Below the pieces are notes generated by a model, which saw only the letters and a list, made by a program, of their open reading frames with translations, ran no database searches and had not been told where the DNA came from. DNA of 64,000 bases, taken from NCBI GenBank assembly GCA_964234715.1, contig OZ174281.1; one strand, given 5' to 3'. This document shows positions 1-64,000 of the stretch, piece after piece. Both the position numbers and the translations under genes were made by a program. Numbering within the stretch: position 1 is the stretch's first letter; each line of letters begins with the position of its first letter. Origin of the DNA: Podarcis melisellensis (taxonomy: Eukaryota).

Positions 1-230
1 TGTGGTGGTAAGGTAAATGGCGTTTCTGTGAACTCTGGCTTAAGTCACGGTGTCTCGTTGCACCAGAAGTGGTTCAGTCATGCTGGCCACAAGACCTGGA
101 AAACTATCTGCAGATGAATGCCGGCTCCCTGGGCCTGAAAAGCAAGCTGAGTGCTGCACCCCATAGTCACCTTTGAGTAGACTTAACTGCCCACGGGTGC
201 TTTACCTTTACCTTTACTTTTACCTTTACC
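1..230 (+). mobile_element. Sauria SINE 3' half, older diverged copy cut by the window edge
   Basis: gtcatgctggccacaagacctggaa core and (ACCTTT)n tail. Confidence 0.85.
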
Positions 231-667
231 TATAAGTTACCTTGACATCAAAACCTGGAAAATAATGGTTTATACTTGCCCTCTAAACCAGAATTGCAAA
301 GCATGGCTTGGTTATGTTTTAGCTCTTTGGAGTATAAGGAAGTAAAAACAGCTTATTAGTTTGGATATTGTAGCAAAGTGTGGTTTGTGTTAAAGAGGAA
401 ATAATCGGATATGAGTAACTGAAAAGAGGAGGAAGTAGAAGGAGGGCGGATGTAAGCCTGTAGCATGTTCTTGGTTATTGAAACTTCGCTTTGGGAGACT
501 GGGAATGTTGCATTTGAACCAACTTGCTGTGATATGAAAGTCTAGCCAATGGGTTAATCCAAACAGTCTCTAAATTCAGCAGTCCCTTGTACCTTAATTT
601 CAACTCCCACAATGCACATTAGCTCATACAACCTGTGCAAGGACCTGGGTATCCTTGCACCTAAATA

Positions 668-878
668 CAGTGGTATCTCGGGTTGAGAACTTAATTTGTT
701 CTGGAGGTCCGTTCTTAACCTGAAACTGTTCTTAACCTGAGGTAACACTTTAGCCATGGCACAATTTCTGTTCTCATCCTGAAGCAAAGTTCTTAACCCG
801 AGGTACTATTTCTGGGTTAGCAGAGTCTGTAACCTGAAGCGTATGTAACCTGAAGCGTATGTAATCCGAGGTATCACT

Positions 879-879
<1 letters not shown>
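668..879. mobile_element. Tc1/mariner (Tigger-like) MITE
   Basis: TIR CAGTGGTATCTCGG / CCGAGGTATCACTG with TA on both sides (666-667, 880-881). Same family as 26818 and 37778. Confidence 0.88.
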
Positions 880-929
<50 letters not shown>

Positions 930-1201
930 TTTATAGCCAGCCCATCTGAACGGCTTACACCACATAAAAAATTGTAAAACGTCAGACATTAAAAATCTCC
1001 CGATACAGGGTTGCCTCCAGATGTCTTCAAAAAGTCAGATAGTTGTTTATTTCCTTGACATCTGATGGGAGGGCGTTCCACAAGGCAGGCACCACTACCG
1101 AGAAGGCCCTCTGCCTGGTTCCCTGTAACCTCACTTCTCGCAGTGAGGGAACCGCCAGAAGGTCCTCGGAGCTGGACCTCCGTGTCTGGCCTGAAAAATG
1201 G
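880..1201 (-). mobile_element. L2-clade LINE 3' end with (TAA)n tail (880-927)
   Basis: Homologous to 17618-17750 and 53670-53940, which encodes the L2 ORF2 C-terminus RAFxVxAPxLWNxLP...FRRHLKxxLF. Confidence 0.8.
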
Positions 1202-2413
1202 TGTGAAATCGAATGCCTGCGACCTAAATGCCAGTTTCAGAGTTTTGCATTCTCTGCCAGCATGCCAGTACAATATTTCCATGGGCTATATTTATAAGCA
1301 AGCTGTGGTAACATATACACAATTTGCATTCATTTTCCTATCTGTACTGAAGGAAATAGCCATACTGAAGATTCATCACATTTGAGGCAGCAGTAAGTTG
1401 GAGCAGTAGGAACGGGACATATTAAGAATAAGGTAGAATATTTAGGTGCTTAATACGAAGTTTTTTAGATTTGGGGGGCACAGAAGATCAATTCAGCTTA
1501 GAACGACATTTTGATTTCATGGAGTTTCATAAACACTAATTTAATTAAACATTATTCTTAAAATAATAATAATCTTGATTATTGCTTATTTTTCTATTAT
1601 TTACCCAGGTAGACAGGTTGAGTTTTCACCAGGGATGCATTTTGCACAAACTTAGTCTTTAAAAAAAATGTATGGTTCCCCCCTTACTTCAAAACGGGCC
1701 CTAAACTTTTCTAAACCAACCCCAGTAGGGTACTTTTAATTTCAAAACTGGCATGCTAATTAGTCTATCCTGTCACATTTTGATTGCCTATCATTTTTAT
1801 GCTGGATTGAAAGTAACAAACTTTCATTTAGTCATTGCCATTTAATACTTTTTTAATTTCCCCAATGAGTGATTTTTATCTTTTGTTGATAATGTCAACA
1901 CAGTAACTTGTGGGCAATAAATATCCAGTGTTTTTGACTCCGTGTTGTTGAAGCAGGATGACTGTGGTAGACTGCAGAATTTATGTGCTTTCCTATGTCT
2001 ATTAAAACCTCTCCATGCGTAAATAGTTTTCCTGTTAAAAGAAAGGCATTAGGCCAATGGCTTGTCAAGTCTAGATGTCTGTGGGAAGCCCACAAGCAGA
2101 AACTGAGTGCAGCAGCATCCTCCTCCTCACTTCTGATTTCAAGCAAACTGGTATTCAGAGGCTTACTGCCTCCAGCAGCGAAGGTACAACACAGCCATCT
2201 CTTCTAACTCCCATTTCCCTCAGCTCCTTGGTTTTCCTTCCGAAAAAGTTTAAGCAAAGGGATCTGTCCTATCTGCAAAGACAGATGCAAAGGAATCATC
2301 CAGCCAGTCTGCAAACTCCTTATCTTATGCTGAAAACCAGAATAGATTTTCTGCTGCTCAACAAAAAATTAAGAGTCACAATCCTTACTGTGAATGTCTT
2401 CAGTTCTATCATA

Positions 2414-2763
2414 AAGGTAAAGGGACCCCTGACCATTAGGTCTGTTCGTGGCCAACTCTGGGGTTGCAGTGCTCATCTCGCTTTATTGGCTGAGGGAGCC
2501 GGCGTATAGCTTCTGGGTCATGTGGCCAGCATGACTAAGCCGCTTCTGGCGAACCAGAGCGGCACACGGAAACGCCATTTACCTTCCTGCCGGAGCGGTA
2601 CCTATTTATCTACTTGCACTTTGATGTGCTTTCGAACTGCTAGGTTGGCAGGAGCAGGGACCGAGCAACGGGAGCTCACCCCGTTGCGGGGATTCAAACT
2701 GCTGACCTGATCGGCAAGCCCTAGGCTCTGTGGTTTAACCCACAGCGCCACCCACGTCTCTTA
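2414..2763 (-). mobile_element. Sauria SINE, full length
   Basis: tRNA-like head, (ACCTTT) tail, perfect 13-bp TSD cagttctatcata at 2401-2413 and 2764-2776. Confidence 0.95.
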
Positions 2764-4802
2764 CAGTTCTATCATACTTTCCCCTTAAAAACAAGCAGTG
2801 CTTGTTACATAGGGTAGCATCTAATGGTGATTGTCAGTTGCTAGAAGGGAATTTGTCAGCAGAAAAATGAGGGAAGCCATCTATGGCAAGAACTTCCTTC
2901 CTCCTGCAATGACCTGCATGCCCTGCCTCACTAAGTGTGTTCTGGATTATCCTCTAACCTTCTGGGGTGTAGCAAATTCCCCCTTTTTTTGACAAAGTAA
3001 AGAGAAGGGGACTCCTTCCTTCCTTCTCTATTGCCCCTAATTATCAGATTGCAGGAAAGAAGAAGCTGAGGAGGAGAGCAAGCAATGATAGAAGAAATCA
3101 GAAGACTACAAACGACCCAGAGAGTGGAAAACCACCTGAGGTCCTCCTGCCCAGGACCCCCTTAAGCATTATTGCTGGGCCCAGATAGGTCTAGGAGCAC
3201 AACTGTAGTAGATACAAGAAAATGAATGAATTCTGCTTTATATGACCATTGCATTTTGACATAGAGAAGATGTGTGCCTGCAGTCCCCCATCTCTTGCTT
3301 TCTTTTTTATTCCCATCGCTTTCTGAAAACAAATTTTACAAAGATCTTTTCTTTGAAATTCCGTTAGATAAAACCAAAAGAAGATCCCAAAGTTTAGACC
3401 AACCTGACGATCCTTATAATTATGGGTTGGGAACAAAAGCACACCAACAGTTTTTAAATGGCGTTGTTGTTGTTTCAAACCTGTGAGTCACATTATTTGT
3501 GTGGAAAAGGAAATTTGTGCTACCTGCAGAATGACAATCCACTGAGAAATCTTCGCCCCAAGAAGCGATAATATTTGAAAAGTGTATGCGGTGGCATATA
3601 CTGAATTATGGATATGAAATACTGATAAAATATAAAACGGATTCATGTAAATGCAAATGAAGTGTGTTCCAGAGGAGTTTGCGACGGGGGAGAGAATTGA
3701 CAGAGGAACGTTAACTCTTTCTCGGGATGACATTGTTTTGCTTTCTCTCTGACGTGAGTACTTTCAGAAGTGCTTGCAGAGAGAGAACTTGCATGCTACA
3801 TGAAATTATTAAATCCAGCTCGAAGTTATAAAGTAGGCTCGAGTTACACAATGTGCAAACACATGTGTGTGAGAGAGGCCTTAATTATGTATGCCGTTCA
3901 AATGAGGAAGATCGTCTCCCAAAGGCCCCATTTATGCATGTCAACCCTAGAGCCAGGCCTCGTTGTGTCAGGTCACAGCCTTTCAGCATTAGATGAAACT
4001 GCCTGGGTGAAATGGCTCTTAGCTTTAAATAGTCTTTTCAGAAGGTGCAAGAGCCTTGGTCTTTGTCCACCTGCCCCACGTTCTTCCTGCAGTAAGTTTG
4101 AGACACGGGCTATAATTTAAGTTCCAAGTGCCTGGGGGGGGGGGTGTTTCCTTAACATTTTTTTTTAATCGGTATGGTAGGTTGTTTCCAGCTCCCAGAA
4201 AAGATAGGGAACTTTCAAAGTTCACATATATTGCCTAGGAAGAGGGTGCTGTTAAAAATGTGTGATGCTACTGGTGGGCACTTGGATACCTTTAAAGTAC
4301 TCTGTGAATTCTGTCCCTCTTCAGAGTCCTGGGCAAACCTCTTGCTAAGTCTGTTATACAGTAATCTTTCTTCTTTAGCCGCATGGTCACCAGATTCAGT
4401 TCTGATAACCAGACTAGAAGCGACATTAAATGCACTTTTAAAAAATGTGCAGTTTAAAAAAAGGGGGGGATTTGAAGAAGATTAGGACCACAGTGGGTGA
4501 AGAGAGAGAAATGAAGCCTTTGCTTCTGCTGTGATTCCAGTGAAAAGCCCCAGCCCCACCCCAGTGATTGGTCCTATTGGCCTTAATAGAAGTTGTTGGC
4601 CAAAGCAGTAGCTTGAGGGGTGGAGATTGTCATCAGATTTGTGCCAGGGGGAAAGGAATTGAATTCCTCACCTACAAAAATCCCGTGCTGTTCTTCATCC
4701 CCACAGCTATTTACATTAATAAAGATGTGTGTGTTAAACGTAAGAAATGCATTAATATCACATCTGCTTTAGCCCTTACTGTTAATGCATGTTAACCACC
4801 AA

Positions 4803-5040
4803 ATCATAGAATTGTAGAGATGGAAGGGACCCCATGCATGACAGATGGCCATCCAACTTCTGCTGAACAACCTCCAAGGAAGGCGAGTGCAGAGAGACTT
4901 GTTCCACTCTTGCTGTCAGAAAGTTATTCCTGACGTTTAGTCGGAATCTCCTTTCTTGTAGCTTGATGCCTCCAGAGCGGGAGAAAACAAGTTTGCTCCA
5001 TCTTCCATGTGAAAGCCCTTTAGAAATTTGAAGATCATGA
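4803..5040 (-). mobile_element. CR1 LINE 3' fragment
   Basis: Minus-strand peptide LQERRFRLNVRNNFLTAR...SPSLEVVQQKLDGHLS is CR1 ORF2 C-terminus-like; ttctatgat tail. Confidence 0.8.
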
Positions 5041-5406
5041 GGAAGGTTAGGTTTGCTCATGTGGTAAAACAAACCAACAAACCAAAAGTGGCCTTCAGTT
5101 TAGATTATATCATTATTTGGTCAGGGTGTTTGTTCACGGTTATTGTTTTTTTAAAGTGTATTTTGACATTGGTTAAGTAAACTGTGTAGCTCATTGCTTT
5201 GGGGCCTTGCATGAGGAGGGTCATCAGACTGTGCTTGAGTAAATTACAGGGTAAGTTTCCTACCATGATAATTTACAATGTGTTGAGTAAATTGCATACA
5301 GTGTTAATGTATTTATGAATGAAAAATGTCATTTGTTCTTAATTAAACTGAAATGATGACTTGTCTAACTTTTTTTCTTTCAACCCCGATCTTATCATTG
5401 CTACAG

Positions 5407-5520
5407 GAAGTCAGCCTCATCCTTGGAGCTATATTGGTATTTCTGGTAGCATGTTATGCTTTCTTTTATCTTAACCTGTCCGAAGAGGTTGACCTTGAAC
5501 TGGATCAAGATGAAAACTAG
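5407..5520 (+). CDS. TRIQK: TRIQK (triple QxxK/R motif-containing protein), terminal coding exon with TM helix and acidic tail; upstream exons lie outside the window
   Basis: Branch-like CTAAC 5365-5369, polypyrimidine tract and ctacag acceptor ending at 5406. Phase-0 translation EVSLILGAILVFLVACYAFFYLNLSEEVDLELDQDEN-TAG matches the human TRIQK C-terminus as I recall it (EVGLVLAAILALLLAFYAFFYLRLTTDVDPDLDQDED). Not in the ORF track because it is short and spliced. Confidence 0.93.
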   Translation, partial: EVSLILGAILVFLVACYAFFYLNLSEEVDLELDQDEN

Positions 5521-8500
5521 CAGATGTCTTTTTTGCAAGCTTTTTTTTCTAGAAAAGATGATGATGAAGAACAAGCCGTCTCTTCACAGAGGTGGCCATA
5601 ACTTGAACAAGTTCCTGCACTTTGGAAACTTTTGAAATATTGTAGCAAGGCTTACGGGTTTTAATGATGAAGCCCACTGACCAAACCTCTGTTATTCAGC
5701 CTGGCTTATTCAATGATATAGAGCCTTTTCATAGTTTGTTTCATAATTTGAGCTGGAAAATATTTGATTCCGGAATACAATTTCCTACATTTATGAGCAT
5801 TACCATGTTGGAGGGCAGACTCTGATTTCCCTGGACTCATCTTGGAATTAATTTGTTATTTTCAAAGGATGACAAACCAAAACCAAACAGGATGGAACTG
5901 GATGAAGTTACATTGTCTATGCAGTCTGTGGGCATGCTTCCATTATTAAGAATGTTAAGTTGCATTAAAGGCAGTAGGAAAGGTTCAAGCATATGTTTAA
6001 TTCTTAGACTAATACCAGTGAGAATTTAAATGTGCTTAACCATAGCTGGATCATACCCAGTAATTAGTGAGAGCAAGTATTAGTATGCCAAGGTTTACTT
6101 TGACTTTGCGAGCAAAAAGTGTAGACAAGCTGGAGAAGAGGGATTCGACCACACCAGCACAGTCTTCTCCATATCAATGCATCAAGTGTACGCTCTTGCA
6201 CCATTGGCCACAATGCTGCAAAAACACACATAGGTTGCATTGATTTTAGTGAGAGAGTAAAACGTGCTTAAATCCCATTCAGAATAAGGAGATTGTAAAA
6301 TGCTGAATGTTGGCTGGAAGATGGTCATTGTTATTAACTGCAAAACAGCCCAATGCCAAGATCCAGAGCTCAAAAGAGTCCAGAGGATGCTAACCAGGAC
6401 AGCACAATTTATGGACAATTCACGAATAGGTAAGGCCTATTGAGTTCAATTGGACTTGTTCCTAGATAGGTGTGTATAGGATTGCAGCCTAGGTTGGTTG
6501 CAACCTCTGCAAGTGTCGATATCAAACAAGCAGTCTTAATTCATAGGGATTTTAAAAAAACTAATTTGCAAAGATCACCTTGAGTTAACCACCTCGCGTT
6601 TCCATTTGCAATGAAAGCAGATTTTAACCGAGAAAATAATTAAAGGTAATTTATGGTATTGGCGTACAAGTTGATATACTTGGATTTATTTCCTAACAGC
6701 AAATTAAACTGTGCTCAAGTATAGCCATCAGTGAGAGAACCAAGAACCAGACGAGAGAAGTGTAATCAAATATTTTAAGATTGGAGCTAATGGAAACAGA
6801 CGGGTCACTACACTGCTCTTCCCTCTCCCAATGGGACCTACGTCTACCATCAAAGCATTCTCTGCTGTGGCTTTCAATGGATGTTTGTATAGAATATGGA
6901 GAGCCTCGACTCAGTAAAAGCTACTTGGAGTCAACTCTGATCAAACTCTACGATCCAAAGCTTCCAAATTATCAAGAGTTGCCCGAAGAAACACTTCCCA
7001 AATAAGCATGCTTTAATAATTTGTAATTGTAGCACATCTATACATAGAATCACACGGCAAACCTCTCTGTTTAGAAGAACCCTTCTATTCCTTTTTTTAA
7101 AAAAATATTTTTTGGTGCAAGTTTATTTTCAGTGTCACCCTGGCTCCTTTGTGCATATATATCAGCAGTCATCTTTTTCATTCATTGCCAACTGTTCAAG
7201 GCACATGTGTTCTGTCAGAAATGGCACCTGGATGACAGAAGCTCAAGCATTCACATATGCCTCTGAAGCAGAGTTCCTTGCCTCTTGGGCTATCTTAACG
7301 AATGTAAATAGAAAGTTCAGTCGATGTTGATTTTAATTAGCGCATTGCTTCATTAATATAAAGTTGAAATTCTGTTTTAATTATACCATTGCTGCTCCTG
7401 CAATATCAACATGGAAGATACATGGTTGCTGGTTGTTTTTTTTTAAAATCTCTTTGGCAATTAGGCAGTCATTTTTCATAAGTTCAAATAACGGTTAACA
7501 AACCTTTTCCATACAAATTCCCAGTAAATTTGAAACATCCTGGCTCCTTAATACTTTCTTGTATGATACAATTCTAAATATATTGTATAAGGGTTTTTTT
7601 CCCCTAACCTCAGCTCCAAGGAAAAAATAGATAATACAAAAAATGCATCTGAGTATATGATAAGGTCTGCAATTTTTTTTTTAAATTGTGATGAATTTGT
7701 GCAGATTTGATGGTTGGGAAATTTATGATGCTGTTCACATGGTTCGTTCATTTTAATGGGGCATCAGAGAAGCCCTAGTGCTGATGAGGATATGGAAGCT
7801 TAATAGAGAATTGTTTGGTATGTTTATTGAAGCCTTGAAATTCATTTTAACATCCTGACCATAAAGCTACTCTGCTCAGTCTGTGGACCAAATCATAGGT
7901 GTTTCTTTCGTTGTTGTTTGTCATAAAGATTTTGAAAGTCAGCTATCATAATGCATCCAAGTTGAAAGACACAACATGAAAACATTCCAAAAACAGGAAA
8001 CATAATGCAGATCAATCCAAACTGAAAAATTGGTCACTTTACATGTAAAGTTTTACTTCTTTTGGCAGGATAATTCAGGTTTTTGATGACTAAAGAAATG
8101 ATAATATGGTACTTGACTGAAATTGCAAAAAAGAGAGAGAGAGGTAGTGTTGGAATTGCTTCCTGGCATTTTTTTGTAGTGAATTCTGCTTGTAATTGTG
8201 GGAATGAAATTGGCAAATGAATAAACTGGCTATGATTATTTGTGTACTTTCCCCTCTCAACGGAACAATAAACAAACCGGGGTCTGGTTCATGCAACTTA
8301 GAGAACTGGCACCATCATTGCACTTTGGCACCCAGCATGCATGATTTCTCCCGTCTGTGGAGGAAAAATTATGAGATCAACTGTTTGCACAGTGCACTAG
8401 TGATGCTCACTGTATGGTGGAAGCAGTCTTGAGTTGGCACCCCTTTCTCTATGGCCCTTCCTTTTCCTCTTCAATGCACCATTGCCCACTCACTTTTCGG

Positions 8501-8649
8501 CACACCAGCCTGACAGTGAGCCCATCATCCATCTCCTCCCTTTTGTCATTGCTTGCATGCCAGAGAGGGCAGGTGAACAGGCAGGACTAGCAAGGAGGAA
8601 GAGAGCAGAACCAAGCAGTTTCAGAGCATAATAGTTCTCCAAGGGGTGT

Positions 8650-9009
8650 AAAAGGTAAAGGTACCCCTGCCCGTACGGGCCAGTCTTGACAGACTCTGGG
8701 GTTGTGCGCCCATCTCACTTAAGAGGCCGGGGGCCAGCGCTGTCCGGAGACACTTCCGGGTCACGTGGCCAGCGTGACATCGCTGCTCTGGCGAGCCAGA
8801 GCTGCACACGGAAACGCCGTTTACCTTCCCGCTGGTAAGCGGTCCCTATTTATCTACTTGCACCGGAGGTGCTTTCGAACTGCTAGGTTGGCAGGCGCTG
8901 GGACCGAGCAGCGGGAGCGCACCCCGCCGCAGGGATTCGAACAGCCGACCTTTCAATCGGCAAGTCCTAGGCGCTGAGGCTTTAACCCACAGCGCCACCT
9001 GCGTCCCGC
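8650..9009 (-). mobile_element. Sauria SINE, young CpG-rich subfamily
   Basis: 13-bp TSD ctccaaggggtgt at 8637-8649 and 9010-9022; near-identical to the copies at 15643 and 34165. Confidence 0.95.
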
Positions 9010-9110
9010 CTCCAAGGGGTGTGGGCCATGACAAATGCCTAGCAATTCCCAACCCTGGCACCAGCTTTCTTTGGAATGGGAGTGGAGGAGTGTTTGCTTG
9101 TTCCTTTATC

Positions 9111-9276
9111 CAGTGCTTTTCTTCTTAAAAAATGTTTAGGAGTACTCTCATTTTGACTCAAGAAAATCACCATCTTACAGTTCAAATCAGGAAAAATAAA
9201 TACAGCAAATGGACAAAAGTACAAAGATTCACAAAATGTTTAGGGGTCTGCGTCCCCCCCAGAAAAAAAAGCACTT
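9111..9276. mobile_element. hAT MITE
   Basis: TIR CAGTGCTTTT / AAAAGCACT(T); 8-bp TSD cctttatc/cctttacc; second copy at 57128-57301. Confidence 0.8.
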
Positions 9277-9768
9277 CCTTTACCACATACCACTGGTCTG
9301 ATAAGTTGTGTGAACTGTACTTAAATCAGAAAAAAAGAATATTTTGAATGCATATCCTTTTATGTGACCGTTTAACTTAACCTCAGTGTGCCATGTTTTA
9401 TATAATAACATATAGATTTAAAATGTTACCAAGAAGGGGAAAAGGAACTTTATATGGCATGTCAATGCCCTTAACCAGTACCATTCTCTGCTAATGTTTA
9501 CTGAATCCCAAATTTGTGAAGAGACAGCCAAAATGTTAGGTTCCAGTGTCTCTCAAACAGATGCCTCAGCATTATTTTGTAGCTTTTTTGGATGAATAAA
9601 CATGCACAACTGTGAAATGTTACATTGTAGGAGCCTTTTTATTTTTAAAAAATGGGCCAATCTGTTTACTGTCCTCAGTTGAGACAACAGTATCAGTTAT
9701 TGCCAGTTTGGGCGGCACTGCAATTACCAGTACCAGACAAGTACCTGGGAGCTGCAATAGCCTGTAAA

Positions 9769-9901
9769 TAAGGTTACCAGGTTTTTTTTAATGAATCCGG
9801 GGACACTTTTCAACTTCAGTCAGAATGGATGGATTTTGTCAGGGAACTGATTTGTAAATCCAGGGACTGTCCCTGGGAAACGGGGACATCTGGTAACCTT
9901 A
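9769..9901. mobile_element. hAT (Tip100-like) MITE
   Basis: Perfect 12-bp TIR TAAGGTTACCAG / CTGGTAACCTTA; degenerate TSD cctgtaaa/ccgtaaaa. Confidence 0.75.
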
Positions 9902-10430
9902 CCGTAAAACTTGTAACTTTCAGGACTATTGTATAATTGTATTCAGTTTGTTTTGCATGTTAAATCAAAGACAAACATATAATTATTAAAACACTGTCCT
10001 ATTTCCCCCCTCTCTGTGTTTACCTCAGGCACCCTGAATAATTTTTAACTTGGTGAAATTGTGGAGGTGAATTCATGTATCAACATTCCACTTTACTCCC
10101 CCAAAATAGGGATTGCTAAGGCTTCAATCCGAAGGGCACATATTAGGAAGAAAGTTGAACTGAACTTGGTGGAACATATCTCTAGTAAACATGCATGGAG
10201 GGTCAAAGTGTTTAGACGTTATACCAGCCAACAGCCGGTTATGGTTGGATCTACAGATATCTGGAAAAGAACTTAGGAAGGGAAACTTGCCTTTTGGTTT
10301 TAGGCAGAAGCCTTGTAAATAAGTCCAGAAGTTTCTTGACCAAAAAATAATAGATAAAGCATTTCACCTATTTGAACTTGACTCTATTAAGTCATTTGTA
10401 ACATACAGTACCTGTAATGTTAAAAGGGAG

Positions 10431-10614
10431 GGGACATAGGACACAGCCTTCCACTGAGTCAGCTCATTGGTCCATATAGTCAGTATTGCCCATATTGATT
10501 GGCAGAAGTTCTCCAGGGTTTTAGTCAGAAGTCTCTCAACCCTACTCTCAACTGAATCTGGGTCATTCTGCATGTAGTACAGATGTTCTACCACAGATCT
10601 TTGGCCCTTCCCCC
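10431..10614 (-). mobile_element. Old tRNA-derived SINE (possibly Squam2-type)
   Basis: Minus strand begins GGGGAAGGGCC...TGGTAGAACATCTG...CATGCAGAA...CCCAGATTCA (decayed A/B boxes) and ends cctatgtccc. Confidence 0.6.
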
Positions 10615-11142
10615 AGAAAAGAGCCACCCCTGCTAATTTTCAAATGGTCCCTAGCATCTCACCTGAGGGTAATGAATGATCCACTGAGTGATTGTTTACA
10701 CATCTCTGAATATTAGCATTTGGGATGTTTATTTCCTGGACAATTTGAAGTGGTGTCTCTCTCACTGAATGGAGGATAAACCTTTTAATGTAATTGTAAG
10801 TGTTATTCCTAAAACCTTAATGGGTCAAGAGCTTGTGACTTCATCTCAGCATTCCTGGGGGGCAGCGGCGGTCAGAAATCACATGTGTTAACAAATACTG
10901 GCAAGGCCTGCCAAACTCTGCCCCCAATTGGTACAACAATACTCCCCAAAGAGAGTGCATTCTCCTAGTACTTCGAGAAACCCTTTTCCGGGACCACTGT
11001 TGCAACCAAGTATTTCTTTGGAAACGTTTAATGAGCTCTTAATAGACATTATGGAGCCCAGTAAGGAAATGGATTTATTCATTTATGGATTCAAGCAATG
11101 AAACAGTGGTTAATAGACATGTTAGAGCTGAAGTTCTCAAGC

Positions 11143-11195
11143 CATTTATCCTGGAGTACCCTTTATCCCAGAGTACATTTATCCTGGAGTACCCT
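11143..11195. repeat. Short minisatellite, ~3 x 16-17 bp
   Basis: catttatcctggagtaccct at 11143-11162 and 11176-11195 with a degenerate middle unit. Confidence 0.8.
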
Positions 11196-13944
11196 GTACT
11201 ATACAGTGTGACAGCTGCACATTGAGTTTCCATGTTTACAAAATTGATTTCTTCATGAATTCTGAAGCCAAACACTCAGTTTACCACGGCATCTTTTTGC
11301 AGCGCAATAGGGGTCCTGTTGGAAGTTGCACTTAAATTAGTGTGCCTTGCTTATCTGGAGAAAGCTCTCGATGACAAATAGATTGTCAGATTGAGGTACA
11401 CCTCTATAGATCAGCTTTCTGAAGGCATTAGCTCCTGAAATGACACCGGGCAGAGGCAAAAAAAAAACATCCAATTATAAGGAAATCTCCTCTCAGGATA
11501 GGTTGCCAACATTTTGGGTTCATTATTAGATTTAATAATGCTACGAAAGAGCCCTGGAACTCTCGACTTTTATTTATTGCAACTCGGTGGCATTTGAGGA
11601 AGAGGCGATGCAGCACAAAGGTAAAGAATTGCCAGAGAAGAGCAGCTTGAGAATGGCTAAGATTAATGAACAGATAAAGACACATATGATTGCCTGCCTT
11701 TCCAGAACAAGCAGCTACCAGCTCATTAAGCCGGTGAGAACTCTTGAGACAGTTGTTACAAACAGCCTTGCTTTCAGCAGGAAATAGTGGCATCTCAGTT
11801 CACATTTATAAAGGCTTCTGGCATGACAGCAAGGGAAAAGCCTTAAAGGATGGCACATTTCTGCCAGAATGTGTGTGCTTGAAGGTGAGCCTAAGGAATG
11901 GTTGTTTCAAGGGGGGAAATGCCTTTTCTAGCAAACTTGTTCCAATAATCATCATAACAACATAATTTTGTATATATAGTAACCAATTACAAACAGATTC
12001 CACAGTAAATTATGCGTATCAGATAAACACACAATCCTTCCCAACAATTTATTACATTACATTTTTTTTAAAAGTATGTATTTTGTTATTACCTTCCTGT
12101 ACTGTAGTTAAAACCACTTAACCCCCTTGATTAACCTTTAACTCATTTACACCCTTTAGAATGAACAAGGAGTAGTGCAGCTGATGTGTTTTCTTGAGGC
12201 AATGTTGGTGTCAGCTTTTAGACTACAGAACTTTTTGCAAGCAGAGCAGAAATGTGCATAACTCTCAGGCATGCGAGTAGTGAGGTGGGTGACCTGAAGG
12301 ATTTGGAGGAAGAGTGTGATACAGATGTGAGAGATTCAAAAATAGATGCATGCACATAAAATTGGTCACAGTGTGGCCATAGCTAAGATAGGATGAGAAC
12401 TCTGGATTCCTTAGGTCTGGTCATCTTTCCACTGTACTAATGTGGGTCTTTTTCAGTAAAAGGCGAAAGATTTATACGATCTGAAGAGAGACCAGAGTGG
12501 GTCTTTTTCTATGGGAATGATATGCATCACATGCATGTATATACTTGGAACACTAAGGGCCAAACAAGATGACATGTGCCAGTAACATGGAAAACGCCAC
12601 ATGATCAGGTTTTACTGCCTTGCAACTCCTCTGTAGCAAAGTGAAAATTGACCTTGCAATTGGCTTACGCTGAAGCTGGCAGGGTGAATGGAACTGGTTG
12701 CAGCTGCTGACAAAGAGACAATCAGTCAAATGAAACAGGAGCAGGAGACACGGAGACCGAGTATAATAGCCTACAAGCACCTGCATCTCTGCAGGAATAT
12801 CCAGGTTGCCTGCATCTAAGGAATTTGGATTCTGCTCTGTTACTGCATCAAGGAGCATGAACACTGGGGTTCGTTGAAGCTGTGTATGTTCCATGGATAT
12901 GTAGAAGCACAGGATTTGTTACACAGCACAGTATCCACCAACTGGAGAAACTCGGTGACTTAAAACTGGGCTGTACCTGGAGAAACTCAAGAAGTCACTA
13001 GGGCAACTGAGCAGGTAGGTTGGAGTGGCATGTGGAGCTACTTTCTTCCCCTGTCTAGCCAAAGAACAAATTATGCAAACAATAAAAAATATGCAAGTTT
13101 GCATTCATGTTGGTTGCAAAATTATATCACCCTTGGCAAATAATACGGAATTTATTCTTTAGTAGGTAGCTCTGAAGGTCAAACTCTTCAAACAGAACTT
13201 TGGGGTTATATCAAGCTAAGTCATTCTCCGAGTGGATCTATTAAAATCAAAGGTCTTCCCCATCTGTACCACACATTTAAAGCAATATCACGCCACTTTA
13301 AACAATCAGTGCTTCCCCAAAGAATCATGGGAGCTGCATTTTGTTATGGGTGCTGAGAGTTCTTCATAGACCTCTTTTCCTGCCACAGTACTACAATTTA
13401 TAAAGCTTTCTGAGAAGGAGGATTGATTTTTAATTTTAATTTTAATTATTTTTTTATTGCTGATGGTAGCTCTGTGATGATTAAGTTAAGCCCACTGGGT
13501 CTACTCAGAGCAGGACATAGAGGCAGATCTATATTATCTAGAATGGCCTGTGCTTTTGTTGCTTGGTATAAATAACCCATTTTCCAGACTCATTCGAACT
13601 GCTGAAAAACTAAATGTTACCGCCACATGCACACATTTCCGTGCATGGATGGCTGGTGGGCACCTAAAGGAAAACTCCAAAGGTGAGGATTACACACATT
13701 TTCACTTAAATTGTTCTGTAACGTAAATGTAAACTCTACATTGGCAAACACGTTCATCTGATTTCTCTCCTTCCTGCTCCTCCTTGTTAGCACTCATACA
13801 TGTTAGAAATAGTGAGAGAGCTGCTGAATGCTGAAAGGCACTCAAGATGTAAATTAGAAACCACTGGAATTAGAAAACAAAAAAGTGTTTTGTTCCTGGG
13901 GTGGGCAGCCAATTCTGAGTTCACCCATACCCACGTCATCTGAC

Positions 13945-14005
<61 letters not shown>
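13945..14005. repeat. (AT)n(AG)n compound microsatellite
   Basis: Directly visible. Confidence 0.97.
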
Positions 14006-14007
<2 letters not shown>

Positions 14008-14327
14008 ACTTATTTGCTTACACCATTTTGAGACCCAAGTTCTCTGGCCGATTTACAAAAATCAATACAAATGCCCAAAAAACACCCCTCGGAACCAAGC
14101 ATAAAACACTACCAAAAACAAAAGAGATGAGCATAAAATGAAAATATATAGGGTTGTATTCAACTAACTTGCAAACCCATTGAAATTAATGACCATGACT
14201 AACTTTCCAAGGTATCTGCTCTGAGTAAAAGTTACTTGAGTCCAACTCGTGCGTGTGTGCATGCGCGTATACCACATAGTAAGGCTGGATAAATGCAAAT
14301 AAAGAAGAGAGGGAGACTAATCCCCAA

Positions 14328-14767
14328 TTTTTCCCAGTAGTGATGTATGGAAGTGAGAGCTGGACCATCAAGAAGGCTGATCCCCGAAGAATTGATGCTT
14401 ATGAATTATGGTGCTGGAGGAGACTCTTGAGAGTCCCATGGACTGCAAGTAGATCAAACATATCCATTCTTAAGGAAATCAGCCCTGAGTGCTCACTGGA
14501 AGGACAGATTGTGAAGCTGAGACTCCAATACTTTGGCCACCTCATGAGAAGACAAGACTCCCTGGAAAACACCCTGATGTTGGGAAAGATGGAGGGCACA
14601 AGGAGAAGGGGACGACAGAGGATGAGATGGTTGAACGGTGTTCTCGAAGCTACAAACATGAGTCTGACCAAACTGCGGGAGGCAGTGGAAGACAGGAGTG
14701 CCTGGCGTGCTCTGGCCCATGGGGTCACAAAGAGTCAGACACGACTAAACGACTAAACAACAACAAA
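14328..14767 (+). mobile_element. BovB (RTE clade) LINE, 5'-truncated 3' end
   Basis: ORF 14340-14756 MYGSESWTIKKADPRRIDAYELWCWRRLLRVPW...HGVTKSQTRLND; (CAA)n tail; TSD aatccccaa at 14319-14327 and 14768-14776. Confidence 0.95.
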
Positions 14768-15464
14768 AATCCCCAAATCTGTGCTGCTAGATAGGGTTAG
14801 GATCCAGTGGCCAACCCCATCTGCTGGAGGTAGAGGGAATTCCATCATCATGGAGGCATTCACTGAAGCCAGGCAGTTGAGAAGCTATCACCAGCAATGT
14901 CCCCATTGTCAAATGCCAGTGTAGGTTCCCAAAGTTGGCAATTGCAGGATGGAGGCAGACCACAGGCAGTTATGGATCTGCTGAATCCTAAGATATTCCA
15001 TTCCCTGAATGGAGTTCAGTTTGGGCCCCTCAGCTATATCAGTCCAGAGTTACCACAACAGCAATTTCCCTGCTGCTGACATGAGCAGTAGGTCCTGGGA
15101 TACTGTGGGTCTGAGCCATAGCTCCCTAGCTGTGGTTTGGATTTCGCTGTCCATAAATCAACCAGAGCACCCAGATTAACTGGCACCTGGAGATCTGATT
15201 CTTTTTTCTGGACTCTATACTTGGTCTGCATTAGGACCCTAGCTTCTGGGCTTTAGCAGTCTATGGGTGTCAGTCCTTGCCTTGTCAGTGAATAATGCTC
15301 TCCCAGATGTATCTCCTCCACTTTGAATTACTTACTGGAAGTGGAGGTTTGGAGGTGGTGGGGTCCATTACCCACTGTGAAGTCCATCTGAGCAGGATAT
15401 GTTTGTTGCATGCCAGGGCTTGAAGGCATCATCGTTGCCTAATATGGGCCAAGGTCAGATCTGA

Positions 15465-16150
15465 TTTTCTTTTTTTTAAATAATAATTTTAGTGATATAT
15501 CATAAACATGCACAAACTAACTTAACCATACAATAACAGAACTATACACAAATAGTATTCAGTATATATATAAAAAACAAATTACAGAGATGCAGTTATA
15601 TACTGTATAACCAAGGTTTTAAGATGAGTGTATATAGCCCAACTAGGGACGCAGGTGGCGCTGTGGGTTAAAGCCTCAGCGCCTAGGACTTGCCGATCGA
15701 AAGGTCGGCAGTTCGAATCCCTGCGGCGGGGTGCGCTCCCGCTGCTCGGTCCCAGCGCCTGCCAACCTAGCAGTTCGAAAGCACCTCCGGGTGCAAGTAG
15801 ATAAATAGGGACCGCTTACCAGCGGGAAGGTAAACGGCGTTTCCGTGTGCGGCTCTGGCTCGCCAGAGCAGCGATGTCACGCTGGCTACGTGACCCGGAA
15901 GTGTCTCCGGACAGCGCTGGCCCCTGGCCTCTTAAGTGAGATGGGCGCACAACCCCAGAGTCTGTCAAGACTGGCCCGTACGGGCAGGGGTACCTTTACC
16001 TTTACCTATATAGCCCAAATGCAATGAGGGCTTTGGGAGGAGTACTTGTATGACTCTCCCTGTTTATATAATCAAAAAATGGAGACCAGCCTGAGTCAAA
16101 ACTATGCAGTTTGGCTTCACTCCAGATTCCACGTCTGTGTCTGACCAGAC
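15465..16150 (-). mobile_element. Probable L1 3' end, interrupted by the Sauria SINE at 15643
   Basis: Minus-strand peptide HSFDSGWSPFFDYIN resembles the non-mammalian L1 ORF2 C-terminal FxxxWxPFxxY motif; T-run at 15465-15477 would be the poly(A). Confidence 0.45.
15643..16006 (+). mobile_element. Sauria SINE, young CpG-rich subfamily
   Basis: GGGACGCAGGTGGCGCTGTGGG head, GTTCGAATCC B box, (ACCTTT) tail, 12-bp TSD tatatagcccaa at 15631-15642 and 16007-16018. Confidence 0.95.
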
Positions 16151-16522
16151 CAGACCTGATTTTCAATAAATCTAGGAAGAGGTGGATATCTAAAATACAG
16201 GGTCTGATTGCGCATGTTTTAGTTTGATGCCATCTGCACGAAAGACAGTTTCATAAGAAGATGCAAACCCTGCCAAAATCAGTACCTTAAAAAGAATTAA
16301 TAAAACCGCCAGTGAGAAACAAAATGTAATAATCATTGCTCAACACTGCTACATCTCACTCTACGTTGGAAAATCTTCTCTCCCCAACCCCCATCCCAAC
16401 CACCTTCTGTTATTTTAAAATACAAGGGCATCTGTAACTAGGTAGTGACAGAAGCAGCTTAATCCCAGAATTACAAAGTTCCTACGTCTCATTTCTCAGA
16501 TGCCTCAAATGAAAATGTGCTA

Positions 16523-16751
16523 CAGGCAACTCCCAGTTTATGTGGGGGTTAGGTTCCAAGGCACAGCATGTTTAAGTGAAAGCGTGTATATTTGGAACAC
16601 TGTTGAAAAAGCCTGCAAACACCTCATTTCGCCTCTGCGCCAGCCCGTTCATCTCCTTTTTGTGGCATTTTTATGTCACTTCCGGGCTCAGTGCAATGCC
16701 TGCGTGTGCAGTTGCCCCCATATCAGGCACGCTTAAAACGGTTGCTGCCTG
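16523..16751. mobile_element. Probable Tc1/mariner MITE
   Basis: TA-CAGGCAAC...GCTGCCTG-TA termini. Confidence 0.55.
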
Positions 16752-16932
16752 TACATAAATGCAAATTATCATATTGGCAGCTAGGAACTGGGGCAAATAA
16801 GACAGACCTGCAATGCCACTGCAGCTATAGGAATGAATTAATAAAGGTGTATCAGATGCTTGCTCTTGTTCTCTGTTGCAGTTTGTAAGAAGAGGCATTC
16901 AAAAATATTTATGTGAGTTGAACAAGCAAGTA

Positions 16933-16934
<2 letters not shown>

Positions 16935-16997
<63 letters not shown>
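16935..16997. repeat. (AT)n microsatellite
   Basis: Directly visible. Confidence 0.97.
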
Positions 16998-17000
<3 letters not shown>

Positions 17001-17617
17001 AAGAGTTTCAAGCATGATTTTCACATTACAGCTTTATTATCCTGGCAGGTTTTTGAATTCATTTATGGAACATCATTACATCTGCTGCATAGAGCACTCC
17101 AAGGAATTGTTACAGGTGTGCCCTACCTGTTGCTTACGATGTCTGGACTGGTATTGCTAAAATAATAGATAGAAAAACATTCTTGGTTTGAAAGCATTTA
17201 CCACCAGTTTAACTAGATGTGTCAGTCGAAACCAGGCGAATAATGTTCTTTAAAAATTCCCTGGGGCAAATATTGTTGTATCATTAGCACATAGCATAAT
17301 TTCGCAATTGATTGAAATGGAAGCAGAACTTGATTTATTTTCTTCCACCCTGTGTAAAGTGGGGGGGGGGGGACCAAAATGAAATTTTGCACTGGTTTCC
17401 TAGGGTGCTATATCCCAACCAAGTGCCCCGGACAAAATCCCTATTTAGGTTCCTCCCTGTGCATCGAAAAACAGATGAAGAAAAGCCCCACCCCCTCCAG
17501 CTCATCATTCCTACACATTTTAGAGCCCTGAGGGTTCTCCACATGATTTAGAGCCCTTCACAATTAGGGTTTTGTATTGTGGAGGGAGCCTCTATAAGTA
17601 GTAACGGCTCCCTACTT

Positions 17618-17750
17618 CAGACATTAAAAACTTCCCTAAACAGGGCTGTCTTCAGATGTCTTCTAAAAGTCAGATAGTTGTTTATTTCCTTGACATCTGA
17701 TAGGAGGGCATTCCACAGGGTGGGTGCCACTACTAAAAAGGCCCTCTGTC
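17618..17750 (-). mobile_element. L2 3' fragment
   Basis: Homologous to 983-1110 and 53696-53830. Confidence 0.8.
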
Positions 17751-18034
17751 TTAGAGTATTAAAGTATTAAAGCATGGCACCTCCTTCCCAAAGCCTGGGA
17801 AGCCTCTGCCTGGCTTAGGGAGTGGGGCAAAATGCTCATACATGTGACGTTGAGACGTTGTGAGGTCTGGCTCACGTTCCCCACTCCAATTGCCCTCGCA
17901 AATCAGTGCCTCTGGCCCTAACTGTTCCCCTATGAAAAAAAATCACTGCATGCCACTGGTGTGATTCGTGCATCCCAGCACAGAGCGGGTGGAGAGATAA
18001 GATGCAATCTCTCTCCCACTCTCTAATGGACATA

Positions 18035-18272
18035 CTGTTGTTTTTCATGTATAACCCGCCCCTGTGTATAAGACTCCCCCTATTTTGGGGGACTCCAAAT
18101 TAGAAAAATGGGGGGAGATTGCCCAGAGTTGTGTAGCTTTGGGGGGGGAGGATTGCCCAGAGTTCTTGAGCTTTTTTTTAGGGGGGGTTTGCCGAAAATC
18201 TCTCACCCGCCGGTCACTTACGCACAATTTTCTAAGAAAAAAACACCTCGTCTTATACACGGAATAGTACAG
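18035..18272. mobile_element. Tc1/mariner-pogo type MITE
   Basis: Imperfect TIR ctgttgtttttcatgtataa / ttatacacggaatagtacag, preceded by TA; internal tgtataagac/gtcttataca inverted motif. Confidence 0.65.
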
Positions 18273-19799
18273 TTCATAGGTGATTGTAGAAAAGTTGTAG
18301 TCTCTGATCTGGCCCTCTTCTCCGTAGCACAACGGACCTGCAAGTTAACTTTTGTTCTTGCCTATTTAATCTTAACAAATATTTGCAATGCATTATTATT
18401 ATTGCATTCTGCTATCTTAAATTTGGTTTCATTGGTCACTTGTTATTCGGCTGTTTAGAAGGTGGGCTGGTCTTCTTGCCTTTGACAGTCCAGATTGATA
18501 AGCTTACATCTACCTTGTCCCTTGCCCCTGGATTGTGAGGGAAATGAGGGAGAGGTCCTTCCTCGGTTATTTTCCCCACATGCACACATTTCAGGGAAAT
18601 AGCTTGCCCTTAATTAACATTCCACTCATGTACCCAGTTCTTAAGTTGCGGAAATGGCTTTAGCAAGAGGAAGCCTATACTTAGGAGAGTTTTCCCTGGA
18701 TGGCTCTTTCTAAAGCAGCACTACAGGAATGCAAACACACAAGAGGTTTTGAGAACAACAAGGTCATAGAAACAATAACTATCACAAATGACTGCTAATA
18801 ATGTATATTTTTCCTCTTTAACTACCATCCACACTGCTGTCCCACTTCTGAATAATACAGCTGTGAAGGTAATTAATTAATGTAGGAATGGGGTTTAATA
18901 ATAGCACAAGCTCTCTCATTGGTTGCTGGCACCAGCTACCATGCTGATAACAGGTCCCTGCCATTGTTGTCACCTCACTAGAAAATTAGCATTTAATTAA
19001 CTTAGGGAGCTGTGGAATCATTTTGATGCAAGACTTATTTGTATCTTTCAAAATTCAACGCTCCTTTTTAAAGCAGGATAATCCAGATGTGCAGGCTAGT
19101 GGGGTGCAACCCCCCCCCAAACCCCACAGAGCAACAACTCTGGGAGCTGGCTGGGCAGCTGCAATGGTTACCCTGGGTTTAGGAGAAATCAGAATGATTA
19201 AAAACCCTGCTCACAGATTGCTTCTGATATGTGCACAATGGAATAAACAGATCTTCCGCTGGTATTTTATTCTCAGTTTTAAAAGTTTATTTCTGATCTA
19301 CGCTACACCCTACCTCAAGAGCACCAGATGGGTAATGGTTTAATGCAGACATAAAAATGAGATGGTTTTCTGCCCTAAAGACTCACAATTGTGAAATACC
19401 TGAAGTCACTGGAGCACATCTTTGAATTTGAATGTCTATTGCCTGAATCTTTTGTAGAGTTAACTCTTCTACATGAAAGCTCTTTCTTCCTTGTGGCACT
19501 CTTTCTTGATATATATATTTTTAAGGCAGGTGAATATCCTTAGGACATGCTATACAGGGCCTGGTGGATCAGCCCATAAGTTTATCTCATTCAGCATTCT
19601 CTTTCTGACTGTAGCCAGCTTAACACCTTGGGGAAGCCCACAAGCAAGCAAAAGCTATTCCCCATTGTTTGCTCTCTCCAACTGGTGCATTGCCTTTGAT
19701 GCCTAGTCTCAGGGTACAGGAAGCCACCTCCTTACTGAACCCTAAGAACGTCTAGGTCTTGTCAATGCCTGGGAACCACATGCTGATACACTTCCAGAT

Positions 19800-20095
19800 T
19801 CATTTCAAGGTTCTGATGTTTCTGCTGGCTTCCTTCTGTCTTGGGTGACAATGGAGGAGTGAAATCAAACTGTTAGAAGGTCTCAGCACCTGCTGTGGCT
19901 GTAGAGCCTGACACAGGAGAGTCATGTTTTGTTGCAGCTGGGGCAGATTGGTTGTGCTGCTGCAGATGTACCATGGCGTTTCTTCTTTCTGCACTCCTCC
20001 TCTGGTCACTACTGTGTCCTGACTGCCTGTATCTAGGCACTGTGGTCTGCAAGGGATTCCCAAATGGTGGGGTTGATGTTGCCAGCCTTCTGCAT
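19800..20095 (-). mobile_element. RTE-clade LINE 3' fragment (non-BovB)
   Basis: Homologous to 34826-34953, which encodes the terminal CPxCxxxCxSxIGLxSH zinc finger. Confidence 0.65.
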
Positions 20096-20438
20096 CTTTG
20101 TAGCGCAGAGTTGGTTATTGTATAAGGTCCTAAATAGCTTGGGTCTAAATAGCTTGAAGGAGCACCTCTTCCTGTTATCCGCCCGCTCAATCTTTAAGGT
20201 CTTCAGAGGAAGTCCTGCTTGTGGTTCTGCCTATGAATATTGGTGGCCTGGGACAGGACCTTCTCTCTTATGGAATTCCTTGCCTCTTGAGACGCAGAGG
20301 GCATCTTCAGTGCTGAACTTCCATTCATGTATCCATTCACCAAAACCTTTGGAATATACAGAGATGGTGGACTGTGACTTAGAATGTTTTTATTCCCTGC
20401 TGTATTATGGTTTTTTGAGCTGAATTATGCTTTGGCTT

Positions 20439-20844
20439 AGAAGGCTCAGAAGGCTGATAGCCAAAGAATTGATGCTTTTGAATTATGGCGCTGGAGGAGA
20501 CTCTTGAGAGTCCCATGGACTGCAAGAAGATCAAACCTCTCCATTCTTAAGGAAATCAGCCCTGAGTGCTCACTGGAAGGACAAATCCTGAAGCTGAGGC
20601 TCCAATACTTGGGCCACCTCATGAGAAGAGAAGACTCCCTGGAAAAGACCCTGATGTTGGGAAAGATGGAAGGCACAAGGAGAAGGGGACAACATAGGAC
20701 GAGATGGTTGGACAGTGTTCTCGAAGCTACCAGCATGAGTTTGACCAAACTGCGGGAGGCAGTGGAAGACAGGAGTGCCTGGCGTGCTCTGGTCCATGGG
20801 GTCACGAAGAGTCGGACACGACTAAACGACTAAACAACAACAAC
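20439..20844 (+). mobile_element. BovB LINE 3' end
   Basis: ORF RVPWTARRSNLSILKEISPECSLEG...HGVTKSRTRLND; 12-bp TSD atgctttggctt at 20427-20438 and 20845-20856. Confidence 0.95.
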
Positions 20845-21197
20845 ATGCTTTGGCTTTCAGATGATTGTTTCCTGATTCATTGGGTTTGCATTTCATGTTT
20901 TGAGCCCATGGGTATTGCGAATTAACAGCAGTCTGTAACCAAGAAATAACAACACTGTCTGCCAATTAGCTACCGGGTTAAATTCAAGGTGTTGGACTGG
21001 TGTACAAAGCCCCATGCAGCTAAGAACCAGGATACCTGCGATATTGTCTTATCCCTCACATGCCTAACTGATCGCTTCATTCTGCAGGAGAGGGAATCCT
21101 GCAAATACCATCCTAGCAAGAGATCTTTTCTTCACCAGGTCAGAATCTGACCTTTAGTGTGGAGCTGCCCATCATTTGGAACCCCTCCCATTATATA

Positions 21198-21332
21198 TAG
21201 AATCATAGAGTTGGAAGGGACCACAAATATCATCTAGTCCAACCACCTGCAATGCAGGAATATTTTGCTCAGTGTGGGGCTCAAACCCACAACCCTGAGA
21301 TTAAGAGTCTCATGGTGTACCAACTGAGCTAT
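21198..21332 (-). mobile_element. tRNA-Lys-derived SINE with CR1-type tail
   Basis: Minus strand TAGCTCAGTTGG...GAGACTCTTAATCTCAGGGTTGTGGGTTTGAGCCCCAC followed by GGTCCCTTCCAACTCTATGATTCTA; copy at 51674-51808. Confidence 0.8.
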
Positions 21333-21502
21333 GTTGGGCTATCAGACAGGCATTTCCTTTTTGGAGCCCACTGAAGATGTCCCTCTTTCAACAAGCCTCC
21401 TAAATGGAGATTTTTTTATCTCAATATTAGATTTAGAAGGAAGGCAGGATATGTAAGGAAATGCAAAATAAATGCCTTTCAAGTGCCATCCTCTATGAAT
21501 TT

Positions 21503-21876
21503 GGGGTGAGCTCCCGTTGCTCAGTCCCTGTGCCTGCCAACTTAGCAGTTTGGAAACACATTGAAGTGCAAGTAGATAAATAGGTACCACTCCGGCGGGA
21601 AGGTAAACGGTGTTTCTGTGCACTGTTCTGGTTCACCAGAAGCGGCTTAGTCATGCTGGCCACATGACCTGGAAGCTGTACACCAGCTCCCTTGGCCAAT
21701 AAAGCGAGATGAGCGCCACAACCCCAGCATAGCTGTCAGCGTTTCCCTTTTTGAAAGGGAAATTCCCTTATTCTGAATAGGATTCTTCGCAAGAAAAGGG
21801 AAAAGTTGACAGCTATGAACCCCAGAGTCATCCACGACTAGACCTAATGGTCAGGGGTCCCTTTACCTTTACCTTT
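21503..21876 (+). mobile_element. Sauria SINE, 5'-truncated, carrying a nested hAT MITE
   Basis: SINE body is contiguous once 21728-21825 is removed; (ACCTTT) tail. Confidence 0.92.
21728..21817. mobile_element. 90-bp hAT MITE
   Basis: TIR CATAGCTGTCA(G/A)C(G/T)TTTCCCTTTT, 24 bp with 2 mismatches; perfect 8-bp TSD aaccccag at 21720-21727 and 21818-21825. Confidence 0.92.
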
Positions 21877-22405
21877 AAGTCATGTAGCTGCTGCTGCCAC
21901 ATCTTATGCCAACGAATTCTGTAATTATATAGCATGAAAAGAAAGACTTCCCTTTATTTGTCCTGAACCTTCTGCCTTGTGTGTTCTAAGTGACTTATTT
22001 GTACTCCCACGGGAAGCCTCTTTCCTGGCATCACCATGACTAGAGTGACTTATTTTGTTCTTCTGCAGCCTGTGAAGCAGCCTGCCACTTGCTGCAGGGG
22101 AGGGGAGTGGCAACCAGATATTATACTCTCATCGAAAGGGATTGGTGGCTGTGTTGCAAAGGGCCGAGTCCCGGGAGGGTTGCTCATTCCTGCCATTACA
22201 GCAGGCTGACAGGTAGGGACTGACAGCACCCATCAATCATGCCTTTAACGGCCTGAACCTTTGCCATTTCTTTTTCTGAGAGCAGCAGCCAAGCAGACAA
22301 GCTGTGTTGTGCTGTCAATGAGGTAAAAGTCCTTGGTGTCAGAACTTCTCCTGAGGGGGTTCTCCACTGTTGTGCATTTTGAGTTGAGAGCAGCTGCCCT
22401 CTGTC

Positions 22406-22409
<4 letters not shown>

Positions 22410-22463
<54 letters not shown>
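22410..22463. repeat. (CT)n microsatellite
   Basis: Directly visible. Confidence 0.97.
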
Positions 22464-22466
<3 letters not shown>

Positions 22467-23119
22467 GCTATTATTATTATTTTAACCTGACCATGAGGTG
22501 AATGATAACATGACTAGGGAATGGGACGGAATTATGATCAACCCAGATGTTTCTTCAATCTCTGTGTGTACACTGGATTTGCTTGACACCGTGATAGGTT
22601 TGTGGTGTGACAGAAGCCTGAGTGGGACAATCCAATTAAATTGGCTGGCTCCTGATATCCTTTTCAATAGAAATGAGACATTAACATAGAAGTAGACTCC
22701 TAGGGGCTGAGGCAGTTTCAGTCTCCCCATTGTATTTTTTGATGGGTGTGGCTGAGCATGCTATGGAATGTTGAATATCAGGTGGAAAATAAAGATCTGA
22801 AATGGTGAGCAAAATGGCTTTCTTGCACACCTAGCCGATTATGGTTTTCCAGGGAAAGTCTTGAGATCCTGATCTGTTATGGAGTGAAGATGTTGTGGAG
22901 TGCAGATCTCATGACAGAACTAATAACAGATATCAGCACCAATGATCTAACATATATATCGCAAAACTATTATGACTGGGAAAGCTTGTTTTGAAGGCAT
23001 GGCAATGAAAAGAGGCTAGAAATGTGTTTTCGGTTTACTAGACATTTCCTCCTATTACGTCAGATAAACACTAGGTTCCTATTGACCATATAAAATTCTG
23101 GGAAACAGAAGCTCTAAAA

Positions 23120-23255
23120 CAGGCATCCCCAATCTGCGGCCCTCCAGATGTTTTGGCCTACAACTCCCATGATCCCTAGCTAACAGTATCAGTCATGAGG
23201 GATGATGGGAACTGTAGTCCAAAACATCTGGTGGGCCGAAGGTTGGGGATGCCTG
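23120..23255. mobile_element. Palindromic hAT (Charlie-like) MITE
   Basis: TIR CAGGCATCCCCAA / TTGGGGATGCCTG; TSD ctctaaaa/ccctaaag. Confidence 0.85.
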
Positions 23256-25354
23256 CCCTAAAGCAGCCATTATGATAGATATTAAAATACCTCTCACATA
23301 TAACTTTAGGAACAAAACAACAAGAAAAGTACCACAATACTATGTTGGAAATAAAGCATGTCAACAGAGCTCATTTAGTATCCCTCTTAATTTCAGCTAC
23401 AGGAGTTGTTCCAAATCCCCTGGAGCAAAACTTAGAGAGCATACATTTGCCACCATGCCTATTAAATATAATGCTAAAAGCTGTCACTCTCCTCGCTTCC
23501 ACCATAACAAGGACCATTCCTAACAAAACTATTGACACTCGTTGGAATATGCGGATACGGAAACAACCAAGGGAAACAAGAGTGTTGTTATTACTTTATT
23601 TTTTATTTTTAGACTTCATACTCTGTCCCTCATCACAAGTGATGCCAGAACAGATCTCAACAATATAAAAACAAAATTACCAGAAAATACAATTAAAACA
23701 TATCATTAAGACATCCATCTGTCATATCTGTTCTAAATATTCAAAAGCCTATCCAAAGGCTGGCAGAAAGGGAACTGTTTTTGGCTACCACCAGAAGATA
23801 GAGCACATAATAGCTGGGTTTTATGGGGAGGGGGCACCATTGCAGTGAGGTCACACCTTGCTCTGGAAGCGGAAAGCAATTTCCATTGAAACCACGGCTA
23901 AAGATTTTCCCCTCCTTGGAAGGCTTTCAAAGAGACCCACACTGCTGTTTGAAACTACTTTGAAAATGGGAGGTTCAAAGAGCAGTGCGGGGCTGTTTGA
24001 AAGCCCTTTTGCAAACAGTCAAACATATTGTGTCAGGTGACTGACCACTGTGTGCTTCCACCCACTTGGCTTGCTGGGATAAAGAAGAATAAAATCTGGT
24101 ACATCAGCCAGAAAAGATTCCCCACCTTTGCTTTACAACAACCCTGTAAGGCGTCACCCACATCTTTGGCTATTTCCCCCCATTAATTTAGGGTCCCCTC
24201 TTCTAACTGAATATGAATATGCTGTATATGAACCTGAAGGCAGGTTTTCAATTCTCAGACATTTATGAAACTCCCTTCCCCCTTAAAAATCCAAAATATT
24301 GGTGGGAAACTATTTATAAACTATGGGTTGTATTCCACTAAGTCCTGCTCAAAAAGACTCTACTTAATGAAACTAAGTCATGTTTATTAACTTCAGTGGG
24401 TCTACTTGGAGTAGGACTATCATTGAGTACCACCCTTTTATCACAAATTGCTTTTATAAATATTATGAAAGTCTAAAGAAGACTATGACAAATAAGGGGC
24501 CATAGCCTATGATTTCACCCCCAAAAAACCATTGATTCTAAAAGTGTTCTATGGTACCTAGACCTACATTTATTCAAAACAGAATAGAATAAACATTTTA
24601 TACTGCCCTTGAATTCATTTTCTTTTAAATGGAGGTTTACAATAGCATGCCCATGACAAATACAAATGGAGGTAGATTGAGCATTTTACATAATACTTTG
24701 TAACATACACATAATTGTGCAACGCTAACAGAAATGTTCAAAGAACTTCTTTCCAGAGAAGGATGCAAAATGTACTGGCATAAAGAATAGCTGTGTGCAG
24801 ATTGCCAAATGGCGTTTGCTGGGAAAGTACCATTTAAAAGAATGATGTAATGTATAATTTCGAATTAGAAAATCGAAGGGAAGGTCCAGTGCTCCCAGCT
24901 AAACTGCTGGAAGTTAATAAGGTGTTAATTGAAGCACCAGTTGACTATAGCACCTCAGTGCTTGGTTGACAACTGAATTTTAAAAGTGAGAGAATGGAAA
25001 TAAATAGTGTTTACACAGTATATGCTGAAAGAATAAAATAGCTGAACTGTTTTAGTCGGGAAATAATTGCGGGCTGCAATCCCGTGCAACATTAGGTTAT
25101 TTAAATCCCAGTGAAGTCGAGGGCTACACAAGTGGGGAATCTGGCATCTGGATGCGTGTACATATAGCTGAATGGGAAATGGTGCAAATAAGTGATTTTT
25201 AGGTTTAAAGAGAAATGCCACATGCAGGTAACCCCATGGAATCCAGGGGAAATCAAAGCTGGCATTCAGGATCAGCATCCTTGCCCAGGCCGTAGTCAGG
25301 AGTCTTCTGTCAATTCCTGAAGCAGGACCAGCCCAAGAAATTTTGCTACTTGAG

Positions 25355-26419
25355 TGTCAGGCTTCAGGAAATCAGCTTCCTCTCTCCATGGCAGGAGATA
25401 AGCAGAACAAAGGAAAAGGAGTCATCTTACCAGTTAGAAGCTTTAATAATCACAGCGAGAGAACAAAGAACATGCCTAGAAATGGCAGTGCTCCCAATTA
25501 AGAATCCCACCCCCTTGTTGTTGTTTAGTCATTTAGTCGTATCCGACTCTTCGTGACCCCATGGACCAGAGCACGCCAGGCACTCCTGTCTTCCACTGCC
25601 TCCCACAGTTTGGTCAGACTCTTGTTTGTAGCTTCGAGAACACCGTCCAACCATCTCGTTCTCAGTTGTCCCCTTCTCCTTGTGGCCTCCATCTTTGCCA
25701 ACATCAGGGTCTTTTCCAGGGAGTCTTCTCTTCTCATGAGGTGGCCAAAGTATTGGAGTCTCAGCTTCAGGATCTGTCCTTCCAGTGAGCACTCAGGGCT
25801 GATTTCCTTCAGAATGGATCGGTTTGATCTTCTTGCAGTTCATGGGACTCTCAAGAGTCTCCTCCAGCACCATAATTCAAAAGCATCAATTCTTTGGCGA
25901 TCAGCCTTCTTTATGCTCCAGCTCTCGCTTCCATACATCACTACTGGGAAAACCATGGCTTTAACTATACAGACCTTTGTTGGCAAGGTGATGTCTCTGC
26001 TTTTTAACATACTGTCTTCCCCACCCCCTTACGTCCCTATTAATCCATATCACTGCTACGTTTTGGAATCTGAGCCTGTCCCCTCTGTGCTTTGTGTGCT
26101 TTCTGTTCTGCCACTTTCTCAGCTCTTATTGACTTTGGGGAGAGCGGATGAATGCTTTCCAGAGACAGTGAATCTGTTAACCTTCTCTCTCCTAGTGTTT
26201 CTTCTCCTAGCTGCTCCCCATCCAGTACTTCCCAGCTTCTGCCTTCTGAACGATGCCCCTCTGCAAACCACTGTTCCAAATCTATACTGTCCTCCTGCTC
26301 CTGGGAAGATTGAGGATCCAGATCTGGAGCGGGGGGGGGGGAGGCTCCCACCATTCCTCCTTAGTGCAGCGGTCCCTGCACTAAGGGACCTGCATTCCTC
26401 CTCAGCACGGTCCCTGACA
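25355..26419 (-). mobile_element. Solo LTR (Gypsy-like), ~550 bp once the nested BovB is removed
   Basis: TGTCAGG...CCTGACA termini; 5-bp TSD ttgag at 25350-25354 and 26420-26424; ATTAAA on the minus strand near 25442. Confidence 0.85.
25517..26019 (-). mobile_element. BovB LINE 3' end nested in the solo LTR
   Basis: Minus-strand KSRDITLPTKV...HGVTKSRIRLND; 11-bp TSD cccaccccctt at 25506-25516 and 26020-26030. Confidence 0.95.
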
Positions 26420-26817
26420 TTGAGGCAAAAAAACCAAAACAAGCTGGCAAGCTGCCCATCCCTTTCCATGTACTGGATTAGCAACTGAATCTTGCTTCAA
26501 TTCTGCCAATGGGACAGCATCCTCCATTGCAGTTATTAATATTGCACAGCTTGAAGCCATAGGATGAATAAAAACTAACTCTTCGGGGGGGGGGGGGAAT
26601 TATCCAGACCAAAAATATGGTTCCAAAGCTTTACTAACAGAACTTGTTCCAAAACAGTTTGTGTATTGTTTGGGAAAGTGCAGATCATGTAAGTTCGCAG
26701 GAAAATGCAAATTGAACCAAATTCCTGCTCCATCCCATGTCGTATCTGGGAAAGGGTCTTATGAAATGCACATGCCTGTATAATATTACTGCCACCCCAA
26801 CACCAATAAAATACATA

Positions 26818-27048
26818 CAGGGGTACCTCGGGTTACAGGCGCCTCAGGTTACAGATGCTTCAGGTTACAGACTCTGTTATCCCAGAAATATCACCTCGGG
26901 TTAAGAACTTTGCTTCAGGATGAGAACAGAAATTGCATGGCGGCAGTGGGAGGCCCCATTAGCTAAAGTAGTACCTCAGGTTAAGAACAGTTTCAGGTTA
27001 AGAATGGACCTCCGGAATGAATTAAGTTCTTAACCTGAGGTACCACTG
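26818..27048. mobile_element. Tc1/mariner MITE
   Basis: TA-CAGGGGTACCTC...GAGGTACCACTG-TA. Confidence 0.9.
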
Positions 27049-28487
27049 TATTTTAAAACTACACTGTATTTTTTAAAAAATAAATATAGCAACTCTTATC
27101 TACTGGGTGGGGTTAGGGTTTTTTGGTGGGGGAATCATGAAAGTCTGCCATAGGTAAGTTCTCTTTTGAGAAGCTAACTTTCTTTAGAAGAATTTATGGT
27201 GTATGAAATTATTATACATTCATAATGTGTTTCATTTGATTTTGTCTGTTTCCCTTCTCTGGTGTCACATTCATTCACAGAAGACCTTCTTCACACTAAA
27301 ATTAAAGATCTCCTTTGGCAAGCTTGCTGCCGTATAATAATCTTTTACAGTATATTAAAATTGCAAATTAAAGGTAGCTTTAATTTAAATTGGGGGAAAA
27401 AACACACACCAGCCCATTTTCATTATACAACTGCTGTCGTAGCATAAACTGTGTGGGTGTACAACTCTCATGGGTCTTAGTACAGACCTGAAACACTCAG
27501 GGAAATGAGAGACACAAAGCTTTGGGTTTTCGAATAAAGCAAATAAATAAAATTGCACATAAATATTGAGGTAATGAACATAAAATAATTCATGTGAAAA
27601 TATAGCTGACTTTATTCTCTTCATTTAAAAACAAGTAAATTAAAAATCCACCACATCTACCTCAAGAAGACAGAAATAAGCAGAATTAAAAATCAGGATG
27701 TACAATGCAACCCATACCTAGGTTTATTAACAATCTTAAAAGACTCTCAACTTCAATTATTGTGCAAGGAATTTATCACTTTTCTTCTGGTAGTGGCATG
27801 ATTGCTCATAGCAAAAACAACAACAAACCAGAAAAGAGTTGATCATCTGCACATCACACAATGATAACAATCTTTTTGTCTGAGAAACTAACTAAGATAG
27901 TACACACCCTGAATGACGCTACTGTTATGGACAATTTTTCTGAAAAAAATGGCACTTGTTTTCAAATGAACATCCTGGTGACTGGCACCCGCCAACTACA
28001 CATATAGATTTATGGGAAAATTTGTTGTATCCGTCTTTTGTTCTGGGGGAGGGGTGGGAGAGGGGAAACTAATTGCTTTGATAATGTTGTGTTGGCGCTT
28101 ACAGCCTGTTTCTTGCAAATTAATAATAAAAAAATTATTTTAAAGAACTACATCTATTGATCAATGCAAAGAGAGAGGAGGGGAGCAGTCCGTGTGTGAC
28201 CTGTTTCACCTGGCTACTAGCTAATTGCTTCTAATTAGATCTTCCCAGGCAGATTGTTTTGCCTTTTCGCCACAAAGCGAGGTCACTTGTGTGGCCACTG
28301 TTGTTTTCCTCCAGGCTTTCAAGCAACAGTTTTGGTTAATTTACCAGGTATGTAGAGACCGGCAATGAGAATCATTGGGTAGCAGGTATTTATCTGGGAG
28401 GGGTGGTAAAAAGTTTCATGGGTCTCTGATGTGCAGGTGCTCGATGGGCGAACTTTGACATAGATCCTTTCATTATCCTTTTGTATG

Positions 28488-28490
<3 letters not shown>

Positions 28491-28544
<54 letters not shown>
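28491..28544. repeat. (TC)n microsatellite
   Basis: Directly visible. Confidence 0.97.
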
Positions 28545-28548
<4 letters not shown>

Positions 28549-30209
28549 CTTTTGTTGAGGGACATTCGAACATTACACAGCTGGGATATCAGCTTCTGCT
28601 TGTTAAATAGGAGGCTTGTTGCAATCATACCTGGAAACTCATTAAAAATAAAAGTCAGGCTTCAAGGACTAATTTGTATGCTTGTGAGTGCTATTTTAAG
28701 AACTCTGCCATTTAAAATCTTCCTCTGAATGAAGGCCTGTTATTTAACCCCCTCGGGATCAGGTTGCTTTCCATAGTACATTTTTGAGTGGCAGGATCAC
28801 TGAGCATGAGGCCATGCTACCTGACAGTCTGCATGAGAATAGGGCAGATTCTGGTTGCTACCGGTCCAAATAAGCCAGGGAGGCATAGTCATGGTACAAC
28901 TAAAATGGGTGCTACTAAGTACCCTTTATTTAAGGCACTTGAAATTTGGCTTACTGCTTGGGTGCCATTATCATGGGATAAATTGCTACGCATAAGCAAC
29001 ACTTGGCTGATGGTAGACCTTCTTTGAGTTTCTAAAATCTGGTTTTGGTTGTATTTAGTTTTTTAATTAATTGATTATACTCCCTCCCCCTTCCACATTG
29101 TACTTTCATATGTAATTAGCTACATTTAGACACAAACGAACCGGCAACCATATGGATTTCATGTGCCCTCCACCCTAGTATATAATTTTTTTGTACACAT
29201 TACTTGGCTGGAGAACTGCGCTGAAAAATTCAGAATTTTTGTGTGAATTTTTTGAAGGACAACTGTGTTTTGGTTTGCGTACTGTGAATTAGGTCGATTC
29301 ACCTTCAAATGTGAACCCTTCGCACCATCTCCCACATCCCTATTTTAGATTAGGGTATTATGCTGCCAAAGACATTTGTTGGCTGTATCTTTTGAACTGC
29401 CTCCGTCCCCAAATACAAGGGTGTCAGATACAGGGGATACATGTGTGAAGTCATTTGACTATCAGGCCATAATATAATGGCCTTGCTCTGCTGCTCGATA
29501 TACTGATTAATTGATCTCTTCTTCCTCTACCCAACAATGAACAGAACACAGATTTAGACTTTCTGGCAAATTAATTCCAATGAGATTTAGTCAGGCTCCA
29601 GATAGATATATCAGAATAAAATTTGTCACTACACTATTCAAAGGATTCATTTCTGCATATGCGGCGTTCCAGCAGGGAATAGTAAGGTGGCTCCAGGATA
29701 AATATATAAGCAACTGGAAACTGTTTGAAAATAATTACAAAAATGAGATGACTACTGTATGTAAAATGGGCTTTTAATTGCAGCAGAAAAGAAAATCTTC
29801 AGAAATTATTCGCGAGATAGCTTAATTCTCAAGGGCATATGGGTGAGGTTTCAGCAGAACGTGTTAGATAAAGACTGCATGATGTGTGAATGAATTTGAT
29901 TGTGGCAATAAATCATTCTGACCACAACTTGGCTTCCGCTGGAATTAACTATAAAGCTTCCTAAGTGCTGAGGGATTATTGACAGAGGACAACACATGTT
30001 TATCTGTCTAACAGAGATGCAAATAATCAAGAGACCCGAGTAACCCACATGATCAGAGCTTCTATAAATTACTAGCGTGATGTGGAGGCCAACCTCAGAG
30101 CGTCAGTTTTTCTACAGCCACTGTTAATGTATGATATTCAGTGTGGCAGGCTAGCTTATGGAAACCCGATACCCAGTGACTGACCCCCACATTCTATTGG
30201 TAAGGTATG

Positions 30210-30455
30210 TGTTATGTACTGAAGTTCTCACCCTGGGCCAGCAGGGGAAACTGTAGATAGTTATGCAAATAAGGGATTGAAAGTGGCGTTCAGTGATTGG
30301 ATAGTTTTAGAAAATTGTTGCAGTTACGTTGTACTGGAGCTCTATATAAGCAGGCTGACTGAACCCTTCAGTTCAGTTCTGTTCTGGCCTGTGAATAAAC
30401 AAGAGCTGTTTGAAGAATCACTGTGTTGTCTGATATGTTCACCCACAACTTAACA
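30210..30455 (+). mobile_element. Short solo LTR, 246 bp (Copia- or Gypsy-like)
   Basis: TGTTA...TAACA; 5-bp TSD gtatg at 30205-30209 and 30456-30460; octamer 30263, ATTGG 30296, TATATAA 30343, AATAAA 30394. Confidence 0.9.
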
Positions 30456-30460
30456 GTATG

Positions 30461-30753
30461 GAATCTATGCTGTCAGGTGCCATAAGAAAGCTGCAGAGAT
30501 AGCGCAGGATACCCCGGAAATGATCTCTTTCAGCTTCTGCCTTCTGGAAGAAGGTATAGGGTTATAAAGACCAGGCCTGAGAAACAGTTTCTACGCAAAT
30601 GCAATTCTGGTTCTAAACGCAGCGTAAGGAGTCTCTATAGTATAGTGTATTTTAAAATGGGGTTTCAGAGTTTTTAGGGGGTTTTGAATGTTTTATGTAG
30701 ATTTTCAATTTCATTGTTCTGTATGGGACAATGACAATAAAGATATTGTATCG
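30461..30753 (+). mobile_element. Rex1/Babar LINE 3' fragment
   Basis: Peptide NDLFQLLPSGRRYRVIKTR then LRNSFY...AILVLN (frameshifted) is the Rex1 C-terminal motif; gacaatgacaataaag tail. Confidence 0.8.
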
Positions 30754-33428
30754 AAGAACTGATCATGTGGCTCACCTAGATCCCATGATTATTTTTCATG
30801 AAGTGCAGTGCTGATGGGAAGCCAGGTGTCCTCATGTGATCAGAGCTTTCTCGATATAGAAAAGCCCTGATACTGAGATATAGTAATATGCAAATATAAT
30901 TAAAAGTGGCTGATTAATTGATTGAGTCCAAGGCTGATAATCTCCTAATGCTGCATGCAATCTTGTATGCACGTACCTGGGAGTAAGTCTCGTTGAGCTC
31001 AGTGGAGCTTACTTCTAAGTAGACGTACATAAGATTGAACTGAAATAAATATTAAATTAGTGGACAGCTTCACTAAGCCAACCTCCACCTTTGTTCTGTA
31101 ATTTACCAAGGCTCAGATTTCTTAAAAAACAGAGAGCTATTTTGCTGTCAGAGAGAGGGACAATGGCAATAGCTTTAGCTCCAGGCATGGGGGATGGAAG
31201 AAAAAGAGAGTCTGAAGTCTACAAAGAGCTGGATTTATAATAGGATAGATTACTAAGAAGATAATGAATGGGGTGAAACGATTGGCTCTGTTGTTTCCTT
31301 TAGGGCCATTCTCACATCAATGGTGTAACTATTCGTTTTGAGGGAGGGAGGTTAGTTTAAACCATTTGGCTTTTGAATTGCCTTTGGCCATGAAAATAGG
31401 CAGTGCAATCCTGTGTGTGTCTACTCAGAAGTAAGGCTCATTAACTTAATGGGGATTTAGAAGTACACCTGTGCAGGGCTGCACTCTTAACTTGCTCATG
31501 CTGATATGCTGCAATTGGAAGGGAATAAATGAACGAACGGAATTAAATATGTTTTCCACATAGATTGTGGATGTTGGTTTATGCATTACTTTTATATAAA
31601 AAAACCCTATGTATAATGTTTTCTATCCCTCAAAATGTGATTTATTAATCAAAAGATGCTTCCAGGTTGTAGCTATTTTTGAGGGTGGGGGGCATTCAAT
31701 CACATACCAGCAAATTCATGGTGTGCAAGCACTCTTGCACAACAAATCTGTCCCCCCCCCAAAAAAAAAATCAGGCTTTTTGCAATAAGGAGAGTGATGG
31801 GAAATTAACTAGAAAGAGTGGGGTAATAATTGTTTGATTCTATGTCGAATTATCTCCCTGCAAACAAATCAGAACAAATGCTCAATAAATAGTCAACATT
31901 GTTTATCTTTGGATGGAAGGTCAATAAACAGGTTGTCTGGAAGCGGCAATATCATGAAAACAGAGAGCAGTAGTATGGACCAAACAAAACAAATCCACAA
32001 GCAGGAGGGTATTAAAAGAAACCCCAAACCTGGCTGACTATGGTCTTAACAACCACCTGAAAATCTGCAATGAAGGGGACGATCATCTGACATGATCAGA
32101 AATTCCTTCTATATCCAATGCATTCTGGATGAATCTCCTCAAGAACTGAGAATCTTCTCAGAGGCTGTTCTCCCAAGTGGGCCTGGTGCACTTGAGTTTG
32201 AGTGACAACTGAAGACAAGGTCTTTTCAGTGGTGGCACTGGGCAGGTGGAATTTCCTTCTCAAAATGACCCACATGGTGTTTTCATGGTGAATATTCAGG
32301 AGACAAATCAAAACTTCATTCTTACATTTAAAGGTGGTTTTCTTTTTTTAAACTGAGCAGTAGCACTTGTGATTTTATTCTGAATGTTTTTTTAACAGTG
32401 TTCTGCTCTGTGTTGCTTTTATGTGTGCTTTTTTTTAAAAAAAGCCTTTGAATGTTTAGCCTGCTGCGCTTATGATTTTACTGTTTTCAGTACGTTGTGT
32501 TAAATTGTTCTTTTCTTTTGCCGTTCTATTAATATGCATTCAGAAGTTTCTGGGCTGAAAAGTGGACTGGAAATATTGGGAAATACAAAAATAAGACACA
32601 TGAAGCGAGACTTCCTCAATATTTTAAAGGCTTTGAATTATACCATTCAGGGGTGTGTGTGTTTTTAAGGGGGAGAGAAAGAAGCAAGACCCATTTCACT
32701 TAAGCCTATACAAAGCAAGGCGGATATAATACAAAAGGAAGCTTTATAAAATGCAGAAATAATTTAATCCCTACATTTCAAAGAAAATCACCATACTCAA
32801 TAGTGCTGCGAGCAAATGGAGAACTCGCCTCCTTCACTGTTTATTTAGTACAGGGATAGACTACAACACCCATCATCCCAGACCACTGGCCAGGCTGGCT
32901 GGGGCTAATCAATATGGGGCACCATATTAGCCAACTCTGATTTAGTAGGTGACAGCTCTGCCTGGGGCTGATCAGATCTGTGATCCAAAACCACTGGAAC
33001 GTATCAGTTTTGCAACTTATTGGCTTGGGCTGGTTTCATACACAATGCTGAAATCTCATTTGAGATGCACCCCAACCGTTGGGTGATCATCTGTGAATAC
33101 TGTTATACGATGAATGCACACAGCAGTATTTTGCCCTGTAGACAAACTCTGGAGTGCCAGTACCAGGCACTGAAAGATTGGTACTTACTGAACCTACCCA
33201 CTGAAAGACAGAGGCACACTGGCAGCAGCTCAGGGTGGGAGACATGTAACCCCCCCTTGCCCAGCCTAACAAAGTGAAGAGAGAGGAGATGGAGATGGCC
33301 TCAGTATGAGAGAACCAGCACAAGGAATGGTGTTCCTCCCTGCAGGGGTGGTTTACATTCCCTCCACCTGTAAAAAACATCATTTCTGATCTGGGCAGGC
33401 TGCGACTACCAGCTGCACTCCCTTAAGC

Positions 33429-33455
33429 AATAATAATAATAATAATAATAATACT

Positions 33456-33514
<59 letters not shown>

Positions 33515-34030
33515 TTATATCCTGCCCTCCCTGGCTCAGGGCAGCTAACACCAGTAAAATTACAATAAAAACATAATAGGAAAAAAACCCACCAATATAA
33601 AATACAGGTTAAAATGCAATTTAAAATGCAGCCTCATTTTAAAAGTAGCCCATAAATCAAAACCATAAGGGGAGGGAAACATAAGGGTCAGACTGAGTCC
33701 AAACCAAAGGCCAGGTGGAACAGCTCTGTCTTGCAGGTCCTGCGGAAAGATGTCAAGTCCCTCAGGGTCCTAGTCTCTTGTGACAGAGCGTTCCACCAAG
33801 TCGGGACCAGTACTGAAATGGCCCTGGCCCTAGTTGAGGACAATCTAACCACCTTGAGACCTGGGATCTCCAAAGTGTTGTCATTTGTGGACCTTAAGGT
33901 CCTCCGCGGGGCATACCAGGAGAGCCAGTCCCATAGGTACATGGGTCCTAGGCCACACAGGGCTTTAAAGGTCAAAACCACCACCTTAAACCTGCCCCTG
34001 TACTCCACTAGGAGCCAGTGCAGTTGGTAA
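33429..34030 (-). mobile_element. L2 LINE 3' end with (TAA)n tail (33429-33513)
   Basis: ORF 33688-34074 LHWLLVEYRGRFKVVVLTFKALCGLGP...RAISVLVPTWWNALS...FRRTCKTELF; same subfamily as 60369-60760. Confidence 0.88.
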
Positions 34031-34164
34031 AGTAAGTATTGGTGAGTTCCAGAGGCTTCACAACACAACCACACCAGTGAGCTAACCCTGCTTCACACAA
34101 GCAGTAAAAAGGCAGTCCCCAGGTGGCTGAAGACTTGATACCTTCAGAGAGTTTGCAACTCTAA

Positions 34165-34528
34165 AGGTAAAGGTAAAGGTACCCCTGCCCGTACGGGCCA
34201 GTCTTGACAGACTCTGGGGTTGTGCGCCCATCTCACTTAAGAGGCCAGGGGCCAGCGCTGTCCAGAGACACTTCCGGGTCACATGGCCAGTGTGACATCG
34301 CTGCTCTGGCGAGCCAGAGCTGCACACGGAAACGCCGTTTACCTTCCCGCTGGTAAGCGGTCCCTATTTATCTACTTGCACCCGGAGGTGCTTTCGAACT
34401 GCTAGGTTGGCAGGCGCTGGGACCGAGCAGCGGGAGCGCACCCTGCAGCAGGGATTCGAACCGCCGACCTTTCGATCGGCAAGTCCTAGGTGCTGAGGCT
34501 TTAACCCACAGCGCCACCTGTGTCCCAT
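34165..34528 (-). mobile_element. Sauria SINE, young CpG-rich subfamily
   Basis: 14-bp TSD gtttgcaactctaa at 34151-34164 and 34529-34542. Confidence 0.95.
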
Positions 34529-34825
34529 GTTTGCAACTCTAAGCATCCTTTATTTGGAAGGGAGAAGGCGCCATTGCTGTGGACAAAATGGGGGTTAATT
34601 CTGAATGAACAGGCATATGTCTGCCATGCATCTCTCACAGGACTTGAAGGTGAGGGTTTTCTCAGGTTCTTCAAGTCGCTTGCCCTTGAGAGATTTTGGA
34701 CCACAACTCCCTCCAATCCCCACCCATTGCTATCACTGTCTTGGGCTGATGATGGGAGCTGTAATTCCAACAATAATTTGCGACAGCACCATCTTGGGAA
34801 AGGCTGAGTTGGTTGGCACCCATCT

Positions 34826-34953
34826 GACTCAGGAGAGAATGGAGGAGCGTGCCTTTGCAGGTGAAGTCAAGCTGTTGGAAAGTTGCAGCTCCTGTTGTGG
34901 CTGTAGAGACCGATACAGGAGAGACATGTTTTGTTACAGCTGGGGCAGATGAA
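34826..34953 (-). mobile_element. RTE-clade LINE terminal fragment
   Basis: FICPSCNKTCLSCIGLYSHNRSCN zinc-finger terminus. Confidence 0.7.
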
Positions 34954-35780
34954 GACATTGTTTCTGAGGATCTCCCTCTCCTCCCTGGAAGACCCACTCA
35001 GGAGGCTTGTCAGGATAAAATGGTTCCATTTCACCAGGATTCTGGATAACAAAGGCTATCAGGATTGGCAATTGCTGGCTCTATCGTTTTCCACCTTTTG
35101 AATTTTTCTGCCCTTTAATTTTTCTGCCCTATGCAGCCATCTAATTTACCTAGTGGTTAAGCCACTTCTAAAAGCACATAATTTGTTAAAAAGGAACTCT
35201 TTCACAAATAAGCCACCCACAAGCCATTTTGTGCACACATTTTAGCTGCGCTTTCTTTTCTTTTCTTTTTGGGGAGAAAATAAAATGAGCCCAACTGGAT
35301 ATTTATTCTTGGAAACTCTCCACACCTAATTTGAGATAATTGTAGTTTACAGTGATTTAAAAATTTGCACCAAGAGATAAACAGATGCATAGCCCATGCA
35401 AATTAACAACTTAAAAAAAGATTTTGAATAACTGTGTCAATTAGTACTTCTCCAAATAAAAACCAAGAGGTGTGAGCTACTGACATATTTCACCTGGCGC
35501 CTCATGTTTGGCATTTTTATTTGTGATGCTAAACACACATGCTATTCTAGCATGCCAAACATGCGTAGAAGAGCAAGGAAACATTTCTTTGCTAGAGCTA
35601 AGATCACCTTGAAGTTCTTGAATTTCATTCGGAATTTTAGTTGACCTGAGCTTCTCAGAAGCACCTTGAACAAGAGGAAGTATCAATAGGCTTGGGGAAA
35701 TTCCAAGGTTTGCAGAATTACAAGTAATATTTAAGAAAACAACTTGTAAAGGGCAGGGTCCCAAAAGGAGTCCAGGGAGG

Positions 35781-35960
35781 CATAGGAGCCAACTCCTAGA
35801 GGCCAAGGTCCCTTTGCCCCCCATAAAATATTTGAGGGGGCTGCCCCCCAAAGTTGATGGGCACTGGAATTCAAATGGTGTGTGTACACCATGTCATGTG
35901 ATCAATTATGTGGGGTGGGGCATATATGCCCCCCATATTTTATTCAAGTTGGCACCCCTG
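35781..35960. mobile_element. hAT MITE
   Basis: TIR CATAGGAGCCAACT / AGTTGGCACCCCTG; 8-bp TSD cagggagg/caaggagg. Confidence 0.78.
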
Positions 35961-36389
35961 CAAGGAGGACAGAATGAACTGCTGATGGAGGGCCCATCTG
36001 CAGTACTGTACCACTTTAAACAGTTATGGCTTTCACCCAAAAATCCTGGGAACAGTAGTTTGTGAAGGATGCCAATGGTGGATTTTGGAGTGGGGGTGTC
36101 AAAAGAGGGTACGTACCCTGGGAGGCAGGACAGGGCAATGGAAAACAGCACCATGCCCTGAGCTATGTGTATGACAAAGGTGTCCTCCAGGGTCAGAGGG
36201 AGTCATTGACACTCTGTGTTTTTCCCCCCTGGGCCCCAGTCTGCCTTCTAAGAGCCAATCAACATGAAATAGCAACCTCTCAGTCACTTAGAAGAGTCTT
36301 CACACTTGGCTCCTCTGGCATGCTGATTTGGTGCATAGGGATATCTGTGTGGAAAGGAGACTGAGGAGGAGTGTGGAGATGCTAGAAAC

Positions 36390-36816
36390 TGTTAGAATTC
36401 CTGCTCCATGACTGCAGTCATGGGATTGTTGTCTATCACAGGACGGTATATGTTTTGACTCCACAGAGTGGGAAGTGACAGAGACAGGATGTTTGTGTTA
36501 CTGTGTTCCGTGAAGTGGGACTATTGTCCCTTGTCTGATGCTAGAGAGAGGGAGCCATGTTGCAGTGCTCCGTGTGTGTTTATATGCAAATAAAGTAGAT
36601 TAGCCAAAATGTTGAGTTCCTGAGGTCTGTTATGCATGATGCACAAACTCTGCAGATCCCTAAGTGTGCCGGTGTCGGTTGGCATTGGTCTCTGTGATGT
36701 TCGGGCTGAAGAAAGCTTTTGAAGCTCCCGAACAATCGACCAGGAGGGAGGGAACATGCCAGTCGGGCGTGTGTCTCTGCCAGGGTCCGACTCAAGTGTA
36801 GGCTGAGCTCCTGACA
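36390..36816 (+). mobile_element. Solo LTR, 427 bp (Gypsy-like)
   Basis: TGTTAG...CTGACA; 5-bp TSD gaaac at 36385-36389 and 36817-36821; AATAAA 36589. Confidence 0.87.
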
Positions 36817-37777
36817 GAAACCAGCAAAATTGCAAAGTCACCCACTGAAAATGGCCTGGTGGTGCCAACCAAGGGGTCTTCCCACACTGTGGGTGAGTGA
36901 ATGAGTCTATGACTGCCTGTCTCCCCTGGTGTTGTTGTTGTTGTTGTTGTTATACCACCCTCCATCCATAGACCTCAGGGCATGTCACAACATAGCAGTC
37001 ACAGCATACAAAACAGCCACACAATAAATAACCATAGACCCCTCCACCTGAGCTGGGAACGTGTTTTAGTTGGGGGGGGGGCATAAGAGCAGCAGCAGTC
37101 CTCCTCCCCATCTGTGCCCTGCGAACTGCCAGCCTGCACACACTGAGCTAGCTTTATATGGTAAGGTCAGAGTGCAACCCACCACTCTTAGCAAATGCTT
37201 GTAGATGCAGACATCCTTGCCCACCAGCAGGGAAAGGTTGAGTTTGCAGGATCTGGCAATAAGATGGAAGGAACAGATGAATGGGTCAGAGGATGAAAAG
37301 TATCAGACTGTTAGGGCACAAATTTCTTTGAAAAAAAGGCTGCTCAATCCAAAATCACTTCAGTTCTCAGCCAAACATTTAGATACTCATAATTGTTGTT
37401 TCTTGAGCACAATATTGAATTTGTAGCTTCATAGAAAGGCTGATTGATTTATGATGCAATTATGTATTCACACAGGCTCTCATTTGAGGTTGATCAATAT
37501 CTTTGATTAATGTGCTCTTGTTTTATTGTTTATATTTGAAAGCACTGATGAAATAATTGCATTGCAGGGTGCGTATGGGGGAGGTCACAGTTACGGCTCA
37601 ACATATCTGCAATATATATTCCCAAGCATTTTACAAAAGGGATTTTTTGTGTGTCTCTTATTCAATGTTTAAGTTTTGAAACAGAGAGGTGCCAGATTTC
37701 TAGCCAGTTAAAATACCTTATATGAAATCCCTTGCTCCTAATTCAAGATGGGAGGCTAACTATATGCATATGTAGTA

Positions 37778-38003
37778 CAGTGGTACCTCGGGCTACAGAC
37801 GCTTCAGGTTACAGACTCCGCTAACCCAGAAATAGTACCTCGGGTTAAGAACTTTGCTTCAGGATGAAAACAGAAATTGTGCTCCGGCGGCGCGGTGGCA
37901 GCAGGAGGCCCCATTAGCTAAAGTGGTGCTTCAGGTTAAGAACAGTTTCAGGTTAAGTACGGACCTCCGGAACAAATTAAGTACTTAACCTGAGGTACCA
38001 CTG
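37778..38003. mobile_element. Tc1/mariner MITE
   Basis: TA-CAGTGGTACCTC...GAGGTACCACTG-TA. Confidence 0.92.
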
Positions 38004-38229
38004 TATAGCATATATGCAATAGCTTATGAAGCGGCTACACCTAGTTTTCTCACCTGAGACCATTTTAACTAAAGGTGCTAAAGACTGACCTTGAGTATTT
38101 CTTATGTGCAAGGCAAGTGTTTCAACAATCCCCATGCTTTTGATCCATTCTAGGAATGTGTCCCAGGACAATACACACCTAGAGCAGCAAGTTTTTCTGC
38201 TGTGTGGTTTAGTTTGTGGTAGCTGCAGT

Positions 38230-38550
38230 AAATGGGAGACACTCCTGCGCACAAGACATTTCTACAACAGTTTGGCCATAGTGATCCATGTTCTGGTAAC
38301 CTCCTGCTTGGATTACTGCAATACCTTATATGTGGGCCTGCCCTCAGAAGCTTCAACTGGTATAGAATATGGCTGTTTGAAGTTTGGGCTGGTAAGGTCT
38401 GGCTTATGAATGTTGTGCCAATTTTAAAAGGGCTCAGTTGTCTGCCTGTTCACATCAAGGTCCAATTCAAGGTGCCTTTACTTAACCTCACGTGGCTTGT
38501 GGCCAAAATATCAGAAAGAACGTCTACTTCCATACATAGCTGCCTTGTTT
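38230..38550 (+). mobile_element. Decayed L2 ORF2 fragment
   Basis: LAIVIHVLVTSCLDYCNTLYVGLP, then PILKGLSCLPVHIKVQFKV in another frame. Confidence 0.75.
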
Positions 38551-39118
38551 AAGAACTGACTCCCTCTTCCTAGTGATAGGGCCAGCTCAGGGCATTCTAA
38601 TCAATGGATCTCTCCAAGCAGTACTGGCTGGCTCTGTTACATAATATGATAAATAATATTCTAGATATCATCATACTGCAAACCTGGAGCAGATTCAGCT
38701 CTGGAACTTCAGTGTGGGTCATGCAGAACTTTCTCCATCCTTCACCCTACCTTGCTCCTCTAAGCAGGCCTCTCTTCAAGTTTGCTATTTATGGTTGAAT
38801 TATTTTTGGGTTGTGCTTAATTTTCCAAGATCTGTGTGAAAAGGTTGATTTGATGGCTGGTATCCTGTTTCTTTCTTAATTGGTTGTTGTTTGGCCGCTG
38901 TTCAGCCTTCAGATAAGGGCAGGCTTTGAACAAGCTGAGGTGAGAATTGAGAATCAGTGTGAACTGCCTAGACAATGTACAAGAAAGGCAGGGGTCCTGG
39001 GATGTTAACTTCATATTGGACACCACATTGTGCATTTCAGCCATGTCCTTCTCTAAGCCCTCTCTCAGCTGATAATAGGATGACCAGTTGCACCTCGCCC
39101 AAAGAGAGGAAATGCATC

Positions 39119-39155
<37 letters not shown>

Positions 39156-39554
39156 GGTTATAGATGTGCACAATATCATTCAATGACAATTTATACATAT
39201 TTATGCAAATTTAGAAATAATTACTATAATTTAAACACAGTACATCTTACCATAGTAGGGTAAATTGTGACTTGTGTGCCTACTCAGTCTGCAGACCAGC
39301 TGCTAACTGTTGATGGGCAACTCCATCACCTCTAATCTCTCTCCTTATGGTTCTTCATCTTTGAACAGGACTTGGACCAGACAGCCTTTCAAACAGATGA
39401 TCATTCTTCTGTAGAAGATTAACACAATATGAGAGTGAGTACAGCCATTGCTACTCTCCATCACCCCAGGAATTCAGGTATGTTCTGCTGGCTCTGATTG
39501 TAAGCCCGCACAATATAAATCCCCCTGCCACACACCACACACAGTGATGTTATT

Positions 39555-39803
39555 GCCAGTGTGGTGTAGTGGTTAAGAGCAGTTGACTCGTAATCTGGTG
39601 AACCGGGTTCGATTCCCTGCTTCTCCACATGCAGCTGCTGGGTAACCCTGGGCTAGTCACACTTCTCTGAAGTCTCTCAGCCTCACTCACCTCACAGAGT
39701 GTTTGTTGTGGGGGAGGAGGGGAAAGGAGATTGTTAGCCGCTTTGAGACTCTTTAGGGTAGTGATAAAGCGGGATATCAAGTCCAAACTCTTCTTTTTCT
39801 TCT
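39555..39803 (+). mobile_element. Squam3-like (Ther1/MIR-derived) tRNA SINE, young
   Basis: TGGTGTAGTGG A box, GGTTCGATTCC B box, (CTT)n tail; inverted copy at 42821-43074. Confidence 0.85.
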
Positions 39804-39821
39804 AATTACACCAAGCGGCTT

Positions 39822-39979
39822 NNNNNNNNNNNNNNNNNNNNNNNNNNNNNNNNNNNNNNNNNNNNNNNNNNNNNNNNNNNNNNNNNNNNNNNNNNNNNNN
39901 NNNNNNNNNNNNNNNNNNNNNNNNNNNNNNNNNNNNNNNNNNNNNNNNNNNNNNNNNNNNNNNNNNNNNNNNNNNNNNN
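39822..39979. other. Assembly gap (158 N)
   Basis: Run of N. Confidence 1.
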
Positions 39980-40391
39980 ATCTGTCCCCTTCTTTGTCTT
40001 CCCAAGTGCATCTCTTCCTCTACTGTATTAGTGGACTGCCTTCTGTAAAGGAGGATACATGGCTACCTTAACTGATAAATGATGGCTCCGAGACTTGTGC
40101 TTCTCTTTACATGGCCCTTCCAATTTGATAGTTGTTTCCTTACCGACTACCTTCCCTGAAACAGGAAGGCAACATGCCTTGGAGCGAGTAAAGAGTGATT
40201 GGATTACACTGAAGAATTTCTTTTAGGTTTTACAGCGTCATCTGCCTGGTTGACTTATTGCTGTGGGGTTTCAGTCGAGGGATTTCAGTTGAGGTGTGAA
40301 AGCTCCACTGCCTGGTGGAGGATGTTGAGACTTTCCAGGCAATGAGTGATGGGTCACAGCAGCCAGGACGTAATTGGCAAATTCTGTGACA

Positions 40392-40405
40392 TCACCAGGT
40401 GGCAG
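40392..40405 (+). promoter_or_regulatory. Candidate CTCF site
   Basis: TCACCAGGTGGCAG, one mismatch to the CCASYAGRKGGCRS core; motif match only. Confidence 0.4.
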
Positions 40406-41406
40406 GTCAATGCTAACAAAGACGCCTCCTTTGACACTTCAAACCTGGGACAGTCACAATGGTAAAACTTTACTGCCCACTAGAGATTTGATTCCATTCG
40501 CATTTAAAAGCAGACATACAAAATTCAGATTTTATGTGAAAAAAAGCACAGCCGTTCTTCAAAATGTGCACTTACCTGAATTTTGCAGAGCCATTCTCCA
40601 GCTAGGTAACATGGACAAAAACGCACAGAATACGGTAGAATGTGCACATAAATGCATCAATTACTAACAAATAATAAACACACACAGATGCATTTTATTA
40701 GGAAAAATTGCTTTGCTAAAATATGTACATCAGGCCAAACTGCACACACAAAAATGTCCAGTCGAAAGTGGAGAAGGCAAGGGTGATACAGCTGTGACAG
40801 AGGAACGACAGGTGTGCTCTCTGAAAAAGTTTGATTATTGAATACTGAAGGCACTGAAATGCTAATGAATTTTCATGAGGACTTTCTTTTTTAAAAAAAA
40901 AAATCACAAACTGATGTGAAAATGCAGAGAACTGAATTGATCCTTTGCATGTTTACTTGGAGTGAAGTCTGATTGTGTTAATTGAGTCTTGCTCCCATGG
41001 ATTGCAGCCTAAATGTGCTATTTTTAACTAAAATCAGATGCATTGTGTAAGAATGGCGCTCTTGGCTTCTTAAAAAGACAACAGTGTATTTTCAAGTGAA
41101 ACTTTCATCACCAGGGGCAAGATGTGGGGGGAAACATTGCTCCTAAGAAGGCATATTTAAAACTAGTGGAAAAGACACAATGGGGGGATATGGATGAAAT
41201 TGACAGGAACAGCCTTTGTGTTTACCTCAGGAACAGCTTTCTTAGTATGGCAAAGTTGGCAAGAACGGGTGAGGTAGCAATGAGGTTGAAACTGCACGAG
41301 AACACTGGTGGAGCCAGTTAAGTACTGTTGCCAACGCATCCATGCAGCCCCAACCTCACACAGAGAACAGCTTTAGGGTTTTCTTTTCCCCCAGAGCCTG
41401 AGTGAT

Positions 41407-42470
41407 GATTTATTCATTGAATGGCTATACCACCCTTCATCCAAAGATCACAGGGTGGCTCACAACACAAAAATACAAAATGAGAAAGCCACTTCCGAGC
41501 TCGAGAGGAGGGGGCGTTGCGGGCCATCCCCTTTCCCACGCGCGCGGGGGCGGAGTTAGCCCCCGCGAGAAGAGGGAATCCCCAGGCGTGCCCGAGACCC
41601 AGCCCACCAATCGGCGAGCTGGGGAGGTGTGGCCTGGCCCCATTTAAGGCCAGGGCGCCCGGGGACCGCCCTCTTTGCCCCCGTTCCGGCTGCCCGGTTT
41701 TTGAACGTGATCGCTGCCGTGCTGCCTTCCCAGAGCTGAAATCACTTACAGGATCTCGGTCCTGGCTGAATCACTGTTGTGCCTAAAAAGGGAAGTGGCG
41801 CTCGCACGCTCGATCGGCTTTAAATTTTGAAAGGGGGTAATTGTTATGCAAATGAAGGGGGGAGGAAGCGCCATCACCTTCCCCCAATGAAAAGGGGTAG
41901 TCCGGTAGAGAACTCCGGGGGGCGTTGCCTTGTCCGAAACCTAGGGAGGTAAGGGCCTCCGGCACGCCCCCGAACGGTGACACCCGTGGGATCCTAGTTG
42001 GCGTACTTCAACAGGACTCCCACGGCTTGTGGATAACCCCTCCCGGTCCCCATGCCGGGTAGTCGATAGGAGCCAATGCCTAAGGCCAGTACCTTCCAAT
42101 TCCTGTAATCAATAAAGTTGTGGCCTTTTTATGCCCATTAACCTTAAATAATGTGTCCTGTGCCTTCATTTCTTGCGGGGAGGGGTTTCGCCATGCAACA
42201 CAAAACATATGACAAAACAAAATAAACTAATAACTCGCCTCCCACAGACACATTTAAAAGGCCATAGAGTGTTAATCAGCCAAAGTCCTGGTCACAGAGA
42301 AATGTTTCGCCTAACTATATGCAAAGAAGGTGCCAGGTGAGCCTCCTTGGAGAGAGCATTCCACAAACCAGGAGCCACCATAGAAAAGGCCCTTTCTCAT
42401 GTTGCCACCCTCTGGACCTCTCATGAAGAGCCTCAGATGATTACTGCAGGATCTGGTTTGCTTCATATGG
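41407..42470 (-). mobile_element. L2-type LINE 3' end split by the Ngaro-like repeat
   Basis: atacaaaatgagaa|cacaaaa rejoins across 41487-42198; downstream gcattccacaa...gaaaaggccc is the antisense of the RAFSVVAPxLWNxL motif. Confidence 0.7.
41487..42198 (+). mobile_element. CpG-rich DIRS/Ngaro-like solo terminal repeat, copy 1
   Basis: LTR-like order CCAAT, TATA-like TTTAAG, octamer 41846, AATAAA 42111, but no TG...CA ends and no TSD; block-wise homologous to 57996-58655. Ngaro assignment is inferred. Confidence 0.7.
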
Positions 42471-42820
42471 TGAGAAGCACCATATCTTAGGAGTCACACT
42501 GCAGATGTCTTGTCACTGATCTGCCACAGTGCCAGAGTAATTGACAGCTTTTCCTTGCTCTGGCAGGTGAATGAGGTGATCGGGAGACTTTCAGTGTTTT
42601 ATTTGTGACAGTTCAGCATGGAGAAAATCACAGAATTTTATTTTTTTTAAAAGTCAGGCTAGGTTGGATACTTTCCCCCTTTGATGGGGTTCCCACTTCA
42701 CACCAGTATTTTAAATGGTAACCTGGAGGGGCTAGCAGGTTGGGGTGGGGCCTTGTTGCTTATCTGGCCTCCCCAGTTTACCACTGGGAAATGAGAGGGG
42801 TGTATGTGAAGCAGTGTGGG

Positions 42821-43074
42821 AAGAAGAAGAGTTTGGATTTGATATCCCGCTTTATCACTACCCGAAGGAGTCTCAAAGCCGCTAACATTCTCTTTTCCCT
42901 TCCTTCCCCACAACAAAAACTCTGTGAGGTGAGTGGGGCTGAGAGACTTCAGAGAAGTGTGACTAGCCTAAGGTCACCCAGCAGCTGCATGTGGAGGATT
43001 ACGAGCACCCAGCAGCTGCATGATCACCAGATTACGAGTCTACCGCTCTTAACCACCTCACCACACTGGCTCTC
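42821..43074 (-). mobile_element. Squam3-like SINE with rearranged B-box region
   Basis: Reverse complement of the 39555-39803 family; internal duplication 42975-43038. Confidence 0.85.
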
Positions 43075-44358
43075 ACTGGGAGCCAATCAGATGCTTCTGC
43101 CACTGTGCCCTCATTATGCCAACCTTCCCATAGCCTCTCCTCTTCAGTCACTGGTAGTGACCTTTGCCATGCACTCTGCTCAGCCAGCCGCTACTGGTGG
43201 TAGCACTCCGTTGCACAAAATACACACGCAAACAAGGAAATTGAAATATTTTGAATGTACTTGCTGGCTTTCCTTTCTGGAACAACACCACCACAGTAAG
43301 ATTCAATATTAAATAGGCTGGACAAGGGTGTTCAACAGTACAATGAGCTGAACATATGGATGAGTCAGTGTATTATTATTTAAACAGGAGGCACACTCAG
43401 GTAATAGAAACTTGTTGCCTACCCACCACAGATAATGAGGGTCTCATCATTATATTTCCACATTGCATATTGGGCCATTTGCAAACAGATAAAGGCTCTT
43501 TTTTGTATGTGGTTATATGGAGAGCAATATATTCATTACTTTTGCAAGGTGGTTTCTAGTTTCTCATTTCCACTAGTTCTTATTTTTGAAGGTATGAAAT
43601 AAAATGATTAGAATGTTCCTTGTACTTCTATATTACCTCTTTCTCTTTTTTTCATTTTTGCAATGCTCATTTCATCCCGCCACAATAAAATGCCATTTAA
43701 TTTGAATTGCACTGTGAATTTGGTAATATGGAGATGTGATAGCCTTTTACTTAAATGTATGGCAGCTTCGGCTCATTTTGTGTGTTTCAGGAATAGTTTC
43801 TTCATAATTAAAGTGTCAGAAAAACACATTTGTAACAAGAATGATGAAATTCATTCGGAGCAATTTTCTGGAGAATAACTTTAAACCTTTTCTGCTCACA
43901 TAGTCTCATTTTATTGTAGTTGTCCGTATTCCTTTTATCTTTCCTCTTCTTCATTTTGGCTTTTCTTCCTATTGTTAAAAAAAATTGAGCGCTCTGACAG
44001 CACCCGATTGTCTGCATTTCTTTTGAAGTTTATGAGAGGATTTTTGTCAGCCTTTTACATGAATTCTTAAAAAATGTCAACAAATATTAACCTTGCAGAA
44101 TTCCCTGGCATATAATTCCAAATCTCCAGTGGAAACGAGCATTTACTGGCAAGAGTATAACTTTTCTTCCTTTTTCTTTTAATCTGCTCAGGCCTTTTGA
44201 GATACAAGAAGTGCTGTCACTGGCTTCGTTGCTGTCCGATGCTCAAACCATGGGTAACGATCTTTTGATTATTATTTTTTAATTCTTAAATTTATGAGTA
44301 TATTTATGTAGTTAGCTGCTTTGAACTCCTTCGGGAGGAAGAGGCAAGACAGAAAACT

Positions 44359-44362
44359 TAAT

Positions 44363-44410
<48 letters not shown>
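44359..44410. repeat. (TAA)n microsatellite
   Basis: Directly visible. Confidence 0.95.
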
Positions 44411-44413
<3 letters not shown>

Positions 44414-44511
44414 TAAAAGAAAGACAGCATTATTTGAATGTCCAAGAGTGGGGGTGTTGCACTGCTCTGTTTGGCCTGGGCAGCCTCTTGAGAGCCCTGT
44501 CCCTGAAGTAT

Positions 44512-45576
44512 TTTGTTTGTTTATTCATTGCATTTACAACCCCCCTGTTCTCCAAGGAGCTCAGGTTGGTGTACGTGGTTCTCCCTTCCTCATTTAAACT
44601 CCACAACAACCATGTGGGGAAGTTTAGGCTGAGAGACAGTGAATGGTCCAAGGTCACCAAGTGAGCTTCATGGCTGTTGCAGGACCTCCCCCCCCCCCAA
44701 ATCATTCAGTTTGTACAAACACAACACACACACACTCACACATGACCTACGCGGCGCTTCTGTTATAAATTCATAGAAAATCAGCCGTACATCGGATCTG
44801 TACCGTTCCACTTTTATTTTACACCATGTAGGAAGGACTTTCAAAGGGGGGAGACTTGACACAAGGCAGGCACAATCCCCCAAGCGTGCCAACATGTCTG
44901 CAGCGAGCCCTACCCAGTTGGCATGCCAACCTTGATGGTCCTAGACAGAAGATCAACACACTCACAAAGGACCTGCATATGGAAGTGGATTCAGTACGGA
45001 CTGAAACAAAGGACGGTGACCAGCCCTCCCCTCTGGGGGCAGGAAACAGTGAACTCCTCTTTGTCCTCAGGAATGTAATCATGGGGAGGGGGAAAGGAGG
45101 GACTGGACCAGTGACAAGACACTCAGATTACCACCACAACTCCTCCCTGAACCCCTCCTCTTTGTGATGTGTCAATGATGTAATCATGGTGTAGTTATGA
45201 TGTAGTCTTAGGGGTGCAGCATGGGGGATTAGTAGCTAATAAAAGTGTGACTTTAATGCAGCCCAATGAGATTTCGTTCCTTTATGTAACCTGTTAAACT
45301 TTGTGATCTAAGGAGGAAATAAAAGTTGGGGTCTTCTTTTGTTCAGGGCTTCCATCTTGTCCCACCTTGTGGCAGGTGGGAGTCTTGTCGCGATAGTCTT
45401 CAATAAAGACCAAGCCTACTGGCTGCTGTTTTGCTCTGGTATTCCTGGCTGGTGTCCTTGTTTTTTTGTCCAAGGGAGCCCTCAGATTTCTCCGTTAACA
45501 TGGCCAAGTGGGGATCTGAACCCTGGTCTCCAATGTCCTAGTCTGACACTGTAACCACTACTCCACCCTGGCACTC
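44512..45576 (-). mobile_element. Older Squam3/MIR-like SINE split by a solo LTR
   Basis: gagcttcatggc|caagtggggatctgaacc rejoins across 44675-45504. Confidence 0.75.
44675..45500 (+). mobile_element. Solo LTR, 826 bp (ERV-like)
   Basis: TGTTGCAGGA...TCCGTTAACA; 4-bp TSD tggc at 44671-44674 and 45501-45504; AATAAA 45402. Confidence 0.87.
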
Positions 45577-47151
45577 ACAACTTTTGCATGTTCTAACAAC
45601 AAAGCCAGGTGTTGCCTCTTATATAGTCAGGTTTGTTGGGACGAAGCCAAGTGGACCCTCCTATAGTGCAAGACAGAGACTTGGAATAAGATGCTTTTAA
45701 GGAATGGATCGTGGCTGTGTGCGCGAATCTGTGTGTGTGAATATTGTTAAAACCACACGGCATTCTTAGAAGTGAGCCCAAAAGTTATCAGAGGTAAGCA
45801 GGAGAGGAAGGTGACTCTCCTGGGAAAGCATCAGGCTACGGTGCTATAGGTTCCTCTTCAGGTCACTGACAACCCCTCTGTCCTTTGATTTTTTAGACAA
45901 CTGTCTCTCCTCCCTCTTTATTTTTACCCTGATTTCCACCAGCCTCAATCTTACAAGGTGCTTAACACCCTGCGTGAGGGTGTTGAACATCCTTTGTTCC
46001 CCCTGATGTTAATGGAATAAGAGGTTGCAGGATTAGCTCCAGAGATGCAAGAGACAAGCAATCGTAAATGGCACGATAGTCAGCTTTAGGGTTTACTCAG
46101 GCAAAGGTTAAGAATAATTGTATGAAGCAAATAAAGCATTCTGAATAATTTATCCCTTTTAAAAAATGTTTGTCCCATCCGTGCAGCTGCGTAACCATAA
46201 CGCTTTCATTAAAGAAGACACAAACGCACATGCACATCTGTGCTGAATTAAAACAGGAGCCATTTCCACCCAGAGAGGGTATGTCAGGTTGAAAGTTTTT
46301 CTTGTAGCTCCTGAAGCTTTTCCAGAACCCCCTCCCTGCAAAAATAAAACTCCCCCAAAGGGCTGAGATGGAGAGAGTACAGGCTTTGTCAAGAGCTGGT
46401 CCCCTGTTCCAGGCAGATTCCTGCTCCATTATTCATGGTCTGGCTCTAATTTGGAGGTACGTCTCCCTTGTGTTCACTTTATTAACTTACATATGACTAG
46501 ATATTTTGTTTCATGTGGAAATTGGTAGGGAAAGTTAAAATAGAAGAACTTGGAACAGAAAGCAGTGTTTTTGAAACATCTCCCCAGGCTTTTCCTCCTT
46601 AGATCACAAAGTTTAACCACTTACATAAACGAACGGAATCTCATCGAGCTGTATTAAAGTCAGACTCAGAGTGCAGACCCATTTGAAAGTAATGGGTTTC
46701 ATGACTAACTTATGACTAATTTTTTATGGCAGTACTCATTGGTATGGAGTACCGGTACCTTTCCCTTTCATCCTCCTGGCAGCCATTTTCTGCTGGCTTT
46801 CATGACACTTTTATCCATAAATGGGTACCAGCACCTCAATTTTTACCCCCACCCAAAAAGCACTGGATACAACCCATAGCAATGTTACTTTTAAAAGGTT
46901 TTGCTACGCAAAAGAGAGAGGGGCATTTAAATTGTACATTTAAGTTTGTTTTAATGGGACTGCCACTGTGTGTATTGCGAGCAGAATTTCTGGGAGTGGA
47001 ATCCCAACTACAGTGGCAAGCTGGAGTGTTTAAAAATAAATCAGCTCCTGCTTTATAAGATTTGGATTCTGTCAGTGAAAAGACAATGGAATAATGGGCC
47101 AAATATCTTCCCTGAGGCAGCAAATGAAATGGCAAAGTTTGCTGCACCAAA

Positions 47152-48130
47152 GTGACCTCTCTGGGGCACAACCTGGGCAGTATATATGGAGGTTCTGGGC
47201 TGCTCAGATGTCAAGACCCCCTCAACCTCAATGATGTGGTCCAAAGGAAATCAGAGTAATATGTTTGACACCAGCTTAGCCGCAGGAGTTGACGGAAGGA
47301 GGCATACAATACGCCATCCAACCGTCTTTGGGACTTCACTCTGGATTTGTGTACAGTTTACTTCTTAGCCTTTCCTTCTCCTGGATATATCCCTCAAGGC
47401 TGTTCCTGTGTGATGTAACATAAGCAGTCAAGTGCAACATTTCCTGTTTGCCCAGAGTGGACACACAGGGGGATGTTACTCCAGCCAGGAGGACTTCCTG
47501 TGACACCTGGTCTGAAGCATCCTCCCCCTGCGTGTGACCAGGTAGATGGGCATGACCCTGGGAGACCCCATAAAAGGGCTGGTCATGCAGCCATCTTTCT
47601 CTCACTTTGCTTTATACCATCTTGATGCTTTTGCTGTGTGCTGGCTCTCAGCCAGCAGCACATGGGCTCAATCCCCATATGGGATAAACCCACACTCTCT
47701 CCTGTAACCAGAAGCTAAAGCCTGCCTTCAGGATCGTACTGTGAACTGAATGTTAGTAAACTTCTTATTTCTTTTAAGAAAAGAGTGTTGTGTCTTTATT
47801 ATTTTTAAGAGGGAACAAAGGGGAATTTACCAGGAACAAATCCAATCTGGGCGAACCAGACTGGATTGCTTAACTGAAGAGATTTAGACGAATCTACCAA
47901 CTAGCTTCCTGAAATATACATGTACTCTGCTACCAGCTCACTAGTGTGAGCGAGGAAGGATAATATTTAATCAGTGTATTCTCTCTTACTATCCACAACA
48001 TTCCCACGGTTCCTTGGGGTTTACTCCTGAAGCTTTCCTGACAAACGTGTACAGCCATTAGGCAGAGGAGGTTTAGGATCAGAGTTTTCCTTCTCCTGGA
48101 AAGGCTACCTTCCCAGGTTGACAAGCCCCA
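47152..48130 (-). mobile_element. Probable RTE-clade LINE 5' UTR fragment split by a solo LTR
   Basis: Minus strand GGGAAGGTAGCC...CCAGGAGAAGGAAAACTCTGATCCTAAACC resembles RTE 5' leaders as I recall them; internal repeated unit. Confidence 0.5.
47407..48000 (+). mobile_element. Solo LTR, ~594 bp (ERV- or Gypsy-like)
   Basis: TGT...ACA with 4-bp TSD ttcc at 47403-47406 and 48001-48004; CATAAAA TATA-like near 47569; AGTAAA near 47755. Boundaries are less certain than for the other LTRs. Confidence 0.65.
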
Positions 48131-49027
48131 TATATAATCTGTAAGTCTATAAGAAGATCCCTGCTGGATCAGATCAGAGGCCCATCTATGCCATCCTGTT
48201 CTTACATCACCAGCAAGATGCTTCATGGAAACTCAAAAGCTGGATTGACCTCTACAGCACTCTTCCCACCTGAGTTTCCCAACAAGTGGTATTCAAAGGA
48301 ATATTGCTTCTGAGGTGGAACATAACCATCAAGACCGGTAGCCACTGATAGGCTTGTCCTCCGTGAATTGTATCATTCCATATATTAAAAACAGGCTGTT
48401 ATTCACACAACACTTAAATCGGTTATCTTGTAATGCAAAAGTGCAAGGCAGTGTGTAATACGCTGAGAAAGCACTCTTGACACTGGGCAACTGCGCTCAG
48501 AATGTTAATTGCTGACACAGAGGAGCGTGCAGCTTATAAGTAGTGGGAGCTTGTCTTCTGTGATGGTTTTCCTTCCAACTGTAGCAGATTTTACAACAGA
48601 CTCTTAAAAGGGGCAACATATTTTTTTACTAATCGAAAGCTGGTAATTTTCATAGTCGTTCCACCTCTGCTTGTGACCCTTATCGCATATTCTTAATTCA
48701 AGCGTCAATATGTGTTTAACTCTTCGCTTTGCAAAATAAGTAGCAGGGCATTACTCCCGTCCTAGAGTGATGAAAGGATGTTTTCATTTCATTAAGAGTT
48801 ATATTTCACATTTTCAATTAAAGTTGTTGCTTTGGTTCATTTCCTATCGACAATAGTTATGAAGTAGGCACTTTAGGTTCATTATAATGCTAGATAATGG
48901 AATAATGGTGGTGCTGTTGTTTACACTTTAGTTAATGCACAAACAATGAGGTTTTAAAGTCCCCTGCTTGTTTGGCGAGCATCCTGTGTCGTAAGTGTAT
49001 TTTTCAGTTGTTCTTAAGAGCTTAAAA

Positions 49028-49431
49028 CAGGGGCCAGTAAACTTACTGCGCCTTGGGCTGGTGTCTCCAGCACCAATTGCACAGTGGGCCAGAGGGCGGG
49101 GGAGCTCGTGCCCACACGCGTGCGCACATGCTATTTCTGGCGCACTTCCGGGTTGGAGGAGCACTGGAAATAGCTTGTGTGCATGTGCACAGGCCTCCTC
49201 TGACCCAGATGTGCACCAGAAATAACGCTTGTGCATGCGCAAATAATGCTTGAGCATTCTCACAAGCTATTTCCGGTGCTCCTCCGACCTGGAAGTGGGC
49301 AGCCGCACAGCGCAGTGCTGGTAAGAGCGGGTGGTGGCAGCGGGCGGCGGGGGTGGGGGGTTTGCCACGTGCCGGATCAACAAGTCCCTTGGGCCTTATC
49401 CGGCCCGCAGGCCTTAGTTTGGGGACCCTTG
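49028..49431. mobile_element. hAT (Charlie-like) MITE with internal inverted subrepeats
   Basis: CAGGGG...GACCCTTG; 8-bp TSD gcttaaaa/gcctaaaa; repeated gctattt(c)cgg / ggaaatagc units. Confidence 0.78.
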
Positions 49432-50118
49432 GCCTAAAATACGAAGAACCCCCTCATTGCTCAGTTGGTTACAGCATGGTGCTGATAACACCTTATGAGA
49501 GAACTGCAAATTCCTGCATTGAAGGGGGTTGGAGAAGATGGTCCTCAGGGTCCCTTCCAACTATTCTATGATAAGCAAGTCAAGGCACCGCAGCATCCCA
49601 GGAGCAGAGTGTCAGGTCCAGCTTGGGGCAGAAGCAAAGTTGACCAAACAACATGGCAACAGTCACAATTTGATTGTCAGATCTTGCAATTGTGGAAGGA
49701 AAGGAGAAACTGGATTGTCCTGGTTGTGTGGATGGGTGGCATATCTGTGAGATGAAATGAAGCTAGCCTTTACAGGTCCTGATAAGACACTCAGCGGGCC
49801 ACCTCCTGGGCCTCTGAGCATAAAATGTAGGAAGCAAAGGAGAATATGCGTCAAAAATGGAGTTGTGGGTTCAAATCCCAACTCAGATAATAAGCTGAAC
49901 TAGTCGCTATCTCTCAGGAGTGTGTGTGTGTGTCTTAGGCCAGGGGGCCCTTCAAGCTCTTCTGGTTCTTGAATAGTGACCATTCCCTCACTCCCTGACC
50001 ACACCTCATTTCTCTGTGTGGAAGCCTCTGTCTTTTGTTTGTTGTCCCACCCGCTTTTGCTACGAGCTGCATTTACCACTGGCAGGCAGTTCCTAGCAGT
50101 TCCTCCACTACTGTCTTA

Positions 50119-50350
50119 GTCCCCCATTTGCACTATACATTTGAAGCAGTATCATACCACTTTAAACAGTCATGGCTTGCCCCAAAGGACCCTGGGAACG
50201 GTAGTCAGTTAAGGGTACTGTGAGTTGTGAGGAGACCCTCGGAGAGCAACAATTCCCAGAGTTCCCTGGGAAGAGTAATTGATTGTTAAAGTACTTTGGA
50301 AATTGTATCCCTCCCTCGGTGAGAGAAACAGGGATCTACTACAATTAGGG
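50119..50350. mobile_element. Palindromic non-autonomous DNA element; partial copies near 13255, 35990 and 57043-57437
   Basis: Shared gcagtatcataccactttaaacagtcatggct...cctgggaa core. Confidence 0.65.
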
Positions 50351-50954
50351 TGTGTGTGGAGGGGGGAGGAGACAAGGAGCGAAGTCTCTGCTCAAACAGA
50401 AACAGCTTTGCTGACAGGATGGATACAAGCTACCGTATTTAAAAGTATGTTTTTATATATTATATTTTACTTTATATTTTACCCTCTTCAAGATCATGTG
50501 TGATGAAAGGTAGAATATAAACCCTTTTTAAAAAAAATGTGTATCTTGCTACAAAGCTGGTTGTCTGTCTCCTGTCTCCATAAGTCATGATGGAAGCAGA
50601 TATGGTCCAAAGTGCAGGAAGAGAAATTCTTCCTCTGTAGCACACACAACACCTTCAGCAAAGTCAGTTGTACCCGTGTCTGCACATAAAAAGGCGGAAT
50701 TTTGCTACCTGGTTGTTAGTTTTTTCCTTAGTACCAGTGCTTGAATAATAAGCACTTAATAACACTATCTCCTGTTCATTTCTGTCCTCTCCAGGCACGT
50801 AGCAAACACTTCTGTGTGTATTAGAACTCAATTTAATAAGGGAAACTTCATTCTGCTCAGTTCTGTCTCCTCACTAAGTTGCCGGCACCGGCAAGTTTTC
50901 AGTGTGAGGTGGCTGGGCAACTGAGATGGTGCGTTTTGCAGATTGGAAATACAA

Positions 50955-51090
50955 CAACACAGTGCATAGCTGAACTGTGGAATCTGCTCTCACAAGAGGC
51001 AGTGATGGCCACTGGCTTGGATGCATTTAAAAGAGGGCTAGACAAATTAAAGGAAGATTAGGCTATCAGGGACTACTAGCTACAGTGGCT
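50955..51090 (+). mobile_element. CR1 3' fragment
   Basis: TQCIAELWNLLSQEAVMATGLDAFKRGLDKLKED. Confidence 0.8.
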
Positions 51091-51397
51091 GTGCTTGATC
51101 CCATGCTACTTTTGGAGTTTAATGTTACCCACTGGAAAGCTGCTCTTTGGTCAGATTCACATGTCTTGAGACTTGCCACATTACACCCAACTTAAGAAAG
51201 CAAGAAGAGCCTGCTGGATCAAGCCCACTTAGTCCAGCATCCTGTTCTCATAGTGGCTACTCAGATGCCAATGGGAAACCAGCAAGCAGGATTCGAGCAT
51301 AAAAGCGCTCTCCCCTCCTGTAGTTTCCAGCAACTGGTATTCAGAAGCATTATTGCCTCCAACCACAGCTAGCCATCAGGACCAGTAGGCAATGAAA

Positions 51398-51620
51398 GCC
51401 AGTGTGGTGTAGTGGTTTGAGTGTTGGACTAGGACTTGAGAGATCTGGGTTCAAATCCTCACAGCTGTGAAGCTCGTTGACGGACCTTGGGCTAGTCCCA
51501 ATCTCTCAGCCTAACCGAACTCATACGGTTGTTGTGAGCAAAAAATTGAGAGGGGAGAGAGTTGTGTATACCACTTGAGCTTGTTGGACAAAACATGAGT
51601 TATAAATGTGAACAACAACA
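51398..51620 (+). mobile_element. Older Squam3/MIR-like SINE
   Basis: GCCAGTGTGGTGTAGTGG head, GGTTCAAATCC B box. Confidence 0.78.
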
Positions 51621-51673
51621 TCCTTATCTTTTGCTAATTTGTCCACTCCTCTTTTAAAGCCATCCAAGCTACT

Positions 51674-51808
51674 GTAGCTCAGTCAGTAGAGCATGAGACT
51701 CTTAATCTCATGGTTGTGGGTTTGAGCCCCACATTGGCCAAAAGATTCTGCATTGCAGAGGGTTGGACTAGATGAACTCTCATGGTCTCTTCCAACTCTA
51801 TGATTCTA
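51674..51808 (+). mobile_element. tRNA-Lys-derived SINE with CR1-type tail
   Basis: GTAGCTCAGTCAGTAGAGCATGAGACTCTTAATCTCATGGTTGTGGGTTTGAGCCCCAC plus TTCCAACTCTATGATTCTA. Confidence 0.82.
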
Positions 51809-53669
51809 CAATAGTGGTCATCACTGCCCCCTGTGGGAGCGAGTTCCATTGTTTAACTATGTGAAGAAGGGCAAATGAGTGTGTGTCAGTATGGGCAGAA
51901 CTGCCCATTGGACAAGGAACAGAGGACTGCCATCTTGGCTTCCCCTCCTGCCTGCCTCTCTACAACATCTGGTAAATTCTACTCCAAGTCACTGTTCTAC
52001 ATCATTGGCTGCTGCTGATGGGGCAAGGAAACCAATATTGTAACGATGACAGGAAAAGGCATAAGTTAAGTTAGGCATTGTGCAGGAATTGATGGATTTA
52101 TTTATTTTTTAATGGCAGCTCCATGCTCTTTGTCAATGTGTACTTCTTCCAAAACCACCTCAGGTTGTGGAAATATTGCATTACAGAATCTTGGCTTGGG
52201 GAGAGGAGCAGCCCCAAATCTTTGGCAGTGATGCCTGATACAAATCACATTTTCCATTTCCTCCATAAATGAAGGATATGCCCCGCCTGTCAGATCTTCT
52301 GAGTGGAGCGTGTGTCTAACTGGTCTCTAGATAGGGACTGGCACACCTTCTATCTTTGCTTCAGCTAAAGTATTATAGGGACATGCTTTGAATTCAGATG
52401 ACAGAGACAAGCTTATATTTCACTGGACAAAAGCATGTATGCGTATTTCTCACCTCCCAGTACAATGAGTCCATCATCCTGTTCTACCACCTGAAAAAAT
52501 TAAACATTTGTCTTTGGGATTAAAATCTTCTAGGGAGTTTTTGAGAATCAAATGATTCTCAAAACCTGTTGCAAATGTGTGTGTACTTTAATTCCCTATG
52601 TGGGGACTGTGCTGCTTCATGGAACTGAATTTATATTCTAAGTAAGTTTACGAAACCATTTATCTAGGTGCATACCTAAACTGCTAAGGTTTTCTACAGT
52701 CTGACAGGTAGCATTTTGTAGACGCAATCTATGGCCGATTGACTGAGGAGTCGACTAATCCTCTAACCCTGTCTGCAGGCTATACTTTACCAAGAGAGTT
52801 TCCATATGAACAGTGTGGATTTTATTTCCTGCCCCAGATTAGTTTTGCTTAAGGTGTATTTTATATATCAAATTACTGCATAACTAACATGTTTTCCCAT
52901 CGTCTCCTGCAAAATCCATTCTTACTAGGTTGCAATCTCGTAGCAATCCACTTTGTCCCTATTTGCAAACTGCTCTGAAAATTACGACCTTATTCATCTG
53001 TTAATGTGGTTAGGAACCCAGCTACAACTGCCACCTATCAATGTAACGAAATTAGAGATGGTTCAGCTAAGACAGGGCACAGAGGAGGGAAACGTATTTA
53101 TGAAACACATGCCTCCCTCAACTGAAAAATGGCAGCAATTCTGATAAAATGCTTTTATTATTTACGCTGAACAAGTATCTATAGCTACAGCTTGACTACT
53201 GCCAAATCATTTTCATAATCTTGTTATAGGGTAGGCAATAAAAGGAAAAGTGCTTGAATGGAATAAAAAGGCCTAGTAGCACCTGACAAGTTTAATGGTA
53301 TGTCCGTGATATGTAGATATCCACTTTCCCATCAAAGCAGCACTGCTCACTTTGAATCCAGAAGCAACAGTAGTAGTGGTAGTGATTTCATTTCAATTTT
53401 TGTAAATGAAAAAAGAAGAAGAAGAAGAAACCCCCACAACTATTGTGGAATATGCTGGAACTATAGTGGAATATAGCAGAAGTTCAGCACTCATTTCCAT
53501 GTTATTCGCAAACAGATTTTTTTGGGGAAGCAAATAACACGGACATTTGCACTCAGTTCCACTATAGTTTCAGAAGGGGCTTTTGTGTTGTGTGAAAGCT
53601 CAAATGTAATGCAGAACTTAACAGTTGGGGGAAAGTTGTGAAATCATATATTACTCTGGGAGGCCTCCA

Positions 53670-53940
53670 ACAAAACATTAAAATACAGTAATGCATCAAA
53701 CATTAAAAGCTTTCCTAAACAGGGCTGCCTTCAGATGTCTTCTAAAAGTTTGGTAGTTGTTGTTCTCTTTGACATCTAGTGGGAGGTCATTCCACAGGGC
53801 GGGTGCCACTACCAAGAAGGCCCTCTGCCTGGTTCCCTGTAACTTGGTTTCTTGCAGTGAGGGAACCTCCTGAAGGCCCTCAGTGCTGGACCTCAGTGTC
53901 CGGGTAGAACGATGGGGGTGGAGACGCTCCTTCAGATATG
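53670..53940 (-). mobile_element. L2 LINE 3' end
   Basis: ORF 53696-53992 YLKERL...RTLRSS...RAFLVVAPALWNDLP...FRRHLKAALF. Confidence 0.88.
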
Positions 53941-55544
53941 CCTGAAGGGCTGTGAGTGGCTGATGTGCACTGCACGTTGTCCCAAACCACACTTTGTGCT
54001 GAGAGCAAAGATGATACGGCCAGGTGAAGGCGCACCTCTTTACCCAAGTCTCTGGGGATGAATGAGGAGCACTGGGAAATCGGACTCCCTGTTTGCTGCC
54101 TCTTTTTCTGCTTGTATCATGGATCTCATTTCATTGTTCTTTGTTTAACCTTAATACCATGTCAGTTTATGTTGTTAACTTGCTTTTGTTTGAGCATTTC
54201 TGCCCTGGGACTTTTCGATGTAGAGTTTACCATAAGTGCTTTAATAGTAAATAAACATCATACTTCCATTAATCAATGCATTTGGGAATCTTACAAGAGG
54301 ATTTGAGATACACTTCCACAGAAGTTCATCTAAAATATGGGTTTGCAAGAACCCCTCTATCTTAACTTCATGAGTCAGAAATTCCAGGTAGGGCGAGAGC
54401 TTTTCAGAAAAGGGGAGAGTTGGAGTCAGGTAGGAAGAGAATGGTGAGAAAATGATTATCTGGCAGTCCTCAGGGGAAGTTCTGCATGTTCCTCAAGAGG
54501 TCCTTCAGGGGGCCTCATGGTGTCACAAACGATGCTGGAGTCCTGGTGCTGGGAATGGGATGAGGCCCGGATGAACTAGAAGCTAAATTTTAGATCAAAC
54601 CAGGCTCTCTCGAGCTCAGTCTCTTGCAAAGTCTATAAATGTGAAAGCTGAAAGATCTTCCAAGTGAAGTGGGGAAAGCTGGGAGAGGGGGGAAAGGGGC
54701 TTTATTCATTCTGCCTGCAAGGGCTGTGTAAACACAAACAAAACATTCTTTCAGAAGAGAACATGGAGAACTGGCAAGAAAACAAGAGTGTAATGGAGAA
54801 GATTTGTGGGCCACCCAGCTGCCTAATTATTGGCAACATCTCTACATTTTTACAGCATGCCTCTCATAACACAGCCTCGTGCAAAACAAAATGCCACATT
54901 ATACCAAAAGAGGCTCAAACAGAAAGTTATTCTATATACTGTAGACTGACGTGCTTTTTTCTTTTTTCTTTTTTGGGAAGCCTACTGTGGAATTTTGAAC
55001 AGGCGCATTAAATTGAATAGTGCAACCTGCTGCTATCTCGCCTTGTAACGTATTAAAATTTAATTGATCGAGATGAAAGCCGAGAGTGTCTCATTTCATT
55101 TTCCATCTTGATCCTGAAGACAGTAGCGGCATTATTCACATGGTTTCTCCCAGGATGATATTGAAGAAGCAGGGCACTGTGCAGCCTTGCATTGATGGGG
55201 ACCATACTGTGCTTTTGAAGAATTACGTGGCCACTCCCACAAGGGGTGCAGCGTTTTCGGTAACAGATGCTTCTGTGGTGCCATTAAACAAACTTGAGCT
55301 TGTGGATCTGAATAAAAAATGAGGAGGAGGAGAATGCCACCAGTGATTGTGGCAATGGGCAGAATGAACTGATGCACACTGAACCAGCCTTTCCCAACAT
55401 GGAGCCCTCTGGGTGTTGTGGACACTCCCATCACCCTCAGCCAAAGGGCACCAGGCTTGGGGAAAGCTGAATTCAACAACAACAACAAAACAACCAAAGC
55501 CTTGGTGGATCAGGCCAAAGACTCATATAGTGCAGCATTCTGTA

Positions 55545-55909
55545 AGGTAAGGTAAAGGTAAAGGACCCCTGGATGGTTAAGTCCAGTCAAAGGCAACTAT
55601 GGGTTTGTGGCGATCATCTCGCTTTTAGGCCGAGGGAGCAGGCGTTTATCCACAGACAGCTTTCCAGGTCATGTGGCCAGCATGACTAAACTGCTTCTGG
55701 CACAATGGGACACTGACACAAACCAGAATGCCGTTTACCTTCGGTACCTATTTATCTACTTGCACTGGCGTGCTTTCGAACTGCTAGGTTGGCAGGAGCT
55801 GGGACAGAGCAACAGGAGCTCACCCCGTCACAGGGATTCAAACCGCTGACCTTCTGATCAGTAAGCCCAAGAGGCTCAGTGCTTTAGACCGCAGCACCAC
55901 CTGCATCTC
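55545..55909 (-). mobile_element. Sauria SINE (older subfamily) inserted into a CR1-type tail
   Basis: TSD cagcattctgta/cagcactctgta at 55533-55544 and 55910-55921. Confidence 0.92.
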
Positions 55910-57127
55910 CAGCACTCTGTACCCACAATGGCTCATGGGATTTCTGCAAACTGATGAGCACAGCAGCACTCTCCTCGCCTGCAGTTCTCAGCATATGGTA
56001 TTCAAAGGTGTATTGGTGCCTTTAGACCCAAATTATGTCTTTTATCAATCCTTCAAGGGGTTGAATATGGAACACATACAATTTCTGTTATAGTAGTTGC
56101 TCATATCATACCACAGGGCTGGAAGGAGTTATCACATTTTTTCTGTATCCTTTTTTTTGGGGGGGGGGTGATATATTAAGAGTATCTCAGGGTGTAGCTA
56201 AATCTATGGAATTTCCCTCAATTTGCTGGCCATTTGTTATTTATATGACAGGTCAATCATGGGGATGGCAAGTCCTGATGAGATATGACTTTACTTGGTA
56301 TTCATAATATTTCCTTTGTATTCTTTTTTTATCAGGCTGGTTTTTGTTGTAACTTATTATTGTGTACTGTAGTCTCTTGAGAATGCACTTTGTTTTCTGT
56401 TGTAATGGCTGTGAACCCAGGGTTTTTCTCCCCACAGTTTTCATTTTCATTTTATTTTAAAGTTCTCACCAGACTGTTATTGTAACTTCATTGTAGGTTT
56501 TGAAAATGAAGCAACAGCAACTTAAAATGCAGCAGTAAAAACAGGTTTTTTTAAAAAACTTAACAATCACAAAAATACAGTTTTGCCCCCGTGTGTCCAA
56601 GCTGAATGTCTGAAGTGGGATTAGAAAATAATAAAAGGTAACAAAAGACAGGCATATAATTCTGGAACACCTAACCAAAAGAAAGAAAGAAGACTAAAAT
56701 CTACAACTGTGGTTCAAGATTTTCCCCAGCCTGGCTAGAGATTGCCAGGAAAGCAGCACATTAGAACATTGATCCCTTGAGAGTAAAACAAAACAAAACA
56801 AACCACTAGCATCCCTTGACCACTTTAAATTAGCCCACAAAAGCTGAGATGTCTTCCAGGGCGCTCCAAGGCAACTTCAGAACTGAAGCCTGAATATGGC
56901 TAAATATATCTATTGGAAATACCTGACATGCAGGTATATATCCAAAAAGGGTATATAGTAGCAGACAATCTGGATGAATAAAGGCAGCTCAAACAATTCT
57001 TCTCATCAAAATCTGCAAAGGAAAGGAACTTAAGAGGTTACAGGTCTCATCCACATAGTCCGTTTAAAGCTATATTATGCCACTTTAACAGTCATGAACA
57101 ATTCTGGGAACTGTAGTACATTGAGGA

Positions 57128-57301
57128 CAGTGGTTTTTTTTCTTTAAAAATGTTTGGGGGGTACTCTCATTTTGACTCAAGAAAATCACAATTTTATAGT
57201 TCAAGTTGGGAAAAATAAATAAAGTAATGGACAAAAGTACAAAGATTCACAAAATGTTTAAGGGTATGCATACCCCTGCATATCCCCAGAAAAAAGCACT
57301 G
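57128..57301. mobile_element. hAT MITE nested in a palindromic MITE
   Basis: Same family as 9111-9276; TSD attgagga/attgagag. Confidence 0.8.
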
Positions 57302-57483
57302 ATTGAGAGTGCTGGGAACTGTAGATCTGTGAGGTCAGCATGCTTAAAAACTTACAGTTCCTGGGATTCTGTGGGGGAGTCCATAACTCTTAAAGAGACA
57401 TAAGAGTGCTTTAAATGGATGGTATGGCTGTGACCACAGAGCATAATAACCCTACACATGAAACCTATCAAAGGCCTTGATAT

Positions 57484-57548
57484 GAAGAAGAAGAAGAAGA
57501 AGAAGAAGAAGAAGAAGAAGAAGAAGAAGAAGAAGAAGAAGAAGAAGA
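57484..57548. repeat. (GAA)n microsatellite
   Basis: Directly visible. Confidence 0.97.
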
Positions 57549-57606
57549 GGCATGACTGCTGCAAAATATACTCTTCATGCATCACTATTTATGAACAATT
57601 AATTGT

Positions 57607-57888
57607 CTGGGTTTCTCAAACTTGGGTCTCCAGCTGTTTTTGGAGTACAGATCCCATCACCCCATCATCCCAAGTCCTGCTTGCTAGGGATGATGGGAGT
57701 TGTAATCCAAAACAGCTGGAAACCTAAGTTCGAGAAACCCTGCATTATAGCAAGAGCGAGGTTGGTGGGGTGCTCTAGATCTTGCAGGACTCCAACTCCC
57801 ATCATCCCTGACCTTTGTCCATGTTGGCTGGGGCTTATGGGAGCTGTAGTTCAACAGCATATGGAGAGCCACAGGTTTCCCAGCCCTG
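57607..57888. mobile_element. Two adjacent palindromic hAT-type MITEs
   Basis: gggtttctc/gagaaaccc TIR (57607-57742) and ctcccatcat...atgggag cores shared with 23120 and 63179. Confidence 0.65.
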
Positions 57889-57995
57889 CAGTCAAATATT
57901 ATCTTTGGCTCATCCACACAGAGGGCCAGTCATAAAGACTGATTGGCTGTGCTCACTTAAAGTTCCATCCAGCAAATCTATAACATTCTGCAGAA

Positions 57996-58655
57996 TGCCC
58001 CTTCCGATTATCAGGAGGAGGGGGGGTTGCGGGCTCCCGACCCCGCCTACACTCCCGTGGGGCTGGCTCCAGTCTCGCGGGACGCGGGGATTCCCTTAAT
58101 TAGCATAACCCCGCAGCACCAGCCAATCGGCTGGCGACGGGGGCGGGCCTTCAAGAGGCCACTTAAGGTCAGGGCAGCCCTTGGCTCGCCCCTTTTCTCC
58201 TTTGCAGCCAGCGAGGTTTGGTCGCTCCTCCGCTCGCTACCGTCCTCTGCGTCGCCTTTTCTCCGTTCGCCTTTGGCCGGGGTATTGTTATGCAAATGAG
58301 GATGGGGGGGAGGAACGCCATCACCTCCCCCAATGCTTGAAGGGTAGTTCGTTAAAGGACTCCGAGGGGCGACGCCTCGTCCGAAACCTACGGAGGCTAG
58401 GGCCTAAAGCGCGCCCCCGAGCGGTAACCCCTCGGGGAGCGCCTAGGGATATGCATCTCGGGATAGCTCCCCCTGTCGGTGTTTAACCCTTCCCGGTTAG
58501 ACCGGATAGTCGGTTAGGGGCCAATGCCTAAAGCCAATACCTCTCTTACCTGTAATCAATAAAGTTGTGGCCATTTTTCGCCCATTAACCCAAATACTTG
58601 TGTCCAGTGTCTTTATTTGCCTCACTTGTGTGGGGGGGAGGGTATAGCCGCGCAA
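57996..58655 (+). mobile_element. CpG-rich DIRS/Ngaro-like solo terminal repeat, copy 2
   Basis: CCAAT, CTTAAG, octamer 58290, AATAAA 58558; ends GCCGCGCAA; no TSD; homologous to 41487-42198. Confidence 0.7.
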
Positions 58656-59406
58656 CTCTTTTCGTGGCTAGCCATCCCAGCATAAATGCAAATCAGCCAT
58701 GGCTATGTGGCCAGTCAGGTGTTGTGTTAGAGCTGGTTAGGGTTCTGCCCTGTTAATCCTACTCAAGACAAGCAGAACTTCCTTTAAGGTATTGCTTCTC
58801 TGAACTGTCACGCTGGCCAGTTACGTGCTGGCGAGCTCAGTATCCCACTTTGTTTGCTTCCCTTGTTCTAATAATACACTCACATAATCGCAAACATCTG
58901 TATACAATGATGCAGATGTGTGTAATTATAGAAGCATTTAAAGATTACATGAGATTTCTGATGCTGAAGCCTTCCAAGCTTTCTGGTTGTTCTTTTTAAT
59001 TTATTTATTTTTGGTAAATGTTGAAAACATGTTTTTCGTTAGGGGGGATTTTTCTTCTTCTTCCATTCCAGTTATGATGACCAATATAGTCAGAAATGCA
59101 GCCTTGGGTCTCTCTGCTCTAGAAATGGCTGCCCAGTAAAGAACTGCTGGCCCTGTTTAGTTTTTGCTCTGTTTTAAAGCCTCTTCCTTTAACATTCTTG
59201 TGGGAGTCCTCAAAATTCATTTCAGGGGAGGCAAATAAAAACAAAATTAAAGTCTTCGGTTGCAAGGTAGAGATATGCAGGGTATTACACATATCAGTCA
59301 ACTCTAGCCCTCTCTATGAATATTCTGAAAAGTTACCATCCCCTGCTCACATTTCCTTTGCCATGAATAACAGCATAGAGGATTTTAGGGGGCCATTTTA
59401 GCTAAG

Positions 59407-59746
59407 TGGGTGGCGCTGTGGGTTAAACCACAGAGCCTAGGACTTGCCGATGAGAAGGTCGGAGGTTCAAATCCCCGTGACGGGGTGAGCTCCCGTTGCT
59501 TGGTCCCAGTTCCTGCCAACCTAGCAGTTCGAAAGCACGTCAAAGTGCAAGTAGATAAATAGGTACCGCTCCAGCGGGAAGGTAAACGGCGTTTCCATGC
59601 ACTGCTCTGGTTCGCCAGAAGCGGCTTAGTCATGCTGGCCACATGACCCGGAAGCTGTACGCAGGCTCCCTTGGCCAAAAAAGCCGCAACCCTAGAGTCT
59701 GCCACGACTGGACCTAACGGTCAGGGGTCCCTTTAACTTTACCTTT
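59407..59746 (+). mobile_element. Sauria SINE
   Basis: GGGTGGCGCTGTGGGTTAAA head, GGTTCAAATCC B box, ACCTTT tail. Confidence 0.93.
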
Positions 59747-60090
59747 AATTCAGATCCTGATGATATGGTCAATGGGAGTTGCAGTTCAACATCATCTGAA
59801 GGTCCACAGGCCCCTTGTGCCACTTTGAAATGGGCTGGCGAGGGGCAAATAGTACCCCTTCAAATCTAGTGACCAGCTCTATACAAATTGCAGAGTTTGG
59901 CCTTGACTCCACAGAGTCAAGAGACTAACAAAGCTGGTTTAAAATGGTTGCTGCTGGTTAAAAAAAACCAAACATGTGCCTTACAATCTCTCTTTCTAGT
60001 CTTTTTAGGAAATGTAGTCTGGTCCTTTAAGATGATTTTTTTTTATTAAATAAAATCTTAGAAATAGCATTCAGATCATATGATATGGTG

Positions 60091-60104
60091 GTTGCCATAG
60101 CAAC
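60091..60104. promoter_or_regulatory. RFX X-box motif
   Basis: GTTGCCATAGCAAC matches the X-box consensus GTNRCC-N(0-3)-RGYAAC and lies in non-repetitive DNA. Confidence 0.55.
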
Positions 60105-60368
60105 TATGCATTTGCTAAGGGATAGCAATGCAATACTGTGTAAAATGTGTAAATTATCATCTCAGAGCAACTGGTGCCCTGCAGCTCTCTGTTTCTTTTT
60201 TAAAAAGGAAGTTTTCAATGGAGATGAACTTTTCATTCACATATGTTCAAAGTGATATTACTTTGCCTTGGAAGAAATGGAATTTCACATTTTTACTGCC
60301 TCTGCTGCCAACTCGCCAGTGGCCTGGCATATAGAGAGCCCCCTTGCGCATTGTACCCAAAATGCATC

Positions 60369-60416
<48 letters not shown>

Positions 60417-60760
60417 TTTTATTTATATCCCACCCTCCCCAGCTGAAGCCGGCCTCAGGGCGGCTAACAACAATAAAATAATACAACATTCTAAAATCAT
60501 TTCATTAAAATTAATTCAACTCAAATTGATGGCAACCATTAGGCTAAAGTTCTGTGAAGATTGCCAAAGGAGGGAGTCAGGCTGTGCCCTGGCCAAAGGC
60601 CTGGTGGAACAGCTCTGTCTTGCAGGCCCTGCGGAAAGATGTCAAGTTCCGCAGGGCCCTAGTCTCTTGTGACAGAGCGTTCCACCAGATCGGAGCCACA
60701 GCCGAAAAAGCCCTGGCTCTAGCTGAGGCCAGCCTAACCTCTCTGTGGCCTGGACCTTCA
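60369..60760 (-). mobile_element. L2 LINE 3' end with (TAA)n tail (60369-60416)
   Basis: ARARAFSAVAPIWWNALSQETRALRNLTSFRRACKTELFHQAF. Confidence 0.88.
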
Positions 60761-61786
60761 GGATGATTTTGTTTGAAGACCGTAATGCATGAGGGCAGGT
60801 TTTTGTTTTTGTGTAACATTATGTGTGTATATATGCAGATTTAGAAACGCTTACAATATCTGAAACTGAAATGCAGTATATCTCATTCTACTGGGGGAGA
60901 GTGTAACTAGTCTTGGTGCTTTTGATGGACAGACACAAGGCCACTGCTCTCCCCTCTGAGGGTTATTTATCTCTAAGCTGCAGTTGGATCTGACAGTCCT
61001 TCAAAGAGAAGACTCCCTCAAACAGAGAGCTGTCCTCTTTAACGTAGTCCATATGGCCGCCCTACTGGTGCATAAGAGGCCTCCAGATCATCATGCTAGT
61101 TTCATGTTATTATTTTTAACAATTGCTCTGAATATGGAAATACAATGTGGAAATGATTTCCCCAAACCCTCCTTCCCCATCACAAAGGATTCCCAAGTTT
61201 CAAATTTATGGTACCCTCTTGGTCAAATGACTAGTGCTAACACGAAGGGAAGAAGTCTGTTACATGCAAGAGTCAGGAATGGAGGGGGAGAAGACTTTCT
61301 GCTTAATGTCATCATTAGAATGGCGCTGACCTAATGGCCTAGAGATTTCCATTTTCATTTTGAGATCGGTATCCACTTGTGTCATGTTCCAGAGAAAAGT
61401 ACCCACAACTGTAGCAGTGCTGGCTGAAGATCACACAAACGTTCGAGCAAGAAGATTTATATACTGCTAATACATAAACCATTTACGTCACTTGTTTTAA
61501 TTATCCTAGGTGGCTGTGATATTTTATTTTATGAACTTTCTAGCTTTGTTATGATCTCCCTCCCTTCTTTTTATTTAAAAAGGGCAACTTTAACTGAAAC
61601 ATAATGTGTAGATCCATCACTTAAATATCCAGGAACCTTTAAAAATAGCTTATTAGATTTGTACATGATGATTGCTACCAGCTTAAGATATTCATCTAGG
61701 TCACAGCTGAAAAAGAAGTATGCAACTAACACCATATGACCATTGGTGGTGGGGATTTGACTTTCTTTTTCAAACCCTGGTCACTT

Positions 61787-61994
61787 GTTATTTATTTATT
61801 GCATTTATATCCCACCATCCCCCCCCCCGCCCCAGGAACTTAAGGTAGCCTACACAATTCTCCCCCTCATCATTTAACCCCCACAACAATCCCCACAACT
61901 GAAAGGTACTGAGCTTCATGACCAGACAGGGATTTGAACCTTGGTCTCTCAGCTCCAAGCCCAACATTCTAACCACAATACCACACTGCCTCTC
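61787..61994 (-). mobile_element. Older Squam3/MIR-like SINE
   Basis: Minus strand GAGAGGCAGTGTGGTATTGTGG...GGTTCAAATCC and (TAAA)n tail. Confidence 0.75.
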
Positions 61995-62675
61995 ATCACG
62001 TTGCATTATTTTATTTAGCATTTACTTGCATCCTTTTTAAAAGATGTTTTTCAAAGGTAATACAAACTTAATGAATAACGTTCAAATCTTGGGTTACAGA
62101 GTCTGTCGCTCACAATGCAACAATACATAAAAGCCAAACGCGCCAAGCTCTTCTGCAAACCCTTACAATGTTAGCTCCTGTTGTCAGCAAGTAGGCGAAT
62201 CTCTCGAAAAAGACCTCTGCAGAATGGGAGGATGAGGGCTAACTCTATTAGAATCCACATAGGAAATGAAGGAAAAACTATTTTCCTAGGAAGGTGTTCT
62301 GTTGTAGGTCACTCAAAGCCAACCTAAACTGTTGCTTGCACTTTTCAGTCAAAGCCACCGGTCAGATTCTAGTATGCCACCTACTCATGAAGAACTCATC
62401 TCTGCATTCTCCTTTCATGGCCCCTTTATAAAGGTTGTGTGTGAGTATCGGATTTCCAGAAAGTTTTGAAACACAGTTTATGGTGTTGAATGACAATCTT
62501 CATTCTCAGGAAGCCTTAGTATGCAAAATATTTGTGTGTGTATTTGTGTTTATTTCCACCACATTGAAATACTTTTCACATCCTTGCCTTGAGCAAGAAG
62601 TGTTATTGCAAACAAATCAAATGCTATAAAGATTCCTATGATCTTGTCATTTCTTTCCACATTTCCCATATTCTC

Positions 62676-62733
62676 TTACAAGAGTTTTCTGCAACTGGCA
62701 ATAATTACAAGAGTTTTCTACAACTGGCAATAA
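62676..62733. repeat. 29-bp tandem duplication
   Basis: ttacaagagttttct(g/a)caactggcaataa twice. Confidence 0.9.
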
Positions 62734-63178
62734 AAGATTTTTTTCACTTGCAAAGTGAAATATGAGAGAGTTGACATCTTCTTTGGCATTCTGCCACACA
62801 TGCCTTCTTCCTACTCTTCCTGTGACACCGAGACATCATGCTCCATTAACAGAAGTCATCTTTTAATTTCATTAGTCATCAAGCATAATCAGGGATGAAT
62901 CATTTAAACCATCCTTTCACTGCTAACTTGCCAGCAATATAATTTTTAACACGATCTCCCTGGATAACCCTTGGGCTGCCCAAAGACTGGATTCATAAAT
63001 TGGAAAATGTTTTTCTTATCCGTACCCTACCTTCAGAACTTGACCTATGCTGTCCAGACCAGGTCCACCATTTTAAGGCATCGTGCTAAGGAGGACCTCC
63101 AGGTGACTGAGGGCCTTGAAGGGTAGAACGACTCTGATTTCTTAATAGGTACGAAGAAGTGAGGTAGTTGCTCTAGCT

Positions 63179-63296
63179 CAGGCTCCCTCAACCTTGGCCT
63201 ACAACTCCCATGATTCCTAGCTAGCAGGACCAGTGGTCAGGGATGTTGGGAATTGTGGTCTCAAAACATCTGGAGGGCCAAGTTTGAGTAAGCCTG
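63179..63296. mobile_element. hAT (Charlie-like) MITE
   Basis: CAGGCT...AGCCTG; perfect 8-bp TSD ctctagct at 63171-63178 and 63297-63304 (TCTAG-type target). Confidence 0.88.
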
Positions 63297-64000
63297 CTCT
63301 AGCTCATCTCTGTCAGTTACAATATTAACTGGTGACTTGATACGGGTGAAACAACTATCACAAATCCAGCACCAGCCATAGAATAACTATTGTGGCTCAG
63401 TTCACTTTTTAGTACAAATTTACTTATTTCACAAATAATGCACAAGCAAAAAGCCTTTGAAATCTGCTGTTCTTGTCCCACCCCCAAAGTGTACAAAAGT
63501 ATATGTATTAGGGTATATTAGTGTATATTATGTGTATATTAGAGAAATGCATGCTAAGATGCTGACAAATTTCCACGAGGACTTTAAAATAAAATAAAAT
63601 CGCAGAAATGCAGCAAAATGAATTTAGCATTGGAAAGTTGAGAAAGTGGGAGAAAGCAAAATGCACATCATTTATCCCTTTTGCACATCACCTCATAGCA
63701 CTTCAGCAGAACACTGTGGATGGAGGCGGTTCACGCATTCAAGATTGAGTCCTCTTAGTACTGAGCTGAAAATAGCTCCTGCTTTCTTGGCTCCATTTAC
63801 GGGCTGTGAAACTAGGGAGGCATTTCAGTAATTGTACTCAGGGAAAGGAGAAAAACTAAAACAAGAAAAGAAAAAGAAATTGGGCTGGGAAGCTTACTGG
63901 GACAAGCAGTAGTGACTTTTTGGGATTTGGGATTTGTCTGAATCTGGTGCACAGCTCTGTTCCCTCATCCGTCTCACGCATAGCCAACTCCTCCCCTGAA

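Follow-up and report, generated by a model that had tools for sequence, protein, structure and literature searches.

Two diverged copies of a putative Ngaro-type A+B repeat unit in Podarcis melisellensis share a conserved B module

The window analyzed here, a stretch of 64,000 nucleotides from Podarcis melisellensis, contains two decayed copies of a putative Ngaro-type element. The two stretches for which a conserved RNA fold had been predicted appear to be B repeats that belong to two A+B units, both old and diverged, of a putative lizard tyrosine-recombinase retrotransposon of the Ngaro type. The B repeat is a real, conserved and selectively maintained module of this putative lizard Ngaro family. 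Its hairpins a, c, e and f, together with a further hairpin that carries a sequence motif, are plausible when taken individually; the whole 290-nt architecture, including its long-range stem b, remains a prediction. A selected structured RNA of ~290 nt, the central claim of the original prediction, is not established, as two copies cannot show selection on RNA shape.

Both units are complete copies of one discrete repeat, the limits of homology being identical in the two. Copy A is a non-coding A+B unit of 713 nt (41487-42199), whose homology with copy B runs from GCC(A/C)CTTCCGA to GCAAC, and copy B spans 660 nt (57997-58656), with an A part at ~57997-58278 and a B block at 58279-58618; all features described below lie on the plus strand unless noted. 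The B block thus makes up the 3' half of each of these 0.66-0.71 kb non-coding units. No third copy of the unit was found within the 64-kb window, either by blastn or by a profile search using nhmmer.

The insertion edges of copy A were fixed by empty-site joints in contigs. On both sides (41400-41486 and ~42224-42300) it is flanked by a SINE-like repeat of very high abundance, whose contig depth is up to 300,000, and many contigs join 41486 directly to 42200-42250, representing the empty form of this host repeat; copy A has therefore inserted into the A-rich middle of a SINE-like repeat. Other, uninterrupted copies of the host repeat display variable CAAAA-rich letters between both sides. No target-site duplication could be read in the flanks of copy A or copy B, so that integration without such a duplication, one of the features by which Ngaro elements are recognized, is shared by both copies.

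The ends of the units carry nested inverted repeats, in which GGGGAGGG, GCC and GCAAC are opposed to GTTGC, GGC and CCCC, with an inner CTTCC..GGAGG. In copy A the 3' terminal arm (GGGGAGGGG..GCC..GCAAC, 42175-42199) is inverted relative to the 5' arm (41487-41545). A single hairpin is obtained from the ends only when these are joined (42160-42199 to 41487-41545 in copy A, 58615-58656 to 57997-58055 in copy B); the joined sequence then reads GGGGAGGG..GCC..GCAAC followed across the joint by CTTCC..GGAGG..GTTGC..GGC..CCCC in both copies, and it folds into a nested hairpin of -16.0 and -22.8 kcal/mol, respectively, using DNA parameters. This inverted-repeat B-A junction is a candidate recombinase site of the expected kind.

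The assignment to Ngaro leans on these end features, namely the shared ends, the lack of a target-site duplication and the nested hairpin at the joined ends, and we regard it as putative. The published Ngaro layout is A1-ORFs-B1-A2-B2 (PMC9210276). Split direct repeats of the A1...B1-A2-B2 type were absent here, where single A-B units have no second A or B nearby, which would suit either a solo remnant or an element of the A-B type but is not the full Ngaro layout. Comparison of 79 ORFs of at least 95 aa with Pfam revealed no reverse transcriptase/RNase H or tyrosine recombinase ORF in the window, and no ORF of the unit had a Pfam family match. With no such genes linked to them, the copies are solo or non-autonomous and could belong to Ngaro by descent only; each unit is either a non-autonomous A-B element or a solo remnant left when A1 and A2 recombined.

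Other identities were considered for the units and discarded. A solo LTR of an LTR retrotransposon or endogenous retrovirus was rejected because the termini are not TG...CA (GCC(A/C)CTTCCGA...GCAAC) and there is no duplication of 4-6 bp. A coding role was also put aside: both copies share a frame that remains open across ~40 codons, but the residues it encodes have diverged strongly, a stop is present in copy A and Pfam gives no match. A string TGGCG in hairpin e of copy A, taken as a possible tRNA primer-binding site, is missing from copy B. Word-based protein searches with the incidental ORFs of the repeat, on both strands, returned no match, and neither of its two most conserved strings had an exact match in metagenome or viral contigs.

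The window holds further repeats. Only two matches reached the Rfam gathering score, both tRNA-like (21266-21329 on the minus strand and 51668-51739 on the plus strand, 44-47 bits) and 88% complementary to each other; these are probably the heads of tRNA-derived SINEs rather than tRNA genes. Within 12 kb there are three copies of a ~400-nt repeat (14329-14766, 20448-20843 and 25515-25952), one of them inverted relative to the other two, with 92-94% identity, and several further SINE-like families recur across the window.

The two halves of the unit are conserved to very different degrees. The A parts align over 41483-41700 and 57992-58219 with 64% identity, and that of copy A (41487-41833) is poorly conserved except for two islands. 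These are CCAATCGGC (41607-41615) and, 36-39 nt beyond it, TTTAAGGCCAGGGC (41643-41656), the latter with the form (T/C)TTAAGG(C/T)CAGGGC; the islands, with their CCAAT and TTTAAGG, have a promoter-like geometry and may act as a promoter. A middle stretch of 134 nt in copy A and 60 nt in copy B, located between the A and B alignments, cannot be aligned. The B blocks, on the other hand, show 76% identity over ~340 nt by blastn (41834-42171 against 58279-58618), and the B block of copy A (41834-42174), which contains the stretch 41840-42125 of the original prediction, is a conserved high-copy module.

This difference is also seen in copy number. Contigs of four public runs were mapped to 41400-42300, among them DNA contigs from two lizard species. 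In these DNA contigs depth was 10-500 over 41524-41833 in the A part, and over 41834-42174 it was 4,000-100,000 in one organism and 80,000-880,000 in the other, with a sharp rise at 41834 and a drop after 42174 in both. The B block is hence 10-1000x more abundant than the 5' half in lizard DNA contigs, and the jump in depth at 41834 means that a B block of at least 80% identity is common to far more copies than the A half. B is a module common to many families with differing A parts. The stretch 41839-42180 is also covered by contigs from runs presumed to be RNA; these runs were available in contig form only and may include DNA.

The B block opens with an invariant 16-mer, continues with the helices described below and ends with an invariant 24-mer that includes AATAAA, a U-run and a GU-rich TGTGTCC(T/A)GTG. 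The 16-mer contains the octamer ATGCAAAT (41846-41853), a candidate DNA-level motif. In copy A the AATAAA (42111-42116) lies in the 24-mer (repeat family D17) and is closed by the pairing of GCCA (42085-88) with TGGC (42121-24), with the GU-rich TGTGTCCTGTGCC (42153-42165) downstream; in copy B the AATAAA is located at 58558-58563. Together, AATAAA, U-run and GU-rich element make up what appears to be a canonical vertebrate poly(A) signal, whose use by the element we infer from its sequence. An RNA ending at this signal would miss the last ~60 nt of the element. Split repeats are thought to restore a 3' end lost in this manner. The U-run, shortly before the likely cleavage site, could pair with the poly(A) tail.

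Invariant stretches of B include, besides the octamer, the core CGCCATCA (41869-41876) and GCCAATG (42072-42078), and these invariant motifs may have a regulatory role at the DNA level. GCCAAT is located 38 nt upstream of AATAAA, a spacing equal to that between CCAAT and TTTAAGG in the A part. The depth of the whole unit peaks at 42113-42143, and the 60 nt around AATAAA (CCTGTAATCAATAAAGTTGTGGCC and the U-run, 42082-42143) are ~10x deeper in contigs than the rest of B, so this piece is either kept by many more families or part of another repeat.

The original prediction had also placed the fold in a Ngaro-like repeat, between a TATA-like box and a poly(A) signal. This setting was supported, with promoter-like motifs on one side and AATAAA with a GU-rich element on the other, while the suggestion of a ribozyme found no support. 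Neither copy had a family match in Rfam, at the gathering score or at E up to 10; with self-cleaving ribozymes included and E up to 10, both copies gave noise only (at most 16 bits against thresholds of 46-96).

By direct reading, helices a, b, c, e, f and g are found in both copies where they had been placed. Hairpin a (41857-41885) is formed by GGGGGGAGG and CCTTCCCCC around a conserved loop with CGCCATCA, and has a pairing probability of 0.98 in copy A and 0.46 in copy B; its stem is indeed present, but the only change in it is a slip in run length and not a real covariation. Stem b joins AGGGGT (41893-41898) to ACCCCT (42036-42041), with a probability of 0.97 in copy A and 0.01 in copy B. 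The predicted exchange of a G-C pair in copy A for A-U in copy B holds, and at the pair 41894:42040 the family displays G.U in the majority of members, A-U as in copy B, and G-C in copy A. Nearly all other copies have T at 42040, and one contig has A, a mismatch which breaks the stem.

Next to stem b, and able to coexist with it, is the motif hairpin AGUYC/GGACU. Copy A retains a degenerate form of it (AGTCC GGTAGA GAACT, 41899-41914), and the family consensus restores AGTCC/GGACT; position 41911 (A>G) sets copy A apart from nearly all other copies, and position 41908 (G>A) from many of them. In copy B the hairpin is intact (58346-58361, pairing probability 0.97), and at the tip of GG-U-AGUUC/GGACU-CC lies the motif GGGT-N4-CGTTAAAGG (58342-58358), which is exact there, with 13/13 specified bases, 17 nt in all and zero mismatches.

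Domain c (41916-41972) is a G/C-rich bulged stem around the conserved GTCCGAAACCTA, a loop that is the same in both copies, as had been noted. Its outer stem is present, with a probability of 0.97 in copy A and 0.07 in copy B; the inner pairing of GCCUU with GAGGU, as originally drawn, reaches only 0.01 in both copies. RNAalifold pairs this inner part as GCC:GGC and GUCC:GGGC, with CCU:AGG, and finds one double change from U-A to C-G (41926:41964), the remaining differences falling mostly in loops.

Hairpin e (41984-42025) is long and irregular, with a probability of 0.99 in copy A and 0.08 in copy B. The claim that it is replaced by a different sequence in the second copy was not sustained: when the copies are aligned by MAFFT, which takes no account of structure, their GGGA:TCCC cores prove to be one helix that differs by one swap from U-A to G-C and is extended outward in copy A and inward in copy B. 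Partial data from two other contigs show a longer G-run matched by a longer C-run in this stem (41987 +G with 42018 +C; 41991 A>G with 42018 +C); one of these two is the contig with A at 42040. Hairpin f (CCCGG/CCGGG, 42042-42059) has an invariant stem and, as predicted, different loops, that of copy B being 3 nt shorter; its loop positions 42047, 42049, 42050 and 42052 vary among copies while the stem stays constant. Hairpin g (TAGG/CCTA, 42067-42082) has the loop (A/G)GCCAATG, with a CCAAT motif, and its invariant stem is uninformative on covariation. When the fold is corrected in line with these results, stem b would close a junction with the motif hairpin, domain c, a small GNRA hairpin and hairpin e.

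We then compared the fold with chance. Against dinucleotide shuffles the stability of the single sequences gave z values of -1.58 and -1.48. The minimum-energy fold of copy A contains the predicted helices, with probabilities of 0.77-0.99, whereas in copy B these have probabilities of 0.01-0.46, the ensemble favouring another fold, and enforcing them costs 6 kcal/mol; this penalty is within prediction error, yet it gives the fold no independent support. When the fold of copy A was used to predict pairs and these were tested on copy B, 68 of the 91 could still be formed, compared with 64.3 +/- 3.1 expected when the differences of copy B were scattered at random (P = 0.16). The RNAalifold consensus of the two copies has 67 pairs, including 7 in which both bases are changed (5.3 +/- 2.0 in scattered-difference alignments, P about 0.3), and among these 7 double changes one results from a G-run that slipped in the alignment and two come from a 2-bp helix. 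Compensatory changes, on which the original prediction relied, therefore do not exceed in number what chance would give between two sequences so diverged.

The energy of the consensus behaved differently, as it was -77 kcal/mol against -63 +/- 6 kcal/mol in the null (P 0.010-0.015), which indicates a tendency of the differences to stay out of mutually complementary segments or to preserve them. For the plus strand the z value of this energy was -2.0 to -2.3, and for the minus strand -3.3 to -3.7; since the reverse complement gives the stronger test, the RNA-sense strand is not specifically the one that carries the pairing signal. Paired positions were not depleted of variation in other copies, with 8 of the 21 variable sites listed falling in them, as read from per-site tables without linkage, in which other copies were traced only in part by contigs of unique depth.

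With roughly even confidence, we propose that B is conserved for cis-acting duties at the 3' end of the element RNA, that is, 3'-end formation and recognition or priming by the reverse transcriptase, with its loops displayed on hairpins. The element RNA would end inside B, making B the 3' terminal region where reverse transcription must begin; B would then be kept for 3'-end formation, for recognition or priming by the Ngaro reverse transcriptase, and for packaging, and the conserved loops CGCCAUCA, GUUAAA, GUCCGAAACCUA and GCCAAUG would be presented on hairpins. Non-coding A-B elements would be mobilised in trans because they retain the B module, in the way that SINEs borrow LINE 3' tails, and these duties of B would also explain the success of gene-less A-B units. 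A more specific form of this proposal, in which B of lacertid Ngaro elements encodes a modular 3' terminal RNA of ~290 nt, with a four-way domain closed by stem b and flanked by a, f, g and the stem-closed AAUAAA, serving as a platform for the reverse transcriptase and possibly as a self-primer, we consider quite improbable. In favor of structure we counted a consensus fold that beats the scatter null, the fixed stem and varying loop of f and the co-lengthening runs of stem e; against it, compensated pairs at chance level, a z of only -1.5 and a minus-strand signal at least as strong.

Two other explanations have to be weighed. B could be conserved at the level of DNA or cDNA, for protein-binding motifs (the octamer ATGCAAAT, the CGCCAT core, GCCAAT, and AATAAA with the GU-rich element) and for processing signals, with its inverted repeats acting in the single-stranded minus cDNA, in second-strand priming and end joining, or as recombinase sites. 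The invariant blocks are indeed recognisable DNA motifs, the element termini are inverted repeats and it is the minus strand that gives the stronger signal for the consensus fold (z -3.3 to -3.7 vs -2.0 to -2.3); moreover DIRS-1, whose reverse transcriptase acts in trans, replicates via a linear, single-stranded cDNA (PMC7192593). Nevertheless, factor binding is putative, a genomic Ngaro has B downstream of its genes and none upstream of A1, which makes an enhancer role awkward, and the G.U found at one pair of stem b in most family members allows pairing only on the plus strand; we hold conservation for reasons at this level to be rather unlikely.

It is about equally doubtful, in our opinion, that there is no selected structure whatsoever, the stems being typical of G+C-rich sequence with G-runs and C-runs and their matching changes due to chance. 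B would then seem to be conserved for its poly(A) signal and a few short motifs, or by exchange of modules among families, and a handful of matching changes is expected between copies that differ at a quarter of their sites. The z of about -1.5 against dinucleotide shuffles agrees with this, as do the retained pairs (P = 0.16) and double changes (P about 0.3); besides, the predicted fold is disfavoured in copy B, and the stems were picked after inspection of both copies. Such a reading accounts less well for a consensus energy that beats the scatter null (P 0.01-0.03), and for the differences in domain c and hairpin f, which fall mostly in loops.

Returning to the proposal of cis-acting duties at the RNA 3' end, comparison with known systems offers several parallels. 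With the split direct repeats of Ngaro (order DIRS) the units share a non-coding A/B pair, the lack of a target-site duplication, the inverted-repeat character of the B-A junction, a lizard as host, in which Ngaro elements are noted, and a poly(A) signal in B; they differ in standing alone, gene-less and with no B1-A2-B2. No description of RNA structure in Ngaro repeats was found in full-text literature searches. LINEs and their SINEs share 3' tail stem-loops that are recognised by the LINE reverse transcriptase, as in eel UnaL2/UnaSINE1. Here too a conserved 3' terminal module is kept by non-coding hitch-hikers, recognition by a reverse transcriptase being our proposal; but the LINE/SINE tail is one short hairpin used in target-primed reverse transcription, whereas the present candidate has ~290 nt and several stems and belongs to another class of elements, integrated by a tyrosine recombinase.

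The R-region of retroviral LTRs, with TAR and the poly(A) hairpin, likewise carries RNA structure in a terminal repeat, and an AAUAAA in a loop closed by GCCA:UGGC is predicted here as well; this helix is invariant and so provides no covariation information. Unlike a retroviral LTR, the unit has no TG..CA ends, target-site duplication or adjacent primer-binding site. A further parallel is DIRS-1, for which the primer of reverse transcription is still unknown, as for the DIRS order (PMC7192593), and a 3' hairpin of whose mRNA has been proposed to be that primer (as cited in PMC7192593). DIRS-1 is placed in the same order as the present units and shares with them the unsolved priming step and a hairpin close to the RNA 3' terminus; it differs in showing no sequence similarity, and in having inverted repeats and an internal complementary region instead of split direct repeats.

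The apparent compensatory changes in the window do not exceed chance, and a lizard family with thousands of copies would permit a strong covariation test. If true, a modular 3' RNA would explain the high copy number of gene-less A-B elements, and it would provide a first handle on how reverse transcription starts in tyrosine-recombinase retrotransposons; should autonomous Ngaro elements share a conserved, structured 3' module with their gene-less derivatives, priming would naturally be sought there.
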